In this document: positions 1 through 64,000 of the stretch, one piece after another
How positions within the stretch are numbered: the first letter of the stretch is position 1
Layout of the letters: each line of letters begins with the position of its first letter
DNA from: an uncultured Acidobacteriota bacterium
Lineage (GTDB): Bacteria; Acidobacteriota; UBA6911; RPQK01; JAPXNP01
Direction: 5' to 3'
NCBI GenBank assembly: GCA_964524795.1
Contig: CAZGEH010000016.1
Location: 6,889-70,888, forward strand
Length of the DNA stretch: 64,000 nt
Position numbers and translations under genes: made by a program
Notes under the pieces: model-generated
The model's database searches: none
Seen by the model: the letters and a program-made list of their open reading frames with translations, nothing else
Told to the model about the DNA's origin: nothing

Positions 1-146
1 TTCGGGTTCACCGGCTCCCAGCTCTGGCTCTTCCAGGTTCGTCCGTTTGTGACCGAAACTCCCGGCGGCAGGGGACGGATCCCCAGCTACCTCGACCAGG
101 ACTGGGAGCGGCAGGCAGATATCCCCGTGGACTTGGCCCAGGCGCT

Positions 147-1427
147 ATGACGACTGCGAGGTGTGCCCTGGTTCTCCTGCTCTGCCTGTTCGGTGGGTCG
201 GCGAGAGCACCCGCTTATCCCCTGGACGGCTTCGAAGCCACCGGCATCCGGCGGTTGCGGGCTTTCCAGAAGATTCTGGCTGGCCAGTGGCCCGGCAGCC
301 TCCGGCTGCCGCCGGGAGCATTGCTGGGAAGCGCCGACATCCGGCTCCACCTGGCCGGCCGCCCGGACTTCGACGTGGACGCGGACACGGCCCGGGACCC
401 AGAGCTGCAGTCGGGTCTGGAGGCCATCTTTGCGACGCGCGATCCTTCCTACCGGGTGGCCGTCCTGGACATCACCCATCCGGAAAATCCCCGGTTTGCC
501 GCCCTACGCGCGGAGGTGGGCTACGTCCCCGGCAGCGTCGGCAAGCTCCTGGTGATGACGGGGCTGTTCCACCAGCTCGGGGTGCGGTACCCCGACCATC
601 CCGAACGACGGGGCGAGTTCCTGAAACAGACCGTGGTGACCGCCGACGCCTTCACCGGTAGCGATCACCACCGCGTGCCGATCGTGGATGAGCCTGGACG
701 GCGGGTGCTGTACCGCCCGGTGCAGCCCGGTGACCGCATGAACCTGTGGGAGTGGGTGGATCACATGGTTTCCCCCAGCTCCAACTCGGCTGCCTCCCTG
801 GTGTGGAAAGAGGCGCTGCTGATGAACCGCTTCGGCGACGACTATCCACCTTCTGAGACGGCCGCCCGGGATTTTCTGCGGACCTCATCCGCCGGGGAAC
901 GCACAGAACGGGCGGTTCAGGTAGTCCGTGACCCGCTGGTCGCGGCCGGCCTGCGTTTCGAATATCTGCGGGTCCAGACTTTCTTCACCCGGGCGGCTTC
1001 CCGGATCATTCCCGGCCGGTCCAGCTATGCCACCCCCCTCGAACTGCTGCGCTGGCTCGTCCGGATCGAGCAGGGTCGAATGGTGGATGCGTGGAGCAGT
1101 CTGGAAATGAAGCGGCTGCTGTATTTCACCCGTCCCCGCTACCGCTACGCATCTTCGCCGGCGCTGGCCGAGGCGGCGGTGTATTTCAAGTCCGGCAGCC
1201 TTTTCGAATGCGAACCGGAGGAAGGTTTCCGGTGCGAACCCTACCGGGGGAACCGCCTGAACCTGATGCACTCGGTGGTGATCGTGGAATCGCCTGCCCG
1301 GGGTGAGAACCAGATCGTTTACCTGGTGGCCATGATGTCCAACGTCCTCAGGGTGAACTCCGCCGTCGAGCACCAGCAGATCGCCGGCGAGATCGAGCGC
1401 CTGGTCCGCCGGCGGGCCCGGCACTGA
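147..1427 (+). CDS. Secreted serine hydrolase, class A beta-lactamase-like fold
   Basis: Signal peptide MTTARCALVLLLCLFGGSARA; motifs SxxK (GSVGK), SxN (SPSSN) and KSG (YFKSGS) in the expected order. Confidence 0.7.
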   Translation: MTTARCALVLLLCLFGGSARAPAYPLDGFEATGIRRLRAFQKILAGQWPGSLRLPPGALLGSADIRLHLAGRPDFDVDADTARDPELQSGLEAIFATRDPSYRVAVLDITHPENPRFAALRAEVGYVPGSVGKLLVMTGLFHQLGVRYPDHPERRGEFLKQTVVTADAFTGSDHHRVPIVDEPGRRVLYRPVQPGDRMNLWEWVDHMVSPSSNSAASLVWKEALLMNRFGDDYPPSETAARDFLRTSSAGERTERAVQVVRDPLVAAGLRFEYLRVQTFFTRAASRIIPGRSSYATPLELLRWLVRIEQGRMVDAWSSLEMKRLLYFTRPRYRYASSPALAEAAVYFKSGSLFECEPEEGFRCEPYRGNRLNLMHSVVIVESPARGENQIVYLVAMMSNVLRVNSAVEHQQIAGEIERLVRRRARH

Positions 1428-1651
1428 TTTTGCGGCGCTTCGGAAGGCCGCGGCCCGGCACGCCACCAGCGGTCGTCCCGCCCGCACACGTACTCGGGGA
1501 CCATCGCTTCGAATCCGTCTTGCAAGTGGTCGTAGCAGATCTCGTAGTGCTCAGCGGAAGGCAACGTGAACCGGTCGAGCCATCATTGATCGCCAAAAGT
1601 GGTGGTAGTGACGAAGACTTTCCGATTGGACCACCAGTGCAGAGCCTACCG

Positions 1652-2620
1652 CTACTCCTTCTCGAACCCGTGGGTCTTGAACTTCAGGGTTCGGCAGTTC
1701 TCCGTGACGATCCTCACGATCGGCTCGGGCACGCCGTCGGGCACATCTGCCCGAATCTCCAACGTCACTTCCAGGTTGGCGCCCACGAGCCCGGCCAGAT
1801 GCTGAACCACTTCTTCCGCGACACGACCCGCGTCTCGGCCTATGCGGGTGGGGTCTAACGGCACGGTGGCGTGGAAACGACGAAGAGGAGCGGAGGCCGG
1901 AGGGATGGATAGCCCTCCACCCGGTTCTTGGATCTCTATTGTGGCGTCGGGTTCACCAGGGGGGTACGGTTGAGTTTCCACCTGACGTTCCCTTTCCGCT
2001 TTCATTTGGGCGAGGGCGGTCTCTGGCTTCACAAGGAGGCTGCGCTCGTCCAGCGTGACACGGACGCCGGGCCCGGTCTGGAGCCCGACGTATTTTCTCT
2101 TCTGTTCGTCCCAGTGGTCGGCGAAGGCGAAGGTTTCTGACTGCCACGTCAGGCGGGACAGGCCGTCCCGGATGGCGTCCACCAGCACAGAGTCGTCGGA
2201 CAACCGGGGGAGGTAGAGATAGGTGGCGAAATCCTCGGCCAGCTGTTTGGTGCCCACATGGCCACCGCGCCAGAGCGGAACGCGGTCGAGTTCGTGCCTC
2301 AAACGCGGGCCGCCAAGCTGGATCAGCAACAGCTCCTCGTTCTTGAGCTTTTTCGAGGCGCGAACCGCGAGCGCCTCCTGGCCCTGCTGCCGGATCTCCT
2401 GCCATTCGACCGGCCCTTTCGGATCGGGCTGGGTGGGAACCAGTAGCCACTGGTAGGCTTCGGGGATGCGGGCCTCGACGGTCTCGTCGGCGGTCCTGCA
2501 CTTGGTTTCGGCCTGCCGAGACTGGAAGGCATCGAGGTTCAGGGACTCGCGCTGTTCCCAAATGGATTTCCACGCCAGGTACTGTCGCGTCGCCTGCTCC
2601 AGGTCCTTCAGCCGGCCCCC
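1652..2620 (-). pseudogene. C-terminal fragment of a DUF499-family AAA+ ATPase
   Basis: LKDLEQATRQYLAW...AYQWLLVP...FATYLYLPRL...RTLKFKTHGFEKE resembles DUF499 C-termini; no Walker motifs and no proper start, so the N-terminal part is missing. Confidence 0.75.
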
Positions 2621-3605
2621 GCGAGGAGGCACGTGAAATTCGAACCCTTGCCAACCTTTGTCCCACTTGAAATGGCCGGACGGTTTTCAGGCGTACCAGT
2701 CCTGACCTCGAAGCGATAGGTTCCCTTGGATTTCTCTATGATTGGCTGCAGCCATGCGAGATTCCCCTTCTTGCTCGAAAGCCAGAAGTTGCTCATGAGC
2801 GGCACATGCGCTCCCTTGGCCGCCGGGTTGGGACTGGCCACTGTCCGTGCCCAGAGCCAGGCGATGACGTTGGCCTCGCGGATGGTGCGCTTGCCGGAAC
2901 GGATTTCCTCTTCCGTCGCGTGCCGCCAGAAGCCGTCCCTCTCCTGAACGATGCGGACCTTGGGGTAGAGGTCGCCGATCTTCGCGATGGCCCGCTCGCG
3001 GATGAGGCGCCTGTAGTAGCGCACATCGGCCGCAAGGCCGCTCGCCCCGCCGCAGCCCGCCGCCGTCCGCCTTCTTCCTTCTGTCTCCTGACTTCTGTCT
3101 TCCGGATTCACTGGCAGCTGGTCCGCCCAGCGCGGGATGAGTTCCAGGTTGCACTTGTTGAACAGCACCGCCACGGGGTTGAGGTCGGCCGCATGCGCCT
3201 CGAACCCGAGGCGGGCCGCCTCGAGGGGAATCGAGCCGCCGCCGGCAAAGGGATCGAGCACCGGCGGGAGCTTTCCCCACAGTGCTTGAGCATCTCGGCC
3301 TTCGCCTCGGCGTACACCTCGGGATGCTCGTGCATCTTCTTTTGCATCAAGCGGCGCAGGATACCGAAGAGGCGCTCCCGTTCGGCCTTCTGCATCTCCT
3401 CGGTGGGAAAGCGCTCCGGATGGGAAGATGGGTCGTCCACCACGGAGGCGAAGAGGACCGCCCGGGCGGTCGGCAGCGGCAGGCGCGCCCACCAGTGGTG
3501 GATGCCCTTGGGATGCGGCCCGATGCCGGGCATCTTGTCGTAGGCCGAGGCGTCGTTGATCTCCGAGAGCGGCAGGGCCACTTCGATGAGCTTCTTGGGC
3601 GTCAT
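2608..3605 (-). pseudogene. DUF1156-family adenine DNA methylase, frameshifted and 3'-truncated
   Basis: MTPKKLIEVALPL...IHHWWARLPL start (ATG 3605 overlaps the ParA stop); SAM-binding motif LDPFAGGGSIPLEA lies in another frame after the C-run at 3275-3278; ends shortly after NFTCLL with no catalytic amino-MTase motif. Confidence 0.8.
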
Positions 3606-4591
3606 GGGGTACTCACTTCGCAATGATCCGCAATGCGCATCGCGAGTGCCCGAAAATCCTCGTAGCACGCTCCCACCGCTGCCGTGTGGCCTCCAATCGC
3701 TCCATCTGCAGGCTTGAGAAAAAACATGGGCTTGCGGGCCTCCATCGCCAGGGGCATGAGGCTGCGATAATGCTTGAGCGTGGCCAAGCAGTGCGGATCA
3801 TTGTCTATGGTCACGTTTTTCGATTTCGCCTCATTGAGCACAGAGCTGCGATATTCCTCAGGGATCCGCGCCATCCACCGCGCATATGCTTTCACCGGTC
3901 GGTCGAGGCGAACCGCGTGCTGCAGTACGACGTACCCCGCGGGCCGCATTTGTCCGGTCGGGAGCTGAAGGTCCAGATCAGGCGGCTTCCTTTTCCCGCG
4001 GTCGGCCCACTCCTTGCGCCAGCGGCGCAGCGCGGGCCCCAGATTGCGCAGGCCTTGGAGCGAGTAGAGGTCTGGTGCCAGCGGTATGACCACGCGGTCC
4101 GATGCGACCAGTGCCGCCCGGTTGAGGGCGCCGAGATTGGGTCCCACGTCGATGAGGACCAGTTCGGACTCTCGGGCGGTCGCTGCCCGATGGAGGATCC
4201 GCCAGAGGGACGAGATCACGCGGAAGGCCCGCGGTTTACGATCGAGACAATCGGGCCACTGGCTCGAGAGTTCGTCTTCGGCTGCGGACAGACGAAGATC
4301 TCCGACCAGCAGCCCTGGCCCGCCGTTCAGATCCTCTACGTGCGGCTCGCCAATGTCGCCGGTCCCATCGAGGAGAGGACGCAAGGCATCGTAAACCGTG
4401 CCATCGGCACCCTTTTCCCACAGTTCTTCCAGGCGATCGTCGTCGAGGAACATGCTCGTCAAGTTCGCCTGGGGGTCGAGGTCCGCAGCGACGACGTTCA
4501 ATCCCAGATCCGAGTACATCCACGCGAGGTGATAGACCAGAGAGGTCTTCCCCACGCCCCCTTTGTTGTTGAAGAAAACGATTGTTTTCAT
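3602..4591 (-). CDS. ParA/AAA_31-family ATPase
   Basis: Deviant Walker A FNNKGGVGKTS, ADLDPQANLT, LIDVGPNLG. Confidence 0.85.
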   Translation of the reverse strand: MKTIVFFNNKGGVGKTSLVYHLAWMYSDLGLNVVAADLDPQANLTSMFLDDDRLEELWEKGADGTVYDALRPLLDGTGDIGEPHVEDLNGGPGLLVGDLRLSAAEDELSSQWPDCLDRKPRAFRVISSLWRILHRAATARESELVLIDVGPNLGALNRAALVASDRVVIPLAPDLYSLQGLRNLGPALRRWRKEWADRGKRKPPDLDLQLPTGQMRPAGYVVLQHAVRLDRPVKAYARWMARIPEEYRSSVLNEAKSKNVTIDNDPHCLATLKHYRSLMPLAMEARKPMFFLKPADGAIGGHTAAVGACYEDFRALAMRIADHCEVSTP

Positions 4592-5775
4592 GGGGCGCGC
4601 CTCACCGTAACACCCACATGAGTCGGCTGAAAGCTGAACTCAGGCGGCGGATTGCCGTTCTTCTCCAATGCTTCGTTCGCCAACGGTATGCCCAGACCGA
4701 AACGTTGCGCGAAGCCGAGGTAGAACATAATTTCAGCCACGAGCGGGTTCCGATAGTCTGTCGCTCCCCTCCCAAAGTTATGTGGGTTGACCTTGCCGTA
4801 CAGCCCACCGGGGTTTTGGATCTCCACGCGGTCGCTGTACCAGTAAACCCGCACAGGCGCGTTGGTTCCCTCATAGCTGCGGTGCATGATCGCGTTGCGG
4901 GTGAGTTGCTGCAAAGCCACGACCGGATAGTCGGGTTGCTGGATCTCTCGCGGCGAGGAGGTGACATCCGTCCGCACGCTCACGTTGAGCTTCACGAGTT
5001 CATCCAACTGCATCAGAATATCTTCGAGACGACCTGTCAGGGTTTTCTGATCTCGGATGGGATCGGTAAGGGCGCTGCCATCGAGGCGCAAAAACTGGAC
5101 ATAAGCCCCAGGTAGCCAGCGTTGGGGGTCATCCCCAAAAGCCAGGAGGGCTCCCCAGGCAGGTCGATTCCCACTGACGAGGCGCAAGGCGCGGAGTTGC
5201 TGATCCACTGGTCTCTGGTTCTGCTTGAGCACGTCTGGAGCCACTGCACGGGGCAGATACTGAGTCCGGAAGTAGTCGAGATCGAGGTCGGCCAGAGTAG
5301 CGTCCGGCGCGGGTCGCATGTCGAAAGGGAGGTCCCCGGCCCGCCGCCGTTCGGAGAGCCGCTGCTCCTCCTCCGGAGTGGCCGATCGAACGGTTGGCCC
5401 CACCTTGACCCAAACGCGGCCTTGATAGCGCACAGGGGGTGTCGTGGAAGGCTCCACGGTGATGACCACCACATCGCAATCTTCCAGTTTGCGACCTTCG
5501 ACATTCATGGAAGGCAGGGGAAGGATGTTGCCATCGTCGCGCATGTGGACCAATGTTCGCAGCAGCTCGTCGTTGATGGACAGGGAAGCGCATGAGCCGT
5601 CGTCACGAACGCCGATCAGGATGACGCCTGCCTTGCCGTAACCGGGGAGGTCGTTGGCGAAAGCGCAGATGTTCTTGCGGATCGCGCTCCGGTCTGCAGC
5701 CGAGGCCTTGCGCTCAACGAGGCCGGACTCAAGATCGAAGCGCATTTGGTTTAATTCATCATCCGTAAAAGGCAT
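4588..5775 (-). CDS. Schlafen/AlbA_2 domain plus HATPase_c_4 (RecG C-terminal-like) protein
   Basis: ESGLVERK...ICAFAND...GVILIGVRDDG (AlbA_2); NAIMHRSYE...IQNPGGLY...YRNP...QRFGLGI (HATPase_c_4). Confidence 0.8.
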   Translation of the reverse strand: MPFTDDELNQMRFDLESGLVERKASAADRSAIRKNICAFANDLPGYGKAGVILIGVRDDGSCASLSINDELLRTLVHMRDDGNILPLPSMNVEGRKLEDCDVVVITVEPSTTPPVRYQGRVWVKVGPTVRSATPEEEQRLSERRRAGDLPFDMRPAPDATLADLDLDYFRTQYLPRAVAPDVLKQNQRPVDQQLRALRLVSGNRPAWGALLAFGDDPQRWLPGAYVQFLRLDGSALTDPIRDQKTLTGRLEDILMQLDELVKLNVSVRTDVTSSPREIQQPDYPVVALQQLTRNAIMHRSYEGTNAPVRVYWYSDRVEIQNPGGLYGKVNPHNFGRGATDYRNPLVAEIMFYLGFAQRFGLGIPLANEALEKNGNPPPEFSFQPTHVGVTVRRAP

Positions 5776-5860
5776 TGCTCTTACTCAATTCTTCGTGCAG
5801 TGGAGTGGGCGGTATGAGCCATCCAAGGTACCACAACCCCAATAAGCCTTTTCTTGCCGC

Positions 5861-8800
5861 TCATGCTACCGTCTCCCCTCGTCGAAGGAGTTCCTCCAGC
5901 TTGTAGTTGACGCTGGTCATGCCGAAGTCAGGTTCCTTCTGGAACGGCCGCCGGATGTAGACGGGCTTGCGGGCCGCCTCTCCGTCCACCTCCACGACAG
6001 CCAGGATGAAGTCCTCCGGCTTGTTGAGCGCCGTCAGGATCTCGTTCTTGGTGATGGTGACCGTTGTCGCGCCAGCCACCCGCCCCTTCACTTCGATGAA
6101 GAGGAGCTTACCGTCGCCGGGGATCTTCGACTCCGCGTCGTAGCCCAAGTTCTCGGAGCTGACATCGCGGGGCTCCCGGCCCAGTTTCCGCTCCAGGGCC
6201 ATGACAGCCTCCATCGCCAGCCGCTCGACCCGACGGGTCTCCCGGGCGAAGAGCTCAGGTTCATCGGTCCGCTCGCCCTTGAGTCGCCGGATCAGGTTGA
6301 CGGGAACGACGAGGGCGCCGCCAGTCACCACGGGCGGCAGCGGTGAGAGGCGCCGTTCCTGCTCCAGTTCCTCCATGCGCCGGCGAAGGCGTGCCTCCAG
6401 CTCGTTGGCGCGCTCGCGCGCCCGGCCGGAGTTGATCCGGGCATTGGGCCTACCGGCCAGCTCCTGTTCCTTGAGCTCTTCGGCCCGGCGGTCCCAGTAG
6501 TTGATCTCCTTGGTCAGGCGGTCCTTCACCGCGGCCATCGTGCGGACGACCATCGCCTCCTTGAACCTCTTGACCTCGTCGAAATGGCGCGGGAGGAGAT
6601 GCTCGATGGCATGCGAGAGTGCCTGGCTCTCCAGGTCGCCCTTCAGCCACTTGGCGCCGAGTTCCCCTTCGATCAGCTTGCGTTCTTCTTCGGTGATCGG
6701 CCGATAGTCCAGGTAGGGGGCGTAACCCGCCATGCGGACGCCGCCCGCCTTGTCCATCTCAACGAACTGAATCTGCCGCGAGACGATCCGGCGGTCCCCC
6801 TTACGGTTGGTCCGCGCATCCTGGATCGAGTGCTCCAGGTAGAAGAGGACGCGGAGCTCCTCGCCGCCCTCCTCGCGCGGGTCCACGAGCACGGCCCCGC
6901 GCTTGAGCAGGTCGCGGTAGCGTTCGAGGACCAGGTCAATCGTCGCATCCAGGAGCGGGTGCCCCGGGCAGACGAACGCCGCCAGCGGTTTCCCGGGGAC
7001 ACTGATCAGCTCCTTGTGGAAGGTGATCCGTTCGTACCTGGAGAGAACCGGAGCTCCTGTGCCGATCAGCCGGTCCCGATTCCGAACAACGGCCGGCACG
7101 TGGGTGATCTCGTAACGGCGGGGCTCGCGCTCCCGCACGGTCCCTCCCAGGAGCCGGAAGGCCTCGAGGAAGAAAGAGGCGACGAAATGAGGCTGAAGCC
7201 GCCTGGCTTCGGCGCGTTCCATGTCCTCCTTGATGCGTCGGATGGTCGCCCCGTCCAGAGCCTCGTGGGTCAGGGCGCGCTCTTCGAGGAGTTGCTGGAG
7301 GTGGCCCCGGTCCAAGGCGGTATCCACCACTTGGCGGAGCCGATCACGGACTTCGGGCTTCTCCCCGTAGCGGATCGCCTCGATGAGAAGGTCACGGAGA
7401 GGCTTCTCCTGGAACACCTTCCCGAGGACGTCGAAGACGCGCCCGCCGAGCGCCTTGCGCTGCTCGGCGATTTTCTCCAGCAGGAGCTCGAAGACCTCGC
7501 CTTCGCGCGTCTCGCGGGCGACAAGGTTCCAGAGGTGGCAGACCTCGGTCTGGCCGATGCGGTGGATGCGGCCGAAACGCTGCTCCAGCCGGTTCGGGTT
7601 CCAGGGGAGGTCGTAGTTCACCATCAGGTGGGCCCGCTGGAGGTTGATACCTCCGCCCGCGGCGTCCGTGGCCACAAGAATCTGGGTCTCCCTGTCCTGA
7701 GTGAAAGATTCCTGGGCCTTCCGGCGCTCCTCGCGCCCTAGGCCGCCGTGAATGATCGCCACGGCTTCGGGGCGGCCAAGCAGGGTACGCAGCCGCTCGG
7801 CCAGATAGTTGAGGGTATCCCGGTGTTCGGTGAAGACGACCAGCTTGCGCCGGTGGCCGCCAGGATGGAACATCTCGGGCGTGTTCTGGAGCACCTCAGA
7901 CAGTTTCTCCCACTTCCTGTCGGTGCGGTCCCGGCGGACTTGGAGGGCCAGCTCTTCCAGGCGGCGTAGCGTGGCGATCTCCGCCTCCAGCTCGGCGATA
8001 GTCCGGGCGGCCGACGCCTGGTCAACGACCTTCTCCTCGGTCTCTTCGACCTCGGTGCCGGGGGCATCGTCGAGGTCTTCGATATCTTCCTGCGTGAGCT
8101 TGGGTAACTCGGGGGCCACATCCACCGGAACGTCGGCACCACGCTTGAGAAGCTTCTCCTCCCGGAGCCGTTTCTCCAGGCGCTCGCGCCGGCGCTTGAG
8201 GGACTGGTAAATGGCTTCCGGGGACGAGGCCAGCCGCCGCTGCAGGATGGTCAGAGCAAAGCCGACCGTTCCCCGCCGGCCCTCCTCCAGGCAGTCGGCC
8301 CGATTGAACTCGTCCCGGACGTAGTTGGTAACCTCGGCGTAAAGCCGCGCCTCCAGGTCAGAGAGCGTGTAAGTGACTGTATAGGCCCAGCGCTCCGGGA
8401 AGAGCGGGGTCCAGTTGAAGCGGACCAGCGTCTCTTTCGTGCAACGGCGCATGAGGTCGGCGGTGTTCGTCACGTGGACGCCGTCGCGGAACCGCCCCTC
8501 GAAACGGTCGGCGTCCAGCAGCGCCAGGAAGAGCTGGAAGTCCTCCTCCTTGCCGTTGTGGGGTGTCGCCGTCATCAGCAACAGATGCCGCGTGAGTCGG
8601 CCCAGCACCTTGTCCAGCTTGTAACGCTTCGTTTCCTTGACCTCGCCGCCGAAGAACGACGCGTGGAGCTTGTGCGCTTCGTCCGCTACGACGAGATCCC
8701 ACTCGGACTGTTCCACCTTCGCCAGGACATCCTCATTGCGGCTCATCAGGTCGAGGCGGCTGATGACGAGGTTCTTCTCGAGGTAAGGGTTTCCCGTGCG

Positions 8801-9370
8801 CGAGGCCTCGATGGCCTCCCGGCCGACGATTTCGAACGGCAGGTGGAACTTGGAGTCGAGTTCGTCCTGCCACTGCTCGGCGAGGTTGCCGGGGCAGCAG
8901 ATGAGACAGCGATGCAGATCCCCGCGGACCATCAGCTCCTTGATGAGCAGGCCGGCGATGATGGTCTTTCCGGCGCCCGGGTCGTCGGCCAGGAGGAAAC
9001 GCAGGGGCTGGCGCGGCAGCATCTCCCCATACACGGCGGTGATCTGATGCGGCAGTGGCTCGATAATCGAGGTGTGGACAGCCAGCAGCGGGTCGAACAG
9101 ATGGGCCAGGCTGATGCGACGCGCCTCGGAGGCCAGCCGGAACTGCGCGCCGTCGCCGTCGAAGCTGAACGGCGTGCCCTGCGTGACGATCTCAACGGTG
9201 GGCTCGCGGTCCCTGTATAGAAGCTCGTTGGCCGGACGACCCGACGCGTCCTTGTAGGTCAGCTCCACCACGGTCGAGCCGTGCCACTTGACATCCACGA
9301 CGGTAACCAGGCGGTCAGGCAGGATGCCCTTGACCGTCGCGCCTCGTGTCAGGTCCTCCAGTCGGGCCAT
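5861..9370 (-). CDS. SNF2-family helicase with C-terminal DUF3883-type nuclease-like domain
   Basis: LADDPGAGKT, DEAH, TATPHNGK, YDLPWNPNRLEQRFGRIHRIGQ; C-terminal GYDAES...FIEVKGR. Confidence 0.9.
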   Translation of the reverse strand: MARLEDLTRGATVKGILPDRLVTVVDVKWHGSTVVELTYKDASGRPANELLYRDREPTVEIVTQGTPFSFDGDGAQFRLASEARRISLAHLFDPLLAVHTSIIEPLPHQITAVYGEMLPRQPLRFLLADDPGAGKTIIAGLLIKELMVRGDLHRCLICCPGNLAEQWQDELDSKFHLPFEIVGREAIEASRTGNPYLEKNLVISRLDLMSRNEDVLAKVEQSEWDLVVADEAHKLHASFFGGEVKETKRYKLDKVLGRLTRHLLLMTATPHNGKEEDFQLFLALLDADRFEGRFRDGVHVTNTADLMRRCTKETLVRFNWTPLFPERWAYTVTYTLSDLEARLYAEVTNYVRDEFNRADCLEEGRRGTVGFALTILQRRLASSPEAIYQSLKRRRERLEKRLREEKLLKRGADVPVDVAPELPKLTQEDIEDLDDAPGTEVEETEEKVVDQASAARTIAELEAEIATLRRLEELALQVRRDRTDRKWEKLSEVLQNTPEMFHPGGHRRKLVVFTEHRDTLNYLAERLRTLLGRPEAVAIIHGGLGREERRKAQESFTQDRETQILVATDAAGGGINLQRAHLMVNYDLPWNPNRLEQRFGRIHRIGQTEVCHLWNLVARETREGEVFELLLEKIAEQRKALGGRVFDVLGKVFQEKPLRDLLIEAIRYGEKPEVRDRLRQVVDTALDRGHLQQLLEERALTHEALDGATIRRIKEDMERAEARRLQPHFVASFFLEAFRLLGGTVREREPRRYEITHVPAVVRNRDRLIGTGAPVLSRYERITFHKELISVPGKPLAAFVCPGHPLLDATIDLVLERYRDLLKRGAVLVDPREEGGEELRVLFYLEHSIQDARTNRKGDRRIVSRQIQFVEMDKAGGVRMAGYAPYLDYRPITEEERKLIEGELGAKWLKGDLESQALSHAIEHLLPRHFDEVKRFKEAMVVRTMAAVKDRLTKEINYWDRRAEELKEQELAGRPNARINSGRARERANELEARLRRRMEELEQERRLSPLPPVVTGGALVVPVNLIRRLKGERTDEPELFARETRRVERLAMEAVMALERKLGREPRDVSSENLGYDAESKIPGDGKLLFIEVKGRVAGATTVTITKNEILTALNKPEDFILAVVEVDGEAARKPVYIRRPFQKEPDFGMTSVNYKLEELLRRGETVA

Positions 9371-9576
9371 TGGGCTACGTCTTCCTCCTCTTCATGCACG
9401 ACCTCCGACGGGGTGCTTTGGGACCTGTTCCTGCGGTGGTGTCGGGTCGAATCGTCTCCTCCTTGGGCCTGAATCCCTTCATCTGCCTCCGAGATCTTGA
9501 ACCGGAACTGGCGGCCCGTCCTGTGAGCCGTAAAGCCCTTCGAATCGATCCACCGGTAGATCGACGCGTTGGCCAC
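9349..9576 (-). pseudogene. Remnant of an excisionase-type helix-turn-helix protein
   Basis: VANASIYRWIDSKGFTAHRTGRQFRFKISEADE fits MerR/Xis-like HTH proteins; the first helix is absent upstream in frame. Confidence 0.55.
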
Positions 9577-10145
9577 CGCAGGAGAGCGGCCCTCCCCTTC
9601 ACACCGGCCGAGCCTTCTTCAGGAGCGATTCCAGCAGTCGCCTCGTCGGGATGACGAGCGGGCACTCGCATATCCATGCAACTTCATGAAAGTATATGAG
9701 AATCACCCGGCCTTTTCCTGGAACCGTTCAGTCCAGTCCTGCCGGTATGAACCTGTGACTCCACCAAACCCTTCCAGATGCCCCGTCACCGCAGAGACGC
9801 AGAGAGCGCAAAGGAGAATGGCAATGAAAAGAGATGCGGAAATAGCATCGGCTCCGCAAACGAGGTCCACAAGAGCATCGGACCGGGGCGTCGCGAAGAA
9901 GTCCCCAGCGTGCCCGGAGGCCTGAACTACAAGGAATCCTCCGCGTCCTCTGTGGTGAATCATCACCTCGGCACCGGTGTTCGTGATTCGCGCCGGGTCC
10001 TGGTGCACGGGCGGCACGCGACAGGACAGTCCACGTGGCTCCGAGCTGTATGGCTCCGATCCGTCAACGGTTTGCCTCCCCATAAAGCCCGCCGTGAATC
10101 CGCCGAATCTTACTTCCGAAAGCCCAAAAAGGGGCTGCGAGCGCC

Positions 10146-12014
10146 ATGGACAAACAGCGGGAACGGAAAGCCGACCTCATCCTGGGAATCGTCGTCGGCA
10201 CGCTGGTCCTGGCACTGGGTTTGACGGTGTTCCTCAACAATCCTTTCCGCAAGCTCCAAGGCTCATCAGTGAAGCAGGCGGCACCCAAATCCTCCGGCTG
10301 GGATCTGTCCTGGCTACCGCGCCGCGGCGGCTCCGACCAGAGGCCGACTTCGCCGGTGTCTGACGAGGGGGAAGAGCCAACCCAGGACAACTCCGATTGG
10401 CCGGACGGCCCGGTGGTCCGAGTGCTGGGCGACACCCGCTTCGAGTTTGTCTTCGTTCCCGCCGGCAGCTTCCAGATGGGCTCCGAGAGCGGGCCTTCCG
10501 ACCAGCGGCCTGTCCACCCGGTCCGGATTCTCCGGAAGTTCCACCTAGGCCGCACCAAGGTGTCGGTGGCCCAGTTCCGGGCTTTTGTCGAGGCCACCGG
10601 TTATGTGACCGATGCCGAGCAGCTACGGTGGGCGGGGGACGCTCTGCGCGGTCCGCCCGAATCCCCCGGACGCTACCGGAACTGGCGCTCGCCAGGCTTC
10701 AGCCAGGAGGCCGACGAGCCGGTGGTGTGCATCAGCCGCCGGGACGCGCTGGCCTTCACCCGCTGGCTTTCCGAACAGCTCCAGGAGCCGATCCGCCTGC
10801 CCACCGAGGCGGAATGGGAGTACGCCGCAACCAGACAAGGGGGAGCCCACACAGGGTCCGAACCGTCATCGGCCCCGCGGACCGCTGCCAGCCGGACCCA
10901 GCCTCCCCCACCGGGCTCTCCCGAGCGTCCCTCCGACATGGGAACCAACGCGCTGGAGTGGTGCCTGGACGTCTATCACGCCTCCTACGACGGCGCACCA
11001 TCGGAGTCCAGGCCCTGGCTGACCGAGGTCTGGCTCCCGGCACCGGCCGCCCGCCATGTCCTGCGCGGCGCATCCTGGGCCGACACCGGAGCGGCCCCGG
11101 ATCTCCACCGGCGCCACGCCCGCCTGCCCACCCAGGCGTCCAACACCATCGGCTTCCGTATCGTACGGTCCCCGCTGGAGTGGGGTGACGAGGTGGAAAC
11201 GGTCCGGGACTGGAACACCGCACCGTCCCTGCCCGCCACCGATCCGCCGCCTGCCCTGCCGGTTCTGGAGATCCCCTTGAGGACACTGCCCGCCGGCAGC
11301 TTCGAAATGGGGTCCGCCGCCGTCGGCCCCTCCGCCCAGCCGGTGCGAAAGGTGAAAATCCGTCCTGGTCTGGCCATGGGGGCGACCGAGGTAACCGTGG
11401 GACAGTTCCGCCGGTTCGTGGAGGCGACCGGCTATGAGACCGACGCCGAACGCCTCGGGGGCGGATTCGTGCTGGATCGCGACGGCGCCTGGATCCCTCG
11501 GCCGGGCGTATTCTGGCGGGAGCCGGGTTTTCCCCAGACCGATGAACACCCGGCGGTACTGATCAGTTGGTGGGATGCCATGCAGTTCTGCCAGTGGGCG
11601 GGCGGCGTCTCGGGCGTGACCGTCCGACTGCCCACAGAGGCCGAGTGGGAGTATGCCTGCCGCGCGGGTGGTCGCGAAGACAAGTTACCCGGTGTGCTGG
11701 AGCAGTCGGCATGGTATCTGGGCAACTCGAATCACCAGAGCCGGCCGGCAGGCACCTTGGCGCCCAACGCCTGGGGGATCTTCGACCTTCGCGGCAACGC
11801 CTGGGAGTGGTGTCTGGATTCCTGGCATCCGGACTATCGGGGTGCGGCTCCAGACGGGCGGGCGCGCTTTACCGGGCCGTGGTTCGACCCGGTCCTGCGC
11901 GGCGGAGCCTTCGCCAGTCCCAGATGGTTTCTCCAGGCGTCCCGGCGGGAGCATGCCGAGTACCCCACACGGATCACCCAGACTCAGGGATTCCGGCTGG
12001 TGGCAGAGTTCTGA
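10146..12014 (+). CDS. Membrane-anchored protein with two FGE-sulfatase (SUMF1/EgtB/PvdO-like) domains
   Basis: N-terminal TM segment; two copies of F.MGS, F..FVEATGY.TDAE, RLPTEAEWEYA, EWCLD and GFR motifs. Confidence 0.85.
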   Translation: MDKQRERKADLILGIVVGTLVLALGLTVFLNNPFRKLQGSSVKQAAPKSSGWDLSWLPRRGGSDQRPTSPVSDEGEEPTQDNSDWPDGPVVRVLGDTRFEFVFVPAGSFQMGSESGPSDQRPVHPVRILRKFHLGRTKVSVAQFRAFVEATGYVTDAEQLRWAGDALRGPPESPGRYRNWRSPGFSQEADEPVVCISRRDALAFTRWLSEQLQEPIRLPTEAEWEYAATRQGGAHTGSEPSSAPRTAASRTQPPPPGSPERPSDMGTNALEWCLDVYHASYDGAPSESRPWLTEVWLPAPAARHVLRGASWADTGAAPDLHRRHARLPTQASNTIGFRIVRSPLEWGDEVETVRDWNTAPSLPATDPPPALPVLEIPLRTLPAGSFEMGSAAVGPSAQPVRKVKIRPGLAMGATEVTVGQFRRFVEATGYETDAERLGGGFVLDRDGAWIPRPGVFWREPGFPQTDEHPAVLISWWDAMQFCQWAGGVSGVTVRLPTEAEWEYACRAGGREDKLPGVLEQSAWYLGNSNHQSRPAGTLAPNAWGIFDLRGNAWEWCLDSWHPDYRGAAPDGRARFTGPWFDPVLRGGAFASPRWFLQASRREHAEYPTRITQTQGFRLVAEF

Positions 12015-12744
12015 AGCAGCCTGTCTGGAGAGACGCCAGGAAGCCCTTCACCTCCAGGGCCACGTGATCCGCCATGACCTGACGTGCAGCCGCTTCCGCC
12101 AGCCCACCGGCCAGCTGCGACTGGTTGAATTCCAGCTCCAGGCCCAGGTAGCTCTCGGGGGAAAACCGCCGGCGCAGCCAGGTGGTCAGGCCGTCGGAGG
12201 TCCCCCTGTAAGGCTGGTTGAACCGGATCCGCCAGTCCGGCCGCACCGCCTGCAGGGCAACCCGGATCCGGCCGGCCAGTGCCTTCTCCCGGATTCGATG
12301 CGGATCGAAAAGGATGCCGACATCCACCGCTCTCGGCTTGCCCTTCCACTCCGGGGTGAAGCTGTGCACGGACAGATGCACCAGCGTCACTCCGGCGGCA
12401 CACAGCCTGGTCACCCGCCGCTCCACCCGGCGGCGGTAGGGCCGATAGTAGCGGCGCACGATCTCGAGCTTCTCCTCCCTGGGCAACCGCCGGGTGAATT
12501 CCGAGAACTGACGGGGGTGTCCGGGTGAGCGGTTGAGGTCCACCAGCAGCCGAGTGACCCGCGACACGATGGGGACTGTCCCCAAGGTCCGGCCCAGGTG
12601 CCGGGCCAGGGCTTCGGCGCCCGGATCCCAGCCACGGTGAGAGGCCAACAGCCCCTCGGCTCCGGCAAACAGCCCCGCATAGCGGAGGGGAACCCGTTTG
12701 CCCCCGTGCTCGCAGGTCACCAGGACGCCGAAGGCATCAGGCAT
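11974..12744 (-). CDS. N-formylglutamate amidohydrolase family protein
   Basis: VLVTCEHGG, HRGWDPGA, SRLLVDLNRS-like segment, SVHSFTP, NQPYRG; ATG 12744 overlaps the end of the upstream gene. Confidence 0.85.
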   Translation of the reverse strand: MPDAFGVLVTCEHGGKRVPLRYAGLFAGAEGLLASHRGWDPGAEALARHLGRTLGTVPIVSRVTRLLVDLNRSPGHPRQFSEFTRRLPREEKLEIVRRYYRPYRRRVERRVTRLCAAGVTLVHLSVHSFTPEWKGKPRAVDVGILFDPHRIREKALAGRIRVALQAVRPDWRIRFNQPYRGTSDGLTTWLRRRFSPESYLGLELEFNQSQLAGGLAEAAARQVMADHVALEVKGFLASLQTGCFRTLPPAGIPESG

Positions 12745-13972
12745 CGAACAGCGTTCCCTGAGCGAGGCAGTCGGCCAGCCGCCGGTACTGCCGGAGCAGC
12801 CCATCGCGTCCGGGAGCCGGGCCCAGCGCCCGCTGCAGGCGCTCCGCCAGGGTTCCCTGCGCCAGCAACCGTTCGGCGGTTCGGGCCTGATCGGTCGCCA
12901 TTCGGGGGCCCAGCCGCTCCAGCAGTTCCCGCCAGACTGCGTTCGCCGTCAGCGGCCGGCCGGGGTCAAGATCAAACAGCGAAAGGTACTCCCCATCCTC
13001 GATCCAGGCGGCGCCCCCCTGCCGGATCGAAGAGTCCAGAACCGGTACCAGGCGTTCGACGGGGAAAGCCCAACGCGTGCGCTCGCCCCCCGGGAGCCGC
13101 TCCTCCGCCAACGCCCGCAACACCTCCACGATCAGCCCGTAGACTGCCATGTCCGCCTGCGGGCATTCCTGGACGTCCAGCACACGAACCTCGATGGTGT
13201 TCCGCTCGAAACGGGCAATCGCCCCCCGGGAATTGAGCCACTCGTAGCGGAGCACCCCGTCCGGATCCCACGGCTCGATGTCGGCGTACATGGGCGCCAG
13301 GATCTTCTCCCGGTATTCCTCCTCCGTAAAGAGGGGTTCGGGAATAACCCGCCCGGTGATGGACGGGATCCGCTTCTGGTTGTCCCGGTAAACCGCCAGC
13401 CGATTGTCCGCCAGGCCGGTGAGCCGGCCGTCCATCACCGGAGAGGCGGCCGCCAGGGCCGGCATCAGGGGCATCACCAGCCGGATCGCGGAGTGGAGTC
13501 GGCCGAACTCCTCGTCGCCGGCAAACGGGAGGTTCATGTGCAGGCTCTGCAGGTTGGACCACCCGTGCCCGCGGCAGTCGAAAATGCGGTCCAGCGTCGA
13601 ATAGACGGCGCTGTACTCGTGGGGCCACAGGCGGGTTTCACGCCAGGGGTCCATCCAGGGATGCATCCCCCCGGGCATCAGCCTTCCTCCCAGGGGTTCG
13701 AGGATCCGCTCGATCTCCTGGGCCGACGCCTGGAAAAGAGGCGCCAGCCCGTCCAGACCGGGGGCGGGCCCGTTGGTTTTCAGCTCGATCACGTGCAGGA
13801 CCAGCTCGTTGGACCAGGCCAGGGAGTCCCGTTCCACTTCAGCGACGTAATCGCCGGCCACCGCCTTGAGAACCTCGTCGGTCAGAGGCAGAACATCCAG
13901 GTGGTCGCGGTCCACGAGCATATACTCCAGTTCGACTCCGAAGACCTCGAACAGATGATAGGCCCGGCTCAA
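12737..13972 (-). CDS. Glutamate-cysteine ligase family 2 (GCS2) carboxylate-amine ligase
   Basis: FGVELEYMLVD, NELVLHVIELKT, GGMHPWM, QSLHMNLPF, NSRGAIARF, IEVRVLD. Confidence 0.85.
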   Translation of the reverse strand: MSRAYHLFEVFGVELEYMLVDRDHLDVLPLTDEVLKAVAGDYVAEVERDSLAWSNELVLHVIELKTNGPAPGLDGLAPLFQASAQEIERILEPLGGRLMPGGMHPWMDPWRETRLWPHEYSAVYSTLDRIFDCRGHGWSNLQSLHMNLPFAGDEEFGRLHSAIRLVMPLMPALAAASPVMDGRLTGLADNRLAVYRDNQKRIPSITGRVIPEPLFTEEEYREKILAPMYADIEPWDPDGVLRYEWLNSRGAIARFERNTIEVRVLDVQECPQADMAVYGLIVEVLRALAEERLPGGERTRWAFPVERLVPVLDSSIRQGGAAWIEDGEYLSLFDLDPGRPLTANAVWRELLERLGPRMATDQARTAERLLAQGTLAERLQRALGPAPGRDGLLRQYRRLADCLAQGTLFDA

Positions 13973-15435
13973 GTATTCCCTTTCAGCCGGTCGAGGCGGC
14001 GGGCGAACACCGACATCACTTTCAGATAGAGCTGTTCCTTGAGGACGGCATCCTCGAATCCGGCATCAACACTGGGATTGTCGTTGATTTCAATGACGAA
14101 GTACCGGCGGCCGACCTGCTTGATGTCAACCCCGTAAAAGCCGTCGCCGATGAGGTTGGCCGCCCGCAGGGCGGTCCGCACCACGGCCACCGGTGCGACG
14201 TGGACGGGAAAAGTCTCCACCTTTCCCGACACCGTCCGGCCCTCGCCCGCGTTCTTGATGATCTGCCAGTGGCGCCGGGCCATGAAGTACTTGCAGACAA
14301 AGAGAGGTTCGCGGTCCAGGATGCACACCCGCCAGTCGAAAGGCGTGGGAAGGAATTCCTGGGCAATGATCAGTTCCGAACGGTCCAGCAGGCGGTCAAG
14401 ACTGGCCTTCAGCTCCTCCTCGGTGTGCACCCGTGTCACTCCCTGGGAGAAAGAGCTGTCCGGCTGTTTGAGAATGCAGGGCAGACCCAGTTCAGCGGAC
14501 ACCCTGTCCTGATTGGCCCGGCTCACCACCAGTGTCCGCGGCGTCGGGATCTTGTGGCGGTCCAACAGCTCAGCCAGATATACCTTGTTGGCGCACTTGA
14601 GGATGGAGGCGGGGTCGTCGATCACCACCAGGCCCTCGGCGGAGGCTCGGCGGGCAAAACGGTAGGTGTAGTGGTTGACGCTGGTGGTATCGCGGATGAA
14701 CAGGGCGTCGAACTCCGCCAGCCTCCCGTAGTCGACCCGCTTGATGACTTCCGCCGAGAGGTCCAGTGCCTCCGCGGCCGCCAGGAAGCGGCGGATGGCC
14801 TTCTCGTCTGAGGCCGGCGTCTCGCCCCGGGGGTCCCACAGGATGGCGATGTCGTAACGCGGCGATGCGCGCCGGCGTCCCTTGCTGCGGCGGCCTTCCA
14901 GGTACTCCCGTGCAGCGTCCTCCAGAAACGGCCGGTGCCCCTCCGGGATCTCGCTGAGCGCGATCGGACTGATATCCTGGACCTCCCAGCGGTCACCCGC
15001 CCGGCGAAACTGGGCTCTCAGCAACGGGGCCTCGAAGAGGCGGAACAGGCTCAGGCTGAGGCGGTCATAGCGCTTCGCCACGTTCTTTCCGAAGTAGATG
15101 CTCAGCGTGAACTCCTCCGACCGGATCGGCGCCAGACTTTGCTGGATCAGATCATCCACTTCGTCGGAAATCGTGCGGAAGATTCCCTGGCTCTTGAGGT
15201 CCTGGATGGTGGTCACCGACGGAATCGGTTTCTGGCCCCGCGCCTCGGCCAGCAGGGAGACGTAGTACCCGAGGCTCTGATAGCGGTATGAACGGCACAG
15301 GTTGAAGACTTTGGTCCGGCGCATCAGGCTGAACCGCCGTTCGGTGAGGTAGGCACGGGCCGACACGATTTCCACTCCGGGTATCCGGAGCGGCCAGTTG
15401 GCCGGGTTATGCACCACCAGCAGAGTGTTGTTCAA
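13969..15435 (-). CDS. RimK-family ATP-grasp ligase with N-terminal RLAN-type domain
   Basis: NLCRSYRYQSLGYYVSLLAEARG N-terminus; LKQPDSSFSQGV, DWRVCIL, FYGVDIK, IEINDNP. Confidence 0.85.
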   Translation of the reverse strand: MNNTLLVVHNPANWPLRIPGVEIVSARAYLTERRFSLMRRTKVFNLCRSYRYQSLGYYVSLLAEARGQKPIPSVTTIQDLKSQGIFRTISDEVDDLIQQSLAPIRSEEFTLSIYFGKNVAKRYDRLSLSLFRLFEAPLLRAQFRRAGDRWEVQDISPIALSEIPEGHRPFLEDAAREYLEGRRSKGRRRASPRYDIAILWDPRGETPASDEKAIRRFLAAAEALDLSAEVIKRVDYGRLAEFDALFIRDTTSVNHYTYRFARRASAEGLVVIDDPASILKCANKVYLAELLDRHKIPTPRTLVVSRANQDRVSAELGLPCILKQPDSSFSQGVTRVHTEEELKASLDRLLDRSELIIAQEFLPTPFDWRVCILDREPLFVCKYFMARRHWQIIKNAGEGRTVSGKVETFPVHVAPVAVVRTALRAANLIGDGFYGVDIKQVGRRYFVIEINDNPSVDAGFEDAVLKEQLYLKVMSVFARRLDRLKGNT

Positions 15436-15438
15436 GGC

Positions 15439-16176
15439 TTATGCGCTCTCCGCGGGCTCGATCAGCAGCAGGTTGGCATCGTAGGTGAGCGTCCCGAGCA
15501 GGACGGACGAGATGACACGGTCTACCCCGACGCGGTAGTACTGGCTGCGGGCCACCGGATTGGGCAGATAGGGGTCAGCCACCACGACTTCCCTGGTCGA
15601 GCGATCATAACCCGCCAGCAGGACAAAATGGCCGGTCGGCTCCCCCCGCACGTCGTCGTAGTCGCGGTCGGTCTCCCGGGGGCAGTTGTACAGGTAGGTG
15701 GCGCTCAAACCGGTGAGGATGGGGTGCCCCCGGCTGAGAAACCGTTCGATCAGGGCAGCAGTGAGGTCCTCGAACAGGACCTTGCCGCCCAAATCGAGGA
15801 ACTCAAGGTACTCTATGCTCACCCGCCGCAGCTTGCGACCGGACTTGTGCCGGAGCTGCTCTCTCAGCTTTTCCGCCAGATCCGTTTCGTTCTGGAACCA
15901 TGTGGGGTCGAAAACCTGCAGATTGTAAGTGTAGATTGTGGCCTGGAACCCGTTTCGCAAAGCATGATTCCCCAGGCTCACCGCCACGGTTCCCCCTCCC
16001 TCGAGCTGGTACACCTCCTCGATCACGCGCTGTAAGGGAACGTCATATCCATAATAGCGGTACAGGGCGTGGAGGCAGGTGGGCCCGCAGGTCTGGTCAT
16101 CCGGCTGCGGCAGGATTTCCAGCTGGATCTCGTGCCCCGAGCCGCTGGCCAGCGTTTTCTCCCCCATGGCAGTCAT
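15439..16176 (-). CDS. Peptidase C39-like protein
   Basis: QPDDQTCGPTCL (catalytic Cys) and GHFVLLAGYD (catalytic His); start could be the second ATG (MGEKT). Confidence 0.8.
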   Translation of the reverse strand: MTAMGEKTLASGSGHEIQLEILPQPDDQTCGPTCLHALYRYYGYDVPLQRVIEEVYQLEGGGTVAVSLGNHALRNGFQATIYTYNLQVFDPTWFQNETDLAEKLREQLRHKSGRKLRRVSIEYLEFLDLGGKVLFEDLTAALIERFLSRGHPILTGLSATYLYNCPRETDRDYDDVRGEPTGHFVLLAGYDRSTREVVVADPYLPNPVARSQYYRVGVDRVISSVLLGTLTYDANLLLIEPAESA

Positions 16177-16249
16177 CGATTATATGCTCCGGAAGGCTGT
16201 GGCGCCGGACCTGGGGCCCGCTGGCGCCGGCGGTGGGTGCTGGGGGGAC

Positions 16250-16272
16250 GACCCGGGCGGGACGCCCGGGTC
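16250..16272. repeat. GC-rich palindrome GACCCGGGCG-GGA-CGCCCGGGTC (REP-like)
   Basis: Perfect 10-bp stem with GGA loop; core repeated at 16491-16509. Confidence 0.6.
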
Positions 16273-16490
16273 ACCACGGCCCCGGGACGGTTTGCGCCGC
16301 CGGCACGACCGTTTCGATGCAACCGCCGTAGCACGGCCGTCTCGGCCGTGCAACCGTTCAGGGGGCGGCATTTCGCGTTTGCTCTCTGGCACCCCTTCAG
16401 GGTGCCGTCCCTGTGGTTGGTCGCACGAGGCAGGATCGTCCGCACACAGCGATGGGAAGAGGGCACGGACGACGGGCGCCTGCCGTCCAA

Positions 16491-16509
16491 CCCGGGCGGG
16501 ACGCCCGGG
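16491..16509. repeat. Second copy of CCCGGGCG-GGA-CGCCCGGG palindrome
   Basis: Identical 19-nt core to 16252-16270. Confidence 0.6.
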
Positions 16510-16672
16510 CTACGGCGGGCCCCTGGACGGCTCTATCTCCCGCCATCCGCAGCCCGGCCATCTCGACATCGCCACCCGATCGGACTCCTGGGCTGATTGC
16601 GGCCGCAGCCGTCGCAAGCCAGCCTTTACTCGTCTGGGCGGGGAAGTTAAGCTTCCGCGCGGAGTTCAGTTG

Positions 16673-18250
16673 ATGCCGACAGCAACCTCTTCGAGCTCTT
16701 CCCTGTGGCCCGTATCCCTGCGCATTGCCGCGTTCCTGCTCCGGACGTTGGTGGGCTGGCATTTCCTCTACGAGGGTCTCGCCAAATTCCTTGACCCTCA
16801 GTGGACCTCTGCTGGCTACCTGGCTCAGTCGCGCTGGCTGTTGGCCGATCTGTTCCGCTGGATGGCATCGGAGCCGTCGGTGCTGAGGGTGGTGGATCTG
16901 CTGAATATCGCCGGCCTGATCGCCGTCGGTGCCGGCCTGATGCTGGGTGTCGGTGTCCGGCCGGCCTGTCTGGTGGGAGCCTTCCTGCTGCTCCTCTACT
17001 ACGTGGCCAACCCTCCGCTGGAGGGTCTGGAGTTTGGGAGCCCGGAAGGGAAATACCTGCTGGTCAACAAGAACCTGATCGAGCTGGCGGCGCTGGCCGT
17101 GTTGGGCCTGATGCCTTCAGGGCTGCTGCCGGGTCTGGGTCGGCTGTTGAGCTCCTCCTCTGAAAGCAGCACCCCCATGGCCGCACCGCTACGGGTCCGG
17201 GTGCCCCGCGAGGAGAACCAGTGGATTGCCCGGAGTGCCGCCGGACGGCGCGAGCTGCTCAGGAATCTGGCTGTGGTTCCTTTCGTGGGCGCCTTTGTAC
17301 TGGCGGCGCTCAAGCGCCACGGGTGGCGGAGCCACGAAGAAGATGCGCTGGTTCGGGTCGACACCACCAGCCAGGCCTCGGTACGGACCGCATCCGCCGC
17401 CACGCTGGATCACCTCAAGGGGCTGGCGCCCAGAGGCAGACTCGGGCGACTGGAGGTCAGCCGGATCATCGTCGGGGGCAACCTGATCAGCGGATTCGCC
17501 CATGCCCGTGACCTGATCTATGTCTCCCCCCTGCTCAAGGCGTATTTCCACGACGACAAGGTGATCGAAACCCTGTGGCTCTGCGAGTCCGCCGGGATCA
17601 ATACCGCCGTCCTGAGGACTGACGCGGACACCATCCGCATCCTGGAGAAATACTGGAAGAAGGGCGGCCGGATCCAGTGGATCGCCCAGGTCTATCCCAG
17701 AGAGAACGACGTCGCATCCAACATCGATCTGGCTCTGGACCACGGGGCGGTGGCCGCGTTCATTCAGGGAGGCATTGCCGACGATTTCATCAAACGCGGC
17801 CGGCTGGACCTGATGGAGCAGGCATTGGCCCGAATCGCGTCGCGGGTTCCGGCGGGGACCGCGGGCCACGCCCTTCAGACCATCCGCGCTGTGGAGGAAG
17901 CGGCCTTTCCGGCTGACTTCTACATGAAGACCCTGCACCACGAGAACTATTGGTCCGCCCGGCGGCCCGAACAGACGGAAGACGTCGTCTCCAACAAGGC
18001 GGACAACTACTGGGCCCTGGCCCCGGCCGAGACGATCGCCTACATGCGCGGGATCCACAAACCCTGGATCGCCTACAAGGTCCTGGCAGCGGGGGCGATT
18101 CCGCCCGCCGACGGGTTCCGCTACGCCTTCGAGAACGGTGCGGACTTCATCTGTGTCGGCATGTTCGACTTCCAGGTGGTGGAGAACGTCAACGTGGTGG
18201 GACAGCTCTTCCAGCAGGGCTGGCAGCGCAGCCGCAACTGGATGGCGTAG
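16673..18250 (+). CDS. DoxX-family membrane domain fused to an aldo/keto-reductase-like barrel
   Basis: LRTLVGWHFLYEGLAK...LLVNKNLIE (DoxX); GRLEVSRIIVGGN...PWIAYKVLAAG...GADFICVGMF in the C-terminal part. The ORF-track start at 16079 adds non-protein-like sequence. Confidence 0.7.
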   Translation: MPTATSSSSSLWPVSLRIAAFLLRTLVGWHFLYEGLAKFLDPQWTSAGYLAQSRWLLADLFRWMASEPSVLRVVDLLNIAGLIAVGAGLMLGVGVRPACLVGAFLLLLYYVANPPLEGLEFGSPEGKYLLVNKNLIELAALAVLGLMPSGLLPGLGRLLSSSSESSTPMAAPLRVRVPREENQWIARSAAGRRELLRNLAVVPFVGAFVLAALKRHGWRSHEEDALVRVDTTSQASVRTASAATLDHLKGLAPRGRLGRLEVSRIIVGGNLISGFAHARDLIYVSPLLKAYFHDDKVIETLWLCESAGINTAVLRTDADTIRILEKYWKKGGRIQWIAQVYPRENDVASNIDLALDHGAVAAFIQGGIADDFIKRGRLDLMEQALARIASRVPAGTAGHALQTIRAVEEAAFPADFYMKTLHHENYWSARRPEQTEDVVSNKADNYWALAPAETIAYMRGIHKPWIAYKVLAAGAIPPADGFRYAFENGADFICVGMFDFQVVENVNVVGQLFQQGWQRSRNWMA

Positions 18251-18264
18251 GGGGGGATGGGTAG

Positions 18265-18416
18265 CGGGGTAACGGGGTTGCGGGGTTGCGGGGTAACGGG
18301 GTAACGGGGTAACGGGGTAACGGGGTTGCGGGGTAACGGGGTAACGGGGTTGCGGGGTAACGGGGTAACGGGGTAACGGGGTAACGGGGTAACGGGGTAA
18401 CGGGGTTGCGGGGTAA
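18265..18416 (+). repeat. Tandem 8-mer array (CGGGGTAA/CGGGGTTG) x19
   Basis: Counted directly: 19 consecutive units. Confidence 0.95.
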
Positions 18417-18440
18417 CGAGGTGCCTGGAGGCCATCCGAG

Positions 18441-18596
18441 AACCCCGCAACCTCGCTACCTGCTACCTCGCAACCTCGCTACCCCGCTACCTCGCTACCT
18501 GCTACCTCGCTACCCCGCTACCTCGCTACCCCGCTACCCCGTTACCCCGTTACCCCGCAACCCCGTTACCCCGCTACCTCGCTACCCCGTTACCCC
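18441..18596 (-). repeat. Inverted copy of the same 8-mer array (CGGGGTAA, CGGGGTAG, CGAGGTAG, CAGGTAG variants on the minus strand)
   Basis: Plus strand reads ccccgcaa, cctcgcta, ccccgcta, ccccgtta repeats. Confidence 0.9.
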
Positions 18597-21500
18597 CAGC
18601 TCGACAATTGCCACAGCAGTCAGTCCGCTGACAACATCCCGGGCCTCCACACGCCACGCACCCCGGGCGTCGTTTTCCGCAAACGGGATCGTGAACCGTC
18701 CCGCACCATCCCGGATATCCGCGTTGCCAGAGTAGTACCGCACCAGCTTTCCGGCAGGATCGAAGACGCGGATCACCACCACCGAGCGGTCCACCGGACG
18801 CCCCTGCTCATCCCGCAGACTCAGGACCAGCTCCGGGCCGATCCGCAACTCGGCGATCCGGCTGTCCCGTTCCACGATCAGTACAGGTTCCGCTGGACCG
18901 GCCGCGACCACCGGGGCGGCGAGCCGGGACCGCAACAGGTCGTAACGGATCCGGTTCGATGCGGGCAACCCAACCTCGACAGCCTTCTCGGGCAGGAAGC
19001 CGTAAACCGTCGCGGAGCCGAAACGCCGCACTGTGGTCAATCCCTGGGCTTGGACCGGAAAGGCGGAAACCACCGGGATCGGGCCCGGCGCACCCAGCCG
19101 GACGAAGCCCGGCGGCAGTGTCTGCCACAGCTGCTGGCGGCGCCAGCGGTTCTTCTCATCCATTTTCCCCACGTGCTCGTCCACGAAGACGCGGCCGCCA
19201 TGGGCTGCGAACGCCTCGATGGCGGCCGCCTCACGATCGGAAAGGGAGATCGAATAGGGGAGGATCAGAACCCGGTACCGTGACAGCTCTCCCGCTTCGA
19301 TCTGGGGCGTCGCCAGGAACCGGAACTGCAACCCCTGGGACTCGAGCTGCTTGACCCATGCCTCCCGCCGCCTCATCAACTCGGCGAAGTTCTTCGATGT
19401 CCGTTCCGCCGACTGGACGCCTTCGACGATGCGGCCATCGGTGATCCAGGCACCGCGGATACTGGCCATGGAGAAGTGGATCGCCACGCCGTCCTCCTGT
19501 ACGGGAGCGTTCATGAAGATCCGGCCGATTCCGGACTGCAGCCGGCCGATCACCTGGCCCAGGGCGGAACCCTGTTCACTGAAGGTCAGGTCCGGATTCA
19601 GCAGGGTGTAGTGCCAGAAGATGGACGCCCCGGAATGGCCGTAGAACAGCCTTTCCCACACCTCGTGCTGCACCTGGTCCCCGACCAGACCGTAGCCGGT
19701 GAAACCGGTCAGCTTCAGCCCAGGGCGAAACAGGTGATGCATGGCGTCCTGGCTCCCGCCCGAGTAGGGCTGCAGATAGTCCGCCACCTGGTCGATCTCG
19801 TACCAGTTGCAGCCATTGTGCGGGGTCGGGATCTGGGTTCCCGAGAAGGAGGGGCGTGCCCCGGGATCGAACTCGCGGGCGATCTCTCCGCCCCGGGCGA
19901 TGGTACGGATGAAGGCCTCCTCCATGAAGATCCGGTGTTCGGCCCAGGGGGCGTAGTTGCCGTGCTGCTGCGCTTCCTCCGTGGTCATGGGCGCCACCGC
20001 ATTCCAATCGCCGAAAGCGGTTCCCCAGGCCAGATTCAGTTCATCCAGGGAACTGTACCGGCCGCGCAGCCATCGCCGGAACGCTTCGAGATCGGCCGGT
20101 GACCAGTCGACGTCAAACGCGTCGGCATAACACGTCACCGAGGACTCGTCGGCGAGGTAATAGGCGAAGGGCTTCAGCGGGATGACGTCTCCGACCGAGC
20201 TGCGGAAGCGTTCCCGCATCCGCTCTTCCAGATCGGGGGCGTGCAGGGAAACGTCCCGGGTCAGGTACTGCTTGTCCCTGGTCCTCAAGTATTCCGCCTT
20301 GCGCTCCTCGTAGTTCCCGCGCCGGTACCAGTAAATCCCGAAGACCGGGTCGTGAACGCTGGCGATGATCCGGAAGTTGCGTTCGGGATCCTCCAGCGTC
20401 GTGATGCCGATCCGCCGGAACTGTTCATCCAGGGCCGGAATCCAGGGTTGGTATGAGTTCGGCCCGTACCAGGGGAGGATGACCTCGTAGTCTTCCCACT
20501 CCCGCGACGAGGCTGCAAAGCGCACCGCCGTTCTCAGCTCGGCCGTACCCACCCGGATCCTCACGACGCCGCCGTGAGTCAGCGGGCGTCCCAGCCTGAC
20601 GTTGACCGAGCGCCGCCCGGATCCCGGCGACACAGCGGACCCCAAACGGCGGCCGAATCCATCCTCCACCGACACGTCGGCCGGACCGGTGGAGCTGAAG
20701 CTGACCTGGGCGGTCTGCCCTTCCTCCAGCACCTCCGGGCGGACGGACACCGCCTCGATGCGGTCGGGCTGGGGGACGTCCACCACCGGGATCCTCCAGT
20801 CAGCCGGAACCCGCTGCTCCAGGAAATAGCGTCCCGGGGCGAGCCCGGGAAATGACGGCGGAGCGCCTGTGCCTTCGCGCAGCAGCGCACCCCGCTCCGC
20901 CCGCAGGCTCCACCGGGCCGTAGCGGCACTGAAGTCCGGGGCAGACGCCGGTTCCCGCCGGCCTGCGTAGATGAGGGCACGGCACAGCCACGAGTAGAAG
21001 TATTCCCAGTAGACGTCCACGTCCCGGACCATGGCGCGCAGCATGGGCATGCGCCAACTGATGCCGATGTTCCGGTAACCGAACGCCACCACCCGGCCGC
21101 GGCCGACCTCTCCTACCGCCAGCACTGGTGTCCCTGATTCCGCAGCCACCAGGACCTGGGCCCCCGGCGCCGCGGAGTACCGGTAGTGCTCCAGAAGGTC
21201 GAAGGGGAAACTCTCGACCGGAATCCCGCGGACCAGCCAGTGATCCGCCTGGACCCGCCAGGGAGAGGATTCCACCTGCGGCTCAAGCGGTCGGTCCGAA
21301 TCATCTTCGCCCGACGGACGCGGTGGTTCGGCCAGGATGAGGGGGGACAGACCAGGGTCAAACGGACGGATCAGAACCAGGCCGCAGCCCGCCTCCACCC
21401 GGCGGCGCAGCGCCTGCCAGCCCGCCTCGGACAGGGCATTGCGCCCATGGTGGAGGGGCAGCAGGATCACGTCGAAGGTCTTATCGCCGGCCAGCTCTTC

Positions 21501-21869
21501 CTCCAGATAGGAGTAAATCAGTGCGAGATCTCCCTGTTCGGCCCGGGCACCGTAGTCATCACCGAAGGCCATGGTCCACTTGTTGACGTCCCACGCCGGA
21601 TCGATGCTCACGGTGGTCAATTCCATCGGCAGCCGCTGCGCCAGCTCCACCAACGTCCTTCCTTCCTGGACGCTGGGTACCGCCAGCACCCGCAGGGGCG
21701 GGCCGGGCAACTCGGCGCCCCACGGGACGCTGGGTGTCCGGATCTCCATCGTGTAAGGGGCTTCAAACCGGCGGCCCCCGCCTTCGCGCCTTCCCATTCC
21801 CACATCCTGGGCCGCCACAGCGACCGACGAGCACAGGAACACAACGGTCAGCCAATGTCTGTGAGTCAT
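18582..21869 (-). CDS. Large secreted multidomain protein with GH42-like catalytic and trimerisation regions
   Basis: Signal peptide MTHRHWLTVVFLCSSVAVAAQ; YYLADESS, PWAEHRIFME, YLQPYS, then YRVLILPYSISLS...GGRVFVDE (trimerisation-like). Confidence 0.6.
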   Translation of the reverse strand: MTHRHWLTVVFLCSSVAVAAQDVGMGRREGGGRRFEAPYTMEIRTPSVPWGAELPGPPLRVLAVPSVQEGRTLVELAQRLPMELTTVSIDPAWDVNKWTMAFGDDYGARAEQGDLALIYSYLEEELAGDKTFDVILLPLHHGRNALSEAGWQALRRRVEAGCGLVLIRPFDPGLSPLILAEPPRPSGEDDSDRPLEPQVESSPWRVQADHWLVRGIPVESFPFDLLEHYRYSAAPGAQVLVAAESGTPVLAVGEVGRGRVVAFGYRNIGISWRMPMLRAMVRDVDVYWEYFYSWLCRALIYAGRREPASAPDFSAATARWSLRAERGALLREGTGAPPSFPGLAPGRYFLEQRVPADWRIPVVDVPQPDRIEAVSVRPEVLEEGQTAQVSFSSTGPADVSVEDGFGRRLGSAVSPGSGRRSVNVRLGRPLTHGGVVRIRVGTAELRTAVRFAASSREWEDYEVILPWYGPNSYQPWIPALDEQFRRIGITTLEDPERNFRIIASVHDPVFGIYWYRRGNYEERKAEYLRTRDKQYLTRDVSLHAPDLEERMRERFRSSVGDVIPLKPFAYYLADESSVTCYADAFDVDWSPADLEAFRRWLRGRYSSLDELNLAWGTAFGDWNAVAPMTTEEAQQHGNYAPWAEHRIFMEEAFIRTIARGGEIAREFDPGARPSFSGTQIPTPHNGCNWYEIDQVADYLQPYSGGSQDAMHHLFRPGLKLTGFTGYGLVGDQVQHEVWERLFYGHSGASIFWHYTLLNPDLTFSEQGSALGQVIGRLQSGIGRIFMNAPVQEDGVAIHFSMASIRGAWITDGRIVEGVQSAERTSKNFAELMRRREAWVKQLESQGLQFRFLATPQIEAGELSRYRVLILPYSISLSDREAAAIEAFAAHGGRVFVDEHVGKMDEKNRWRRQQLWQTLPPGFVRLGAPGPIPVVSAFPVQAQGLTTVRRFGSATVYGFLPEKAVEVGLPASNRIRYDLLRSRLAAPVVAAGPAEPVLIVERDSRIAELRIGPELVLSLRDEQGRPVDRSVVVIRVFDPAGKLVRYYSGNADIRDGAGRFTIPFAENDARGAWRVEARDVVSGLTAVAIVELGVTG

Positions 21870-21932
21870 AGAGATCTCCAGCCCGAGCGATTCCACGAGA
21901 GCAGGGCAGCCTTCGCGTGGCTGCCCGGAGAA

Positions 21933-22658
21933 TCATCCATTCCGCCCGCGGCTCTTCGGGGACGCCTGACCGTAGTAGGCGTCCGGTCCATGCTTGCGCA
22001 GGAAATGCTTGTCCAGCAGCGCCGAAGCGATCGGCTGCACTTCCGGGTTCAACGTCACCGTGTAGAAAGCGATTCGGGCAAGCTCCTCCAGGAGGATCGC
22101 CGTGTGGGCTGCCTGCCGGGCACCCGCTCCCCAGGCAAACGGTCCGTGTCCGTGTACCAGAACAGCCGGAAAACGGGAGGGGTCCAGCTCACGGAAACGC
22201 CTGACGATGACCTTGCCGGTGTTGCGCTCATAATCCTGGCGGATCTCCGCCTCCGTCATGGGTTTTGTCAGGGGAACCGGTCCGTGGAAGTAGTCGGCAT
22301 GGGTGGTGCCCAGGCAGGGGATTTCCCTTCCCGCCTGTGCCCAGGCGGTGGCGAACCGGGAATGAGTGTGAACGACTCCGCCGATGGAGGAAAACGCCTG
22401 ATACAGTTCCAGGTGGGTGGCCAGATCCGACGAAGGGCGCAGCTCGCCTTCCACCACGTTGCCGTTCAGGTCGGTCACGACCAGGTGCTCGGGCCGCAGC
22501 TCCGCATAGTCCACGCCGCTGGGTTTGATCACCACCAGGCCTGACTGGCGCAGGATTCCACTGGCGTTTCCGAAGGTGGCGATAACCAGTCCCGCCCGGA
22601 CCAGTTCCAGGTTCGCCTCCAACACTTCCCGGCGCAACTGTTCAAGTTCCTGGCTCAT
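21933..22658 (-). CDS. araD: L-ribulose-5-phosphate 4-epimerase
   Basis: TFGNAS, IKPSGVDY, PSSDLATH, GGVVHTHS, GTTHADYFHG, HFLRKHG..AYYGQ. Confidence 0.92.
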   Translation of the reverse strand: MSQELEQLRREVLEANLELVRAGLVIATFGNASGILRQSGLVVIKPSGVDYAELRPEHLVVTDLNGNVVEGELRPSSDLATHLELYQAFSSIGGVVHTHSRFATAWAQAGREIPCLGTTHADYFHGPVPLTKPMTEAEIRQDYERNTGKVIVRRFRELDPSRFPAVLVHGHGPFAWGAGARQAAHTAILLEELARIAFYTVTLNPEVQPIASALLDKHFLRKHGPDAYYGQASPKSRGRNG

Positions 22659-22680
22659 TCCGGCGGTACCTCCGGTCTGC

Positions 22681-24249
22681 TCATCCTCTCGCCAGCCGCC
22701 GCAGGGTGGGAAGAACGTCGCCCACCGCCACGGCCTCCGCATCTGGCCGGCCGAAGGCGAAGTACAGCTTGCGGTAGTGTCTGAAGAGCTCCGAGTAGAC
22801 CTCCGCCGACGCCGGGTCGGGTTCGATGACCCGGTAGTCCGGGCAGAGCTGCTGCTGTGCCTCCTCCACCGTCCCGAACAACCCGGCGATCAAGCCGGCG
22901 AAGATCGCCGAACCCAGGCTGGTCACCTCCTGCCTTGGCACCAGGACGGGCTTCTGCAGCACGTTGGCATACACCCGATTGAGGACTTCGTTCCGCTGGG
23001 GGATTCCGCCGCCGTTGATCACCCGTTCGATGCGGACCCCATGCTGAGCCAGGCGTTCCAGAATGATCCGGGTATGGAAGGCGGTCCCCTCGATGGCTGC
23101 GAACAGCTCATCCTGGGGAGTGTGAGTCAGGTTCCAGCCCAGGGTGACGCCACCCAGTTCCGGATTGACCAGCACGGTGCGGTCGCCGTTGTCCCAGGTC
23201 AGGCGCAGCAGACCGGTCTGGCCCGGACGGTAGGTCTCCAGGCCTCTGGACAGTTCGGCAACCGGGACGCCGGCCCGCCGTGCCACCGCATCGAAGATGT
23301 CTCCCGTCGCCGACAAGCCGGCCTCGATGCCGTAACAGTCGGGATGAATGGAGCCTTTGACCACCCCGCACACACCCGGGATCAGATCCACCTGGCGGGC
23401 GATGGCCATGATACAGGTGGAAGTTCCCACCACGTTGACCACATCCCCTTCCCGGACGCCGGCCCCGATGGCGTCCCAGTGGGCGTCGAATGCGCCCACC
23501 GGGATCGGAATTCCGGGACGCAGGCCCAGTCGGGCGGCCCATTCAGGGCAAAGCTCGCCGGCCTGGACGTCGGAGGTGGCATAGCGTCCGCCCAGGCGCT
23601 GGCGGATGCCCGCCAGCAGCGGGTCCACCGCCACCAGAAAGGATTCCGGAGGGAGTCCGCCCAGGGATTCGTTCCACATCCACTTGTGCCCCATGGCACA
23701 GATGCTGCGGGGGAGCCGCTCCACCTCCCGGATTCCGCACAGCACCGCCGCCACCATGTCGCAGTGTTCCACCGCGGTGACCAGGCGCGAGCGTTTTTCT
23801 GGATTGTGACGGAGCCAATGCAGCAGCTTGGCGAACCCCCACTCGGATGAGTAGGTTCCGCCATACCAGCGGATCGCCTCCAGGCCCTGCTCGTGGGCCA
23901 CCCGGGTGATCAGCGCGGCTTCCTCCTTGGCCCGGTGGTCACACCACAGGTAGTAGTCGTCCAGCGGCTCCAGTCCGTCGCCCACCGGCAGCACCGTGGA
24001 GCCGGTGGTGTCCAGGGCCATGGCCAGGACCTCGCTGCCCCTGACTCCGGACTGGGCCAAAGCCGCCTGGGTAGCCCGGACCAAGGCATCCATGTGGTCC
24101 TGGTGGCGCTGGGTGGCGAAGTCCGGGTCGTCCCGCCGGCGCAGCAGCGGATACTCCGCCACCGCCGATCCCAGGCGTCCCCGCTCGCTGTCCACCAGCG
24201 AAACCCTGACGCTCAGCGTTCCAAAATCGACTCCCGCTACAATTCCCAT
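22681..24249 (-). CDS. araB: Ribulokinase (FGGY family)
   Basis: GVDFGTLSVR, DTTGST, LWCDHRA, YSSEWGFAK, DAHWDAIGAG, GTSTC. Confidence 0.85.
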   Translation of the reverse strand: MGIVAGVDFGTLSVRVSLVDSERGRLGSAVAEYPLLRRRDDPDFATQRHQDHMDALVRATQAALAQSGVRGSEVLAMALDTTGSTVLPVGDGLEPLDDYYLWCDHRAKEEAALITRVAHEQGLEAIRWYGGTYSSEWGFAKLLHWLRHNPEKRSRLVTAVEHCDMVAAVLCGIREVERLPRSICAMGHKWMWNESLGGLPPESFLVAVDPLLAGIRQRLGGRYATSDVQAGELCPEWAARLGLRPGIPIPVGAFDAHWDAIGAGVREGDVVNVVGTSTCIMAIARQVDLIPGVCGVVKGSIHPDCYGIEAGLSATGDIFDAVARRAGVPVAELSRGLETYRPGQTGLLRLTWDNGDRTVLVNPELGGVTLGWNLTHTPQDELFAAIEGTAFHTRIILERLAQHGVRIERVINGGGIPQRNEVLNRVYANVLQKPVLVPRQEVTSLGSAIFAGLIAGLFGTVEEAQQQLCPDYRVIEPDPASAEVYSELFRHYRKLYFAFGRPDAEAVAVGDVLPTLRRLARG

Positions 24250-24282
24250 GCTCAGCTCCGCTCAACGGCCTGCCGACCAGGC

Positions 24283-25692
24283 TCACTGGTGCCAATAGAT
24301 TTCCCAGCCCAGGTAATTGGAGGCTGCTTCATTGAAGATCCCTGCCACCGAGGAAAGGTTGGCGGCCACATGGTGCTCGAAGCCGTTCTCGCAGATGAAG
24401 CGGAGGAGGTCCTGCAGATTCGGGATCTCCGCCACCCCGTATCCGCCGAAGGTGTGGAGCGGGTCGTTGGTGAAACGTCCTTCGCCGACATAACCCGTGA
24501 TCGTACCGTTGAGCTCGTCGGTGGAGATCCGGGCGTAGGTCATGGGTCCCGCCTTGACCCGGCCGACCACCGTGCCGAAGGTGTTCTCCTTCCCCACCGA
24601 GCCCGCGATGATCTCCTGGTAGTCCATCACCACGTCCTCAAAGAAGTGCTTTGGCAGGTTCGAGCAGTGGAAACACACCGTCTTGTCAGGATCGTCCCCG
24701 TAGTTGTTGTTCCAGTCGAGCAGCGCGCTGGGTGTCCCCGAAGCGAGTTGCAGAGCATACATCGCCACCACTCCGCAGACGTCCACCTCGCATGCCGCCG
24801 GCAACAGCGAATTGCTCATCATGCTCATCATGGTGCAGGGGACGACTCCGTAATACTGCTCGAGGGCGGTCCAGCATTGGACGGCGCTCATGGTGACCTG
24901 GGTTTCCTGCATCCAGGCTTCCACCACGGCCGCCAGTTTGGCCATGCGCAGGAGGGATTCGGCGGGCACTCCCGAGGTGGGGACATAAGCACGGATCTGT
25001 TCCAGCTTCTGGGTGACAGCGGGGTCGGAATCCGCCAACCGCCCGATTCTGCCCAGGATCTCGGACAGATCCACCGTTTCCACCGAGATCCCGGCGGACT
25101 CCAGCAGTTTCTCGCTGTAGCGGACGGTGTTGAAGGCCGCCGGACGGGCGCCGATGGCCCCGATCCGGGCACCCTGCAGACCCCTGACGACACGGCAGAC
25201 TCCGCTGAACCACTCCAGGTCCCGGCGGAACTCGTCCGAATCGGGTTGGACAGTATGGCGCCGGGTCAGGGAGTAAGGGATTCCGTACTGGCGCAGGTTG
25301 TTGCAGACCGACATTTTGCCGCAGAAGCTGTCGCGCCGGTACTGAATGCTCATGCGTGAGGAATTGTCGGGTGTAGCCTGGACCAGGACCGGAACATCCA
25401 GGCCGGCCATGCGCAGGGTATCCGCCACCGCCCGCTCGTCGCCGAAATTGGGCAGCGAGACGATCACCCCATCGATCTCGTCCCGGTGACGGCGAAACAG
25501 ATCGGCACAACGTCTGGCTTCCGCCCGAGTCTCGATGGCGCCGTACTTGGTCTCCTCCGGACCCACGGCAATTGCCCGAATGCCCGCCTTCTCCAGGACG
25601 GACAACATCTCCTCCCGGCCCTCTTTGGCCAGTTGATCGGGGAAGAAGCCGCGGTTTCCGATGATGACACCCATCGTCAGGTTGGACTTCAT
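24283..25692 (-). CDS. L-fucose/L-arabinose isomerase family protein
   Basis: LPNFGDE, RRDSFCGKMS, ACEVD, FHCSN, GFEHHVA. Confidence 0.8.
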   Translation of the reverse strand: MKSNLTMGVIIGNRGFFPDQLAKEGREEMLSVLEKAGIRAIAVGPEETKYGAIETRAEARRCADLFRRHRDEIDGVIVSLPNFGDERAVADTLRMAGLDVPVLVQATPDNSSRMSIQYRRDSFCGKMSVCNNLRQYGIPYSLTRRHTVQPDSDEFRRDLEWFSGVCRVVRGLQGARIGAIGARPAAFNTVRYSEKLLESAGISVETVDLSEILGRIGRLADSDPAVTQKLEQIRAYVPTSGVPAESLLRMAKLAAVVEAWMQETQVTMSAVQCWTALEQYYGVVPCTMMSMMSNSLLPAACEVDVCGVVAMYALQLASGTPSALLDWNNNYGDDPDKTVCFHCSNLPKHFFEDVVMDYQEIIAGSVGKENTFGTVVGRVKAGPMTYARISTDELNGTITGYVGEGRFTNDPLHTFGGYGVAEIPNLQDLLRFICENGFEHHVAANLSSVAGIFNEAASNYLGWEIYWHQ

Positions 25693-25734
25693 AGTGTTCT
25701 CCTTCTCGGCGGGTTTGTACCGGAAAGCCGGCCG

Positions 25735-26100
25735 TCAGGCAAGCCCGACCGGCGAGCGGAGGGCGGCTCGAAGGGCATCCAGGGCGACATCGATGCCGTG
25801 CAGCTTGTGCGAGGGGAGGCTCTCGAGAAATTCGAGGACCTGAGTCTGACCCAGACGGCCCGCCTCATCGGGACTCCTGCCCAGCACCAGTTGACGAACC
25901 GCCGCCGCCGCCGCTACCGCCGCCGGGCACCCATCGGCCCGAAAACCGCAGTCAGCGATGCGTCCCGCCCGGCACACCAGGTCGAACTCGACGACGTCGC
26001 CGCACACCGGGTTGTCGGCTCTGCCCCGGTGGGTGCAGTGCGCCAGGCCGCCCCTGCCCTCCAGACTGGCCAGAAGTTCACGGACTTTGGGCGAATACAT
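25735..26100 (-). CDS. iscU: IscU/NifU N-terminal-like scaffold protein
   Basis: NPVCGD and GCPAAVAA motifs; coupled to the cysteine desulfurase; third Cys site reads KLHG. Confidence 0.7.
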   Translation of the reverse strand: MYSPKVRELLASLEGRGGLAHCTHRGRADNPVCGDVVEFDLVCRAGRIADCGFRADGCPAAVAAAAAVRQLVLGRSPDEAGRLGQTQVLEFLESLPSHKLHGIDVALDALRAALRSPVGLA

Positions 26101-27266
26101 CAGCGATGCACCGCCCTGGAGAAGGAGGTCTCCCGGATCCGCTTCAGGGCCCCCGGCGCGGCCTCCAGCACGTAGTCGATCTCCTCGTCCGTGGTCATGC
26201 GGCTAAGGCTGAACCGGATGGCTCCCTGGATCCGCAGGCGATCGAGGCCCATTCCCGTCAGCACGTGGGAGGGCGAAACCGACCCGGAAGCGCAGGCTGC
26301 CCCTGTGGAGACAGCGATCCCAAGGAAGTCCAGTGCCACCAGGATGGTCTCGCCCTCCAGGCCCACGAAACTGAGGTTGGTGACATGGGGTGCCCGGTGT
26401 TCACGCGTCCCATTGACGCGGGCGGCTGGGTCGGCCGCCAGCAGTCCTGCCTCGAGGCGGTCCCTTAATCGGGCGACCCGGCGGCCGAACTCTTCCAGGT
26501 GACGTCCCGCCTCAACACAGGCCCGCCCCAAACCGACAATGCCCGGCACATTCTCGGTCCCGCCGCGACGGTTGCGTTCGTGCCCGCCTCCCAGCAGAAA
26601 CGGCCGGAAATTCACTCCCTCCCTGACGTAGAGTGCCCCCACACCTTTGGGTCCGTGGAGCTTGTGCGCCGAGATCGAGAGCAGATCGACTCCGAGATCC
26701 CCAACCCGTACCGGCAGTTTTCCCACTGCCTGGACGGCGTCGCTATGGGTGACGATGCCCCGCTGCCGGCACAGCTCGGCCACCTCCCGAACCGGCTGGA
26801 TGACACCGGTCTCATTGTTGACGTGCATCAACGACACCAGCACAGTGTCCGCCCGGAGGGCGGCCTCGACTGCACCGGCATCAACCCTTCCATCGGTGCC
26901 GGCGGGCAGTCGGGTCACCTCGAAGCCGATCTCCTCGAGACGGTCGCAGGCTCTCAGAACAGCCGGATGTTCGATCAGCGAGGTGACGATGTGGCGTCCG
27001 CGCAGCCGGAGCACTTCGGCCACCCCAAGGATGGCTGTGTTGTCGGCCTCGGTTCCCCCACAGGTGAACAGAATTTCCCGGGGGATCGCTCCGATCAGAT
27101 CCGCCACCCGCTCCCGGGCCTCCTCCACGGCGGCGCGAGCCTGTTGTCCCCACGTGTGTATGGAGGACGCGTTGCCGAAACGCTCCCCGAGGTAGGGCAG
27201 CATCTCTTCCAGCACCGCCGGATCCACCGGGGTGGTGGCGTTGTTGTCCAGATAGGCGCCAGACAT
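26100..27266 (-). CDS. iscS: Cysteine desulfurase (IscS/NifS group I)
   Basis: YLDNNATT, HSDAVQ, SAHKLHGPKG (PLP Lys), STGAACASG (catalytic Cys). Confidence 0.92.
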   Translation of the reverse strand: MSGAYLDNNATTPVDPAVLEEMLPYLGERFGNASSIHTWGQQARAAVEEARERVADLIGAIPREILFTCGGTEADNTAILGVAEVLRLRGRHIVTSLIEHPAVLRACDRLEEIGFEVTRLPAGTDGRVDAGAVEAALRADTVLVSLMHVNNETGVIQPVREVAELCRQRGIVTHSDAVQAVGKLPVRVGDLGVDLLSISAHKLHGPKGVGALYVREGVNFRPFLLGGGHERNRRGGTENVPGIVGLGRACVEAGRHLEEFGRRVARLRDRLEAGLLAADPAARVNGTREHRAPHVTNLSFVGLEGETILVALDFLGIAVSTGAACASGSVSPSHVLTGMGLDRLRIQGAIRFSLSRMTTDEEIDYVLEAAPGALKRIRETSFSRAVHR

Positions 27267-27361
27267 GAACGAATGATACCACCGGCCGGCGAAGTGCCTT
27301 GACGGGGCCGAGACGGCATCTTATCTGCAAAAGCGCTGGCGGTTGGGGATTGGGTTCAAGC

Positions 27362-27390
27362 TTGACAACCGCTGCATCCGATCTTAGATC
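27362..27390 (+). promoter_or_regulatory. Putative sigma70-type promoter of hsp20
   Basis: Exact TTGACA at 27362-27367, 17-bp spacer, TAGATC at 27385-27390. Confidence 0.55.
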
Positions 27391-27453
27391 GAGAGCAGAA
27401 ACGACATTCGAATAGAGTGTCAGAGGAATTGAAATAGCTCTTTAATGTAGGAG

Positions 27454-27894
27454 GTGATTGCCATGTTGAATCTGCTGCCTGTCAAAAGGAGCCGGCTGGT
27501 TCCCGATGTCGTCTCCCGGGTCTTCGATGATCCGTTCTTCCGGTTCTTCGAGGATCTGACAACTCGCGACTGGTTGCCGGCCGCCGAGGTGGTCGAGAAC
27601 GAGAACGCCATGATCTTTACGTTCGAAGTTCCCGGCCTCGAGCAGAAAGACATCAACATCAGCATGGAGAACGGCATGCTGACCATTTCCGGCGAGAAAG
27701 TCAGCACCGAGCACAAGGAGACGGACTATCTCCGTTCCGAGCGCTGGTACGGCAAGTTCTCCCGGAGCTTCAGCCTGCCGCCCTCGGTGGACACCGCCAA
27801 CGTCTCGGCGCAGTTGCGCAACGGCATCCTCACCGTGACTGTGCCGAAGAAGGAAGAGGCGCGACCGAAGAAAGTGGAGATCCGGGTTTCCTGA
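27454..27894 (+). CDS. Hsp20/alpha-crystallin small heat shock protein
   Basis: EVPGLEQKDI, LTISGEK, ERWYGKFSRSFSLP, NGILTVTVPK; AGGAGG RBS nearby (start may be ATG 27463). Confidence 0.92.
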   Translation: MIAMLNLLPVKRSRLVPDVVSRVFDDPFFRFFEDLTTRDWLPAAEVVENENAMIFTFEVPGLEQKDINISMENGMLTISGEKVSTEHKETDYLRSERWYGKFSRSFSLPPSVDTANVSAQLRNGILTVTVPKKEEARPKKVEIRVS

Positions 27895-27906
27895 AGCAGA
27901 CCTTCC

Positions 27907-27945
27907 CCGGGGTGCGGTTTCCGGACAGCCGCACCCCGGTCTTTC
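27907..27945 (+). terminator. Intrinsic terminator after hsp20
   Basis: CCGGGGTGCGG / CCGCACCCCGG 11-bp stem followed by TCTTTC. Confidence 0.7.
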
Positions 27946-27966
27946 GTTCCTGCCAGGAAACTCCCC

Positions 27967-28006
27967 ACCTTTGAACCTTTAAACCTTTAAACCTTTGAAC
28001 CTTTGA
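27967..28006 (+). repeat. Tandem 8-mer ACCTTT(G/A)A x5
   Basis: acctttga acctttaa acctttaa acctttga acctttga. Confidence 0.85.
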
Positions 28007-28023
28007 AGCTTTCCTCGCCCCGC

Positions 28024-28401
28024 TCAGGCCAAGGCGATCACATCAATCTCCACATCGATTCCCATGGGCAGATCCGCCGCCTGGATGGTTGTTCGGGCCG
28101 GCGGAACCGATCCCATATACTGCCCGTACACTTCATTCATTCTCTTGAAGTTTGCCAGATCCCGCAGATAGATATTCGTCTTGACCACCTTCTCGAAAGA
28201 TGATCCGGCTGCCGCCAGGATCGATCTGATGTTGCGCATGGTTTGGTGTACCTGTTCCTCGATGGATCCCCTCAGGATCTCCCCTGTCTCCGGCACCACC
28301 GGTCCCTGGCCTGAAACAAACACCAGACCGTTCGCCCGAATCGCCAACGAATAGGGACCCGCCGGCGGCGGGCCGTTCTTGACCACAATCTGCTCTTTCA
28401 T
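28024..28401 (-). CDS. ridA: RidA/YjgF family enamine deaminase
   Basis: GPYSLAI, FVSGQ, VVKTNIYL, PARTTIQA..LP....VEID. Confidence 0.88.
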   Translation of the reverse strand: MKEQIVVKNGPPPAGPYSLAIRANGLVFVSGQGPVVPETGEILRGSIEEQVHQTMRNIRSILAAAGSSFEKVVKTNIYLRDLANFKRMNEVYGQYMGSVPPARTTIQAADLPMGIDVEIDVIALA

Positions 28402-28478
28402 TCCGGCTCCTCTTCCCTTAACCTGAACGGGCTGTCCAGTTCGGACGGACCGCTCCATAGTAGACGCGAGGTGACGAG

Positions 28479-29141
28479 GTGTCCATCGTGCATGACGTGA
28501 TCCAGAAGTTCGAGTCCCTGGGCGTGTTTCCCATCATCGTGATCGACCGGGCGGATGACGCCGTTCCCCTGGCGGAGACCTTGCTGGCGGCCGGAATGCC
28601 GGTCGCGGAGGTCACCTTTCGGACGCCGGCGGCGGCCGCAGCCATGGAGATCATCGCCAGGCGATTCCCCGAGATCCTGTTGGGAGCAGGTACTGTACTG
28701 AGCTCCGAACAGGCCCGTCGGGCCCGCGACGTCGGAGCCCGTTTCGCTCTGTCTCCCGGCCTGAACCCGGCAGTAGTGGATGCCTGCCGCGATCTGGGAC
28801 TGCCCATCTTCCCCGGAGTCTGCACCCCCACCGAGATCGAGGCGGCGATGGCCCGAGGACTCACCGTCCTCAAGTTTTTCCCGGCGGAGGCTATGGGCGG
28901 GCTGCGTTTCCTGCAGGCCATCTCCGCACCTCTCTCCATGGTGCGCTATCTGCCCACCGGCGGAATCAATCTTCAGAATCTCCGTGACTATCTGCAGTTC
29001 CCGTTGACCCTGGCGTGCGCGGGGACCTGGATCGTCCGCAAGGACTGGCTGGCCGAGCAACGCTTCGACCTGATCGGCCGCGAGGCCGCCGAGGCCCTGC
29101 GGGTGGTCCGTGAAGTTCGTCCGCCCAGCCGGCCGGCGTGA
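28479..29141 (+). CDS. eda: KDPG/KHG aldolase
   Basis: AEVTFRT, GAGTV, PGVCTPTE, KFFPAE, PTGGI. Confidence 0.9.
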   Translation: MSIVHDVIQKFESLGVFPIIVIDRADDAVPLAETLLAAGMPVAEVTFRTPAAAAAMEIIARRFPEILLGAGTVLSSEQARRARDVGARFALSPGLNPAVVDACRDLGLPIFPGVCTPTEIEAAMARGLTVLKFFPAEAMGGLRFLQAISAPLSMVRYLPTGGINLQNLRDYLQFPLTLACAGTWIVRKDWLAEQRFDLIGREAAEALRVVREVRPPSRPA

Positions 29142-29198
29142 GTTCCACCAACGTCCATCGGCAGGCCGGATCCCGGCACCTGCTCCCAGGAGGTACCC

Positions 29199-30230
29199 AT
29201 GGCGAAACGCGTGGTGACATTCGGCGAGATCATGCTGCGGTTGAAGAGTCCCGGATTCGAACGCCTTCTTCAGAGCCCGTTGCTGGAGGCCACCTTCGGC
29301 GGTGGTGAATCCAACGTGGCCCAGTCGCTGGCCCATTTCGGCCTGGACGTGGCTTACATCACCGCCCTGCCGGCCAACGCCGTCGGCGACGCCTGTGTGG
29401 CCGAACTCCGCCGCTCGGGCGTGGACACCAGCCTCATCCGCCGTCAGGGACAGCGCATCGGGATCTACATGCTGGAGGCAGGAGCCAATCAGCGCCCCTC
29501 CACCGTCCTTTACGACCGCGCGGGATCCGCCATGGCGGAAGCCCGTCCCGGCGATTTCGACTGGGACCGCATCCTGGAGGGCGCCGACTGGTTCCACTTC
29601 ACAGGAATCACACCGGCCATCAGCCAAAGTGCGGCCGATCTCTGCATGGAGGCGGTCCGGGCGGCCCGCCGCCGGGGTGTCACCGTCTCCTGCGACTACA
29701 ACTTCCGGGCCAAGCTCTGGAAGTACGGGAAGCGGGCCCCTGACGTGATGCGGCCTCTGGCGGCTTTGATCGACGTGGGTATCGCCAACGAGGAGGACTG
29801 CCAGAAATCCCTGGGCATCGAGATCCCCGCTGACGTGGAAAGCGGCCGGCTGGAGCTGGATCGCTACCGCGAGCTGACGGCCAGGGTCCGAACGGAATTC
29901 CCCAACCTCAGGATGCAGGCGATCACCCTGCGCGAGAGCCGGAGCGCCGATCACAACGACTGGTCGGCGGTTCTCGACACCGGCGACAGATTCCTGGTGA
30001 GCCGCAAGTACTCCATCACCGACATCGTGGACCGGGTCGGTTCCGGCGACGCCTTCGCCGCTGGTTTGATCTATGGTCTGCTGACCTACGGCGAAGAAGC
30101 CCGGGCGCTGGAGTTCGCTGTGGCGGCGTCCTGTCTCAAACACTCGATCCCCGGCGACGTCAACCGGGTGACCGTCCGGGAAGTCGAGGCGCTGGTCGGC
30201 GGATCCGGCAGCGGCAGGGTCCAGCGGTAG
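29199..30230 (+). CDS. kdgK: 2-keto-3-deoxygluconate kinase (PfkB family)
   Basis: [37 protein letters not shown]. Confidence 0.88.
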
Positions 30231-30349
30231 CCCTGCGTTGCGGCTGCGGATTGCCAGACAAACCGGAGCGAGGTAGGGGGCCCGGAATGGCACAATCCCG
30301 TACCCCCGACATCCCTTAGACCGTTACCCCGTCGCCCGCTGCCTGCCGG

Positions 30350-30889
30350 CTACCGCGCCCGGATGCGCTGGAGCTGAACAATATCGAACACACCGAGATC
30401 TATCCCTCCCGCGCCGGCCGGGTCGAGTGGGTTGGTTCCCGGTGGGAACAGGAACGCGTGCAGGGTGCCCGTCATATTATCCAGCCTCGGCGGTTCGATC
30501 TTGCCTTCCATGACCACCTTGATCGAACCGTTGAAGCCCGACCCTTCCACACCTGGGTTGGCCAAGTTTAACCAGACGAACACGGCCCGCACCCCGTTAC
30601 GGCTGATATGGACCCAGTTGCCGTGCGCGGTGGCGTGGGGACTGGTCAGCTCGTGGGAATCGTTGGCGATGACGTTTCCGTCCGCAAAGAAGGTCGGGGT
30701 CATCACCACTGCCGGAAACGGGGAGGTTTCTGGAATCCTTGGTACGGCCACTCCGTACCATGAACCGACCGGGTTGGCGGAAAAGGCGGCGGCCTGCGCC
30801 GCCGGCTCGTGGTTCCACAGCAGGGCGGCCGTGCCGATGGCAAGGACGACCAGACAGACGAGCACACGCATCCATGCTGATCTGCTCAT
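30350..30889 (-). CDS. Hypothetical secreted protein
   Basis: Signal-like N-terminus MSRSAWMRVLVCLVVLAIGTAALL; NPVGSW followed by beta-strand-rich sequence. Confidence 0.65.
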   Translation of the reverse strand: MSRSAWMRVLVCLVVLAIGTAALLWNHEPAAQAAAFSANPVGSWYGVAVPRIPETSPFPAVVMTPTFFADGNVIANDSHELTSPHATAHGNWVHISRNGVRAVFVWLNLANPGVEGSGFNGSIKVVMEGKIEPPRLDNMTGTLHAFLFPPGTNPLDPAGAGGIDLGVFDIVQLQRIRAR

Positions 30890-31146
30890 AAACGGAACTC
30901 CTTTCCAGTTGTCACCAAGGATGGTTGGACGATCCCTGGTCATGTTGGCCAGAGCATACTCCACCGGACCCAGGAGCGAAACATCGTTTCCTGGCAGCGC
31001 GCGACCGGGCAGACTGGTTTGTTGCCGCTTCGAGCCTTGAGCCAAGAAACTGCATTTCCGGTCACAACCGGCGGCTGTTACACTGGGCGACATTGGGTCC
31101 TCCTGCCAGGAACTGACCTGGCAGCGGCGGACCCAGCGGGGAAGCG

Positions 31147-33549
31147 ATGACGCGCTGGTGCGCCCGATGTGTTTGCCTGTGCGCCCTCCTGGGCGTCCAG
31201 GGGTTCCTGCCGGCGGCAACCCGGTTCGCTGCCTTCAGTCCCGAGCCTGGGCTTTCCGGTTGGATCGATACCGCGCCGGGGGTGGTGGAATGCCTTCCTC
31301 AAACCGTCCATCCCCCCGACTCCCTCCGGGTCGGCCGGCAGGCAGGTGCCACCTGCGGAGTCCAGCGGACGATTCTGAGCTTCGACGTGAACCTGCTGGA
31401 CGACTTCCAGGTTGCCGGCGCCGAACTGGTCTTCTATCAGGGCATCCCCGAAGCGGGAACGTTCCAGGGGGCCGGCCGGATCCGGCTGGAGCTGGTGGAT
31501 CTCGGGACCAGCCTGGAAGCATCCGACTGGGCGGCTCTCAGTGCGGCTACACTACTTCTCCAGGTGCCTGCCTCCGACCGGCAGGCGGAGTACCGCGTCG
31601 ACCTGACCCAGTGGCTGGCGTTCGTCTTCGAGGGTCAGAAGCGCCGCCGCCTCCAGCTCCGCATCTCACTGGAGAACGAGGTCCAGGCGCAAGGTTCTCT
31701 CCCCCTGGAGGGACTCGCTGCTCCAACCGGACTCCAGCCACGCCTCGAGGTACGGCTCGTAGAAGAGGTGGTCGCTCCCCTGGGCCTCGTTTCGCCGGCA
31801 GGTTCGCAGCCCCCTGACCCGTTCTCGGACAGCTTTTTCGGACTGGCGGTGATGAATCCCAATCCCCTGCCCAACCGGATCCGGAAACGGCTGTGGGACG
31901 ACGCCGGCAGTCTGGTGGAGGACAAGGACGAGGGTCTGGTCGTCCGTTCCGGGCAGCAGGCGGTGGTCATCGACCCCTCTCCACCCGCCACGCACCTCTC
32001 CTTGCGCGGAAACTGGGGAGCTTTTCAGGGGTTCTTCATCGGCGGCGACAACAGTCTGCAGAAACAGGATGGGGTGGGCGCCGAACTGGACTCCGCCACG
32101 GAACTGCTGTTTCCGATGGCGGGCCGTGTGCAGGGTTCCACCACACGGGTCTTCCTGTTCCGGACCTCGACCGTGAACCTGTCCGAAGTCGAGGCGGCGG
32201 CCACCAGCGAGGCACCGGCTGAGGTTCCCGCCGCCTCCGGCGACGTCCTCGTGGAACTGTTCGACCGTGACGGGCAGCCCCAGGGCAGCGTCACCCTCCC
32301 CCTCGGCCCGCGAGGTTCCCTGCGCCTAGACCTGGAGTCCCGTTTTGCGGCAGCCGCATCCGCCGATTACCTTCGGATCCGCTCGCAGTTGCCTCTTCGC
32401 GGCTTCGCCATGGTGCTTGCCTCCCACACTCTCAGAGCTGTGGCCGGAGTCCCCAGCGAGCCCACGCGGAATCTTTTCCTGCCTCACTTCGCCCTTTCGC
32501 GCACCGACGACACCGTTGTCCAGGTCCTCAACCCGGACGTCCGGCCGGTCACCGCCCAGTTCAGGATTCATACCGAGGGCCGACCTGTACAGACCGCGGC
32601 GAGGGTGATCGGACCGGGCCGCTTGCTGGTGGTGTCGGTTGCAGAGCTCCTGGATGTGGACCGGTCGGCCCTTCCCGCCAACCAGTTTCTGACCGGCTGG
32701 GCCTCCATCGAGCTGGAAACCGCTGGTGGTCTGCCTCGCGTAGCCGGGTTGGCTGTCTTCGGGCGCCCCGGCCTGTATGAAGCCGCCCTGCCGTTGCCGG
32801 CCGCCGGACGCAAGGAGGTCTTTGTCCTTCAGGTGGCCCAATCCAGAGCCCTACGGATCTTTACCGGCCTTTCGCTGTTGAACCCCGGGCCCGATCCGGC
32901 GTCGGTCCGGGTCCAGGCGTTCACCACGAATGGTTCGGCCAGCGGCGAACGCACCCTCGAGCTGGAGGCGGCCAGCAGGATTCTCGGCACGCTGGCGGAG
33001 GCCGTGTTCCTGGGACAAGGATTCGAGCAGTTGGGAGGTTATCTGCGTATTACCGCTGACCGGCCGGTCCTGGTATTCGCCATCTTTGGCGACTTCGAAC
33101 TCCGTTACTATTCGGCCATTGAGGCTCAACGGCCCACCCACTACCCCGATGGCTTTGTGGAACGGCGGGGTGCGTGTGCCGCGGAGAACCGAACCAACCC
33201 GGGCCCCGTTCTGATCTGGGGCCAACCCGATCCGAGGGCAGGCCGTTTGGCTCCTGCTTCCGGCAATCCGGCTCTCCGGTTGCGGTTCTGGGACGGCTCC
33301 CGAGTCCTGAGCCCGCTGGGGACCTGGGCGTCCGGACTCGAGTCGGCGGAGTGGAACGCGTCTGCCCTGCAGGCGGCCGGGATTACCGTCATCCCCGATC
33401 TGGTGCCGGCCTCGGGTCCCTACAGCGCCGACGCCCTCCTGCGCCTCACCATCCCTGCCGGGACTGCAGGCATCTTTCCAGCGGCCCTCCGGGTTACCGA
33501 TGTGGAGGGGTGTTCCTCGGAACTCGAGTTCGAGCTGCTGATCGAGTGA
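31147..33549 (+). CDS. Hypothetical secreted multidomain protein (DNRLRE-like N-terminal region)
   Basis: Signal peptide; RTILSFDV...AELVFY segment; repeated beta-rich modules (LLFPM, LFLPHF, VFVLQVA). Confidence 0.65.
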   Translation: MTRWCARCVCLCALLGVQGFLPAATRFAAFSPEPGLSGWIDTAPGVVECLPQTVHPPDSLRVGRQAGATCGVQRTILSFDVNLLDDFQVAGAELVFYQGIPEAGTFQGAGRIRLELVDLGTSLEASDWAALSAATLLLQVPASDRQAEYRVDLTQWLAFVFEGQKRRRLQLRISLENEVQAQGSLPLEGLAAPTGLQPRLEVRLVEEVVAPLGLVSPAGSQPPDPFSDSFFGLAVMNPNPLPNRIRKRLWDDAGSLVEDKDEGLVVRSGQQAVVIDPSPPATHLSLRGNWGAFQGFFIGGDNSLQKQDGVGAELDSATELLFPMAGRVQGSTTRVFLFRTSTVNLSEVEAAATSEAPAEVPAASGDVLVELFDRDGQPQGSVTLPLGPRGSLRLDLESRFAAAASADYLRIRSQLPLRGFAMVLASHTLRAVAGVPSEPTRNLFLPHFALSRTDDTVVQVLNPDVRPVTAQFRIHTEGRPVQTAARVIGPGRLLVVSVAELLDVDRSALPANQFLTGWASIELETAGGLPRVAGLAVFGRPGLYEAALPLPAAGRKEVFVLQVAQSRALRIFTGLSLLNPGPDPASVRVQAFTTNGSASGERTLELEAASRILGTLAEAVFLGQGFEQLGGYLRITADRPVLVFAIFGDFELRYYSAIEAQRPTHYPDGFVERRGACAAENRTNPGPVLIWGQPDPRAGRLAPASGNPALRLRFWDGSRVLSPLGTWASGLESAEWNASALQAAGITVIPDLVPASGPYSADALLRLTIPAGTAGIFPAALRVTDVEGCSSELEFELLIE

Positions 33550-33683
33550 ACGATGGGTCGCGCCGCAGACTCACGGGTTTTGCGGATTCCCGACCGCCAG
33601 ACAACGCGGTCGGGTGCACCGAGCAGACCGCCCGGTTCCATCCCGCCTGTGGCTTTGCATGCTGTCGGCGCTTGCGGCGAGGC

Positions 33684-34166
33684 TCACCCCGTGGAGCGCT
33701 GACTCCGGGAGGCTTCCACCGCCAGGGCATCGCAACGCTCGTTTTCAGGGTGGCCGGCATGGCCCCGTACGTGCTGGAAACTCAACACGTGTTTGGAGAG
33801 CAGGCGGTCCAGCTCCTGCCAGAGATCCACGTTCTTGACCGGTTCCAGCCCCCCGGAGGTCCGCCGCTGCCATCCACGGGCCTTCCAGCCGGCCATCCAT
33901 TCCTCCAGTCCGCGCTTCACATATTCGCTGTCAGTGACCAGGTGGACCCTGGTCGGACGCTTCAAGGCCCGCAATCCCTGGATGACCGCCATCAGCTCCA
34001 TCCGGTTGTTGGTGGTCCACGGCTCAGCTCCAGTCCGTTCGAGGGTCTTTCCGCTGGCCGGATGCTTGAGGATGAACGCCCATCCTCCGGGCCCGGGATT
34101 CCGGCTGCAGGCCCCGTCGGTGTACAGCAGAACTTCCGCGGCCGGCGCCTGGCTCGGCTTCTTCAC
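33684..34166 (-). CDS. rnhA: Ribonuclease HI
   Basis: YTDGACSRNPGPGGW, TTNNRMEL, TDSEYV, KNVDLW, HVRGHAGHPENERCD; GTG start overlaps the SRAP stop (GTGA). Confidence 0.95.
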   Translation of the reverse strand: MKKPSQAPAAEVLLYTDGACSRNPGPGGWAFILKHPASGKTLERTGAEPWTTNNRMELMAVIQGLRALKRPTRVHLVTDSEYVKRGLEEWMAGWKARGWQRRTSGGLEPVKNVDLWQELDRLLSKHVLSFQHVRGHAGHPENERCDALAVEASRSQRSTG

Positions 34167-34930
34167 GGCAAACCCGCTCCGAACAGGCCGGACTGGACCG
34201 AAGCCCGCGGGCGAATGCAACGGGGATCATCGGCCTCAGGTCTGTTCACCACAGGATCCACGGGCACACAGGTCACAGCGTCGGCGGGATAGGGTACAAG
34301 CAGCGCCTGACAGACTTCGAGGGGGGTTTCCGGGTCAAGCCATCGCGAATGATGCTCCCGTGGCAGGATCACCGGCATCCGGTCATGGAAAGGCCGCAGC
34401 CGCTGACTGGGATCGCAGGTGATGATGGTGAAAGTCTCCAGCGGCTCTGGGCCCCGCCGGTTCCATTCCCACAAGCCTGCGAACGCAAACAGCCGCGGGG
34501 GGTCCAGCGTGATGTACCAGGGCTGCCGGCGGCCGCCGGGGAGTTTCGGGCCGGCAACAGGAGGCTCGGAAGCCCCGCCCCGGAGCCAGCGCTCCAGAGA
34601 TTCCACCTGGTCGGCGGGCGTCCACTCGAAGAAACCGTCGGCAGGAACCAGGCAACGCCGGAACCGAAAGGCGTCACGAAAGGACGGCCGCTGCAGCAGG
34701 CTCTCGGCGCGGGCATTGATGGTGCGGGCTGACGGCGCGCTCTCCGCCGACCAGTGCGGTACCAGACCCCAACGCAACAGCGCCCCTTCCCGCCGGCCCT
34801 CCCGGTCCAGGCGGACCACGAGCGCCTCCTGGGTGGGAGCGATATTGAAGCGTGGGGGGATCCGTACTTCACTGATCTCAAACTCGTCCGGAACCAGTTC
34901 CGGCCGGGTGAGGGTATAACGGCCGCACAT
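34163..34930 (-). CDS. SOS response-associated peptidase (SRAP/YedK family)
   Basis: MCGRY N-terminus, FNIAPTQ, INARAE, RCLVPADGFFEW, HDRMPVIL. Confidence 0.92.
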   Translation of the reverse strand: MCGRYTLTRPELVPDEFEISEVRIPPRFNIAPTQEALVVRLDREGRREGALLRWGLVPHWSAESAPSARTINARAESLLQRPSFRDAFRFRRCLVPADGFFEWTPADQVESLERWLRGGASEPPVAGPKLPGGRRQPWYITLDPPRLFAFAGLWEWNRRGPEPLETFTIITCDPSQRLRPFHDRMPVILPREHHSRWLDPETPLEVCQALLVPYPADAVTCVPVDPVVNRPEADDPRCIRPRASVQSGLFGAGLP

Positions 34931-34972
34931 GCCTGCATTGTGCCACGGGTTCGGCGCCGCCCGTTTCCGGAC

Positions 34973-37861
34973 CTAGACCGAGATCCCCCATGGACCGCGC
35001 GGCACCTGGAAATCGACGTCGCCCAGCCGCCAGGCGCGCACCGTCTGCCGCCCCCGCCAGCACCGCCCCACCGCCTCCAGGACCACCTGTGTCCCCAAGT
35101 CGGCCGCCCGGGGTTCCCCCGCAGGAAAGGTCACGTCGAACTCCGGCGAACTGCCATCCGGTCCCACCCGCAGGACCGGCACCAGCGGGTGCCCGGGCCG
35201 GGGACCATCGCCGTGCCAGGCGATCACCGCCAGACAGCCGGCTGCCGCCAAGCCGGTCAGAATCTCGCCCCAGTGTGCGGTCACAGTTTCCATGCGGAAA
35301 CGTCCCGGACCGGGAGGCGGCTGGGCGAAACCCCAAGGTTCCAGACTGTGGGGGACTTCTCCGGCTGCCGTCCGGTCGGAGAACCGGTCGGGAGCTGATT
35401 CCAGAACTGCCCAGCCCTCGTCCGCCAACACGGAAGCCACCTGCCCCAGCATCCTCTGTGCGGCCTCCGGTACCGGACCGGTCCAGCCAAGGCCGATCGC
35501 CGGCGCCACTCCGGCAACGCCTGAAGAGTCGTCAAGCGGGCCCGGGAGCGTCGCGCGTTCGGCCACCGACGTCTGGACATACCAGGCGGCGATCCTTTCC
35601 AGAACCGCTTCGAAACCTCCGTCCAGCTGGACCGAGGCCCAACCGAAATGCTCCGGCACCAGACCCCGGCTTTCCAGCAGCCGCTGCATCCGCTGGTTGT
35701 GGACCTTCTCGCATCCATGCTCCAGGAGGAGCGCCCGAATCACCAGCGGGTGCGTGAGGTGCCCAAGCAGCAGCCGTTCGAACAGCTCCTGGGAGGTCCC
35801 GCCGGTACAGCCGCAGCCTTCGGTGTGGGGCAGCGCCACCAGCCGGCGGCTGTTTCCCGACCCACCTTTTCCGGCCAGACGCCGGACCGCGGCCACGGCA
35901 ACCTGTCCCGCACACAGACTGGTGGGCACGATCAGGTCGCACCGGAGATGGGCGGGGGGAGGGAAAATGGGAGACGGCGGCCCAGAAGCCGGGTACCGGG
36001 ATACGGAAGTCTGGAGTCGACGGATGCTCCCACTCCCGCCCCCGGTGGGGACTGGATCGAGCCGCCGCTGGCCTGCCGGGAGCGAACCATCCGCGGTTGC
36101 GGCCTTCGGCCCGACCAGGGTGACTCCAGCCTCGCGCGAAGTTGGACCGCCCGGCTGCGCACTCTGGACGTCTCGGAACGCCTCCAGACTCCCGTCTCCC
36201 GACTCCCGGCTCCTGGGCCCCGGGGCCTGTCTCCCGACTTCCGGCTGCTCGCGAAGCGCCGGATTGCCACGAGTCCAGTCCCGCCAGATGGAGACCTGGG
36301 CATGCCCTGCCACCTCCCCTCGGGTCCGCCGCCCTGATGCCACCTCCAGCGCCAGCCGGTAGGCTTCGTCAGTCAGCCGGTCCAGATCCTCGCCTCCCAG
36401 GACACGGCCGGCGTCGAGGTCCATGTCGTGGCGAAGAAGCTGGAAGCGGGCGGAGGTGGACATGACCTTCAGCGTGGGAACGAAGGGGAAATTGGTGACC
36501 GAGCCCGACCCGGTGGTGAACAGGATCAGGTTGCAGCCGGAGGCGACCTGTCCCGCGACACTCTCCAGGTCGTTGCCCGGGCTGTTCATGAAGTAGAAAC
36601 CGCGCCGCCGGGGCGGCTCCGCGTAGTCCACCACTTCCTCCAGACGGATGGAGGCAGGTTTCTTCATCGCGGCGCCCAACGCTTTCAAGGTGATGTTGTA
36701 AAGACCCCGGCGCCGGTTGCCCGCCGACGGATTCCCCTCGGGATCATGTCCATGCTCGGCCATCCAGCGCCGGAAACGGTCGACGGCGTTCAGGAACTCA
36801 GCGGCCGTTTCCCGATCCCGGACCCCGGCCAGAACGTAATCCTCCGCTCCCGCCAGTTCCGGAGTCTCAGCCAGGTTGGCGGAGCCTCCCTGGCGGATCA
36901 CGCGGGCCGCCACCGCCGCAACCAGCGGGTTGGCTGAAATGCCCGAAAAGCTGTCCGACCCTCCACACTGCAGAGCGATGGTCAGCTCCGAGGCCGGGCA
37001 GGTGCTCCGCCGGGCGCGGCGCAGGGTTGCCATCCAGCCTGAGGCGGTGGCGACGGCCTCGACCATGGGACGCTCAAAAGCGCCTCCCGTGCTCAGGAAT
37101 GCCGGCCGCAGATCCTCCAGGCCGAATCGCTCCAGTCCGCCTGAGCGCTGGAGATACTCCTGCAGCCTCCGGTTGCTGACGGGTTCATTGCCGGCGTCCA
37201 CCGCCAGTAAGGCGCCCACATTGGGGTGGCAGATCCAGCCGGCCAATGTCCGCAGCAACAGCTCCGTGTTGCGAGGGGAGGTCTCGGACCCTCCTTCGCT
37301 GTGGGAAACCGCGACGATTCCGTCCAGCCCCCCTGAGACTCCTCCCTCTCCCAGCCGTTCAGCCAGGGCCTTCACAAATGGGTTCACCCGGGAGCTGACA
37401 GCGAGGATGACCAGACAGTTTCTTGTCCCCACACCGCGTTCCGGTCCACGCCGGTAGCCTTCAAACGTGTCTGTCCAGGCGGCGCGGGGAGCAGGAGCGG
37501 CAATCCCCCACCGGACGGTTGTCAATGTCGCCGGCCGGTACCAGTCTCTGAAGTTGGCGGCTTCGGGCCGGCTGCGCAGTCCCCCAATGTATTGCAACTC
37601 CTCCAGCATCAGCCGGTTGCACACGTAGGCGCCCGGGGGAAGCGCCTGGAGCGCTGTGCCGAAGGGATATCCCCAGGAGGTCAGAAGACCGCCCTCCGGG
37701 ACCGGCCTGATCGTGAAGCGGTGTCCTTCCGGAACGTCATGCCGCAGGGGCCAGGTGAGGTCTCCGGCCACGACGTCCGTACCTGCAGCCAGGGTGCGCA
37801 AAGCCACGGCACAGTTATCATGGGGGGCCGGAGCCACGGCGACCGAGCGCAGGGGCAGCAT
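34973..37861 (-). CDS. UxaA/GarD-family sugar-acid dehydratase with duplicated C-terminal domain
   Basis: SAF domain (DNCAVA...GHRFTI), [26 protein letters not shown]; second module ALPHTEGCG...LEHGCEK. Confidence 0.8.
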
Positions 37862-37965
37862 GGATCGATCATAAGCCCGGAAGGGGCAGCGGTGCACCCG
37901 CTGGCGCCTTCGTTCACCCGCGACTACAATGGCCGCGGATCACAGCCTGCACCCGGAGAAGCGCT

Positions 37966-39729
37966 ATGCCCTATGATCCGACCCGCCTGGCTGACTGGCA
38001 GATCTCCGAAGCCGCCGAGGCTCACATGCCTACCCCCGATCAATGGCGAGACCGGCTGGGCCTGGAACCCGGGGAAGTGATCCCCATGGGCAGGCTCTGC
38101 AAGCTCGACTTCCTGAAGATCATCGACCGCCTGCAAGACCGCCCGGACGGCAAGTATATCGAGGTGACCGCCATTACCCCGACCCCCCTGGGTGAGGGCA
38201 AGACCACGACTTCCGTCGGCCTGATGGAGGGTCTCGGCAGACGGGGCAAGAACGTCGGCGGCTGCCTCCGGCAGCCTTCCGGCGGTCCCACCATGAACAT
38301 CAAGGGGACGGCCGCCGGCGGAGGCAATGCTCTGCTGATCCCCATGACCGAGTTTTCCATGGGGCTGACGGGCGACATCAACGATCTGATGAACGCCCAC
38401 AACCTGGCCATGGTGGCACTTACCGCCCGCATGCAGCACGAGCGCAACTATACCGACGAGCAACTGGCGCGGTTGACCGGCATGCGACGGCTGGAGATCG
38501 ATCCCACTCGGGTCGAGTTCGGCTGGGTGATCGATTTTTGCGCCCAGGCGCTGCGGGACATCATCATCGGCATCGGAGGGCGCTCGGACGGTTACATGAT
38601 GCGTTCGCGTTTCGGGATCGCCGTCAGTTCCGAGCTGATGGCCATCCTGGCCATCGTGCGTGACCTGGCGGATCTGCGACGGCGGGTGGGAGAAATCACC
38701 CTGGCTTTCGACAAACTGGGCAATCCGGTCACGACCACAGATCTGGAGGTCGCCGGAGCCATGACCGCCTGGATGCGCAACACCATCAACCCCACCCTTT
38801 GCTGCACCGCGGAATACCAGCCCTGCATGGTCCACGCCGGACCTTTCGCTAACATCGCGGTGGGCCAATCGTCGATCATCGGCGATCGGGTCGGGCTGAA
38901 GCTTTTTGACTATCACGTCACCGAAAGCGGTTTCGGTGCGGACATCGGCTTCGAGAAGTTCTGGAACGTCAAGTGCCGATATTCAGGGCTGAAGCCTCAT
39001 GTTTCCGTGCTGACCGCCACGATCCGAGCCCTCAAGATGCATGGCGGGGGTCCTCGGGTCACTCCCGGAATCCCCCTGGCCTCGGAATACCGGTCGGAAA
39101 ACCTTCCGCTGGTGGAACAGGGTCTGCCCAACCTGTTGCACCACCTGGGCATTGTCCGCAAGTCGGGCATCAACCCGGTGGTCTGTCTGAACCGCTTTGT
39201 CACCGATACCGAGGAGGAGATCCGGCTGGTCCGACGGGCGGTGGAAGCGGCCGGTGCCCGTTTTGCCGTCTCCGATCACTGGGCGCGGGGCGGGGAGGGA
39301 GCACTGGAGCTGGCCGACGCCGTGCTCGATGCCTGCAGTGAGGAAACCTCCTTCCAGTACCTCTACCCCATGACGATGAAGCTTCGCGATCGAGTGGAAA
39401 CCATCGCCCAGGAGGTTTACCAGGCCGACGGTGTCGCCTGGTCCCCGGAGGCACTGGAGAAGGTGAAGATGCTGGAAGCTGACAGCCGGTACGACGATTA
39501 CGCAACCCTCATGGTCAAGACCCATCTCAGCCTGAGCCACGAGCCCGCGCTCAAGGGAGTCCCCCGAAACTGGATCCTTCCGATCCGGGATGTCCTGATC
39601 TACTCTGGCGCCAAGTTCCTGTGTCCGTGTGCCGGAACCATCAGCCTGATGCCGGGAACGGGTTCCAATCCCGGCTTCCGGCGGGTCGATGTGGATACCC
39701 GCACCGGCAAGGTCACCGGCCTGTTCTGA
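37966..39729 (+). CDS. fhs: Formate-tetrahydrofolate ligase
   Basis: [22 protein letters not shown]...[36 protein letters not shown]. Confidence 0.95.
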
Positions 39730-39742
39730 AGGAGTCAAGTCC

Positions 39743-40198
39743 ATGTTCATCGAGAAAAGCCTGCTCTTTCAGGGCCTCCCGGAGGAGTTTGTGGCCAGGG
39801 TCGAGGCGGCCATGAACGAGGAAAATTACGGCGAAGGGGTGTTCGTCTTCCGCCGGGGAGAGCCGGCGGAGAAGCTCTACGTGCTGGAAGAGGGGCGGAT
39901 CCGTCTGATGGTGGGGGAACTGGGCTCGGTTACCCGCACGGTCCGCAAACCCGGTGATGTGTTCGGCTGGTCCAGCCTGCTCGGCCCCGCAGGATACACC
40001 GCGACCGCCCAGTGTCTGTCCCCGTGCCGAGTCCGAAGCATCCAGGGGCGCCGACTCAATCAGATGCTGGAGGAGAGTCCGGCCGTGGGGCTGGAGTTCT
40101 TCCGGCGGGTGGCGGCCCTGATCCGCCAGCGGCTGACCGACAGCTATCGCATCCTGATGACATACGACTCGGAAAAACGTCCCCACTCTTACGGCTAG
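39743..40198 (+). CDS. Stand-alone cyclic nucleotide-binding domain protein
   Basis: VFRRGEPAEKLYVLEEG, GDVFGWSSL, TATAQC; no HTH tail. Confidence 0.8.
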   Translation: MFIEKSLLFQGLPEEFVARVEAAMNEENYGEGVFVFRRGEPAEKLYVLEEGRIRLMVGELGSVTRTVRKPGDVFGWSSLLGPAGYTATAQCLSPCRVRSIQGRRLNQMLEESPAVGLEFFRRVAALIRQRLTDSYRILMTYDSEKRPHSYG

Positions 40199-40237
40199 CG
40201 GGCGGCCGAACCTCTGGGAAGGGCGGGATGCAATCCT

Positions 40238-41422
40238 TCAGCGGTGCTCCTCTTCCTCCTCCTCTTCGAACTGGCGCCACAGCTCCAGGATCTGCTCGCG
40301 GTTGCGCACGAAGGTATCCACGATCGCCGGATCGAAATGGGTCCCGCTGCTCCTGACCACCATCTCCATCGCTTCCCGATCCGGCAGCGGCGGCTTGTAG
40401 GGTCGCCAGGAGGTCAAGGCATCGAAGACGTCCGCCATTGACACGATGCGGCATTCCAGCGGAATCGCCTGTCCTTTCAACCGCCGGGGATAGCCGGTGC
40501 CGTCCCATCGTTCGTGGTGTCCCAGGGCGATGGAGGCGGCCATCTCCAGCAGCGGATTGGCGGTACGCGCTCCCCGGTACAGCACGATCTCTCCGCCCCT
40601 CAGGCTGGAGACCGAGATCGCCGACGGCTCCTGGGAGAGGATTTCAGCGCCCATGATGCAGTGCTGTTCCATCAGGCGTCGCTCCACCGCGCTCAGCTTG
40701 CCCTCCTTGAGCAGAATGCTGTCGGGTATCCCCAGCTTGCCGATGTCGTGCAGCGGACTGGTGAGAAAGATGAGGTCCTGGAAGTCCTGGTCCATTCCCA
40801 GGCCTTCCGCCAGCAGCCGGGACAAAACGGCCACCCGCACGACGTGGTAACCGGTCTGATCGTCCCGGTACTCCGCCGCCTTGGCCAAACGCCACACGAT
40901 CTCCCGATGGGATGCCTCCAATTGCCGGGTCCGTTCCCGGACCCGGTAGTCCAGTTCCTCGACCTGACGGGCCAGCCGGTCCTGATAGTGCTTGAGTCGG
41001 AGCGAGCTGCGGATCCTGGCCAGCAGGTCTTCACGGCTCACCGGCTTGTTGAGCAGATCCGTCGCACCAAGATCCAATGCCTGACGCTTCAGAGCGCGGT
41101 CCGAGTCGCCGGTGATGATGATGACGGGGATATTCCGGGTGCGTGCGTCCCCGCGGATCTCCGCCAGCAGCTCGAACCCGTCCCGGCCGGGCATGCGGAT
41201 ATCCGAAATGACGGTATCCACCGGTTGGGACTGCAGACAGGCGAGAGCTTCCTCCACGGTGGTACAGAAATGACTCTCCCAAAGCTGGCCTTCCAACATG
41301 CGGGAGAAGAGATCGAGAACCGCCGGCTCGTCGTCGACAAAGAGCAGGCGCCCGATGGGCTGTTCCAGCCCATCCAACATCTCCGCCGACGGGCGGTCTT
41401 CAAATCCGGACTGCTGCTTCAA
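40238..41422 (-). CDS. Response regulator with HD-GYP phosphodiesterase domain (RpfG-like)
   Basis: FVDDE, SDIRMPG, KP receiver motifs; PLHDIGK and HHERWDGTGYP. Exact start uncertain. Confidence 0.9.
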   Translation of the reverse strand: MKQQSGFEDRPSAEMLDGLEQPIGRLLFVDDEPAVLDLFSRMLEGQLWESHFCTTVEEALACLQSQPVDTVISDIRMPGRDGFELLAEIRGDARTRNIPVIIITGDSDRALKRQALDLGATDLLNKPVSREDLLARIRSSLRLKHYQDRLARQVEELDYRVRERTRQLEASHREIVWRLAKAAEYRDDQTGYHVVRVAVLSRLLAEGLGMDQDFQDLIFLTSPLHDIGKLGIPDSILLKEGKLSAVERRLMEQHCIMGAEILSQEPSAISVSSLRGGEIVLYRGARTANPLLEMAASIALGHHERWDGTGYPRRLKGQAIPLECRIVSMADVFDALTSWRPYKPPLPDREAMEMVVRSSGTHFDPAIVDTFVRNREQILELWRQFEEEEEEEHR

Positions 41423-41538
41423 CGCGATGTCACCCCGACCACCGGGTTGCGGAAAATCTTAACACCGTTGGTCCGATGCAGGAAACACCGGAACCAGAGG
41501 ATAATCGCAGGAGGGACACCCGCTCTGGATTTTGCGGA

Positions 41539-42336
41539 ATGAGTTGGAAGCCAGCCGGCAACCTGTCACATAGCAACCGTTTTCATCGGGCCGCGCGGCT
41601 GCTGCCGGTCTTGGCCCTGCTGGCGGCGTGCGCACCGGCGGAACGCTCACACCGGGAAACCTCGCCGCCGCTGCGGATCACCCCCCGCATACCCATTGAA
41701 GAACTGCGCCGGCAGGCATTGTCCGCTCGGCCCCCTGATGAGCCCGGACCTTTCAGGGAGTCCCGGCTGGTTGACCTCAGCGGTCTGGATCCTGATCTCC
41801 AGTTTGACATCCGCTACGCCACCGAACGCAATTTCCTGGGCGTGCCGGTCTATTCCTCCGCCCAGGCCCTCCTGCAGGCCGAGGCGGCCTGGGCTCTGGT
41901 CAAGGTCCAGCGTGCCTTGGCCAAGGAGGGGCTGGGACTGTTGATCTATGACGCGTATCGTCCTTGGCATGTGACCTGGATCTTTTGGGAGGCAACGCCC
42001 CCGAACCTGCGCCAGTTCGTGGCCGATCCCGCCCAAGGCTCCCGTCACAACCGTGGTTGTGCCGTCGACCTGACCCTCTACGATCTGCGCACCGGGGTTC
42101 CCCTGCCGATGCCCACCGCATACGACGATTTCTCGCCTGCCGCCCACATTGACTACGCGGGGGCCAGCGACGAGGAACGCCGGAACCGCGACCGCCTGCG
42201 CCGTGCCATGGAAGCGGAGGGCTTTGAGCCGTTTCCGCCCGAATGGTGGCACTACGACTTCCACGGCTGGCGGCAATACCCAATCCTGAATACGGCCTTC
42301 GAAGACATCGGCGCAGAAACCGAAGAAGTGGAGTGA
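41539..42336 (+). CDS. ddpX: D-alanyl-D-alanine dipeptidase (M15D, VanX/DdpX-like), probable lipoprotein
   Basis: YDAYRP, SRHNRGCAVD, EWWHYD; lipobox-like LLAAC. Start uncertain (ATG 41476 also in frame). Confidence 0.85.
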   Translation: MSWKPAGNLSHSNRFHRAARLLPVLALLAACAPAERSHRETSPPLRITPRIPIEELRRQALSARPPDEPGPFRESRLVDLSGLDPDLQFDIRYATERNFLGVPVYSSAQALLQAEAAWALVKVQRALAKEGLGLLIYDAYRPWHVTWIFWEATPPNLRQFVADPAQGSRHNRGCAVDLTLYDLRTGVPLPMPTAYDDFSPAAHIDYAGASDEERRNRDRLRRAMEAEGFEPFPPEWWHYDFHGWRQYPILNTAFEDIGAETEEVE

Positions 42337-42443
42337 AGGATCCATCCTCCGCGGCGGTTCTCCCCGCCCGTTCAGGGGGCCGCGGACCGGGTTCGCTTCG
42401 GAGCCCTCCCCTCGACCGGGGCGGCTGGGGGTACAATCGCCCC

Positions 42444-42971
42444 ATGGGACTGCTGGACTTCCTCGGCCTCTCCAGGAGGTCGGAGCCTGCAGCCGACGGT
42501 GACGCGGAGAGCATCCGCCGCATTGCCCGCCGCCTCGACGAGATGGATCCCCGCCAGGCCCGCTACCTGGCCGCCTTCGCCTACCTGCTGGGCCGGGTCG
42601 CCAACGCGGACTCCGCCATCAGCGAGCTGGAGTCCTCCCGCATGGAGGAGCTGGTGGAGGAAAAGGGACATCTTACCCGCGAACAGGCGGTGATGACGGT
42701 GGAGATGGCGAAGCGACAGAACCGGCTGTTCGGCCACGTGGAAAACTTTCTGGTGACCCGCGAATTCAACGAACTGTCCAGCCGTGAGCAGCGGCTGGAA
42801 CTCCTGGACTGCCTGTTTTCGGTCTGCGCGGCCGACCGCAGCATCACCGCTGTGGAGGATCGCGAGATCCGGCAGATCGCCAGTGAGCTGCTGCTGGATC
42901 ACCGGGATTTCATCGACGTGCGTTCCCGATACCGGGAGCACCTGGAGGTGCTGCGCAAGCTCGACGAGTGA
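42444..42971 (+). CDS. TerB-family protein
   Basis: LLGRVANADSAISELE...LLDCLFSVCAADRSIT..E...IRQIA..L. Confidence 0.8.
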   Translation: MGLLDFLGLSRRSEPAADGDAESIRRIARRLDEMDPRQARYLAAFAYLLGRVANADSAISELESSRMEELVEEKGHLTREQAVMTVEMAKRQNRLFGHVENFLVTREFNELSSREQRLELLDCLFSVCAADRSITAVEDREIRQIASELLLDHRDFIDVRSRYREHLEVLRKLDE

Positions 42972-42978
42972 GGGACTT

Positions 42979-43131
42979 TTAATTTCGAGGCGGCCTTTCG
43001 GAAGGCTGATCCGGGTGCGGAACCTCGCACCTTGGACTCACTCAGGTGGGAACTCCCAGCCGGGGCAACACCCATGCCTGCAGGATCAGCCAGCCGGCTA
43101 CAAACAGAATGATCAGCAGTGCATCCCACAT
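42979..43131 (-). CDS. Candidate 50-aa single-pass membrane selenoprotein (Sec at TGA 43044-43042)
   Basis: MWDALLIILFVAGWLILQAWVLPRLGVPT-(TGA)-VSPRCEVPHPDQPSERPPRN-TAA; SECIS-like hairpin 10 nt after the TGA. Alternative reading is a 29-aa peptide. Confidence 0.65.
43014..43031 (-). promoter_or_regulatory. Putative bacterial SECIS element of the microprotein
   Basis: Minus strand GGTGCG-AGGTTC-CGCACC, perfect 6-bp stem with GG in the loop; possible lower stem GTCC/GGAT. Confidence 0.65.
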
Positions 43132-43227
43132 ATCGGCGCTGATGGCGGCAGCCCGGACCGCTCCGGGCCGCCGCCTGCTGATGATATCATCCCGGCAGAT
43201 TTTTCCCGACTGGAGGAGGGATTGCGT

Positions 43228-43749
43228 ATGCGGTGGCTGAACTGGACTCTTTCCGCTTTTGCTTTTCCGGCACTGGCGCTCGGCGCCGCCCCGGACAAGG
43301 GGAGCCCGGCTCCCGACTTCGAATTGCAGGGTTCCGACGGCCGGGTCCACCGGCTGAATGATTATATTGGACGCCAGCCCGTGGTACTGGCCTGGTTCCC
43401 CAAGGCTTTCACCGGCGGCTGAACCGCCGAGTGCAAGTCGCTGCGTGACAGCGGCCAGGAACTCAAAGCTTTCGATGTTGCCTACTTTGCGGTCAGCGTG
43501 GACGACGCCGACACGAACCGGCGGTTTGCCGAATCCCTCGATCTCGATTACCCCATCCTGAGCGACCCGGACAAGTCCGTGGCCAAAGCATACGGAGTCT
43601 TGCATGAATCGGGCAATTTCGCGCAGCGGTGGACGTTCTTCATCGACCGCGCGGGAGTGATCGCCCACATCGACAGGGAGGTTAAGCCCGCCACCGCCGG
43701 ACAGGATCTGGTTCAGCGGCTGGAGGAGCTGAAGTTCCCGAAACGTTGA
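43228..43749 (+). CDS. Selenocysteine-containing peroxiredoxin (AhpC/TSA, BCP-like) with signal peptide
   Basis: GSPAPDFELQG...LAWFPKAFTGG-(TGA 43420-43422)-TAECKSLRD...YPILSDP...QRWTFFID; the TGA occupies the peroxidatic Cys position and the frame continues to 43749. Confidence 0.88.
43437..43455 (+). promoter_or_regulatory. Putative bacterial SECIS element of the peroxiredoxin
   Basis: GTCGCTG-CGTGA-CAGCGGC stem-loop starting 14 nt after the TGA; possible lower stem GAGT (43429-43432)/ACTC (43461-43464). Confidence 0.6.
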
Positions 43750-43777
43750 ACCTTCTTGAACCCTCGAGGAGGTCACC

Positions 43778-45844
43778 ATGAGCACTGTGTGGATTCCGGC
43801 AGCCATGGGGTTGGTCTGTCTGGGTGCGGTCCAGGCGGCACCCACCTGGGATACCGTTCTTTACGGGGCGTCCTATTACCACGAGTACATGCCGTATGAA
43901 CGGCTCGAGGAGGACGTCCGGCTGATGGAGGAAGCGGGCTTGACGGTGGTGCGCCTGGGGGAATCCACCTGGAGCAGTTGGGAGCCCCGGGAAGGCCAGT
44001 TCGAATTTGCCTGGATGGATCGCATCATCGACCGCCTGCACCAGGCGGGGATCAAGGTCATCCTGGGCACCCCCACCTACTCCATCCCCCCCTGGCTCTA
44101 CCGAAAACACCCCGAGATCCTTGTCACCCACCTCAAAGGAGACAAGGCCTGGTACGGCCCCCGCCAGAACATGGACATCACCCATCCCACCTACCTCTTC
44201 TACGCCGAAAGGGTGATCCGCCAGGTGGTTGGGCACTACCGGAACCACCCGGCGGTCATCGGTTACCAGGTCGACAACGAGACGGGCTCCTACGGGACGG
44301 CGGGGCGCAATGTCCAGTTGAGCTTCGTCGATTGCCTCAAGCGCAAGTTCGGCAGCGTTTCCCGCCTGAACGAGATCTGGGGCTTTGTCTACTGGGGGCA
44401 GCTTGTCAACGACTGGGACGAGCTGCCTCCCCGCGACGGAATCCTCAACCCAGGCTACAAGCTGGAGTGGGAACGCCATCAGCGCCAACTGGTCACCGAC
44501 TTTCTGGCCTGGCAGGCCCGAATCGTCAACGAATACCGGCGCCCGGACCAGTTCATCACCCACAACTTCGTGGGCGGCGTCCGGACCGGCATCGACCAGC
44601 CGGCCATCGCCCGCCATCTGGATGTCGCCGCGGTCAATCCCTACCACCCGGTACAGGACGATCTGGATGGCGAATCCATCCACCTCTCGGGCGACCTTTG
44701 CCGATCACTGAAACGGCAGAACTACCTGGTGACGGAGACCAACGCCCAGACCATCGGGTGGGATTCCAGGCAACAGTTCCCTCCTTACGACGGGCAACTC
44801 CGCCTGAACGTGTATTCCCACATCGCAGCCGGCGCCAACCTGGTGGCCTACTGGCACTGGCACTCGCTGCACTACGGGCAGGAGACCTACTGGAAGGGGG
44901 TCCTCTCCCACGATCTCCAGCCCAGCCGGGCTTACCGGGAGGTTGCCCGTATCGCCCAGGAGCTGAAGCGATTCGGTCCCCGGCTGGTCAACCTGCAGCG
45001 CCGTAACGACGTGGCCATTTTGTACAGCATCGATTCCTTTCACGGAATCGAGTTCATGCCGTTCGACGACCGCGTAAACTACATGACCGTCCTCCATCAG
45101 TTGTACCGGACGTTGTACCGGCTCAACGTGGGCGTCGATTTCATCTTCCCGGACACCGAAGACCTGTCCCCCTACAAGCTGATCGTGGTGCCGCCCCTTT
45201 ACATTGCCGACGACGCTCTGCTGGAGCGGCTGGCGGCCTACGTCCGGAACGGCGGGAGGCTTGTCATGTCCTTCAAGAGCGGCTTCTGCAACGAGTTCAG
45301 CACCGTGCGCTGGACTCTGGCGCCGGGACCTTTGCGGGAAGCGGCGGGCTTCAGCTACCAGGAGTTCTCCAACCTGAAGCGGCCGCTGGCGCTGGCCGGA
45401 GATCCCTTCGGCGTGGGCGAGGGAAACCAGGTTTCGGTGTGGGCGGAGTTTCTGGTTCCCGACACTGCCGAAGTGGTGGCCCGGTACGACCATCCGTTTT
45501 TCGGCCGTTTCGCGGCCATCACCCGAAATCGCTACGGCAGCGGAACCTTCACATACCAGGGCACCTTTCTCTCGGATGAACTGCAGCGGGCGGTCCTGCT
45601 CCAGGAGCTGGAAGCTGCGGGGCTGCGCGGCCCGGACCAGGACCTGCCGCCGCGGGTAGCCGTCCGCCACGGGCGCCTGCAGGACGGATCGCCGGTACAC
45701 GTGTACCTGAACTATACGGCCCAGGAACAAACATTCCCCTACAGTGGGGGTCCAGGAACCGAGCTGCTCAGCGGGCGACCGGTGGCCGCCGCAGCAACAA
45801 TCTCGCTGGCGCCGTGGGAGGTGGCGGTCATTGTCGGGGGGTAG
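43778..45844 (+). CDS. Beta-galactosidase, GH42 family
   Basis: YGASYYHEY, RLGESTWSSWEP.EG.F, YQVDNE (acid/base), VTETNA (nucleophile), GQETYWKG. Confidence 0.88.
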   Translation: MSTVWIPAAMGLVCLGAVQAAPTWDTVLYGASYYHEYMPYERLEEDVRLMEEAGLTVVRLGESTWSSWEPREGQFEFAWMDRIIDRLHQAGIKVILGTPTYSIPPWLYRKHPEILVTHLKGDKAWYGPRQNMDITHPTYLFYAERVIRQVVGHYRNHPAVIGYQVDNETGSYGTAGRNVQLSFVDCLKRKFGSVSRLNEIWGFVYWGQLVNDWDELPPRDGILNPGYKLEWERHQRQLVTDFLAWQARIVNEYRRPDQFITHNFVGGVRTGIDQPAIARHLDVAAVNPYHPVQDDLDGESIHLSGDLCRSLKRQNYLVTETNAQTIGWDSRQQFPPYDGQLRLNVYSHIAAGANLVAYWHWHSLHYGQETYWKGVLSHDLQPSRAYREVARIAQELKRFGPRLVNLQRRNDVAILYSIDSFHGIEFMPFDDRVNYMTVLHQLYRTLYRLNVGVDFIFPDTEDLSPYKLIVVPPLYIADDALLERLAAYVRNGGRLVMSFKSGFCNEFSTVRWTLAPGPLREAAGFSYQEFSNLKRPLALAGDPFGVGEGNQVSVWAEFLVPDTAEVVARYDHPFFGRFAAITRNRYGSGTFTYQGTFLSDELQRAVLLQELEAAGLRGPDQDLPPRVAVRHGRLQDGSPVHVYLNYTAQEQTFPYSGGPGTELLSGRPVAAAATISLAPWEVAVIVGG

Positions 45845-45892
45845 CGAGGTAGCGAGGTAGCGGGGTAGCGGGGTTGCAGGGTTGCGAGATTG
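45845..45892 (+). repeat. Six degenerate units of the G-rich 8-mer (CGAGGTAG/CGGGGTAG/CGGGGTTG family)
   Basis: Same unit family as 18265-18596. Confidence 0.8.
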
Positions 45893-45908
45893 CGGGTGAC
45901 GCTCTTAA

Positions 45909-45947
45909 ACCTTTAAACCTTTAAACCCTTCAAATAAACCCTTCAAA
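45909..45947 (+). repeat. ACCTTTAA / ACCCTTCAA short repeats
   Basis: Same unit family as 27967-28006. Confidence 0.7.
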
Positions 45948-47592
45948 GCTTCTGCACCACCACCATGGTCATGTCATCGGTCTGGTCGGTACCGCCCGTA
46001 TAGTCCGAGATGGCGTCCCGCACGCGGTCTTCGAGAGCCTTGCCGCCTTCCCATGCCCAGGTCCTGATGATTTCCACCAGCCGTTCCTCGCCGAACAGCT
46101 CATCCCGCGCGTTCATGGCTTCGGTGATCCCGTCCGTGTAGGCGATCATGACGTCGCCGGGATGCAGCACCAGCGGCTGCGCGGTATAGGTGGCGAAGCT
46201 GAAAGCCCCCAGGATGAGGTCGCCCGCCGCCAGTTCCTCGACTTCCCGGCGGCCAGCACGGTAGACATAGGCCGGGTTGTGCCCGGCGCTGATGTACTCG
46301 CCGCACCCGCGGCCATCAAGGCTGAACAGAAACAGGGTGACAAACCGGTTGCTCTGGGACTTCTCGCACAGGTAACGGTTGACCCGGGTGACCGACGCCT
46401 GCAGCGGCGTTCCGGACCGGCACTCCATCTGCAGGGCACCCTGTACGAGACAGCTCAGCAGCGCAGCCGAAATCCCTTTGCCGGACACATCCGCCAGCAC
46501 GCCGGTCACCGCCGAGTTTTCCCGGGGGAGAAAATCGAAGAAATCGCCTCCCACATGGCGGGTGGGCCGGCTGAAGGCCGTAATCTCGTAACCTTCCACC
46601 GCGGGCAGCTGCTGGGGCAGCAGGGTGCTCTGGGTTTCCTGCGCCAGCGCCAGTTCCTTTTCCAGCGCCTTGCGTTCCTCGAAAGCCTGGATCAGTTCCA
46701 GCTTCTCGAACACATTGGCGGCTTCCACCGCCAGCTTGTTGAGGATTTTCTGGTCCAGCCCGGACAGAGCATGCATGGTCTGGGTTGAGTCCAGGTACAG
46801 AATCCCCCTGACTTCCGGCGTGTCGGAGGTGCTGGAAATCCATTTGAGGGGCATGCAGGCCACCGCCCGCAGATCCATGGCCAGAATGCTCTGCTGCAGG
46901 GCGAAGGCCTGGTCGATGTCCTCGGTCATCAACACCGGCTGACCGCGTTCGAGCACCTCCTGCACCACCGAGTGGCTGGTACGGAAGTCCGACTCCTCCA
47001 GAAGCTCGCCTTGCCCGTTCATGCCGACCACATACTTGAAGCTGGGAACGGTCTTGAGCAGGATGAAACCGCGCTCGGCACCGCTCAGTTTCAAAGCAGC
47101 CTCCAGGATCTGCTGGAACGTCCGCTCCGGCGAAAAGCTCTTCTCCCACTGGTACTGGAAGTTAAGAATGTGGGAAATCTTCTCCAGGTGGGAAGACTCC
47201 GATTCCGGCAGCGGAATCACCGAAGTCAACTGCATCACGGACTTTTCCAGATCGGTGTCCCCCAGCGGCGCATCCAGGCCCCGCAATGACCGCTCACCGG
47301 TGAAAAAGCGCATTTCCACCTGGTCCCGGCCGAAGGAGATGCGGTCCGCGTCACGCAGACGCTGCTCCGAGATCCGCCGCCCGTTCACAAATGTGCCGTG
47401 GGTGCTGTTCAGGTCCTGGAGATAGTAATGCTGCTCGCGCCGGACGATTCGTGCGTGCCGCCGTGAGACGTAAGGATTGGCCAACACCACGTCCGACTCC
47501 GTAAGTCGGCCGACGGAGATCTCGTCCCGGTCGATCTCGAAGCGGCTCTCTTGACCGTCGGCAGTCTTCCAGGCCAGGTAGGGAACAGCCAT
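45943..47592 (-). CDS. FHA-GAF-PP2C (SpoIIE/RsbU-like) phosphatase
   Basis: VGR...VSRRHA...DLNSTHGTFVNG (FHA); GILYLDS (GAF); VGGDFFD, ADVSGKG, YTDGITE, DDMT (PP2C). Confidence 0.88.
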   Translation of the reverse strand: MAVPYLAWKTADGQESRFEIDRDEISVGRLTESDVVLANPYVSRRHARIVRREQHYYLQDLNSTHGTFVNGRRISEQRLRDADRISFGRDQVEMRFFTGERSLRGLDAPLGDTDLEKSVMQLTSVIPLPESESSHLEKISHILNFQYQWEKSFSPERTFQQILEAALKLSGAERGFILLKTVPSFKYVVGMNGQGELLEESDFRTSHSVVQEVLERGQPVLMTEDIDQAFALQQSILAMDLRAVACMPLKWISSTSDTPEVRGILYLDSTQTMHALSGLDQKILNKLAVEAANVFEKLELIQAFEERKALEKELALAQETQSTLLPQQLPAVEGYEITAFSRPTRHVGGDFFDFLPRENSAVTGVLADVSGKGISAALLSCLVQGALQMECRSGTPLQASVTRVNRYLCEKSQSNRFVTLFLFSLDGRGCGEYISAGHNPAYVYRAGRREVEELAAGDLILGAFSFATYTAQPLVLHPGDVMIAYTDGITEAMNARDELFGEERLVEIIRTWAWEGGKALEDRVRDAISDYTGGTDQTDDMTMVVVQKL

Positions 47593-47656
47593 GGAGTGAT
47601 TGCGTCCTCGGGCGCAGATTGTTTCACGCCGGCCGTGCCGCGGGCAAGCCGGCGGT

Positions 47657-48241
47657 TCAGCCGGGCGGCACCTCGTCGGCGACGCGACGGACGATGCGTT
47701 CCAGCCGCCTGGGTACCTCTTTGGCGGTCCCCACGGGCTCCTTCAGCTCGCCCTGCCACAGGATCTGGTCGCTGTCGGCAGGCCGGATGATCAGCGTGAA
47801 GGTGGCGAGCTGTTTGAGACGCGAATGGGGACCCGCTTCGGGGTTGCCGCCGCCTACCGGATCGGAGGACCGGGGTGCAATGGTTCCGGTTCCATGACGG
47901 GCGATGTCCAGGTCCAGTTCCTGAAACACGGTGTAACTGACCAGACAGGGCGCCTGTCCGGCTTCCAGGGGACGTCCCCGCCGGCCCAACCGCTCCTCGG
48001 TGATGCGCCGGACCAGCCGATCCAAGGCTTCCAGCCTGTTCCTTGCTCCTTCCGTGTCGGGGGCGGTGAGGGCATCGAACACCGGAATCCGCTCCTGGGG
48101 CGCCCAGGCCAGACGGCTGCAGGCTGCAAGGGACTGGGCGTCTCCTCGGACCGTCACATCGGCGGCTCCCAGTCCGGCCAGCACCGCCGACCAACCGGCC
48201 GCTATCGCCAAAATCCAGAGTCCTCTTCGCCGGATGAGCAT
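47657..48241 (-). CDS. DUF4136-like secreted protein
   Basis: Signal peptide; C-terminal ATFTLII......QILWQG pattern. Confidence 0.5.
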   Translation of the reverse strand: MLIRRRGLWILAIAAGWSAVLAGLGAADVTVRGDAQSLAACSRLAWAPQERIPVFDALTAPDTEGARNRLEALDRLVRRITEERLGRRGRPLEAGQAPCLVSYTVFQELDLDIARHGTGTIAPRSSDPVGGGNPEAGPHSRLKQLATFTLIIRPADSDQILWQGELKEPVGTAKEVPRRLERIVRRVADEVPPG

Positions 48242-48505
48242 CAGGACTCAAGATAGCCCGAAACCCTCGCTGTTGTGAATCTTCGCGATGCCCACTGATC
48301 CGTGAGGTCCCTGTGATCCGCGCTGATCCCTGATCAGCGAGATCCGTGCTGCCTCCAGGATCCACACAGACCGCACGCTCTGCGACAGCCCGCCGGCCGG
48401 ATTTTTTCCCCAGCTCATGAACCCTCTTCAGCAATAATGTCCTCAATCAATACAAACCCGTCAAACCGGGGAATTCGCAAGACCATCTACGGAGGGACTG
48501 CAGCC

Positions 48506-50215
48506 ATGAAGACTGTCTGCATTTTTGCCTGTACGGCGTTGCTGTTGCTGGGCGTGTCAGTGGTGGCCCAGAATCCGGTTACCGTTGAACTGAATCCGTC
48601 CAAGGACAATACTCTCTACCAGACCAGCACCGGCAACCTGAGCAACGGCGCCGGCGATGCCTTCTTCTCGGGCCGGACCGGCCCCAACGCCGGTAATCGG
48701 ATCCACCGGGGGGTCCTGGCTTTCGATCTGAACCAGATCCCGGCCGGTTCGACGGTCACGGCGGTCAGTCTGCGGCTGCGAATGAGCCGGACCGCTCAGA
48801 ATACCAACCAGAACATCTCGCTCCACCGCCTCAACCGGGACTGGGGAGAAGGGACCTCGAACGCCGGCGGTGAGGAAGGCGCCGGGGCGCCGGCAACGAC
48901 CGGTGACGCTACCTGGCTGCACAACTTCTTCAACACTTCGTTTTGGACCAACGCCGGCGGTGACTTTCAGGCCGCCGCCTCCGCCACCACCGCCGTCGGT
49001 GCGGTGGGCGACTACACCTGGCAATCCCAGGGCCTGATCGATGACGTTCAGGGGTGGGTCAACAATCCCGCTTCCAACTTCGGCTGGGCGGTGATCGGCA
49101 ACGAGGCGGTGAGCCAGACCGCCAAGCGTTTCAACAGCCGGGAGGCAGCCGCGGGAAAGCCTCTCCTGACGGTGACGTATACCCCACCCGCCCAGGCGGA
49201 ACCCGGTGTGCTGGAACTGACGCAGGCCCAGATCGAGGTCGCCGAGTCGGCAGACATCATTCAGATCGGCGTGCGCCGGACGGGGGGGACGGATGGAGAG
49301 GTTTCGGCGGCTTTCAACACCGCCGACGGAACGGCGACCGCGGGTGAGGATTACGTGGCCGCCGCAGGACGGGTGACGTTCGCCGACGGTGAGGGCGGCA
49401 CCAAGTTCATCCCCATCCAGATCCTGGACGAACCCGCCCAGCAGCCCCAGCGCTTCGAGGGCATCGAGACCTTCCAGGTGGTGCTCAGCGATCCCGCCGG
49501 CGGGGCGACTCTCGGCGCGGTGACCACCACCGAAGTCCGGATCAACGATGAAGAGGATCTTTCGCTGAGCCTCCACTTTCCCCAGTTCGGCAATGGGCAG
49601 GGCTTCATCAGCCAGATCTTCCTGTTCAACCTCGACGACACCCTCAGCGCCAACGCGCGGATCCTCGGGCGCACTTCCCAGGGCGACCCGTTTGTGCTCG
49701 GCGGACAGCCGCTGGACCAGGTGGTGGAGGTCGCTCCCGGCGGTGTCCTGGTGCTGGAGACATCGGGCACTGGTGCCCTGCAGGTGGGATCGGTCGTTGT
49801 CACCTCCGACACCGCCCTCAACGGGGTGATCGTCTTCGGCGGAGCGTTCGGGTTGGCGGGCGTGCAGGCGGGTCCGGAGTTCTCCCAGGGCTTTGGGGGC
49901 CCGGTGGATACCCGGTTGCCGCAGAATATCCGCACGGGAGTGGCTCTCCAGAACCTGCGGCAGGAGGACGCCGTTTATCCCGCCCAACTGGTGAACGGAG
50001 CCGGAGAGGTGATCGCGGAGGCCGCCCTGGAGGTGCCCGGATTCGGTCAGAGCCCACAGTTCATCGATGAAATCGAATGGGATCGGCAGGTGGACTTTTC
50101 GTCGTTCCAGGGAACCCTCCGCGTCCAGGGTCAGGGGCTGTCGGCGGTAATGATCCAGAACCGGCTGGTAGGCGGCGTTTCGCAGTTCGCCACGGTGCCG
50201 GTGGCGGGGCAGTAG
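48506..50215 (+). CDS. Secreted DNRLRE-domain plus Calx-beta-domain protein
   Basis: SKDNTLYQ...GVLAFDL...FNSRE....PLLTVTY (DNRLRE); VRRTGGTDGEVS....TADGTATAGEDY (Calx-beta). Confidence 0.75.
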   Translation: MKTVCIFACTALLLLGVSVVAQNPVTVELNPSKDNTLYQTSTGNLSNGAGDAFFSGRTGPNAGNRIHRGVLAFDLNQIPAGSTVTAVSLRLRMSRTAQNTNQNISLHRLNRDWGEGTSNAGGEEGAGAPATTGDATWLHNFFNTSFWTNAGGDFQAAASATTAVGAVGDYTWQSQGLIDDVQGWVNNPASNFGWAVIGNEAVSQTAKRFNSREAAAGKPLLTVTYTPPAQAEPGVLELTQAQIEVAESADIIQIGVRRTGGTDGEVSAAFNTADGTATAGEDYVAAAGRVTFADGEGGTKFIPIQILDEPAQQPQRFEGIETFQVVLSDPAGGATLGAVTTTEVRINDEEDLSLSLHFPQFGNGQGFISQIFLFNLDDTLSANARILGRTSQGDPFVLGGQPLDQVVEVAPGGVLVLETSGTGALQVGSVVVTSDTALNGVIVFGGAFGLAGVQAGPEFSQGFGGPVDTRLPQNIRTGVALQNLRQEDAVYPAQLVNGAGEVIAEAALEVPGFGQSPQFIDEIEWDRQVDFSSFQGTLRVQGQGLSAVMIQNRLVGGVSQFATVPVAGQ

Positions 50216-50304
50216 AACCCTGTCCCACCGTGCGGGGCGCATGCGGTCGGGACCGCTCTGGGGCGGGACGCCGCGTATCCTGCCCCGTGCTATGCTGGCC
50301 CGCC

Positions 50305-51474
50305 ATGGAGGCGTTGGTGCTCAGAACCGGCGAAGACCGGCGTCTGCGCTCGGGCCATCTGTGGGTATTCTCCAATGAGGTGCAGGCGCACCCCGCCGCC
50401 GGTCCGGGTGAGACCGTGGAGGTGCTGACCGCTGGAGGGCGTTCGCTGGGCCTGGCGCTGTACCATCCCCATTCGCTGATCTCCGCACGGCTGTTGGGAG
50501 CCTCCCCCGAAACCGAGCTCGATGAAGCTTTCTTCGTGGGCCGGATCCGGGAGGCCGCCGTGCTGCGGGAGCGACTGTTGCCTGGAGAGAGCTCGTACCG
50601 CCTGGTTCATGGCGAAAGCGATCTCCTCCCCGGGCTGATCGTCGACCGCTACGGAGAATACTTCGTCGTCCAGGCTCTGTGCGCGGGCATGGACCGCTGG
50701 CTCGACACGGTGGTGGCGGCTCTGGTGAGGTTGTACCGGCCGAAGGCCGTCATCGAGCGCAACGAGGTGGGACTGCGTGACTACGAGGAACTCCCGCGAC
50801 GCAAGGGGGTCCTGTCCGGAAGCTGGGATGGTCCGATCGAAATCGAGGAATGCGGCCTGCGCTACCAGGTGGATCTGCTGGAAGGGCAAAAGACCGGCTT
50901 TTTCCTGGACCAGAAGCTGAACCGGCAGGCTGTCGCCCGGCTGTGCGAGGGCCGCAGGGTGCTGGACTGCTTCTGTCACGCCGGAGGCTTCGCGCTGCAC
51001 GCTGCGCGCGCCGGTGCCGCGGCGGTGACCGCGGTGGACGCATCGGCGCCGTCGCTGGAGCTGGCGGCGGCCAATGCCCGGCTCAATGGCCTGGACGGGG
51101 TGGAGTTTGTGGCCTCCGATGTCTTTGGTTTCCTGCAGGACGCTGCGGCGAAGGGGCGTACCTACGACGTTGTCATCCTCGATCCGCCCTCTTTTGCTCC
51201 GCGACGCAAGGACTTGCCGCGAGCCTGGAAGGCTTATCGGAAGCTGAACGAACTGGGGCTGCGCTGTGTGTCCACCGGCGGCATCCTGGCATCCGCTTCC
51301 TGCAGCTACCATCTCCCGGAGGAGGAGTTCTTTCGGGCGGTCACGGAAGCCGCCGCCCGTTGCGGACGCCGGCTCCAGCTTCTGGAACGGCGGGGTGCGG
51401 CTCCCGACCATCCGGTGCTGCCGGCGATGCCGGAAACGGCATATCTCAAGTTCGGCCTATTTTTTGTCCGCTGA
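50305..51474 (+). CDS. rlmI: RlmI-like class I SAM-dependent rRNA methyltransferase
   Basis: GHLWVFSNE (PUA), ESDLLPGLIVDRY, GQKTGFFLDQ, ILDPPSF, SCS. Confidence 0.82.
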   Translation: MEALVLRTGEDRRLRSGHLWVFSNEVQAHPAAGPGETVEVLTAGGRSLGLALYHPHSLISARLLGASPETELDEAFFVGRIREAAVLRERLLPGESSYRLVHGESDLLPGLIVDRYGEYFVVQALCAGMDRWLDTVVAALVRLYRPKAVIERNEVGLRDYEELPRRKGVLSGSWDGPIEIEECGLRYQVDLLEGQKTGFFLDQKLNRQAVARLCEGRRVLDCFCHAGGFALHAARAGAAAVTAVDASAPSLELAAANARLNGLDGVEFVASDVFGFLQDAAAKGRTYDVVILDPPSFAPRRKDLPRAWKAYRKLNELGLRCVSTGGILASASCSYHLPEEEFFRAVTEAAARCGRRLQLLERRGAAPDHPVLPAMPETAYLKFGLFFVR

Positions 51475-51557
51475 GCCGGCAGGGATTTTGGCCGGTCGGA
51501 CACGCCGTCGGGTCGGGGGATCGTCCCACCGGCCGCGATCCAGTACACTTCCCACCG

Positions 51558-52343
51558 ATGTCCCGACATATCAAGGAGCTGTTCGACTTGTCGGGCCGGG
51601 TCGCCCTGGTGACCGCCGGTACCGGCTCCGGTTGCGGCCGCCAGATTGTGGAGGGGCTGGCTGAGGCCGGCGCCAAAGTGGTTCTGACCTCACGCTGCCT
51701 GGAACGGGCCGCCGCGGCCGCCTCCAGCTTTCGCGCGGCAGGGCTGGATGTGGAAGGCGAGGTCCTGCTCCCGGGAGACCCGGACTCGACCCGCCGGCTG
51801 GTGGCCTCCGTCACCCGACGCCACCGACGTCTGGATATCCTGGTGAACAATGCCGGCGTCAACCTGCTGAAGCCTCTCGAGGCCGTGGCCCCTGCGGAGT
51901 GGGAGTCCATCCTGCGCATCAACCTCACGGCCGCCATGCTGCTGAGCCGGGAGGCGGCGCCGGTGATGCGCGAGGCCGGTTCCGGGGTCATCCTGAACGT
52001 GGCCAGCATTTATGGTGTGGTTGCTGCCGATCCCTCCCTGTACGGCACCTCCGGGCTGGACAGCCCGTTGGTCTACGGCGTCTCCAAGGCGGGACTGATC
52101 CAGATGACACGCTATCTGGCAGTCCGCTGGGCGCCGGAGATCCGGGTAAACTGCATCAGTCCCGGCGGACTGGGGGCCGCCCAGCAGGCGGATTTTGTGG
52201 ATCGCTACACCGCCCGCACCCCGTTGCGGCGCATGGGCGGACCCGACGACCTGAAAGGCGCGGCGGTGTTTCTGACCTCCGATGCCTCGGCATGGGTCAC
52301 CGGACAGAATCTCCTGGTGGACGGCGGCTGGACCCTCTGTTGA
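51558..52343 (+). CDS. SDR-family oxidoreductase
   Basis: LVNNAG, NVASIYG, YGVSK (YxxxK), VNCISPGG, LLVDGG. Confidence 0.88.
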   Translation: MSRHIKELFDLSGRVALVTAGTGSGCGRQIVEGLAEAGAKVVLTSRCLERAAAAASSFRAAGLDVEGEVLLPGDPDSTRRLVASVTRRHRRLDILVNNAGVNLLKPLEAVAPAEWESILRINLTAAMLLSREAAPVMREAGSGVILNVASIYGVVAADPSLYGTSGLDSPLVYGVSKAGLIQMTRYLAVRWAPEIRVNCISPGGLGAAQQADFVDRYTARTPLRRMGGPDDLKGAAVFLTSDASAWVTGQNLLVDGGWTLC

Positions 52344-52389
52344 CCCGTCCCCGAAGCCGGGACACCTACCCTGCGGCGAACCGAAGTTC

Positions 52390-53292
52390 ATGCAGTATCG
52401 CAAATTCGGCCGACTGGACTGGCAGGTTTCCCGGCTGGGCCTGGGCTCAGCCGGTCTGGCGACGCGTTACGGCTTCCTTTTTCCCGGCGAACTCCCGGTC
52501 CCCGACCGCCGGGAGGCCCTACGACTGCTCGACGCCGCGCTCGATGCCGGCATCAACTTCATCGACACCTCTCCCACGTACGGTGACGCCGAGCGGTTGA
52601 TCGGGGAAGCCCTCAGAGGACGCCGTCATCGGGTCTACGTGGCCACCAAGGTGTGGCCCGATCCTCCATCCCTCCCGCGGCAGATCGACGACCGCCTGCG
52701 GGCCCTGTCGGCGGACTGCCTCGATCTTGTCCAGCTCTACAATGCGACGGCCGGCCAGCTCGAGGCCGGTACCGGGCTGGAGGAGCTGGTCCGGGCCCGG
52801 GACCAGGGCAAATTGCGGGCAATCGGAGTGACCGTTTACGAGCTCGAGGCGGCCCGGCGGGCGGCAAGCCTCCAGGAGGTCGCGGCCATCCAGTTGCCAT
52901 TCAACCTGCTGGACCGGAGGATGGAGCCTTTCCTCGGAGGCCTGGATGCAGGCTCGACGGCGGTGGTGGGACGTTCCGCGCTGCTAAAGGGCGTTTTGGG
53001 CCCGCGCGCCCGGGTGCTGCCGCCGGACTTGGCCTGGCTGCGGGAAGCCGTTGAGGGGTTGGAAGCGCGGCTGACCCGCCAGGGCAGCACGCTGCTGGAA
53101 GCGGCCCTGTCATACGTCCTCTGCCATCCCGCTTTCTCCACGGTGCTGGTCGGCGTCCGTTCCGAGGGAGAACTGCTGCAGGCGTTGGCGGTTGAACGCC
53201 GTCCGGGCAAGGCCCGCATTGCCGGCAGACTCGATCCCCTGCCCCCCCTGGAGCCTGAACTCCTCGACCCGCGCCGCTGGCGCGGGAGCTGA
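52390..53292 (+). CDS. Aldo/keto reductase
   Basis: SRLGLG, GINFIDTSPTYG.AE..IG, VATK, DLVQL. Confidence 0.82.
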   Translation: MQYRKFGRLDWQVSRLGLGSAGLATRYGFLFPGELPVPDRREALRLLDAALDAGINFIDTSPTYGDAERLIGEALRGRRHRVYVATKVWPDPPSLPRQIDDRLRALSADCLDLVQLYNATAGQLEAGTGLEELVRARDQGKLRAIGVTVYELEAARRAASLQEVAAIQLPFNLLDRRMEPFLGGLDAGSTAVVGRSALLKGVLGPRARVLPPDLAWLREAVEGLEARLTRQGSTLLEAALSYVLCHPAFSTVLVGVRSEGELLQALAVERRPGKARIAGRLDPLPPLEPELLDPRRWRGS

Positions 53293-53613
53293 CAGCGCCC
53301 ACCCGCACCAGCCTCCAGGCGTCGTAAGCCCTTCAAAGTGTATAGCTTTTCCCCTCCAGCCTAATCTCCGATCCCGAAGCCGACGATGTGTTAGGCGTGT
53401 CGCCCCGGCGCGCGATACTGGCACGGGAGAGGCGGGGTGACTGGACGCTGGGGAGGGTCCTCTGTGACGGGAGACCGCCATCCGACATTCCCTCTTTTCA
53501 GCAGGGACCACCTTGCTGGGAGGGGGTGGACGGACTCGGGTTCCGGTCCTTCGATTCCGCCTGGCCTGTAAGCGAGAGGGGCGAAGCGTGCCCGGAACCT
53601 GGAGCAGCCTTCC

Positions 53614-54594
53614 ATGATCATCAGCCGGACTCCGCTGCGCATCAGCTTTTTCGGCGGCGGCACCGATTTCCCGGAGTTCTTCCGGGAGCAGGGGGGCGCC
53701 GTCCTGGGAACCGCCATCGACAAGTACATCTACCACTGCGTCACCCGCTTTCCGTCGGAGCTGTTCGACTATTCGATCCGGCTGGCCTATCGCCGCACCG
53801 AATGTGTCCGCAGCATCGAAGAGATCGAACACCGTCCGTTCCGGGAGATCCTGAGGCACTTCGGCCTCGAGAAGGACGTCGAAATCTCGCTGGCCGCGGA
53901 CCTGCCCGCCTTTTCCGGTCTGGGCTCCTCTTCCAGCTTTACCGTGGGGTTGGCCAACGCCCTGTCCGCCTTTACCGGCAAATTCATCGCCAAGGACGCC
54001 CTGGCCCGGCTGGCGATTCATCTGGAACGGGACGTCATGCAGGAGACGGTGGGATGGCAGGACCAGATTTTCGCCGCATTCGGTGGTCTCAACGTCATCG
54101 AGTTCGAGCCGGGCGGCGGTTTCAACGTCCACCGGATCACCCTCACAGCCGAACGGCAGCGGGAGCTCGAAGAGTCGATCCTGCTCTTTTTTACCGGGAT
54201 CACCCGCCGGGCGGCTGCGCTGGAACAGTGCAAACTGAACTGCCTGGAGCGGATCCGTGAAAACCTGCTGCGCATGTACCGCCTGGTGGAACGGGCCCAT
54301 AATGTCCTGACCGGCAACGGCCCGCTCAGCGGATTCGGCCGGCTTCTGCATGAAAGCTGGCTGGAGAAGCGCTCATTGGCGTCCGAGGTCAGCAATGGCA
54401 GGATCGATCACATGTATCAGCTCGGCATGGATGCCGGAGCACTGGGGGGCAAGCTGCTGGGAGCCGGCGGTGGCGGCTTCATGGCGTTTTTTGTCCCCAA
54501 AGAGCGGCAGGAGTCGGTGCGGACCGCCCTGCGCGGGCATTACGAGATTTCCTTCTCCATGAACGCCCCCGGCAGTACCATCGTCCATTCCTGA
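53614..54594 (+). CDS. hddA: D-glycero-alpha-D-manno-heptose-7-phosphate kinase-like GHMP kinase
   Basis: SRTPLRISFFGGGTD, SGLGSSS, GWQDQ, GGKLLGAGGGGF. Confidence 0.8.
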   Translation: MIISRTPLRISFFGGGTDFPEFFREQGGAVLGTAIDKYIYHCVTRFPSELFDYSIRLAYRRTECVRSIEEIEHRPFREILRHFGLEKDVEISLAADLPAFSGLGSSSSFTVGLANALSAFTGKFIAKDALARLAIHLERDVMQETVGWQDQIFAAFGGLNVIEFEPGGGFNVHRITLTAERQRELEESILLFFTGITRRAAALEQCKLNCLERIRENLLRMYRLVERAHNVLTGNGPLSGFGRLLHESWLEKRSLASEVSNGRIDHMYQLGMDAGALGGKLLGAGGGGFMAFFVPKERQESVRTALRGHYEISFSMNAPGSTIVHS

Positions 54595-54603
54595 GGTCCG
54601 GCA

Positions 54604-55536
54604 ATGAAGATCCTGGTCACCGGCGGTGCCGGCTACATCGGTTCAGTGCTCGTTCCGGAACTGCTGCGCGCGGGTCATTCGGTCACGGTGGTGGATGATT
54701 TCCGTTTCCACCAGTCCTCGCTCACCGACTGCTGTCACGACGACCGCTTCGAGGTGGTCCGTGGGGACTGCCGCGACGAGTCCCTGATGGGGAAGCTGGT
54801 GGCCCGCCACGACGCGGTGATCCCGCTGGCGGCGGTGGTGGGCGCGCCGGCCTGCAAGGCGGATCCGGTGGCGGCGCGTACCATCAACCAGGATGCCGTT
54901 GCCCTGCTGTGCCGTCTGGCCTCGGCCAGCCAACCCATTCTGCTGCCGGTCACCAACAGCGGTTACGGCATCGGGGAAAAGGACCGGTTCTGCACGGAAG
55001 AAACCCCGCTGCGCCCCATTTCGCTTTACGGCGTGACCAAGGTGGAGGCTGAGAAGCTGGTCATGGAGCGGGAGAACAGCATCAGTTTCCGCCTGGCCAC
55101 GGTTTTCGGGATGTCGCCGCGGATGCGGGTCGACCTCCTGGTCAATGACTTCGTCTACCGGGCGGTCCATGATCGGGCGGTGATCGTCTTCGAAGGGCAT
55201 TTCAAGCGCAACTACATCCATATCCGGGACGTAGCCAGGGTTTTCGTCTTCGCTCTCGAACATTTCGACAGCATGAAGGGCCGCCCGTACAACATCGGGC
55301 TGGAGGACGCCAACCTCTCCAAGCTGGAACTTTGCGCTCTCATCCGCCGTCATCTGCCGCAGTTCGTTTACCTCGAGGCGCCGATCGGCGAGGACCCGGA
55401 CAAACGGGACTACATCGTTTCCAACCAGCGGCTGCTGGCGACCGGCTTTCGGCCGGATTGGGACTTGGACCGGGGGATTCGGGAGCTGATCAAGGGTTAC
55501 ACCATCCTGCGCAACACCCGCTATGGGAATGTGTGA
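54604..55536 (+). CDS. GDP-heptose C4 dehydrogenase-like NAD-dependent enzyme (C. jejuni Cj1427-like)
   Basis: TGGAGYIGSVL, IPLAAVVGAP.C, TNSGYGIGEKD..CTEETPLRPIS.YG, SPRMRVDLLVNDF, GEDPDKRDY match my recollection of Cj1427. Confidence 0.8.
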   Translation: MKILVTGGAGYIGSVLVPELLRAGHSVTVVDDFRFHQSSLTDCCHDDRFEVVRGDCRDESLMGKLVARHDAVIPLAAVVGAPACKADPVAARTINQDAVALLCRLASASQPILLPVTNSGYGIGEKDRFCTEETPLRPISLYGVTKVEAEKLVMERENSISFRLATVFGMSPRMRVDLLVNDFVYRAVHDRAVIVFEGHFKRNYIHIRDVARVFVFALEHFDSMKGRPYNIGLEDANLSKLELCALIRRHLPQFVYLEAPIGEDPDKRDYIVSNQRLLATGFRPDWDLDRGIRELIKGYTILRNTRYGNV

Positions 55537-56294
55537 TGACCTCAAGAAGGGCGGTGATCCTGGCGGGTGGCCTCGGCCTGCGGATCCGGCATCGGCTGGC
55601 CGGCGTGCCCAAGCCTATGGCCCCGGTGGCGGGACGACCTTTCGTGGAATGGGTGGTCCGTTGGATCCACCAGGCGGGAGAGGTGGACGAATTCGTGCTC
55701 TCAACCGGGTATTTGGCGGAGGTGGTCAAGGCGCACTTCGACAGTTTCACGCACCCACGGATCCGGGTTCGGTGCTGCGCCGAGCCCCGTCCACTGGGCA
55801 CCGCCGGAGCCTTTCTGCACTGCGTGACTTCGGATGCCCGGCCGGCGCCGGCAGCGTGGCTGGTGGCCAACGGGGATTCCCTAGTCCTGGCCGACCTGCG
55901 GCCGTTGTGGCGGGCGCTGGACGATGCTTCCTGCAACGGGGCTCTGCTGGCGGTCCGGGTACCGGATGCATCCCGGTTCGGTACCGTCGAGACCGCAGCC
56001 GACGGCACTCTGGCCGGTTTTCGGGAGAAGCGTCCTGGCCGGGGACTGGTCAATGCCGGCATCTATGTGTACCGCCACCAGCTCCTGCGGGATTTTCCCC
56101 CAACTTTGCCGTTGAGTTTCGAGACCGAGGTCTTTCCGGCTCTGGTGCCACACCAACGGATCGCCGTGGTGGAAACGTGCGCTCCATTCCTGGACATCGG
56201 CACCGAGGAGACCCTGGGGGAAGCCGAAGCTTTCCTCAGGATGCACCGCCACCGGTTCGGCCTGCCACGGGAGAGCAACCACAATGAAGGTTGA
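55536..56294 (+). CDS. hddC: Heptose-1-phosphate guanylyltransferase-like nucleotidyltransferase
   Basis: ILAGGLG.R....PKPMAPVAGRPF, PLGTAGA, NGDS, VNAGIY, FLDIGTEE. Confidence 0.7.
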   Translation: MTSRRAVILAGGLGLRIRHRLAGVPKPMAPVAGRPFVEWVVRWIHQAGEVDEFVLSTGYLAEVVKAHFDSFTHPRIRVRCCAEPRPLGTAGAFLHCVTSDARPAPAAWLVANGDSLVLADLRPLWRALDDASCNGALLAVRVPDASRFGTVETAADGTLAGFREKRPGRGLVNAGIYVYRHQLLRDFPPTLPLSFETEVFPALVPHQRIAVVETCAPFLDIGTEETLGEAEAFLRMHRHRFGLPRESNHNEG

Positions 56295-56814
56295 GGAATC
56301 CGCTCGCATCCGGGATCTGAAGATCATCCAGCCGACGGTCTTTCACGACTTTCGCGGCGAGTACGTCGAGACCTTTCACGCCGACCGATATCGCTTCACC
56401 AGGGCGGACGGAACTCCCCTGGTGTTTGTGGAGGACGACGTTTCGGTGTCCCGCAAGGGTGTCCTGCGCGGCCTGCACGGCGACTGGAAAACCTGGAAGC
56501 TGATCCAGTGCGTGTACGGGGCGATCTACTTCGTGGTCGCCGACATGCGGCCGGATTCGCCCACTTATCTGAACTGGCAGGCATTCGCCGTCAACGACCG
56601 CAACCGGCAGCAGATCCTGGTGCCTGCCGGGTGCGCCAACGGCCACCTGTGTTTGAGCGAGACCTGCATTTTTTCGTACAAGCAGTCCGAGTACTACACC
56701 GGCGCCGCCGACCAGTTCACCGTCCGCTGGGACGATCCCAAACTGGCGGTCTGGTGGCCGGTCCGCGATCCCATTCTGTCGCGGCGTGACAGCGCGGCGG
56801 AGTTCCTTCCTTAA
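56284..56814 (+). CDS. RmlC-like NDP-sugar 3,5-epimerase (C. jejuni Cj1430-like)
   Basis: DFRG, LRGLHGD.KT.KL..CVYG, DSPTY, DQFTVRWDD, PILS.RD. Confidence 0.82.
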   Translation: MKVEESARIRDLKIIQPTVFHDFRGEYVETFHADRYRFTRADGTPLVFVEDDVSVSRKGVLRGLHGDWKTWKLIQCVYGAIYFVVADMRPDSPTYLNWQAFAVNDRNRQQILVPAGCANGHLCLSETCIFSYKQSEYYTGAADQFTVRWDDPKLAVWWPVRDPILSRRDSAAEFLP

Positions 56815-56820
56815 GCGGCG

Positions 56821-57729
56821 ATGAGGATTCTGGTGTTCGGGGCCAGCGGGTTTGTGGGACGGCATCTGGTCCGCCGCCTGCACCGGCAGGGTCACACCGT
56901 CGTGGCGCCGGATTCCCGGGAAGTCGATCTGACACGGGTCCGGCTGGAAGACTGGGACCCGGCGGAGAGCTTCGACCGCATCTACCATCTGGCCGCCTGG
57001 ACCCGGGCAGGCGAGTTCTGTGCGACCCACGGCGGCGAGCAGTGGATCGTCAACCAGCGGATCAACACCAACGTGCTGGCCTTCTGGGCCCGGCGTCAGC
57101 CTCAGGCCCAGATGATCACCCTGGGGACCAGCGTGGCCTATGCCGAAGATGTGGAACTGGTGGAGGACAACTACCTGCGGGGATTGCCCATCGAACGGTT
57201 CTACGGTTACGCCATGACCAAGCGCATGCTGCTGGTGGGACTCCAGACCCTGCACCGGCAGTACGGGTTACGGTACCTGTACGCCATACCTTCGACGATT
57301 TACGGCTCCGACTACCATCGGGACGGGCGGCCGCCGCACTTCATTTACGACTTGGCCCGCAAGATCCTGCGGGGCCGGAAGCTGGGTGAGCCGGTGGTGC
57401 TATGGGGCGACGGGTTCCAGCGGCGGGAGCTGATCCACGTGGAGGATTTCCTGCCTTTGCTGGACCGGCTGGCGGAACTGGAGGTTTCGGACTCGTTCAA
57501 TTTGGGGGCGGGAGAAGAGCACACGATCCGGGAGTTCGCGGCCCTGATCTGCGAGGAGGTGGGCTTCCGGCCGGAGGAGATCCGGTACGACACCTCCCGG
57601 TATGTTGGGGTGCGGTCGAAGTGTCTGTCGGTGGAAAAGGCCCGCCGGGCGCTGGGAGAGTACCGGTTGCGTCCGTTGCGGGATGGCCTGCGGGAGACGG
57701 TGCGGTGGGTGGAGGAGGTGGGACTATGA
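56821..57729 (+). CDS. NAD(P)-dependent NDP-4-keto-sugar reductase/epimerase (Fcl-like)
   Basis: GASGFVG, HLAA, YAMTK (YxxxK), WGDG...RE.IHVED. Confidence 0.75.
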   Translation: MRILVFGASGFVGRHLVRRLHRQGHTVVAPDSREVDLTRVRLEDWDPAESFDRIYHLAAWTRAGEFCATHGGEQWIVNQRINTNVLAFWARRQPQAQMITLGTSVAYAEDVELVEDNYLRGLPIERFYGYAMTKRMLLVGLQTLHRQYGLRYLYAIPSTIYGSDYHRDGRPPHFIYDLARKILRGRKLGEPVVLWGDGFQRRELIHVEDFLPLLDRLAELEVSDSFNLGAGEEHTIREFAALICEEVGFRPEEIRYDTSRYVGVRSKCLSVEKARRALGEYRLRPLRDGLRETVRWVEEVGL

Positions 57730-59105
57730 ACAGTGAGGGAACCATCGCGGGTGGGGAGGATCCGGCAAAGCTGTCCGGCGACTTCCCGGTTTACCTGGTC
57801 GACGGCCGTCCGTCGTTCGTCCCGGTCTCCCTGGAAGGACGTCCGCGAGTGCTGGTTATTACGATGCCCAAGTCGGGGACATACCTGGTGGCAGCCTTTC
57901 TCAAGGAGTTGGGGCTCATCGACACGGGCGTTCATATCAACGATGATGGCTTTTACGACTACCGCAACCGGACTGTGTCGGAAATGGTCTCCGAGTACCG
58001 CAAGTTCCGGAGGCTCTATCCGCTGGCGCAAAGCCTGGAGCTGGTTCGCGAAGGCCAGTTCGCGGTGGGACATTTGACCTGCAACCCCCAGACGGTCGCA
58101 GCGATCGCCGGCACCTCGGTCATCTTCACCAAGCGGGAACTGCGCAGTGCGCTGGTTTCGATGATGCGCTTTCTCTCACGCCCGGGAAGAGGCGAGGACT
58201 GGGCATGGAAGCGGATCGAGGAGCCGCGGGTACGACTGGTGGAGTTCCTTCACGATCGTGGACCGGAGTTACTGCGCTGGTTCGGATCCATGGCCGACTG
58301 GGACTGCCAGGGCGGCGTTCTGAGGATACGATTCGAGGACCTCACCCGGCCCAGTCGGAAACATGCCCAGGCGGTCGCCGAAAAGGCGGGAGTTGATGTG
58401 TCCCCTCATCGTGCGACCGAAGCCCTCAAGCGGGTCCTCGGTCAGTCGACCAAGACCTGGTCCGGTGGGATCTCGGACACGGCGGCCTACTGGTCGGAGG
58501 CGGCGGAAGTTCTCTTTCGCGAGCTGGGGGGAATCGAGCTGAACGAACGTCTAGGCTATGGGAGCGGCAGGGGCGCTCCCACCGTCCGGCAAGCGCCGCT
58601 CCAGCCGATGTTCTCCGAATATCATCGACTGCTAGAGGAGTCGCACCGCAGCATGGCGGCGCTCCGCATCGAACGCGACGAAGCCGCTTCAGAGAAGACC
58701 AGCCTTGCGCGGTTGCTCGCCGACCAGAGCGCTTACACCTGGCCGAACCTGTGCCGCGTGGCCGCCCGGGCCATCGAACACTGCCGCGAACAAGGGTACC
58801 GCTCAGTGGCCTTCTACGGAGTCGGGGAGCATACCTCCAGGCTGCTGCCCATCTGGGAAGGCCTCGGCGGCCCGGCTGTCGTGGCACTGGTGGTCAGCGA
58901 AAAGCCGGGCTGCCCCAGGTTCGGGCGGCCCGTCATCGCGGCCGGCGGGCCGGTACCGCCGGAGGTCCAGGCGGTGGTCCCGTCGTCCCATACCCACGAA
59001 GCCGCCATGCGGCGGAACTGGCTCTCCCGCCATCCCGAAATCCCCTGGATCCCCCTGTGGGCACCGGACGAGAACCCTCCACAACCTGTGAAAACCCATG
59101 ATTGA
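57726..59105 (+). CDS. Sulfotransferase-like domain plus C-terminal Rossmann-like domain
   Basis: ITMPKSGTYL (PAPS 5'-PSB-like), R..RSALVS, RFEDL; C-terminal FYGVGEHT. Confidence 0.6.
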   Translation: MNSEGTIAGGEDPAKLSGDFPVYLVDGRPSFVPVSLEGRPRVLVITMPKSGTYLVAAFLKELGLIDTGVHINDDGFYDYRNRTVSEMVSEYRKFRRLYPLAQSLELVREGQFAVGHLTCNPQTVAAIAGTSVIFTKRELRSALVSMMRFLSRPGRGEDWAWKRIEEPRVRLVEFLHDRGPELLRWFGSMADWDCQGGVLRIRFEDLTRPSRKHAQAVAEKAGVDVSPHRATEALKRVLGQSTKTWSGGISDTAAYWSEAAEVLFRELGGIELNERLGYGSGRGAPTVRQAPLQPMFSEYHRLLEESHRSMAALRIERDEAASEKTSLARLLADQSAYTWPNLCRVAARAIEHCREQGYRSVAFYGVGEHTSRLLPIWEGLGGPAVVALVVSEKPGCPRFGRPVIAAGGPVPPEVQAVVPSSHTHEAAMRRNWLSRHPEIPWIPLWAPDENPPQPVKTHD

Positions 59106-61770
59106 AAGCATCGGTTGTCTGTCCTACACGCCCCTGGGTTACGGGACGCCCCAGATTGTCTACCTGCTCCGCGACCTGGTGCGTCACTGCCGAACACGCG
59201 TGCCGGCCGGGGTCTTCGCCCCGCGCTGGGAGTCTCACCCCGACCGCGACGAACAGTTCCCGGACTTGGCCGTCCACCACTTCTGGCCCATCGACGAGCA
59301 TCGTGCCGCCATCGGCTCGGTCATCCCGGAACTGGTGGCCTACGCGAAGGCAAGACGGTTCCGGCGTCTGGGCGTTTACGGCGCCGGCACCCACACGCGG
59401 GCGCTGCTGGAGGTCTGGCGTGCCCACCACGGCCCCGAGATCACCACACTCATCACCTCGGAGATTCCCGCGCAACCCGAATTCGCCGGAATTCCCGTCA
59501 TCGGCATCGAGCAGCTCGAGCCGCAGGGCCTGGATTTCGTGATCCTTTCTTCCCGGAGCTTCGAGAAGGAGATGGCCGCCAACATGCGCCGCCACCGGCC
59601 GGAGATTCCCTTTGCGGCCATCTATGATGGGCACCTGTCCCGTTACCCGGCAGGACGGAACCCCTCCTCCGGTGTCCTGACGCCGCTGCAGTACGACGAT
59701 TACAGGGCGGCCAGCGCCGCCCGCTGGCTGGACGCCTGGCGCCCGGACCTCCTGGTCTGCACCCACTACACCTATTTCGAAGCCGTTCTCAAGGCAACCC
59801 ATCAGCCGAAGTACATCATCTACCAAGCATCTGAGCTACCTGGCGGGTCCGACGGGAGTCCGCTCCGAAGCAAACACTGGGAGGAACACCACCTCCTGCG
59901 GTCCCGGATCTCGCTGGCCATTTACCCGGAGCCGGAGCGGCGGGCTTACTACGAAAGGCTGTTCCGTTGGGAGGGAGTCCCGGGGGTGTGGATCTACAAC
60001 GCCGCCCCCTGCAACCCCCAGCCTCCGCTACCCTCGACAGCCCGCAACGGCAGGGTGATCCTCCAGGGATCCCTGGGCGCGGACCGCAACTTCGTCAGCT
60101 ACCTCGTGCAACGCTCGACTGCCAGCCCTCAGGTCGACCTGTACGGACGTCTTCCCGACCAGGACCGCGCCTGCGCCATCCTGCGGGACCGCAAGGCCGC
60201 CCGGGAACACGGCCTCCGGTACCAGGGACTGCTGGACAACCGGGGACTCGCTGCCCGGCGCCGTGAGTACGCGTGGTCCCTGGTCAGTTGGAACCCTGAC
60301 TCGTTCGACACCCTGCATGCCTGTCCCAACAAGTTCTTCGAGTCCATCGCCGACGGCGTCCCCCCCATCGCCGGCCCCCACCCGCAGTGCCGGGAAGTGA
60401 TCGAGACCTACGACTGCGGAATCCTGTTGCAGGACTGGTCGCTGGGCGCCTTCGAGGAGGGTCTGCGGGAAGCGGAGGCGGTCTTCGGCACCGAACGCTA
60501 CCAGCGGTTGGTGGAAAACTGCCGGCGGGCTCACCAGACCGAGCTTTGCTGGGAGAAACAGTTCGCCAAACTGCGCCCGTTTCTACCACCGGCAGGCCGG
60601 CGGCGCAGCCGCGGGCGCCGTCCAAAATTCATCCTGCTCGACCCCACCCTGAAATCCGAGGTGGGCCATCACTATCACTATGCCCAGCACGTCCTGGCGG
60701 GCAGTCGGGAATTGGGAGCCCAGGCCGTCGCCGGCACCAACCGCCAACTGACCGTGACACTCGATGCGGCCGAGCGCCTGTACCCGGTCTACTGGTACGA
60801 CTTTTGGGGCCGCAATCTCGGGCTGCCCAATCTGCCCCGGGGTCGCCGCACCAGTGCCCACTTCCTGCGGCAAACCCGCCTGGTGCTGGATGCCGAAGGC
60901 GCCGGCACCGCCGACCAGGTGTTCATTCCCAACATCTCGGATGAAGACCTGGCCGCATTGTCGAGATTCCTCGTCACTGCCTTGCGGGAGCCCGGACCAC
61001 GCTGGCACCTGTTCCTGCGCCACGATGTTCCCCAGGAAGACGGCACCAGGGTGCGGGCTCTCCGGTCACTCTCCCGCTACCGGGACAGGGTCTGTTGCTG
61101 GACGGACACCGAGGAGCTGGCCGCCCAGCATCGGGAGGCGGCCGGGGTGGAGGTTGGGGTCCTGCCGATCCCGGTGTCCTTGCACCCGGTTCCGGAGCCG
61201 CCACGCCGCCGGGGGGGGTTGCTGCGGGTGGGCTACCTGGGAGACGCCCGGCGGGAGAAGGGGTACACCTGGCTGCCCGAGGTGATCCGGGCCGTGCAGC
61301 ATCTGACAACTTCCGACCGTCTCGCCTTCACGATTCAGACGGTCACAAACGGCGCCGACGCCGACTGCGACCGCGTGACCGCGGAACTTGGATCCCTGCC
61401 GCTGGGTCCGGGCGGCCGTCTGTTGCCGCAACGCCTTTCCACCGCCGAATACGAAGCCCTGCTGGACGAAATGGACGTCGTGCTGGCACTGTATGAACCC
61501 GTTGCGTACCGGAGACGCAGTTCTCACGTGGTGGTGGAGGCGTTGTGCCGCGGCAAGGCCGTACTCTTGACAGAGGGAACTGCGCCGGCGCGCCTGCTGC
61601 CTCCCGAGGCCGGCTGGACCTGTCATGGAGCTGAGGAGGCGGGCCGGGTTCTGGCCCGGCTGGCGGAGCAAGTGTCAGACCGAAGCGGGCTGCTGGCCAC
61701 CACCCGGCGGGAGGAGCTGGCGGCTTTCCACTGCGGCCGCCGGCTGGCGGAAATGTTGCTCTCCGCTTAG
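59098..61770 (+). CDS. Multidomain glycosyltransferase (two GT-B modules)
   Basis: CPNKFFESIADGVP in the first module; VGYLGDARREKG and SSHVVVEALCRGK in the second. Confidence 0.75.
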   Translation: MIESIGCLSYTPLGYGTPQIVYLLRDLVRHCRTRVPAGVFAPRWESHPDRDEQFPDLAVHHFWPIDEHRAAIGSVIPELVAYAKARRFRRLGVYGAGTHTRALLEVWRAHHGPEITTLITSEIPAQPEFAGIPVIGIEQLEPQGLDFVILSSRSFEKEMAANMRRHRPEIPFAAIYDGHLSRYPAGRNPSSGVLTPLQYDDYRAASAARWLDAWRPDLLVCTHYTYFEAVLKATHQPKYIIYQASELPGGSDGSPLRSKHWEEHHLLRSRISLAIYPEPERRAYYERLFRWEGVPGVWIYNAAPCNPQPPLPSTARNGRVILQGSLGADRNFVSYLVQRSTASPQVDLYGRLPDQDRACAILRDRKAAREHGLRYQGLLDNRGLAARRREYAWSLVSWNPDSFDTLHACPNKFFESIADGVPPIAGPHPQCREVIETYDCGILLQDWSLGAFEEGLREAEAVFGTERYQRLVENCRRAHQTELCWEKQFAKLRPFLPPAGRRRSRGRRPKFILLDPTLKSEVGHHYHYAQHVLAGSRELGAQAVAGTNRQLTVTLDAAERLYPVYWYDFWGRNLGLPNLPRGRRTSAHFLRQTRLVLDAEGAGTADQVFIPNISDEDLAALSRFLVTALREPGPRWHLFLRHDVPQEDGTRVRALRSLSRYRDRVCCWTDTEELAAQHREAAGVEVGVLPIPVSLHPVPEPPRRRGGLLRVGYLGDARREKGYTWLPEVIRAVQHLTTSDRLAFTIQTVTNGADADCDRVTAELGSLPLGPGGRLLPQRLSTAEYEALLDEMDVVLALYEPVAYRRRSSHVVVEALCRGKAVLLTEGTAPARLLPPEAGWTCHGAEEAGRVLARLAEQVSDRSGLLATTRREELAAFHCGRRLAEMLLSA

Positions 61771-61865
61771 GAAGCTGCCGCCCCTCGATGAGCCGCCGGC
61801 CATCCTGTAAGCTCGAGGGGGCCAGAAGGCTGCAAAACCATCACCCAGCGGGCAGATCGGGGGTA

Positions 61866-63056
61866 ATGAAAACCGTCCTCTCATTCTTCGGCACCCGCCC
61901 CGAGGTCATCAAGATGGCCCCGGTGGCGCATGCCTTCGCGGAGCTTGCCACTCCCGGGATCGCCCACCGTCTGTGCAACACCGGCCAACACCGGGACCTG
62001 GTCCGCCCGCTGCTCGACTGGTTCGGGCTGGAGGCGGACTACTCCCTCGACCTGATGACCGACAACCAGAGCCTGGCCGGCTTCACCGCCCGCGCCCTGA
62101 CGGCGGTCGATCGACTGCTCGCCGAGGTTCGCCCGGACCTTGTTCTTTGCCAGGGCGATACCACCACCGCCATGGTGGTGGCCCTGGCCGCGTTCTTCCG
62201 GCGGATCCCGGTCGGCCACGTGGAGGCCGGACTCCGGACCCACAACCGTTTCGCGCCGTTCCCCGAGGAGATCAACCGGTGCATCATCGACCTGGTGGCG
62301 GATCACTGCTTCGCGCCCACCGCCCGGTCGGCTGAAGAGCTGCGGAAGGCCGGTGTCACCGAAGACCGGATCACCGTAACCGGCAACACCGCCATCGACG
62401 CCCTTTTGTGGACCCTCAAAAAGCTGAAGGCTACAGCGCTGTCTTCCCTGAACCCGCCGCCGCCGGTTGGAGAGCTGCTGGCAGTGGGAGCCTCCGCCGA
62501 GCTCGCCCTGGTCACAGCCCACCGCAGAGAGTCCTTCGGCGGAGGCATCGGCCGTATCGCCCGCGCCGTGAAACGTCTCGTCCATGATTTCCCCCATTTC
62601 CAGTGGATCTGGCCCGTACATCCCAACCCCAACGTCCGCAGGCCCCTGCAGAAGATTCTCCGGGATGAGCGGCGCATCCACCTGCTGGAGCCTCTGGACT
62701 ACCCCCTGCTCTGCTCTCTGCTGTCCCGCAGCACACTGGTCCTGACCGACTCCGGGGGACTCCAGGAGGAGTGCCCCACCCTGGGCGTCCCGGTATTCGT
62801 GATGCGGGAGGTCTCCGAACGCCCGGAGGGGATCGATGCCGGCAACGCGGTTCTCGCTGGCACCGACGAAGAGTCCATTGTGCAGGCGGTTCGCCGTTTC
62901 TTCGAGGACGAAGAGGTCCGCACCCGCATGCGCACTCCCCGACCGGTCTACGGTGACGGGACCGCGGGCCTCCAGATCGCGCGGATCTGCAGCGGCATCC
63001 TTGCCGGTTCGAATGCACACGCCGAGAGAGGACCGCGCGAGGGGACCCGGAGCTGA
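61866..63056 (+). CDS. wecB: UDP-N-acetylglucosamine 2-epimerase (non-hydrolysing)
   Basis: FGTRPEVIKMAP, TGQH, QGDT, GHVEAGLRT, FPEE.NR, TAHRRES, TDSGGLQEE, ERPEG. Confidence 0.95.
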   Translation: MKTVLSFFGTRPEVIKMAPVAHAFAELATPGIAHRLCNTGQHRDLVRPLLDWFGLEADYSLDLMTDNQSLAGFTARALTAVDRLLAEVRPDLVLCQGDTTTAMVVALAAFFRRIPVGHVEAGLRTHNRFAPFPEEINRCIIDLVADHCFAPTARSAEELRKAGVTEDRITVTGNTAIDALLWTLKKLKATALSSLNPPPPVGELLAVGASAELALVTAHRRESFGGGIGRIARAVKRLVHDFPHFQWIWPVHPNPNVRRPLQKILRDERRIHLLEPLDYPLLCSLLSRSTLVLTDSGGLQEECPTLGVPVFVMREVSERPEGIDAGNAVLAGTDEESIVQAVRRFFEDEEVRTRMRTPRPVYGDGTAGLQIARICSGILAGSNAHAERGPREGTRS

Positions 63057-63074
63057 CGCCGTCCCGGCGCACCC

Positions 63075-64000
63075 ATGATCACCATCGTCGTCACCGGCAG
63101 GAACGATGATTACGGGGGGGATTTTGAAAACCGCCTGCTGCGAACCGCCCGCCACAACCTCAAGCTCCTTTCGGCGGCCGGCGTCCCGGCGGAATACCTC
63201 CTCTGCGAATGGAACCCGCTGCCGGACCGTCCTCCGCTTGCCCGGGCCTTCACGGCGGCTTTCCCCAGGGGCCGGGCGGTGGTGGTGGAACCCGCCGTCC
63301 ACCAGGCCTACACGCTGAATCCCCACATGGCGTTCCACGAGATGGCGGCCAAAAACGCCGGCATCCGCCGGTCCCGGGGCCACTGGATCCTGGTCACCAA
63401 CGCCGACATCCTGCTGGACGACTCGCTTGTGGACCGGCTCGCCACCGGCCCGCTTCAGCCGGGTGTCTTTTACCGCGCCCACCGAATCGACGTGCCGTCC
63501 CACCTGGAGTGGCCCGAACTGAAAGCACCCCGCCACCAGCTCACATCCGGCGAAGGACGGCTGCCGCCACCCTACTATCTGGGCGCGGGCGGCGACTTCG
63601 TCCTCGCCGCCCGCGACACATGGCTCCGGTCCACCGGCTTCAACGAGGCGGTGCGCTGGACCACCCGGGCCAAGGACTGGCAGTTTTTTCTTGGCGTCGC
63701 CGCCCGCGCTATCCCCATCCAGTTCCTCGGGGACGTCTACCATCTCGACCACGCCCAGGGTTTCCGCCGGACGCCCCAGGAGCAGCGCGACTCCGCAGCC
63801 GCCCACTTCGGCGGCAACTGGGATTTCGAGTTTGGCATCCCGGTGACCAACCGGGAGGGGTGGGGACTTGTCCATTGCCGCGAGGAGGTGGAACCGGGAT
63901 GCCGCATCACCACCCTGCGCCTGGCGGGCCGGCTCTTTACGGCCGCCGAGGAGGCCGAGGACCGCCAGTGGCAACAATGGCTCGGGCCGCCTTCAGGCGA
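63075..64000 (+). CDS. GT-A/GT2-like protein, truncated by the window end
   Basis: MITIVVTGRNDDYGGDF...AAKNAGIRRSRGHWILVTNADIL...AGGDF; open to 64000, so absent from the ORF track. Confidence 0.7.
   Translation, partial: MITIVVTGRNDDYGGDFENRLLRTARHNLKLLSAAGVPAEYLLCEWNPLPDRPPLARAFTAAFPRGRAVVVEPAVHQAYTLNPHMAFHEMAAKNAGIRRSRGHWILVTNADILLDDSLVDRLATGPLQPGVFYRAHRIDVPSHLEWPELKAPRHQLTSGEGRLPPPYYLGAGGDFVLAARDTWLRSTGFNEAVRWTTRAKDWQFFLGVAARAIPIQFLGDVYHLDHAQGFRRTPQEQRDSAAAHFGGNWDFEFGIPVTNREGWGLVHCREEVEPGCRITTLRLAGRLFTAAEEAEDRQWQQWLGPPSG

Follow-up and report, generated by a model that had tools for sequence, protein, structure and literature searches.

A putative 50-residue single-pass membrane selenoprotein from an uncultured Acidobacteriota bacterium and the small-membrane-protein family to which it belongs

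Here, we identify a micro-gene on the minus strand (43131..42979) of a 64,000-nucleotide stretch of DNA from an uncultured Acidobacteriota bacterium, referred to in the following as the window, as very probably a genuine selenoprotein gene. Its predicted product is a single-pass membrane selenoprotein of 50 residues. The gene belongs to a large and uncharacterized family of small membrane proteins that have the motif T-[C/U]-M-S-G-x-C in common. A preliminary description, made from the letters of the window, had proposed a novel membrane micro-selenoprotein at this site, and the conservation of the UGA, its alignment with Cys in homologues, the conserved codons downstream of it and a stem-loop with bSECIS geometry all speak for this proposal.

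The elements of the micro-gene and of its immediate surroundings in the window are the following.

42979..43131, minus strand: coding sequence of the putative micro-selenoprotein, 50 residues including Sec30, then TAA
43129..43131, minus strand: ATG start
From the ATG up to the TGA, minus strand: codons 1-29, MWDALLIILFVAGWLILQAWVLPRLGVPT
43066..43125, minus strand: predicted transmembrane helix, approximately residues 3-22 (AlphaFold2 on a Cys homologue and hydrophobic sequence)
43045..43083, minus strand: most conserved segment, LQAWVLPRLGVPT, residues 17-29, comprising the helix end and the juxtamembrane turn
43042..43044, minus strand: in-frame TGA, probably read as Sec (U30); TGA in 73/73 copies, Cys (TGC/TGT) in homologues
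From the TGA to the TAA at 42981-42979, minus strand: post-UGA open frame, VSPRCEVPHPDQPSERPPRN
43027..43029, minus strand: Cys35 codon TGC, at +5 from the UGA; TGC/TGT kept family-wide
43009..43037, minus strand: SECIS-like stem-loop, from folding and from comparison with contigs L001, L008 and L009
42979..42981, minus strand: TAA stop of the full-length product; stop position common to L001, L008 and L009, where it is TAG
42444-42971: TerB-like gene, convergent, PF05099, E = 7e-16
43180..43191: 12-bp palindrome without mismatch, GATGATATCATC, between the two divergent genes
43228..43749, plus strand: putative Sec-peroxiredoxin gene, divergent; the AhpC-TSA match (E = 2.4e-34) spans its TGA
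43420-43422, plus strand: TGA of the peroxiredoxin gene, exactly at the peroxidatic Cys, FPKAFTGG-U (PxxxTxxU)
43437-43455, plus strand: hairpin of the peroxiredoxin gene, loop CGUGA 21 nt 3' of the TGA

Read directly in the window, the minus-strand frame is M..LQAWVLPRLGVPT-UGA-VSPRC..-TAA. The preliminary description had seen a transmembrane helix that runs into a TGA, a frame that continues from there to a TAA, a Cys five residues past the putative Sec, and a TAA that lies 7 nt beyond the stop of a convergent terB-like gene. Each of these elements is in place: the Cys35 codon is the TGC at 43029-43027, the TAA and the stop of the convergent gene are 7 nt apart, and this neighbor is TerB-like by its match to PF05099. 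AlphaFold2, run on a Cys homologue with an alignment of 68 sequences, predicts a helix at residues 4-23 with a pLDDT of ~90 and leaves the remainder unstructured. In 40 Sec-type sequences, residues L17, Q18, A19, W20, V21, L22, P23, R24 and G26 are invariant. Cys35 is the probable partner of Sec30 in a U-x4-C motif. A clear Shine-Dalgarno sequence was not found 5' of the ATG at 43131 in the window copy; the window subfamily lacks GGAGG, unlike most family members, which have it 6-9 nt 5' of the ATG.

As support for its reading, the preliminary description had looked to homologues with TGA or Cys aligned at the site, a conserved downstream Cys and a covarying hairpin; all of these exist. Scanning back-translated peptide patterns over metagenome contigs returned 72 loci, giving 73 copies with that of the window. 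These 73 copies comprise ~59 distinct sequences, and every one of them has TGA at the U site, never TAA, TAG or TGY. Past the TGA, the frame stays open for 17-51 more codons, and a Cys is present at +5 from the UGA in almost all copies. The consensus of the first part is M-E-x-L-I-P-L-G-V-L-V-V-W-I-I-LQAWVLPR[LF]GV[KP]T-U-[ML]-S-G-x-C, and the second part, following this C, is GPSSAP-(variable)-ERRSP. The second stop of the family genes varies among TGA, TAA and TAG; because TGA is the ordinary second stop of most of them, these organisms use the standard genetic code. A single-sequence protein search in which U was replaced by C had brought up no more than a fragment of 33 residues from a near relative, which wrongly suggested an orphan, a status that the 72 loci found at the DNA level do away with. 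Word-indexed protein databases miss the family because its genes are truncated there.

Homologues with Cys in place of the UGA are found close to the Sec-type sequences and far from them. A profile of the 40 Sec-type sequences matched 1114 clusters at E <= 1. Of 125 proteins retrieved, 113 end at the U site, eight have Cys there, two Trp and one Arg, and in one the motif was not found. In the eight close Cys forms, the codon at the U site is TGC or TGT, and the Cys at +5 is kept. When a profile of seven Cys forms was searched against 1.84 billion representatives, 824 were matched at E <= 1e-3 (50%-identity clusters). Of these distant representatives, 145 were retrieved; Cys occupies the U site in at least 127 of them, and the next Cys is at +5 in 119. 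The motif of the Cys forms is T-C-M-S-G-x-C, and Cys35 is the counterpart of its second Cys. As a side observation, Trp and Arg at the U site of retrieved proteins, and likewise Ser and Leu at this site among the distant representatives, are each one nucleotide change from TGA. A Cys-only profile of 106 representatives without the LQAW signature scored 57.3 bits against the read-through peptide of the window and 38.4 bits against the 29 pre-UGA residues alone, the best of 2000 shuffles reaching 7.5 bits; the post-UGA residues thus add 19 bits. Selenoproteins are classically recognized by such a Sec/Cys pair.

The closest relatives of the window copy allow codon-by-codon comparison on both sides of the UGA. 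The arrangement of TerB-like gene, micro-gene and peroxiredoxin gene is common to three contigs, i.e., L001, a Logan contig with 89% DNA identity to the window, and the metagenome contigs L008 and L009. In codons 1-29, all five changes between the window and L001 are synonymous, and 10 synonymous changes and one non-synonymous change separate the window from L008. In codons 31-40 (VSPRCEVPHP), there is one synonymous change relative to L001, and there are four synonymous and no non-synonymous changes relative to L008. Changes in these codons are exclusively synonymous, so that the residues just past the UGA are under purifying selection at the protein level in the window lineage. Codons 41-50 form a fast-evolving tail, which diverges from that of L001 and has seven non-synonymous changes and one synonymous change relative to L008. 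The window, L001, L008 and L009 do not differ in the TGA, in the Cys codon or in the hairpin core, and the stop has the same position in all four. A search for synteny in GTDB by way of the TerB-like neighbor gave six Acidobacteriota loci (52-65% identity), none of which has the micro-gene or the peroxiredoxin gene; the result assigns the window to this phylum.

Across the family, the stretch past the UGA likewise behaves as coding sequence. Codons +1 to +5 are located outside the main-family hairpin and vary as coding DNA does, with an entropy of 0.71, 0.39 and 0.93 at codon positions 1, 2 and 3, respectively; the +5 Cys is encoded by either TGC or TGT. Among 43 distinct sequences, tails of 15 different lengths occur, all of them in frame, and the variable part contains no stops in 664 codons of frame 0 versus 12/621 and 17/621 in the other two frames. 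Main-family genes share an ATGA between their second stop and the start codon of the following gene, which encodes the rhodanese-YgaP protein. Two conserved parts of the main-family tail are explained by the nucleic acid, since the GPSSAP peptide is the hairpin itself and the ERRSP end is GAAAGGAG, the Shine-Dalgarno sequence of the next gene; therefore, neither is counted as evidence for a functional tail.

The hairpin GGUGCG-AGGUUC-CGCACC, which the preliminary description had placed 10 nt past the TGA and had called SECIS-like, is present at 43031-43014, and the comparative evidence bears out its SECIS-like character. In its core stem, GGUGCG at 43031-43026 pairs with CGCACC at 43019-43014 around the loop AGGUUC at 43025-43020, and in the lower stem, 43037-43034 pairs with 43012-43009. 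The core stem begins 10 nt and the apical loop 16 nt past the UGA. According to the bSECIS consensus, a small apical loop located 16-37 nt from the UGA has a G, often followed by G/U, within its first two positions (PMC13188914). The window loop, with G at position 2 followed by G and U, fits this consensus. Its distance of 16 nt is the lower limit of the consensus range. The window element (43037-43009) has a folding energy of −16.4 kcal/mol with z = −2.6, and 2/200 shuffles fold equally well. Taken by itself, the window hairpin stands out only slightly; it is the comparative data that put the hairpin far beyond chance.

These comparative data come from several branches of the family. In L001, L008 and L009, the element is the same save for changes at third codon positions in the lower stem, and the flanks differ. 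The main-family hairpin consists of GGGCCG, the loop AGUU and CGGCCC, with the stem 15 nt and the loop 21 nt past the UGA. In 42 distinct sequences, 98.4% of the cells of this stem are paired, a value that 0/500 shuffles match and that no slid register approaches. Compensatory double changes occur in four of the six pairs, e.g., GAGCCG/CGGCUC, GGACCG/CGGUCC and AAGCCG/CGGCUU. Other subfamilies have unrelated stems, and their loops still begin with (A)G(G/U), 14-23 nt from the UGA; the stems of the subfamilies include GGUGCG/CGCACC (window), CUGCC/GGCAG, GGCGUCGG/CCGACGCC and CGCGCC-GGUC-GGCGCG. By one explicit rule, a SECIS-like hairpin is present in 54/55 Sec forms versus 2/8 Cys forms, most of the Cys homologues thus lacking it; the hairpin goes with the TGA. 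Rfam, searched with gathering and E-value thresholds, gave no match to SECIS or to any other family, all matches being far below threshold. An intrinsic terminator was considered and rejected: no terminator-like site lies at 42800-43400 on either strand, and the hairpin is followed by CGGAUCAGCC without a U-tract. A scan with terminator and promoter consensus sequences found nothing.

The gene divergent from the micro-gene, at a distance of ~100 bp, supports indirectly that this genome decodes Sec. Its product is a peroxiredoxin in which the match to PF00578 (residues 25-147) is continuous across an in-frame TGA, and this TGA as well as the hairpin 3' of it are kept in four related genomes. 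With a UGA at the catalytic Cys of the adjacent peroxiredoxin, this organism very probably decodes Sec. Motifs of selA, selB and selD and a tRNA-Sec (ARAGORN) were found neither in the 64-kb window nor in 528 kb that include the window. A second apparent example of Sec use beside a main-family gene, on the 570-kb contig L080, was set aside on account of assembly frameshifts. In L001, a long antisense ORF is called across the Sec-peroxiredoxin gene in its place. The palindrome GATGATATCATC between the two divergent genes is invariant in the window, L001, L008 and L009, and the bases around it vary. We suggest the palindrome as a candidate operator common to both selenoprotein genes, and the Sec-peroxiredoxin as a possible functional partner of the window micro-protein.

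Three other explanations have to be weighed against a selenoprotein gene. If the UGA were an ordinary stop, the product would be a membrane peptide of 29 residues and the stem-loop would be a terminator, an attenuator or an mRNA stabilizer. This is how 113/125 of the retrieved proteins are annotated; moreover, the window hairpin lies between convergent genes, and the GPSSAP peptide of the main family is accounted for by the RNA stem. However, the site is TGA in 73/73 copies with no TAA or TAG among them, and homologues have Cys codons there. Beyond the site, the +5 Cys is kept with synonymous variation between TGC and TGT, the changes in codons 31-40 are all synonymous, the frame is kept over 15 tail lengths without stops, and the Cys-only profile gains 19 bits from post-UGA residues. 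Nor does the hairpin come with a U-tract or a terminator-like site. An ordinary stop is, therefore, very improbable in our assessment. A related explanation splits the locus into two small cistrons, a 29-residue peptide that ends at the UGA and a second one (VSPRC../MSGAC..) that re-initiates at the next codon. The codon past the TGA is indeed ATG in 37/73 copies and GTG in three, including the window, and a GGAG-like sequence lies inside the upstream Gly-Val codons. In the other 33/73 copies, however, this codon is CTG, CTC, GTC, ATC, GCA or GCG, and there is no in-frame start before the conserved Cys, which argues against re-initiation. Moreover, the Cys homologues join both parts in one continuous protein with a Cys at the junction. 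We reject re-initiation on the grounds that the next codon is not a start in 33 of the 73 copies, and the two-cistron explanation retains almost no probability.

The remaining explanation accepts the family as genuine selenoproteins and sees in the window copy a poorly expressed or decaying paralogue. It fits the lack of a Shine-Dalgarno sequence 5' of 43131, a gene context unlike that of the main family and away from the sulfide-oxidation operon, and the short, divergent and fast-evolving tail. It does not fit the strong purifying selection seen among four related genomes, where the ratio of synonymous to non-synonymous changes is 10:1 for codons 1-29 and 4:0 for codons 31-40. Nor does it fit the fact that TGA, Cys codon, hairpin core and stop position are identical in these genomes, or the conservation of the palindrome and the intergenic region. 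A poorly expressed or decaying copy is unlikely.

For the selenoprotein reading, the gene neighborhoods of the family offer suggestions as to function. In the main family, the operon consists, in this order, of genes for an ArsR-type regulator, the micro-protein and a rhodanese with a YgaP-like TM domain (the gene joined by the ATGA overlap), followed by genes for a protein with an MBL fold and two rhodanese domains, a TauE/SafE exporter and a Pyr_redox_2 flavoprotein. From its domain architecture, we read the MBL-fold/two-rhodanese protein as persulfide-dioxygenase-like, and we read the flavoprotein as SQR-like. By Pfam annotation of the neighbors, most Sec forms sit in such ArsR / rhodanese-YgaP / persulfide-dioxygenase-like / TauE / SQR-like operons. 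A thioredoxin gene lies upstream in L013, L032 and L084, DUF302 is encoded downstream in L010 and L032, and the protein P0233 is a thioredoxin fusion. Members of the Cys branch often follow a set of genes for thioredoxin, an ECF sigma factor and an 83-residue zf-HC2 anti-sigma factor, and often precede ArsR and CzcB/ACR_tran (RND) efflux genes. The neighborhood thus differs by branch, i.e., sulfide oxidation; ECF sigma / zf-HC2 / RND efflux; and, for the window, peroxiredoxin. The theme common to these neighborhoods is thiol-reactive chemistry at the membrane.

We suggest the following scheme. SelB with Sec-tRNA would bind the stem-loop on the translating mRNA and insert Sec at the UGA, and translation would then continue to the TAA at 42981-42979. 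The protein would be inserted N-out, C-in, with a short acidic N-terminus outside, a helix at approximately residues 3-23 and a short disordered tail. The invariant LPRxGVxT-U-x4-C segment would lie at the cytoplasmic face, because Arg and Lys follow the helix (positive-inside rule). There, Sec30 and Cys35 could constitute a redox-active selenenylsulfide or else act as a binding pair for soft metals or sulfane sulfur. The pair would be kept reduced by thioredoxin and would deal with thiol-reactive species at the surface of the membrane. For the main Sec branch, these species may be sulfane sulfur, which would be accepted or relayed; the Cys branch may sense thiol-reactive stress; and the window subfamily may work together with the divergent Sec-peroxiredoxin, its likely partner, from a common divergent promoter region. 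Taking the gene neighborhoods as a guide, we infer a juxtamembrane pair of Sec and Cys with a redox or chelating role and a link to thioredoxin.

A more specific version of this function is conceivable, and we put it forward tentatively as a minority reading. The micro-protein would be a dedicated component of sulfide and sulfane-sulfur metabolism, acting as a membrane-anchored Sec/Cys relay in partnership with the SQR-like enzyme and the rhodanese of the YgaP type. Through the UGA and the ATGA overlap, the rhodanese-YgaP gene, and perhaps the genes beyond it in the operon, would depend on selenium supply for their translation, and the Cys relatives encoded beside zf-HC2 proteins would be membrane sensors of an ECF-sigma stress pathway.

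If the micro-gene encodes a selenoprotein, several implications follow. It would add a family to the list of 119 prokaryotic selenoprotein families compiled in 2026 (PMC13188914), with an architecture absent from that list, namely a protein of ~50-67 residues with a single membrane helix and with Sec at the membrane interface. More than 1000 database entries are "hypothetical proteins" of 28-58 residues that end at the putative Sec codon, which would amount to a systematic annotation error. The family would link selenium with heterotrophic sulfide oxidation (SQR-like, persulfide-dioxygenase-like and rhodanese proteins) and with thioredoxin, and the micro-protein would be a testable candidate for a missing membrane-surface acceptor of sulfane sulfur. 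In addition, the Sec forms lead to a much larger uncharacterized Cys family, T-C-M-S-G-x-C, often encoded beside ECF sigma/anti-sigma pairs and RND efflux genes. Finally, the compact natural modules of UGA plus SECIS, of ~45 nt, could serve studies of recoding.

The preliminary description could not place the protein in any bacterial selenoprotein family, and neither can we by comparison with Pfam, NCBIfam and the 2026 inventory. With U read as Cys, six Sec-type members gave no match in an hmmscan of NCBIfam release 20; of ten Cys homologues, nine likewise gave none, and one matched only thioredoxin-type models by way of its fused thioredoxin. Searches of the Sec forms against Pfam-A and NCBIfam at cut-offs of E <= 1-10 gave no match at or near family threshold, the best being DUF6684 with E = 0.2, and the small Cys forms matched nothing in Pfam or NCBIfam better than E = 0.04. 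The 119 families of the 2026 inventory include no entry with U-x4-C and a single helix (PMC13188914). No description of the family was found in the literature; recent large screens, e.g., a groundwater MAG study, may list it as an unvalidated candidate.

Several known systems nevertheless resemble the micro-protein in part. It has in common with Sec-peroxiredoxin (PxxxTxxU), Sec-thioredoxin (UxxC) and FdhF an in-frame UGA aligned with a Cys of homologues and a stem-loop right 3' of the UGA whose small apical loop contains G(G/U) and lies 16-23 nt from the UGA. In contrast to these proteins, it has no thioredoxin fold or globular domain and consists of 50-67 residues with one membrane helix. 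As in bacterial redox selenoproteins generally, a nearby Cys could form a selenenylsulfide with Sec; however, the motif is U-x4-C at a membrane interface rather than UxxC or CxxU, and the Sec forms are very numerous relative to the close Cys forms. TsoA (LULAxC, NF045695), KCU-star/DUF466 and the dual-CXXC small protein (NF041197) are similarly short, usually truncated in databases and equipped with a short Sec motif. The micro-protein differs from the entries of the published table by the spacing, with C at U+5, and by the membrane helix (PMC13188914).

The YgaP-type rhodanese (Rhodanese plus YgaP-like_TM, PF11127) resembles the micro-protein in that it lies in the membrane and has a conserved Cys directly behind a helix, and it is encoded in the same operon; the two are probably on the same membrane face. 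Its sequence G-[IV]-T-D-T-C-G-M-G superficially resembles the G-V-K-T-U-M-S-G of the micro-protein. Homology to the PF11127 YgaP TM domain was rejected, as hhalign gave a probability of 3.6% with only helix residues aligned, and there was no Pfam match. Moreover, the micro-protein has one helix, whereas the YgaP TM domain has two, and it has no rhodanese domain.

The eukaryotic proteins SELENOK and SELENOS are small, single-pass selenoproteins of the ER membrane with a short N-terminus, one transmembrane helix and a disordered cytosolic tail, in which Sec acts alone as a redox residue or together with a Cys close by. Their Sec is located at the extreme C-terminus, and the SECIS element is in the 3'UTR. 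By contrast, the putative Sec of the micro-protein is juxtamembrane, and its SECIS-like element lies within the coding region. We suggest SELENOK and SELENOS as the nearest architectural analogues; because the micro-protein matches no Pfam family, this likeness is one of analogy and not of membership. Altogether, the proposed recoding does not depart from the mechanism usual in bacteria, and what is new is the protein family, its size and its placement at the membrane.

In the main family, the Sec-containing micro-gene is followed by a rhodanese-YgaP gene. The second stop codon of the micro-gene overlaps the ATG or GTG start codon of the rhodanese-YgaP gene as A/GTGA (in the related loci L018, L019, L023, L028, L041 and L058, among others), and the conserved C-terminal ERRSP of the micro-proteins corresponds to the Shine-Dalgarno sequence GAAAGGAG of the rhodanese-YgaP gene. 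This overlap together with the embedded Shine-Dalgarno sequence suggests that translation of the rhodanese-YgaP gene is coupled to that of the micro-gene; through such coupling, rhodanese-YgaP expression would possibly depend on selenium. The coupled rhodanese-YgaP proteins carry short Cys-rich C-terminal tails after a conserved MPWNQ motif, e.g., CCATKEVCS and SCCAR, as seen in the downstream proteins of L019, L028, L041, L042, L058 and L066. A main-family Sec gene also lies on a 570-kb long-read contig (L080, 10100-12700); the rhodanese-YgaP and flavoprotein genes downstream of it carry frameshifts, which are most likely assembly errors.

In the window, the divergent neighbour of the micro-gene encodes a second Sec-containing protein, and the following features were located:

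43228-43749, + strand: Sec-containing AhpC/TSA peroxiredoxin with a PxxxTxxU motif, divergent from the micro-gene
43420-43422, + strand: in-frame TGA of the peroxiredoxin
43437-43455, + strand: SECIS-like hairpin of the peroxiredoxin
43180-43191: perfect 12-bp palindrome GATGATATCATC between the micro-gene and the peroxiredoxin gene
43042-43845, − strand: long ORF of 267 aa, antisense to the split peroxiredoxin gene and running across it

Because the peroxiredoxin gene contains an in-frame TGA, read as Sec and followed by its own SECIS-like hairpin, ORF calling yields two pieces. On L001, a contig closely related to the window, the gene caller annotated the antisense ORF (3-623, 206 aa) and passed over the peroxiredoxin. 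The palindrome, a candidate operator, is identical in the four related genomes, in contrast to the variable bases on either side.

The genes for Cys forms of the micro-protein in L085, L087-L089, L091 and L092 come directly after an ECF sigma/anti-sigma gene pair in which the zf-HC2 anti-sigma factor has 83 residues; ArsR and CzcB/ACR_tran RND efflux genes are often next. This neighbourhood suggests that members of the Cys branch act as membrane sensors. A single representative, P0233 (208 aa), combines the micro-protein (residues 6-55) with a thioredoxin domain (residues 61-139). Either the two genes are fused or neighbouring genes were read through as one; beyond the thioredoxin domain, its sequence appears frameshifted. 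Rarely, Trp, Arg, Ser or Leu occupies the Sec position (P0003, P0005, P0006 and distant representatives). Each is one nucleotide change away from TGA, the pattern that mutation or misreading of this codon in sequencing would produce.

Finally, a Sec subfamily (L011, L031, L032 and L039) lacks the Cys five residues after Sec and reads T-U-AAPARRSARK... at this site. In L031 and L039, the gene after the micro-gene encodes a Met-rich stretch, GMGGMMGRGMM. The hairpin of this subfamily is CGCGCC-GGUC-GGCGCG, and its GGUC loop resembles that of E. coli fdhF.

Follow-up and report, generated by a model that had tools for sequence, protein, structure and literature searches.

The genes described here have their closest described counterparts in the selenocysteine (Sec) peroxiredoxins and in the persulfide-response operons of bacteria. 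PrxU of Eubacterium acidaminophilum is an experimentally verified Sec peroxiredoxin, and PxxxTxxU is the motif of Sec peroxiredoxins (PMC13188914). On the sulfur side, YgaV is a sulfide-responsive homologue of SqrR/BigR (PMC9774250), YgaP has a cytoplasmic domain (PMC3551814), and the CoA-disulfide-reductase-rhodanese enzymes are NADH-dependent persulfide reductases (PMC7969121). A further system is the Tso neighbourhood, which the table of the 2026 selenoprotein inventory and the NCBIfam names present as TsoA, an 'LULAXC motif selenoprotein' (NF045695), TsoB, a rhodanese/DsbD-like selenoprotein, and TsoR, an ArsR-type regulator (PMC13188914). Here we analysed a 64-kb stretch of DNA from an uncultured Acidobacteriota bacterium, called the window throughout, in which a Sec-peroxiredoxin gene lies head to head with the gene of a small membrane protein, the microprotein. 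The Sec-peroxiredoxin brings nothing new, and it is the microprotein that does.

Selenocysteine decoding in two divergent genes

A sequence-only reading of this DNA had placed two head-to-head TGA-containing genes in the window, with starts at 43131 and 43228, 97 nt apart. These coordinates proved right, and comparison with relatives identified both as selenoprotein genes.

Table 1 Features of the divergent locus, in positions of the window.
Feature	Position	Strand	Details
TerB-domain gene (context)	42444..42971	+	Pfam TerB, E=7e-16; convergent with the microprotein gene, 8 nt between the stops
Microprotein selenoprotein gene	42979..43131	-	50 codons, MWDALLIILFVAGWLILQAWVLPRLGVPT-U-VSPRCEVPHPDQPSERPPRN; from translation
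Microprotein start and stop codons	ATG 43131-43129; TAA 42981-42979	-	
Microprotein SECIS-like hairpin	43031-43014	-	GGUGCG-AGGUUC-CGCACC; begins 10 nt past the UGA
Microprotein Cys35, partner in U-x4-C	43027..43029	-	5 codons after the TGA, UVSPRC
Microprotein UGA, selenocysteine, residue 30	43042..43044	-	in-frame TGA; comparative evidence
Single transmembrane helix, predicted	43063..43122	-	~residues 4-23; hydrophobic stretch, model of a Cys variant
Divergent intergenic region, 96 bp	43132..43227	.	palindrome GATGATATCATC at 43180-43191
Sec BCP/PrxQ-type peroxiredoxin gene	43228..43749	+	173 residues; ATG 43228, stop TGA 43747-43749
Peroxiredoxin UGA, peroxidatic position	43420..43422	+	PKAFTGG-U-TAEC
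Peroxiredoxin SECIS-like hairpin	43437..43455	+	GUCGCUG-CGUGA-CAGCGGC; fold

For the microprotein, we assembled a family set of 116 loci, the window included, 100 of which have enough flanking sequence for synteny; the contigs of the relatives analysed were 12 kb or shorter. TGA stands at the selenocysteine codon in all 116 readable loci, with all three codon positions unchanged across 91 distinct sequences, and the true terminal stops of the same loci are a mixture of TGA, TAA and TAG. Beyond the TGA, 17 or more codons can be read in frame without a stop in all 78 distinct loci; in the other two frames, a stop turns up inside 17 codons in 68% and 31% of loci. The third-codon-position wobble pattern persists downstream of the TGA, and a Cys is found at U+5 in 80 of the 91 distinct sequences and in every aligned Cys form. 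Cys is aligned with the UGA in P0002 and P0004 and in a sister family, counted as 1269 cluster representatives, that has C-x4-C in the same place; in rare variants, a sense codon for Cys, Arg or Trp stands where the others have TGA. An alternative code in which TGA means Trp or Gly was rejected, since these loci also use TGA more often than either other stop codon as their true stop.

The SECIS regions of the microprotein loci were searched with an explicit hairpin finder, which located a hairpin of 5-9 bp at a constant position in every one of the 37 loci examined; counted from the U of UGA, the loop begins 19-27 nt downstream. Among them are 19 different hairpins, in which each of the six stem positions shows compensatory changes, and the loops are mostly AGUU, GGUC or AGGUUC. 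A bacterial SECIS (bSECIS) is a stem-loop soon after the UGA whose loop has a G among its first two nucleotides and lies 16-37 nt away from that codon, and the hairpins of all 37 loci conform to this description. By itself such a hairpin says little, since the same criteria find one at 61 of the 1480 TGA triplets in the window (4.1%); the whole-segment folds were not significantly more stable than shuffled sequence (z = -1.6 and -0.3), and therefore the hairpins carry no weight without the comparative data. Neither selA, selB, selD nor tRNA-Sec was seen in the 64-kb window, for which ARAGORN gave no tRNA. Judged by the comparative sequence evidence, both UGAs are recoded as selenocysteine.

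As its sequence indicates, the plus-strand gene is an exported BCP/PrxQ-type peroxiredoxin with Sec in place of the peroxidatic Cys, and thus belongs to a selenoprotein class already known. Pfam AhpC-TSA (PF00578) matches residues 25-147 unbroken across the TGA (E=2.4e-34; 118.4 bits, cut-off 26), P-K-A-F-T-G-G-U fits the PxxxTxxC/U active-site motif, and among solved structures the protein comes nearest to the BCP homologue 3DRN and to Mycobacterium tuberculosis Rv2238c/AhpE. The protein scores below the cut-offs of the named equivalog models, of which PRK09437 thiol peroxidase was the best (82 bits, cut-off 140), and of NCBIfam PrxU (NF040737; 49 bits, cut-off 270). Residues 1 to ~20 form a signal-peptide-like N-terminus, so the protein is probably extracytoplasmic. 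Public gene calls break it into fragments of 64 and 83 aa. The TGA and the hairpin are retained in two close relatives of the window, L037 and L038 (microprotein 80% and peroxiredoxin 84% identical), and the hairpin is identical in both, leaving no covariation to test.

A family of small membrane selenoproteins

The microprotein consists of one membrane helix followed by LQAWVLPRLGVPT-U-VSPRC, with the U-x4-C motif ~7 residues beyond the helix, in agreement with its earlier description as a membrane-anchored U-x4-C peptide; the helix is a prediction. Its second Cys stands at U+5, compared with U+4 in the peroxiredoxin (UTAEC). Residues W14, L17-R24, G26 and U30 are invariant in the family and make up the core W..LQAWVLPRxGVxT(U/C). 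In the AlphaFold model of the Cys variant P0002, residues 4-23 form a helix and the tail is disordered. On family averages, the N-terminal flank holds 0.03 K+R and 0.94 D+E, and the C-terminal flank 2.06 K+R. The positive-inside rule is the basis for orienting a helix from its flanking charges, and from this charge pattern the U/C tail is predicted to be cytoplasmic. We therefore infer that the microprotein is probably a single-pass inner-membrane protein with its N-terminus outside and its C-terminus inside. No obvious Shine-Dalgarno sequence precedes the microprotein start in the window. As side observations, the conservation of the tail is owed largely to nucleic-acid signals (the SECIS hairpin and the ygaP ribosome-binding site), and protein-level information resides in ~35 residues only.

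Sec forms of the microprotein occur in Planctomycetota, Myxococcota, Acidobacteriota and other phyla, next to the large Cys sister group. Standard annotation stops the microprotein at the UGA and leaves 28-46 residues, and public protein sets hold ~800 such shortened 'hypothetical' ORFs of the family. A single-sequence protein search with the window microprotein returned only the shortened match to itself, and it was the profile search that found the homologues. No significant match was obtained in Pfam-A (35 Sec and 10 Cys members) or in NCBIfam release 20 (36 Sec and 10 Cys forms), where the best matches were at chance level (E about 0.03-0.3), and there was no match at all in the PDB. None of the 119 selenoprotein families tabled in the 2026 inventory resembles the microprotein (PMC13188914), and its motif strings were not found in the full-text literature searched. 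CcoS, the FeoB-associated peptide, MerT/MerF and DUF2892 were considered as its identity and found no support in profile searches.

Taken together, these sequence comparisons indicate that the microprotein apparently represents a widespread, uncatalogued selenoprotein family, a novelty that is bounded by the negative searches of Pfam, NCBIfam release 20, the PDB and the 2026 inventory and, for the Tso family, by a comparison of names only. The microprotein appears to be common, with 116 loci examined, many of them from soil and freshwater Planctomycetota, and selenoproteome counts in Planctomycetota and related phyla are thus too low.

Genomic neighbourhoods and candidate functions

Roughly one in two homologues belongs to an operon composed of an ArsR (YgaV-like) gene, the microprotein, a YgaP-type membrane rhodanese and a CoA-disulfide-reductase-rhodanese. 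Of the 100 loci whose flanks are long enough, 54 have an ArsR gene upstream on the same strand, and at 47 loci a YgaP-like gene starts at +86 to +128, with the CoA-disulfide-reductase-rhodanese gene next. The ygaP ATG shares nucleotides with the stop codon of the microprotein (ccATGA), and the Shine-Dalgarno sequence of ygaP falls within the last microprotein codons; the same overlap occurs at one Cys-form locus, there with a stand-alone YgaP-like_TM gene. Full-length identity between the YgaP-like neighbour and E. coli YgaP is 36%, and the ArsR neighbour and E. coli YgaV share 32%. The closest specific NCBIfam match of the regulator is BigR, and the TsoR model gives the planctomycete ArsR only a weak score (35 bits, cut-off 115).

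Further contexts of the Cys forms include the following: with thioredoxin and a sulfide:quinone-reductase-like gene; in an ArsR operon with Lactamase_B-Rhodanese (persulfide dioxygenase-rhodanese), Sulf_transp and TauE; and with DUF302, YgaP_TM and TauE. A 29-aa ORF near TauE in L130 was checked as a second microprotein and rejected. For high-GC loci, neighbour genes including small thioredoxin genes were checked by tblastn with defined queries. Cytoplasmic WCGPC thioredoxins without a signal peptide are encoded beside the microprotein in three of the Sec lineages, and in two proteins the microprotein is fused to a TrxA-type thioredoxin. As a set, the recurrent partners belong to sulfide and persulfide (reactive-sulfur) stress and to thiol redox. 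They are all cytoplasmic or cytoplasm-facing, namely the YgaP rhodanese domain, the NADH-dependent reductase and the thioredoxins. Other recurrent neighbours are ECF sigma/zf-HC2, heavy-metal P-type ATPase and RND efflux genes. Together with the TerB gene of the window, these associations point to a broader stress role, possibly one that involves metals or metalloids.

In the window lineage, the microprotein gene stands alone. ArsR, YgaP and CoA-disulfide-reductase genes are all absent from the window, so its reactive-sulfur context is carried over from relatives with an identity of only 40-65%. We hold it reasonably probable that the two head-to-head selenoprotein genes are independent and that the microprotein, tethered to the membrane, works at its inner face as a selenol/thiol redox peptide in reactive-sulfur stress. 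For its chemistry, we infer a cycle at the inner leaflet in which the membrane-tethered selenolate would attack a soft electrophile, be it sulfane sulfur or another, Cys+5 would resolve the adduct to a selenenylsulfide, and thioredoxin or the rhodanese/reductase system would re-reduce it.

A more specific proposal, which we put forward tentatively, concerns the family as a whole, whose members have 50-70 residues, very small for a selenoprotein, and in whose own clade Sec would predominate. It could be the missing partner or substrate of the YgaP-type rhodaneses and the CoA-disulfide-reductase-rhodanese persulfide reductases, acting as an inner-leaflet selenol that traps sulfane sulfur or soft electrophiles, with thioredoxin to recycle it, and in Planctomycetota the translation of ygaP could in addition be coupled to Sec decoding. 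If true, this coupling would tie reactive-sulfur defence to selenium supply. The tight, translationally coupled association with YgaP-type rhodaneses and persulfide reductases offers a testable handle on the role of the YgaP membrane domain, and a second question that it addresses is why some bacteria spend selenium on defence against reactive-sulfur or thiol stress.

The most serious competitor assigns the family mainly to the binding or sensing of soft metals, metalloids and electrophiles (Hg, Cd, Te, organotin), with the membrane selenol chelating the toxicant or passing it to efflux or reduction systems. Several neighbours would suit such a role: TerB adjoins the microprotein gene in the window, heavy-metal P-type ATPases lie upstream in the group of L028, L033, L035 and L036, RND/CusB-like efflux genes adjoin one Cys form, and several operons contain methyltransferase genes. 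Among regulator models, the ArsR/SmtB protein also has scores with those of the metalloregulators CmtR and TsoR, and many selenoproteins are metal-linked according to a 2026 review. However, the partners that prevail and are coupled most closely belong to sulfur transfer and persulfide chemistry (YgaP, CoA-disulfide-reductase-rhodanese, persulfide dioxygenase-rhodanese, sulfide:quinone reductase and TauE), and BigR remains the closest specific regulator model in NCBIfam, which leaves the metal role unlikely.

The overlap with ygaP raises a different issue, namely whether the microprotein ORF is mainly a regulatory uORF, in which the efficiency of Sec decoding, and hence selenium supply, gates the overlapping ygaP by translational coupling and the peptide is secondary. 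We consider this quite improbable. The peptide keeps 11 residues invariant and includes a membrane helix, many loci, the window included, have no coupled downstream gene, the Cys forms share the architecture even though they are unable to sense selenium, and the thioredoxin fusions imply a functional peptide; these points weigh against a mainly regulatory ORF despite the conservation of the ccATGA overlap and of the ribosome-binding site in the last codons in Planctomycetota and at one Cys-form locus.

The sequence-only reading had suggested a possible envelope redox system of the two proteins, or selenium-responsive co-regulation. In such a redox system, a periplasmic U/C tail of the microprotein would serve as reductant or relay for the exported Sec-peroxiredoxin. 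Any exported peroxiredoxin needs a reductant, both proteins combine U with a nearby Cys, and the divergent neighbours share the 96 bp, whose palindrome GATGATATCATC is kept in L037 and L038 along with the peroxiredoxin-proximal half of the region and the gene arrangement itself. The expectation that microprotein homologues lie near redox genes held in part: they often do, thioredoxin included, but a peroxiredoxin is a neighbour only in the window lineage. It adjoins the microprotein in L037 and L038, lies 2 kb away in L004/L048, which belong to one other lineage, and is found at none of the 111 other loci, so that adjacency is confined to a single lineage among the 115 loci outside the window and the supposed partnership is left without support. 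The two proteins are also placed in different compartments, both by prediction, the flank charges putting the tail in the cytoplasm and the signal-peptide-like N-terminus marking the peroxiredoxin for export; a difference of this kind, here a predicted one, is what the sequence-only reading had named as refuting the pair. The conserved partners elsewhere are cytoplasmic (signal-less thioredoxins, the NADH-dependent reductase, the YgaP rhodanese domain) and the fusions join the microprotein to a TrxA-type thioredoxin. An envelope pair is accordingly very doubtful, and the gene order suggests that the adjacency of microprotein and peroxiredoxin is a local arrangement and not the sign of a conserved functional pair. 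Co-regulation of the two genes through the shared palindrome-bearing region is possible. A scan for consensus promoters and terminators was empty, with no sigma-70 consensus promoter in this region, and Rfam at gathering thresholds gave nothing in the 64-kb window. The convergent layout with TerB is likewise kept in L037 and L038 only.

Finally, a microprotein that ends at the UGA as a 29-residue peptide, with the hairpin as a terminator or chance structure, would agree with the public gene callers and with the 4.1% of window TGA triplets that have chance hairpins, but is hardly credible in view of a TGA that is constant in 116 of 116 loci whereas the terminal stops vary, a frame that never closes past it and keeps both the wobble pattern and Cys+5, an extended ORF that ends exactly at the ATG of the next gene, homologues with a sense codon that translate straight through, and a hairpin followed by no U-tract.

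Comparison with described systems

The peroxiredoxin of the window resembles the Sec peroxiredoxins of PF00578, such as PrxU, in its AhpC-TSA signature, its peroxidatic U and the bacterial SECIS-type hairpin downstream. It differs from PrxU in belonging to the BCP/PrxQ/AhpE-like branch, in its signal-peptide-like N-terminus and in the Cys at U+4.

For the microprotein, some small Cys-motif membrane peptides are encoded next to P-type ATPase genes, and the FeoB-associated Cys-rich protein and CcoS/FixS presumably have a similar shape, with a short N-terminus, one helix and a Cys tail. Among 35 Sec and 10 Cys members, the microprotein has no Pfam match to any family of this kind, and its core W..LQAWVLPRxGVxT(U/C) is distinct. 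The Tso neighbourhood, for which Haft and Tolstoy (2025) is reportedly the source study, is alike in outline when compared by name only, since it likewise combines an ArsR-type regulator, a short U...C protein and a membrane rhodanese-type protein. Unlike TsoA, the microprotein carries T-U-x4-C and not L-U-L-A-x-C, and among 36 Sec and 10 Cys forms none matched NF045695 at E<=1 to 10; unlike TsoB, its rhodanese partner is YgaP-like and without Sec.

No small Sec or Cys membrane peptide has been described for ygaV-ygaP or BigR/SqrR operons in the literature searched. In E. coli, unlike in the microprotein operons, 9 nt separate ygaV from ygaP and a microprotein is absent, and the window differs from the ygaV-ygaP and BigR/SqrR operons in having none of their genes. 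Nevertheless, at approximately half of the microprotein loci the likeness to these persulfide-response operons is evident in the ArsR and rhodanese/YgaP-like_TM genes that surround the microprotein, and it extends to the CoA-disulfide-reductase-rhodanese or persulfide dioxygenase-rhodanese, Sulf_transp and TauE genes downstream.

Two TGA-containing genes and their hairpins

The sequence-only reading had described two head-to-head TGA-containing genes, and on re-reading the window we confirmed the coordinates and frames of both. Their starts lie 97 nt apart, and a short GC-rich hairpin lies 3' of each internal TGA, GGUGCG-AGGUUC-CGCACC in the microprotein (beginning 10 nt past the UGA) and GUCGCUG-CGUGA-CAGCGGC in the peroxiredoxin (beginning 14 nt past it). 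Taken alone, these hairpins prove little about recoding. Since whole-segment folds at both UGAs were no better than those of shuffled sequence, hairpins of the same definition accompany 4.1% of the 1480 TGA triplets that this GC-rich window contains, and Rfam and ARAGORN runs on the window gave no match, the case rests on comparison across sequences.

Features of the gene pair and its surroundings (window coordinates)
Feature	Position	Strand	Details
Microprotein ORF	ATG at 43131; TGA 43044-43042; stop TAA 42981-42979	minus	50 codons: MWDALLIILFVAGWLILQAWVLPRLGVPT-TGA-VSPRCEVPHPDQPSERPPRN-TAA
Peroxiredoxin ORF	ATG 43228; internal TGA 43420-43422; terminal TGA 43747-43749	plus	173 codons; ATG preceded by GGAGGAGG
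Perfect 12-bp palindrome	43180-43191		GATGATATCATC
GC hairpin	42992-43007		GGCCTTTCGGAAGGCT, stem GCCTT/AAGGC
Convergent TerB gene	stop 42971		
GH42 beta-galactosidase gene	43778-45844		signal peptide; own GGAGG site

The plus-strand gene is a real Sec-peroxiredoxin. Its Pfam AhpC-TSA match spans the TGA unbroken (residues 25-147, E=2.4e-34, U written as C), and among solved structures BCP and AhpE-type peroxiredoxins are nearest to it. Within the PxxxTxxC motif (PKAFTGG-U) the TGA stands at the peroxidatic residue, with a Cys at U+4, and the gene thereby shares the PxxxTxxU arrangement given for the experimentally verified Sec-peroxiredoxin family in a 2026 review of prokaryotic selenoproteins (PMC13188914). 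Both TGA and hairpin are kept in two metagenome relatives (L037 and L038; 84% identical). The NCBIfam model search assigned the protein to no named equivalog; residues 1 to ~20 (MRWLNWTLSAFAFPALALG/A), judged by eye, look like a Sec-type signal peptide. Both genes are mis-annotated on the public source contig JGI Ga0484859_0000306 (freshwater metagenome; L118 6599-7306), where the gene calls break the peroxiredoxin into 64-aa and 83-aa pieces and reduce the microprotein to a 29-aa ORF. The GH42 beta-galactosidase gene begins 29 nt past the peroxiredoxin stop, and the two may be co-transcribed.

Recoding and architecture of the microprotein family

Scanning one genome per GTDB species gave 36 microprotein loci, and a JGI metagenome scan added 80. 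In all 116 readable loci, the window counted, a TGA follows the invariant W..LQAWVLPRxGVxT core, and TAA, TAG or a Cys codon stands there in none of them; the true terminal stops vary (64 TGA, 9 TAA, 5 TAG). Codons 5' of the TGA follow the textbook wobble pattern, positions 1 and 2 being invariant and position 3 free, and wobble-type variation persists past it at codons +3, +5, +10 and +11. Past the TGA, all 78 distinct loci keep the frame open for 17 codons or more, and the other two frames run into a stop over that distance in 68% and 31% of loci. A Cys stands at U+5 in 80 of the 91 distinct sequences. The family hairpin, of 5-9 bp, was always found, with a loop (mostly AGUU, GGUC or AGGUUC) that begins 19-27 nt past the U of the UGA, and 19 distinct hairpins show compensatory pair changes at all six stem positions (for example GGGCCG/CGGCCC, GCGCCG/CGGCGC, GGUGCG/CGCACC and GCCUGA/UCGGGC).

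Searched against 5.8 billion proteins, the profile gave 797 matches, nearly all of them 'hypothetical proteins' of 28-46 aa that stop precisely at the TGA, together with a few singleton variants that have Cys, Arg or Trp at this codon and whose frame runs on. Starting from the Cys forms, an exhaustive profile search gave 1269 cluster representatives (E<=1e-3) of a large Cys sister family, with the consensus of a membrane helix followed by LNRWVLPxFG(V/I)xTC-MSGAC. Because the invariant TGA, open frame, wobble, hairpin covariation, sense-codon variants and Cys sister family occur together, the microprotein bears every sequence-level hallmark of a bacterial selenoprotein, and it is very unlikely that the ORF simply terminates at the UGA. 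At the level of sequence, recoding of both UGAs is demonstrated, and we are highly confident that both genes are selenoprotein genes.

One Planctomycete-type copy (P0004; L130 919-1122), in which TGC replaces TGA and the SECIS hairpin is intact, looks like a recent Sec-to-Cys conversion; the adjoining ygaP is cut down to 95 aa.

The family start codon lies 28-29 codons ahead of U, usually with a GGAGG ribosome-binding site; no obvious site was seen at the window's own microprotein start. The AlphaFold model of a Cys variant has a single helix (residues 4-23) and a disordered tail. With an acidic flank on the N-terminal side (mean K+R 0.03, D+E 0.94) and a basic one past the helix (K+R 2.06), the peptide is predicted by the positive-inside rule to have its N-terminus outside and its U-x4-C tail in the cytoplasm. 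The seeming tail motif 'GPSSAP' is better explained at the nucleic-acid level as the SECIS hairpin, and the C-terminal '(D/E)ER(R/K)SP' as GAAAGGAG...ccATGA, where the following gene has its ribosome-binding site and start codon. In essence, then, the functional peptide consists of the helix and PRxGVxT-U-x4-C. The GC hairpin inside the last codons of the window's microprotein, near its stop and that of TerB, has no U-tract, is not conserved in L037 or L038, and may be a weak bidirectional terminator.

Conserved neighbours and proposed role

About half of the microprotein loci share a fixed operon of ArsR, microprotein, YgaP-type rhodanese and CoA-disulfide-reductase-rhodanese. Of the 100 loci whose flanks are long enough, 54 have the ArsR-family regulator at -500 to -180, encoded on the microprotein's strand; it matches HTH_20 and HTH_5, has BigR as its best specific NCBIfam match and shares 32% identity with E. 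coli YgaV. The rhodanese plus YgaP-like_TM protein, starting at +86 to +128 in 47 loci, shares 36% identity with E. coli YgaP along its whole length, and the next gene encodes a CoA-disulfide-reductase-like flavoprotein with a C-terminal rhodanese domain, often followed by a methyltransferase. Our reading of these partners is supported by published descriptions of YgaV as a sulfide-responsive SqrR/BigR homologue (PMC9774250), of YgaP as an inner-membrane rhodanese with a cytoplasmic domain (PMC3551814) and of CoA-disulfide-reductase-rhodanese enzymes as NADH-dependent persulfide reductases (PMC7969121). Further contexts include a BigR-type operon (ArsR, microprotein, Lactamase_B-Rhodanese, two Sulf_transp genes and TauE), DUF302 with YgaP_TM and TauE, thioredoxin with a sulfide:quinone-reductase-like flavoprotein, a heavy-metal P-type ATPase with NADPH oxidoreductase, and RND efflux genes; ECF sigma/zf-HC2 genes adjoin eight Sec loci and one Cys locus.

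Neighbouring thioredoxin-fold genes, one of the things that the sequence-only reading suggested looking for, were found: WCGPC thioredoxins without signal peptides directly adjoin the Sec microprotein in three lineages (L024, +110 to +445; L002, -430 to -96; L063, -700 to -317), and two Cys-family representatives (P0207 and P0218) are fusions of the microprotein with a TrxA-type thioredoxin (WCGPC or WCSPC). The conserved partners are probably cytoplasmic sulfur and thiol-redox genes, and not the peroxiredoxin.

In the Planctomycete operons, SAM-dependent methyltransferases of ~210-330 aa recur just 3' of the CoA-disulfide-reductase-rhodanese gene (L011 8368-9027 and four other neighbour clusters) and weakly match arsenite-methyltransferase and selenoprotein-methyltransferase models. 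Four contigs labelled Nitrosopumilus, Chitinophaga or Candidatus Kuenenia (L009, L033, L028, L036; GC 50-57%) hold Planctomycetota-like loci and are probably mis-binned in their MAGs.

We propose that the microprotein may be a selenol/thiol redox peptide tethered to the membrane on its cytoplasmic side. Its selenolate would attack sulfane sulfur (persulfide or polysulfide) or another soft electrophile, Cys+5 would resolve the adduct to a selenenylsulfide, and thioredoxin or a rhodanese/persulfide-reductase system would regenerate the peptide. The counts establish the existence and size of the family and its synteny; we lean towards the combined statement of recoded UGAs, family, synteny and redox-peptide mechanism, and hold the specific reactive-sulfur chemistry as a tentative proposal, somewhat short of an even chance. 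A role in metals, metalloids or electrophiles, to which TerB, P-type ATPases, RND efflux and methyltransferases among the neighbours point, seems unlikely.

The terminal TGA of the microprotein overlaps the ATG of ygaP/YgaP-like_TM (ccATGA) at about +87 to +120 past the internal TGA in L007, L011, L015, L016, L020, L023, L027 and others, and the GAAAGGAG ribosome-binding site of ygaP sits within the last microprotein codons, which accounts for the 'ERRSP' motif. The same overlap links a Cys form to a stand-alone YgaP-like_TM protein (L122 4195-4235), and the arrangement is predicted to be translational coupling. That the microprotein is a regulatory upstream ORF coupling ygaP translation to Sec decoding, which would be compatible with the redox-peptide model, we regard as improbable.

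The envelope redox pair of microprotein and exported Sec-peroxiredoxin, also put forward by the sequence-only reading, did not hold up in synteny. A peroxiredoxin adjoins the microprotein only in L037 and L038, close relatives of the window with the same whole layout of TerB, microprotein and peroxiredoxin; one lies 2 kb off in one further lineage (L004/L048), and none was found near the microprotein in the remaining 111 loci. Within the window's lineage the microprotein gene stands alone, TerB converging on it and the Sec-peroxiredoxin diverging, and no ArsR, YgaP, CoA-disulfide-reductase or ECF sigma gene occurs within the 64-kb window. The palindrome in the 96-bp intergenic region may represent an operator or two divergent -10 elements that overlap. 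Since L037 and L038 retain it but not the stretch closer to the microprotein start, shared regulation of the two genes is plausible; a search for RNA runs covering the window gave none. A functional envelope pair is decidedly improbable.

Comparison with known selenoproteins

The peroxiredoxin belongs to a kind already known. For the microprotein, no match was found in Pfam-A (2025), NCBIfam release 20 (June 2026, which includes recent selenoprotein models) or the PDB; it is absent from the 119 families tabulated in the 2026 review (PMC13188914), and a full-text search of the papers covered did not find its motifs. For such a peptide, a setting in reactive-sulfur operons is unusual and informative. 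In concept, the Tso neighbourhood comes closest, with the ArsR-type TsoR, the small 'LULAXC' selenoprotein TsoA and the rhodanese/DsbD-like TsoB; in a comparison made by model and name only, no member of the microprotein family matches the TsoA model, and the motif differs. We classify the microprotein as an apparently new family within a known kind, the bacterial SECIS-dependent redox selenoproteins.
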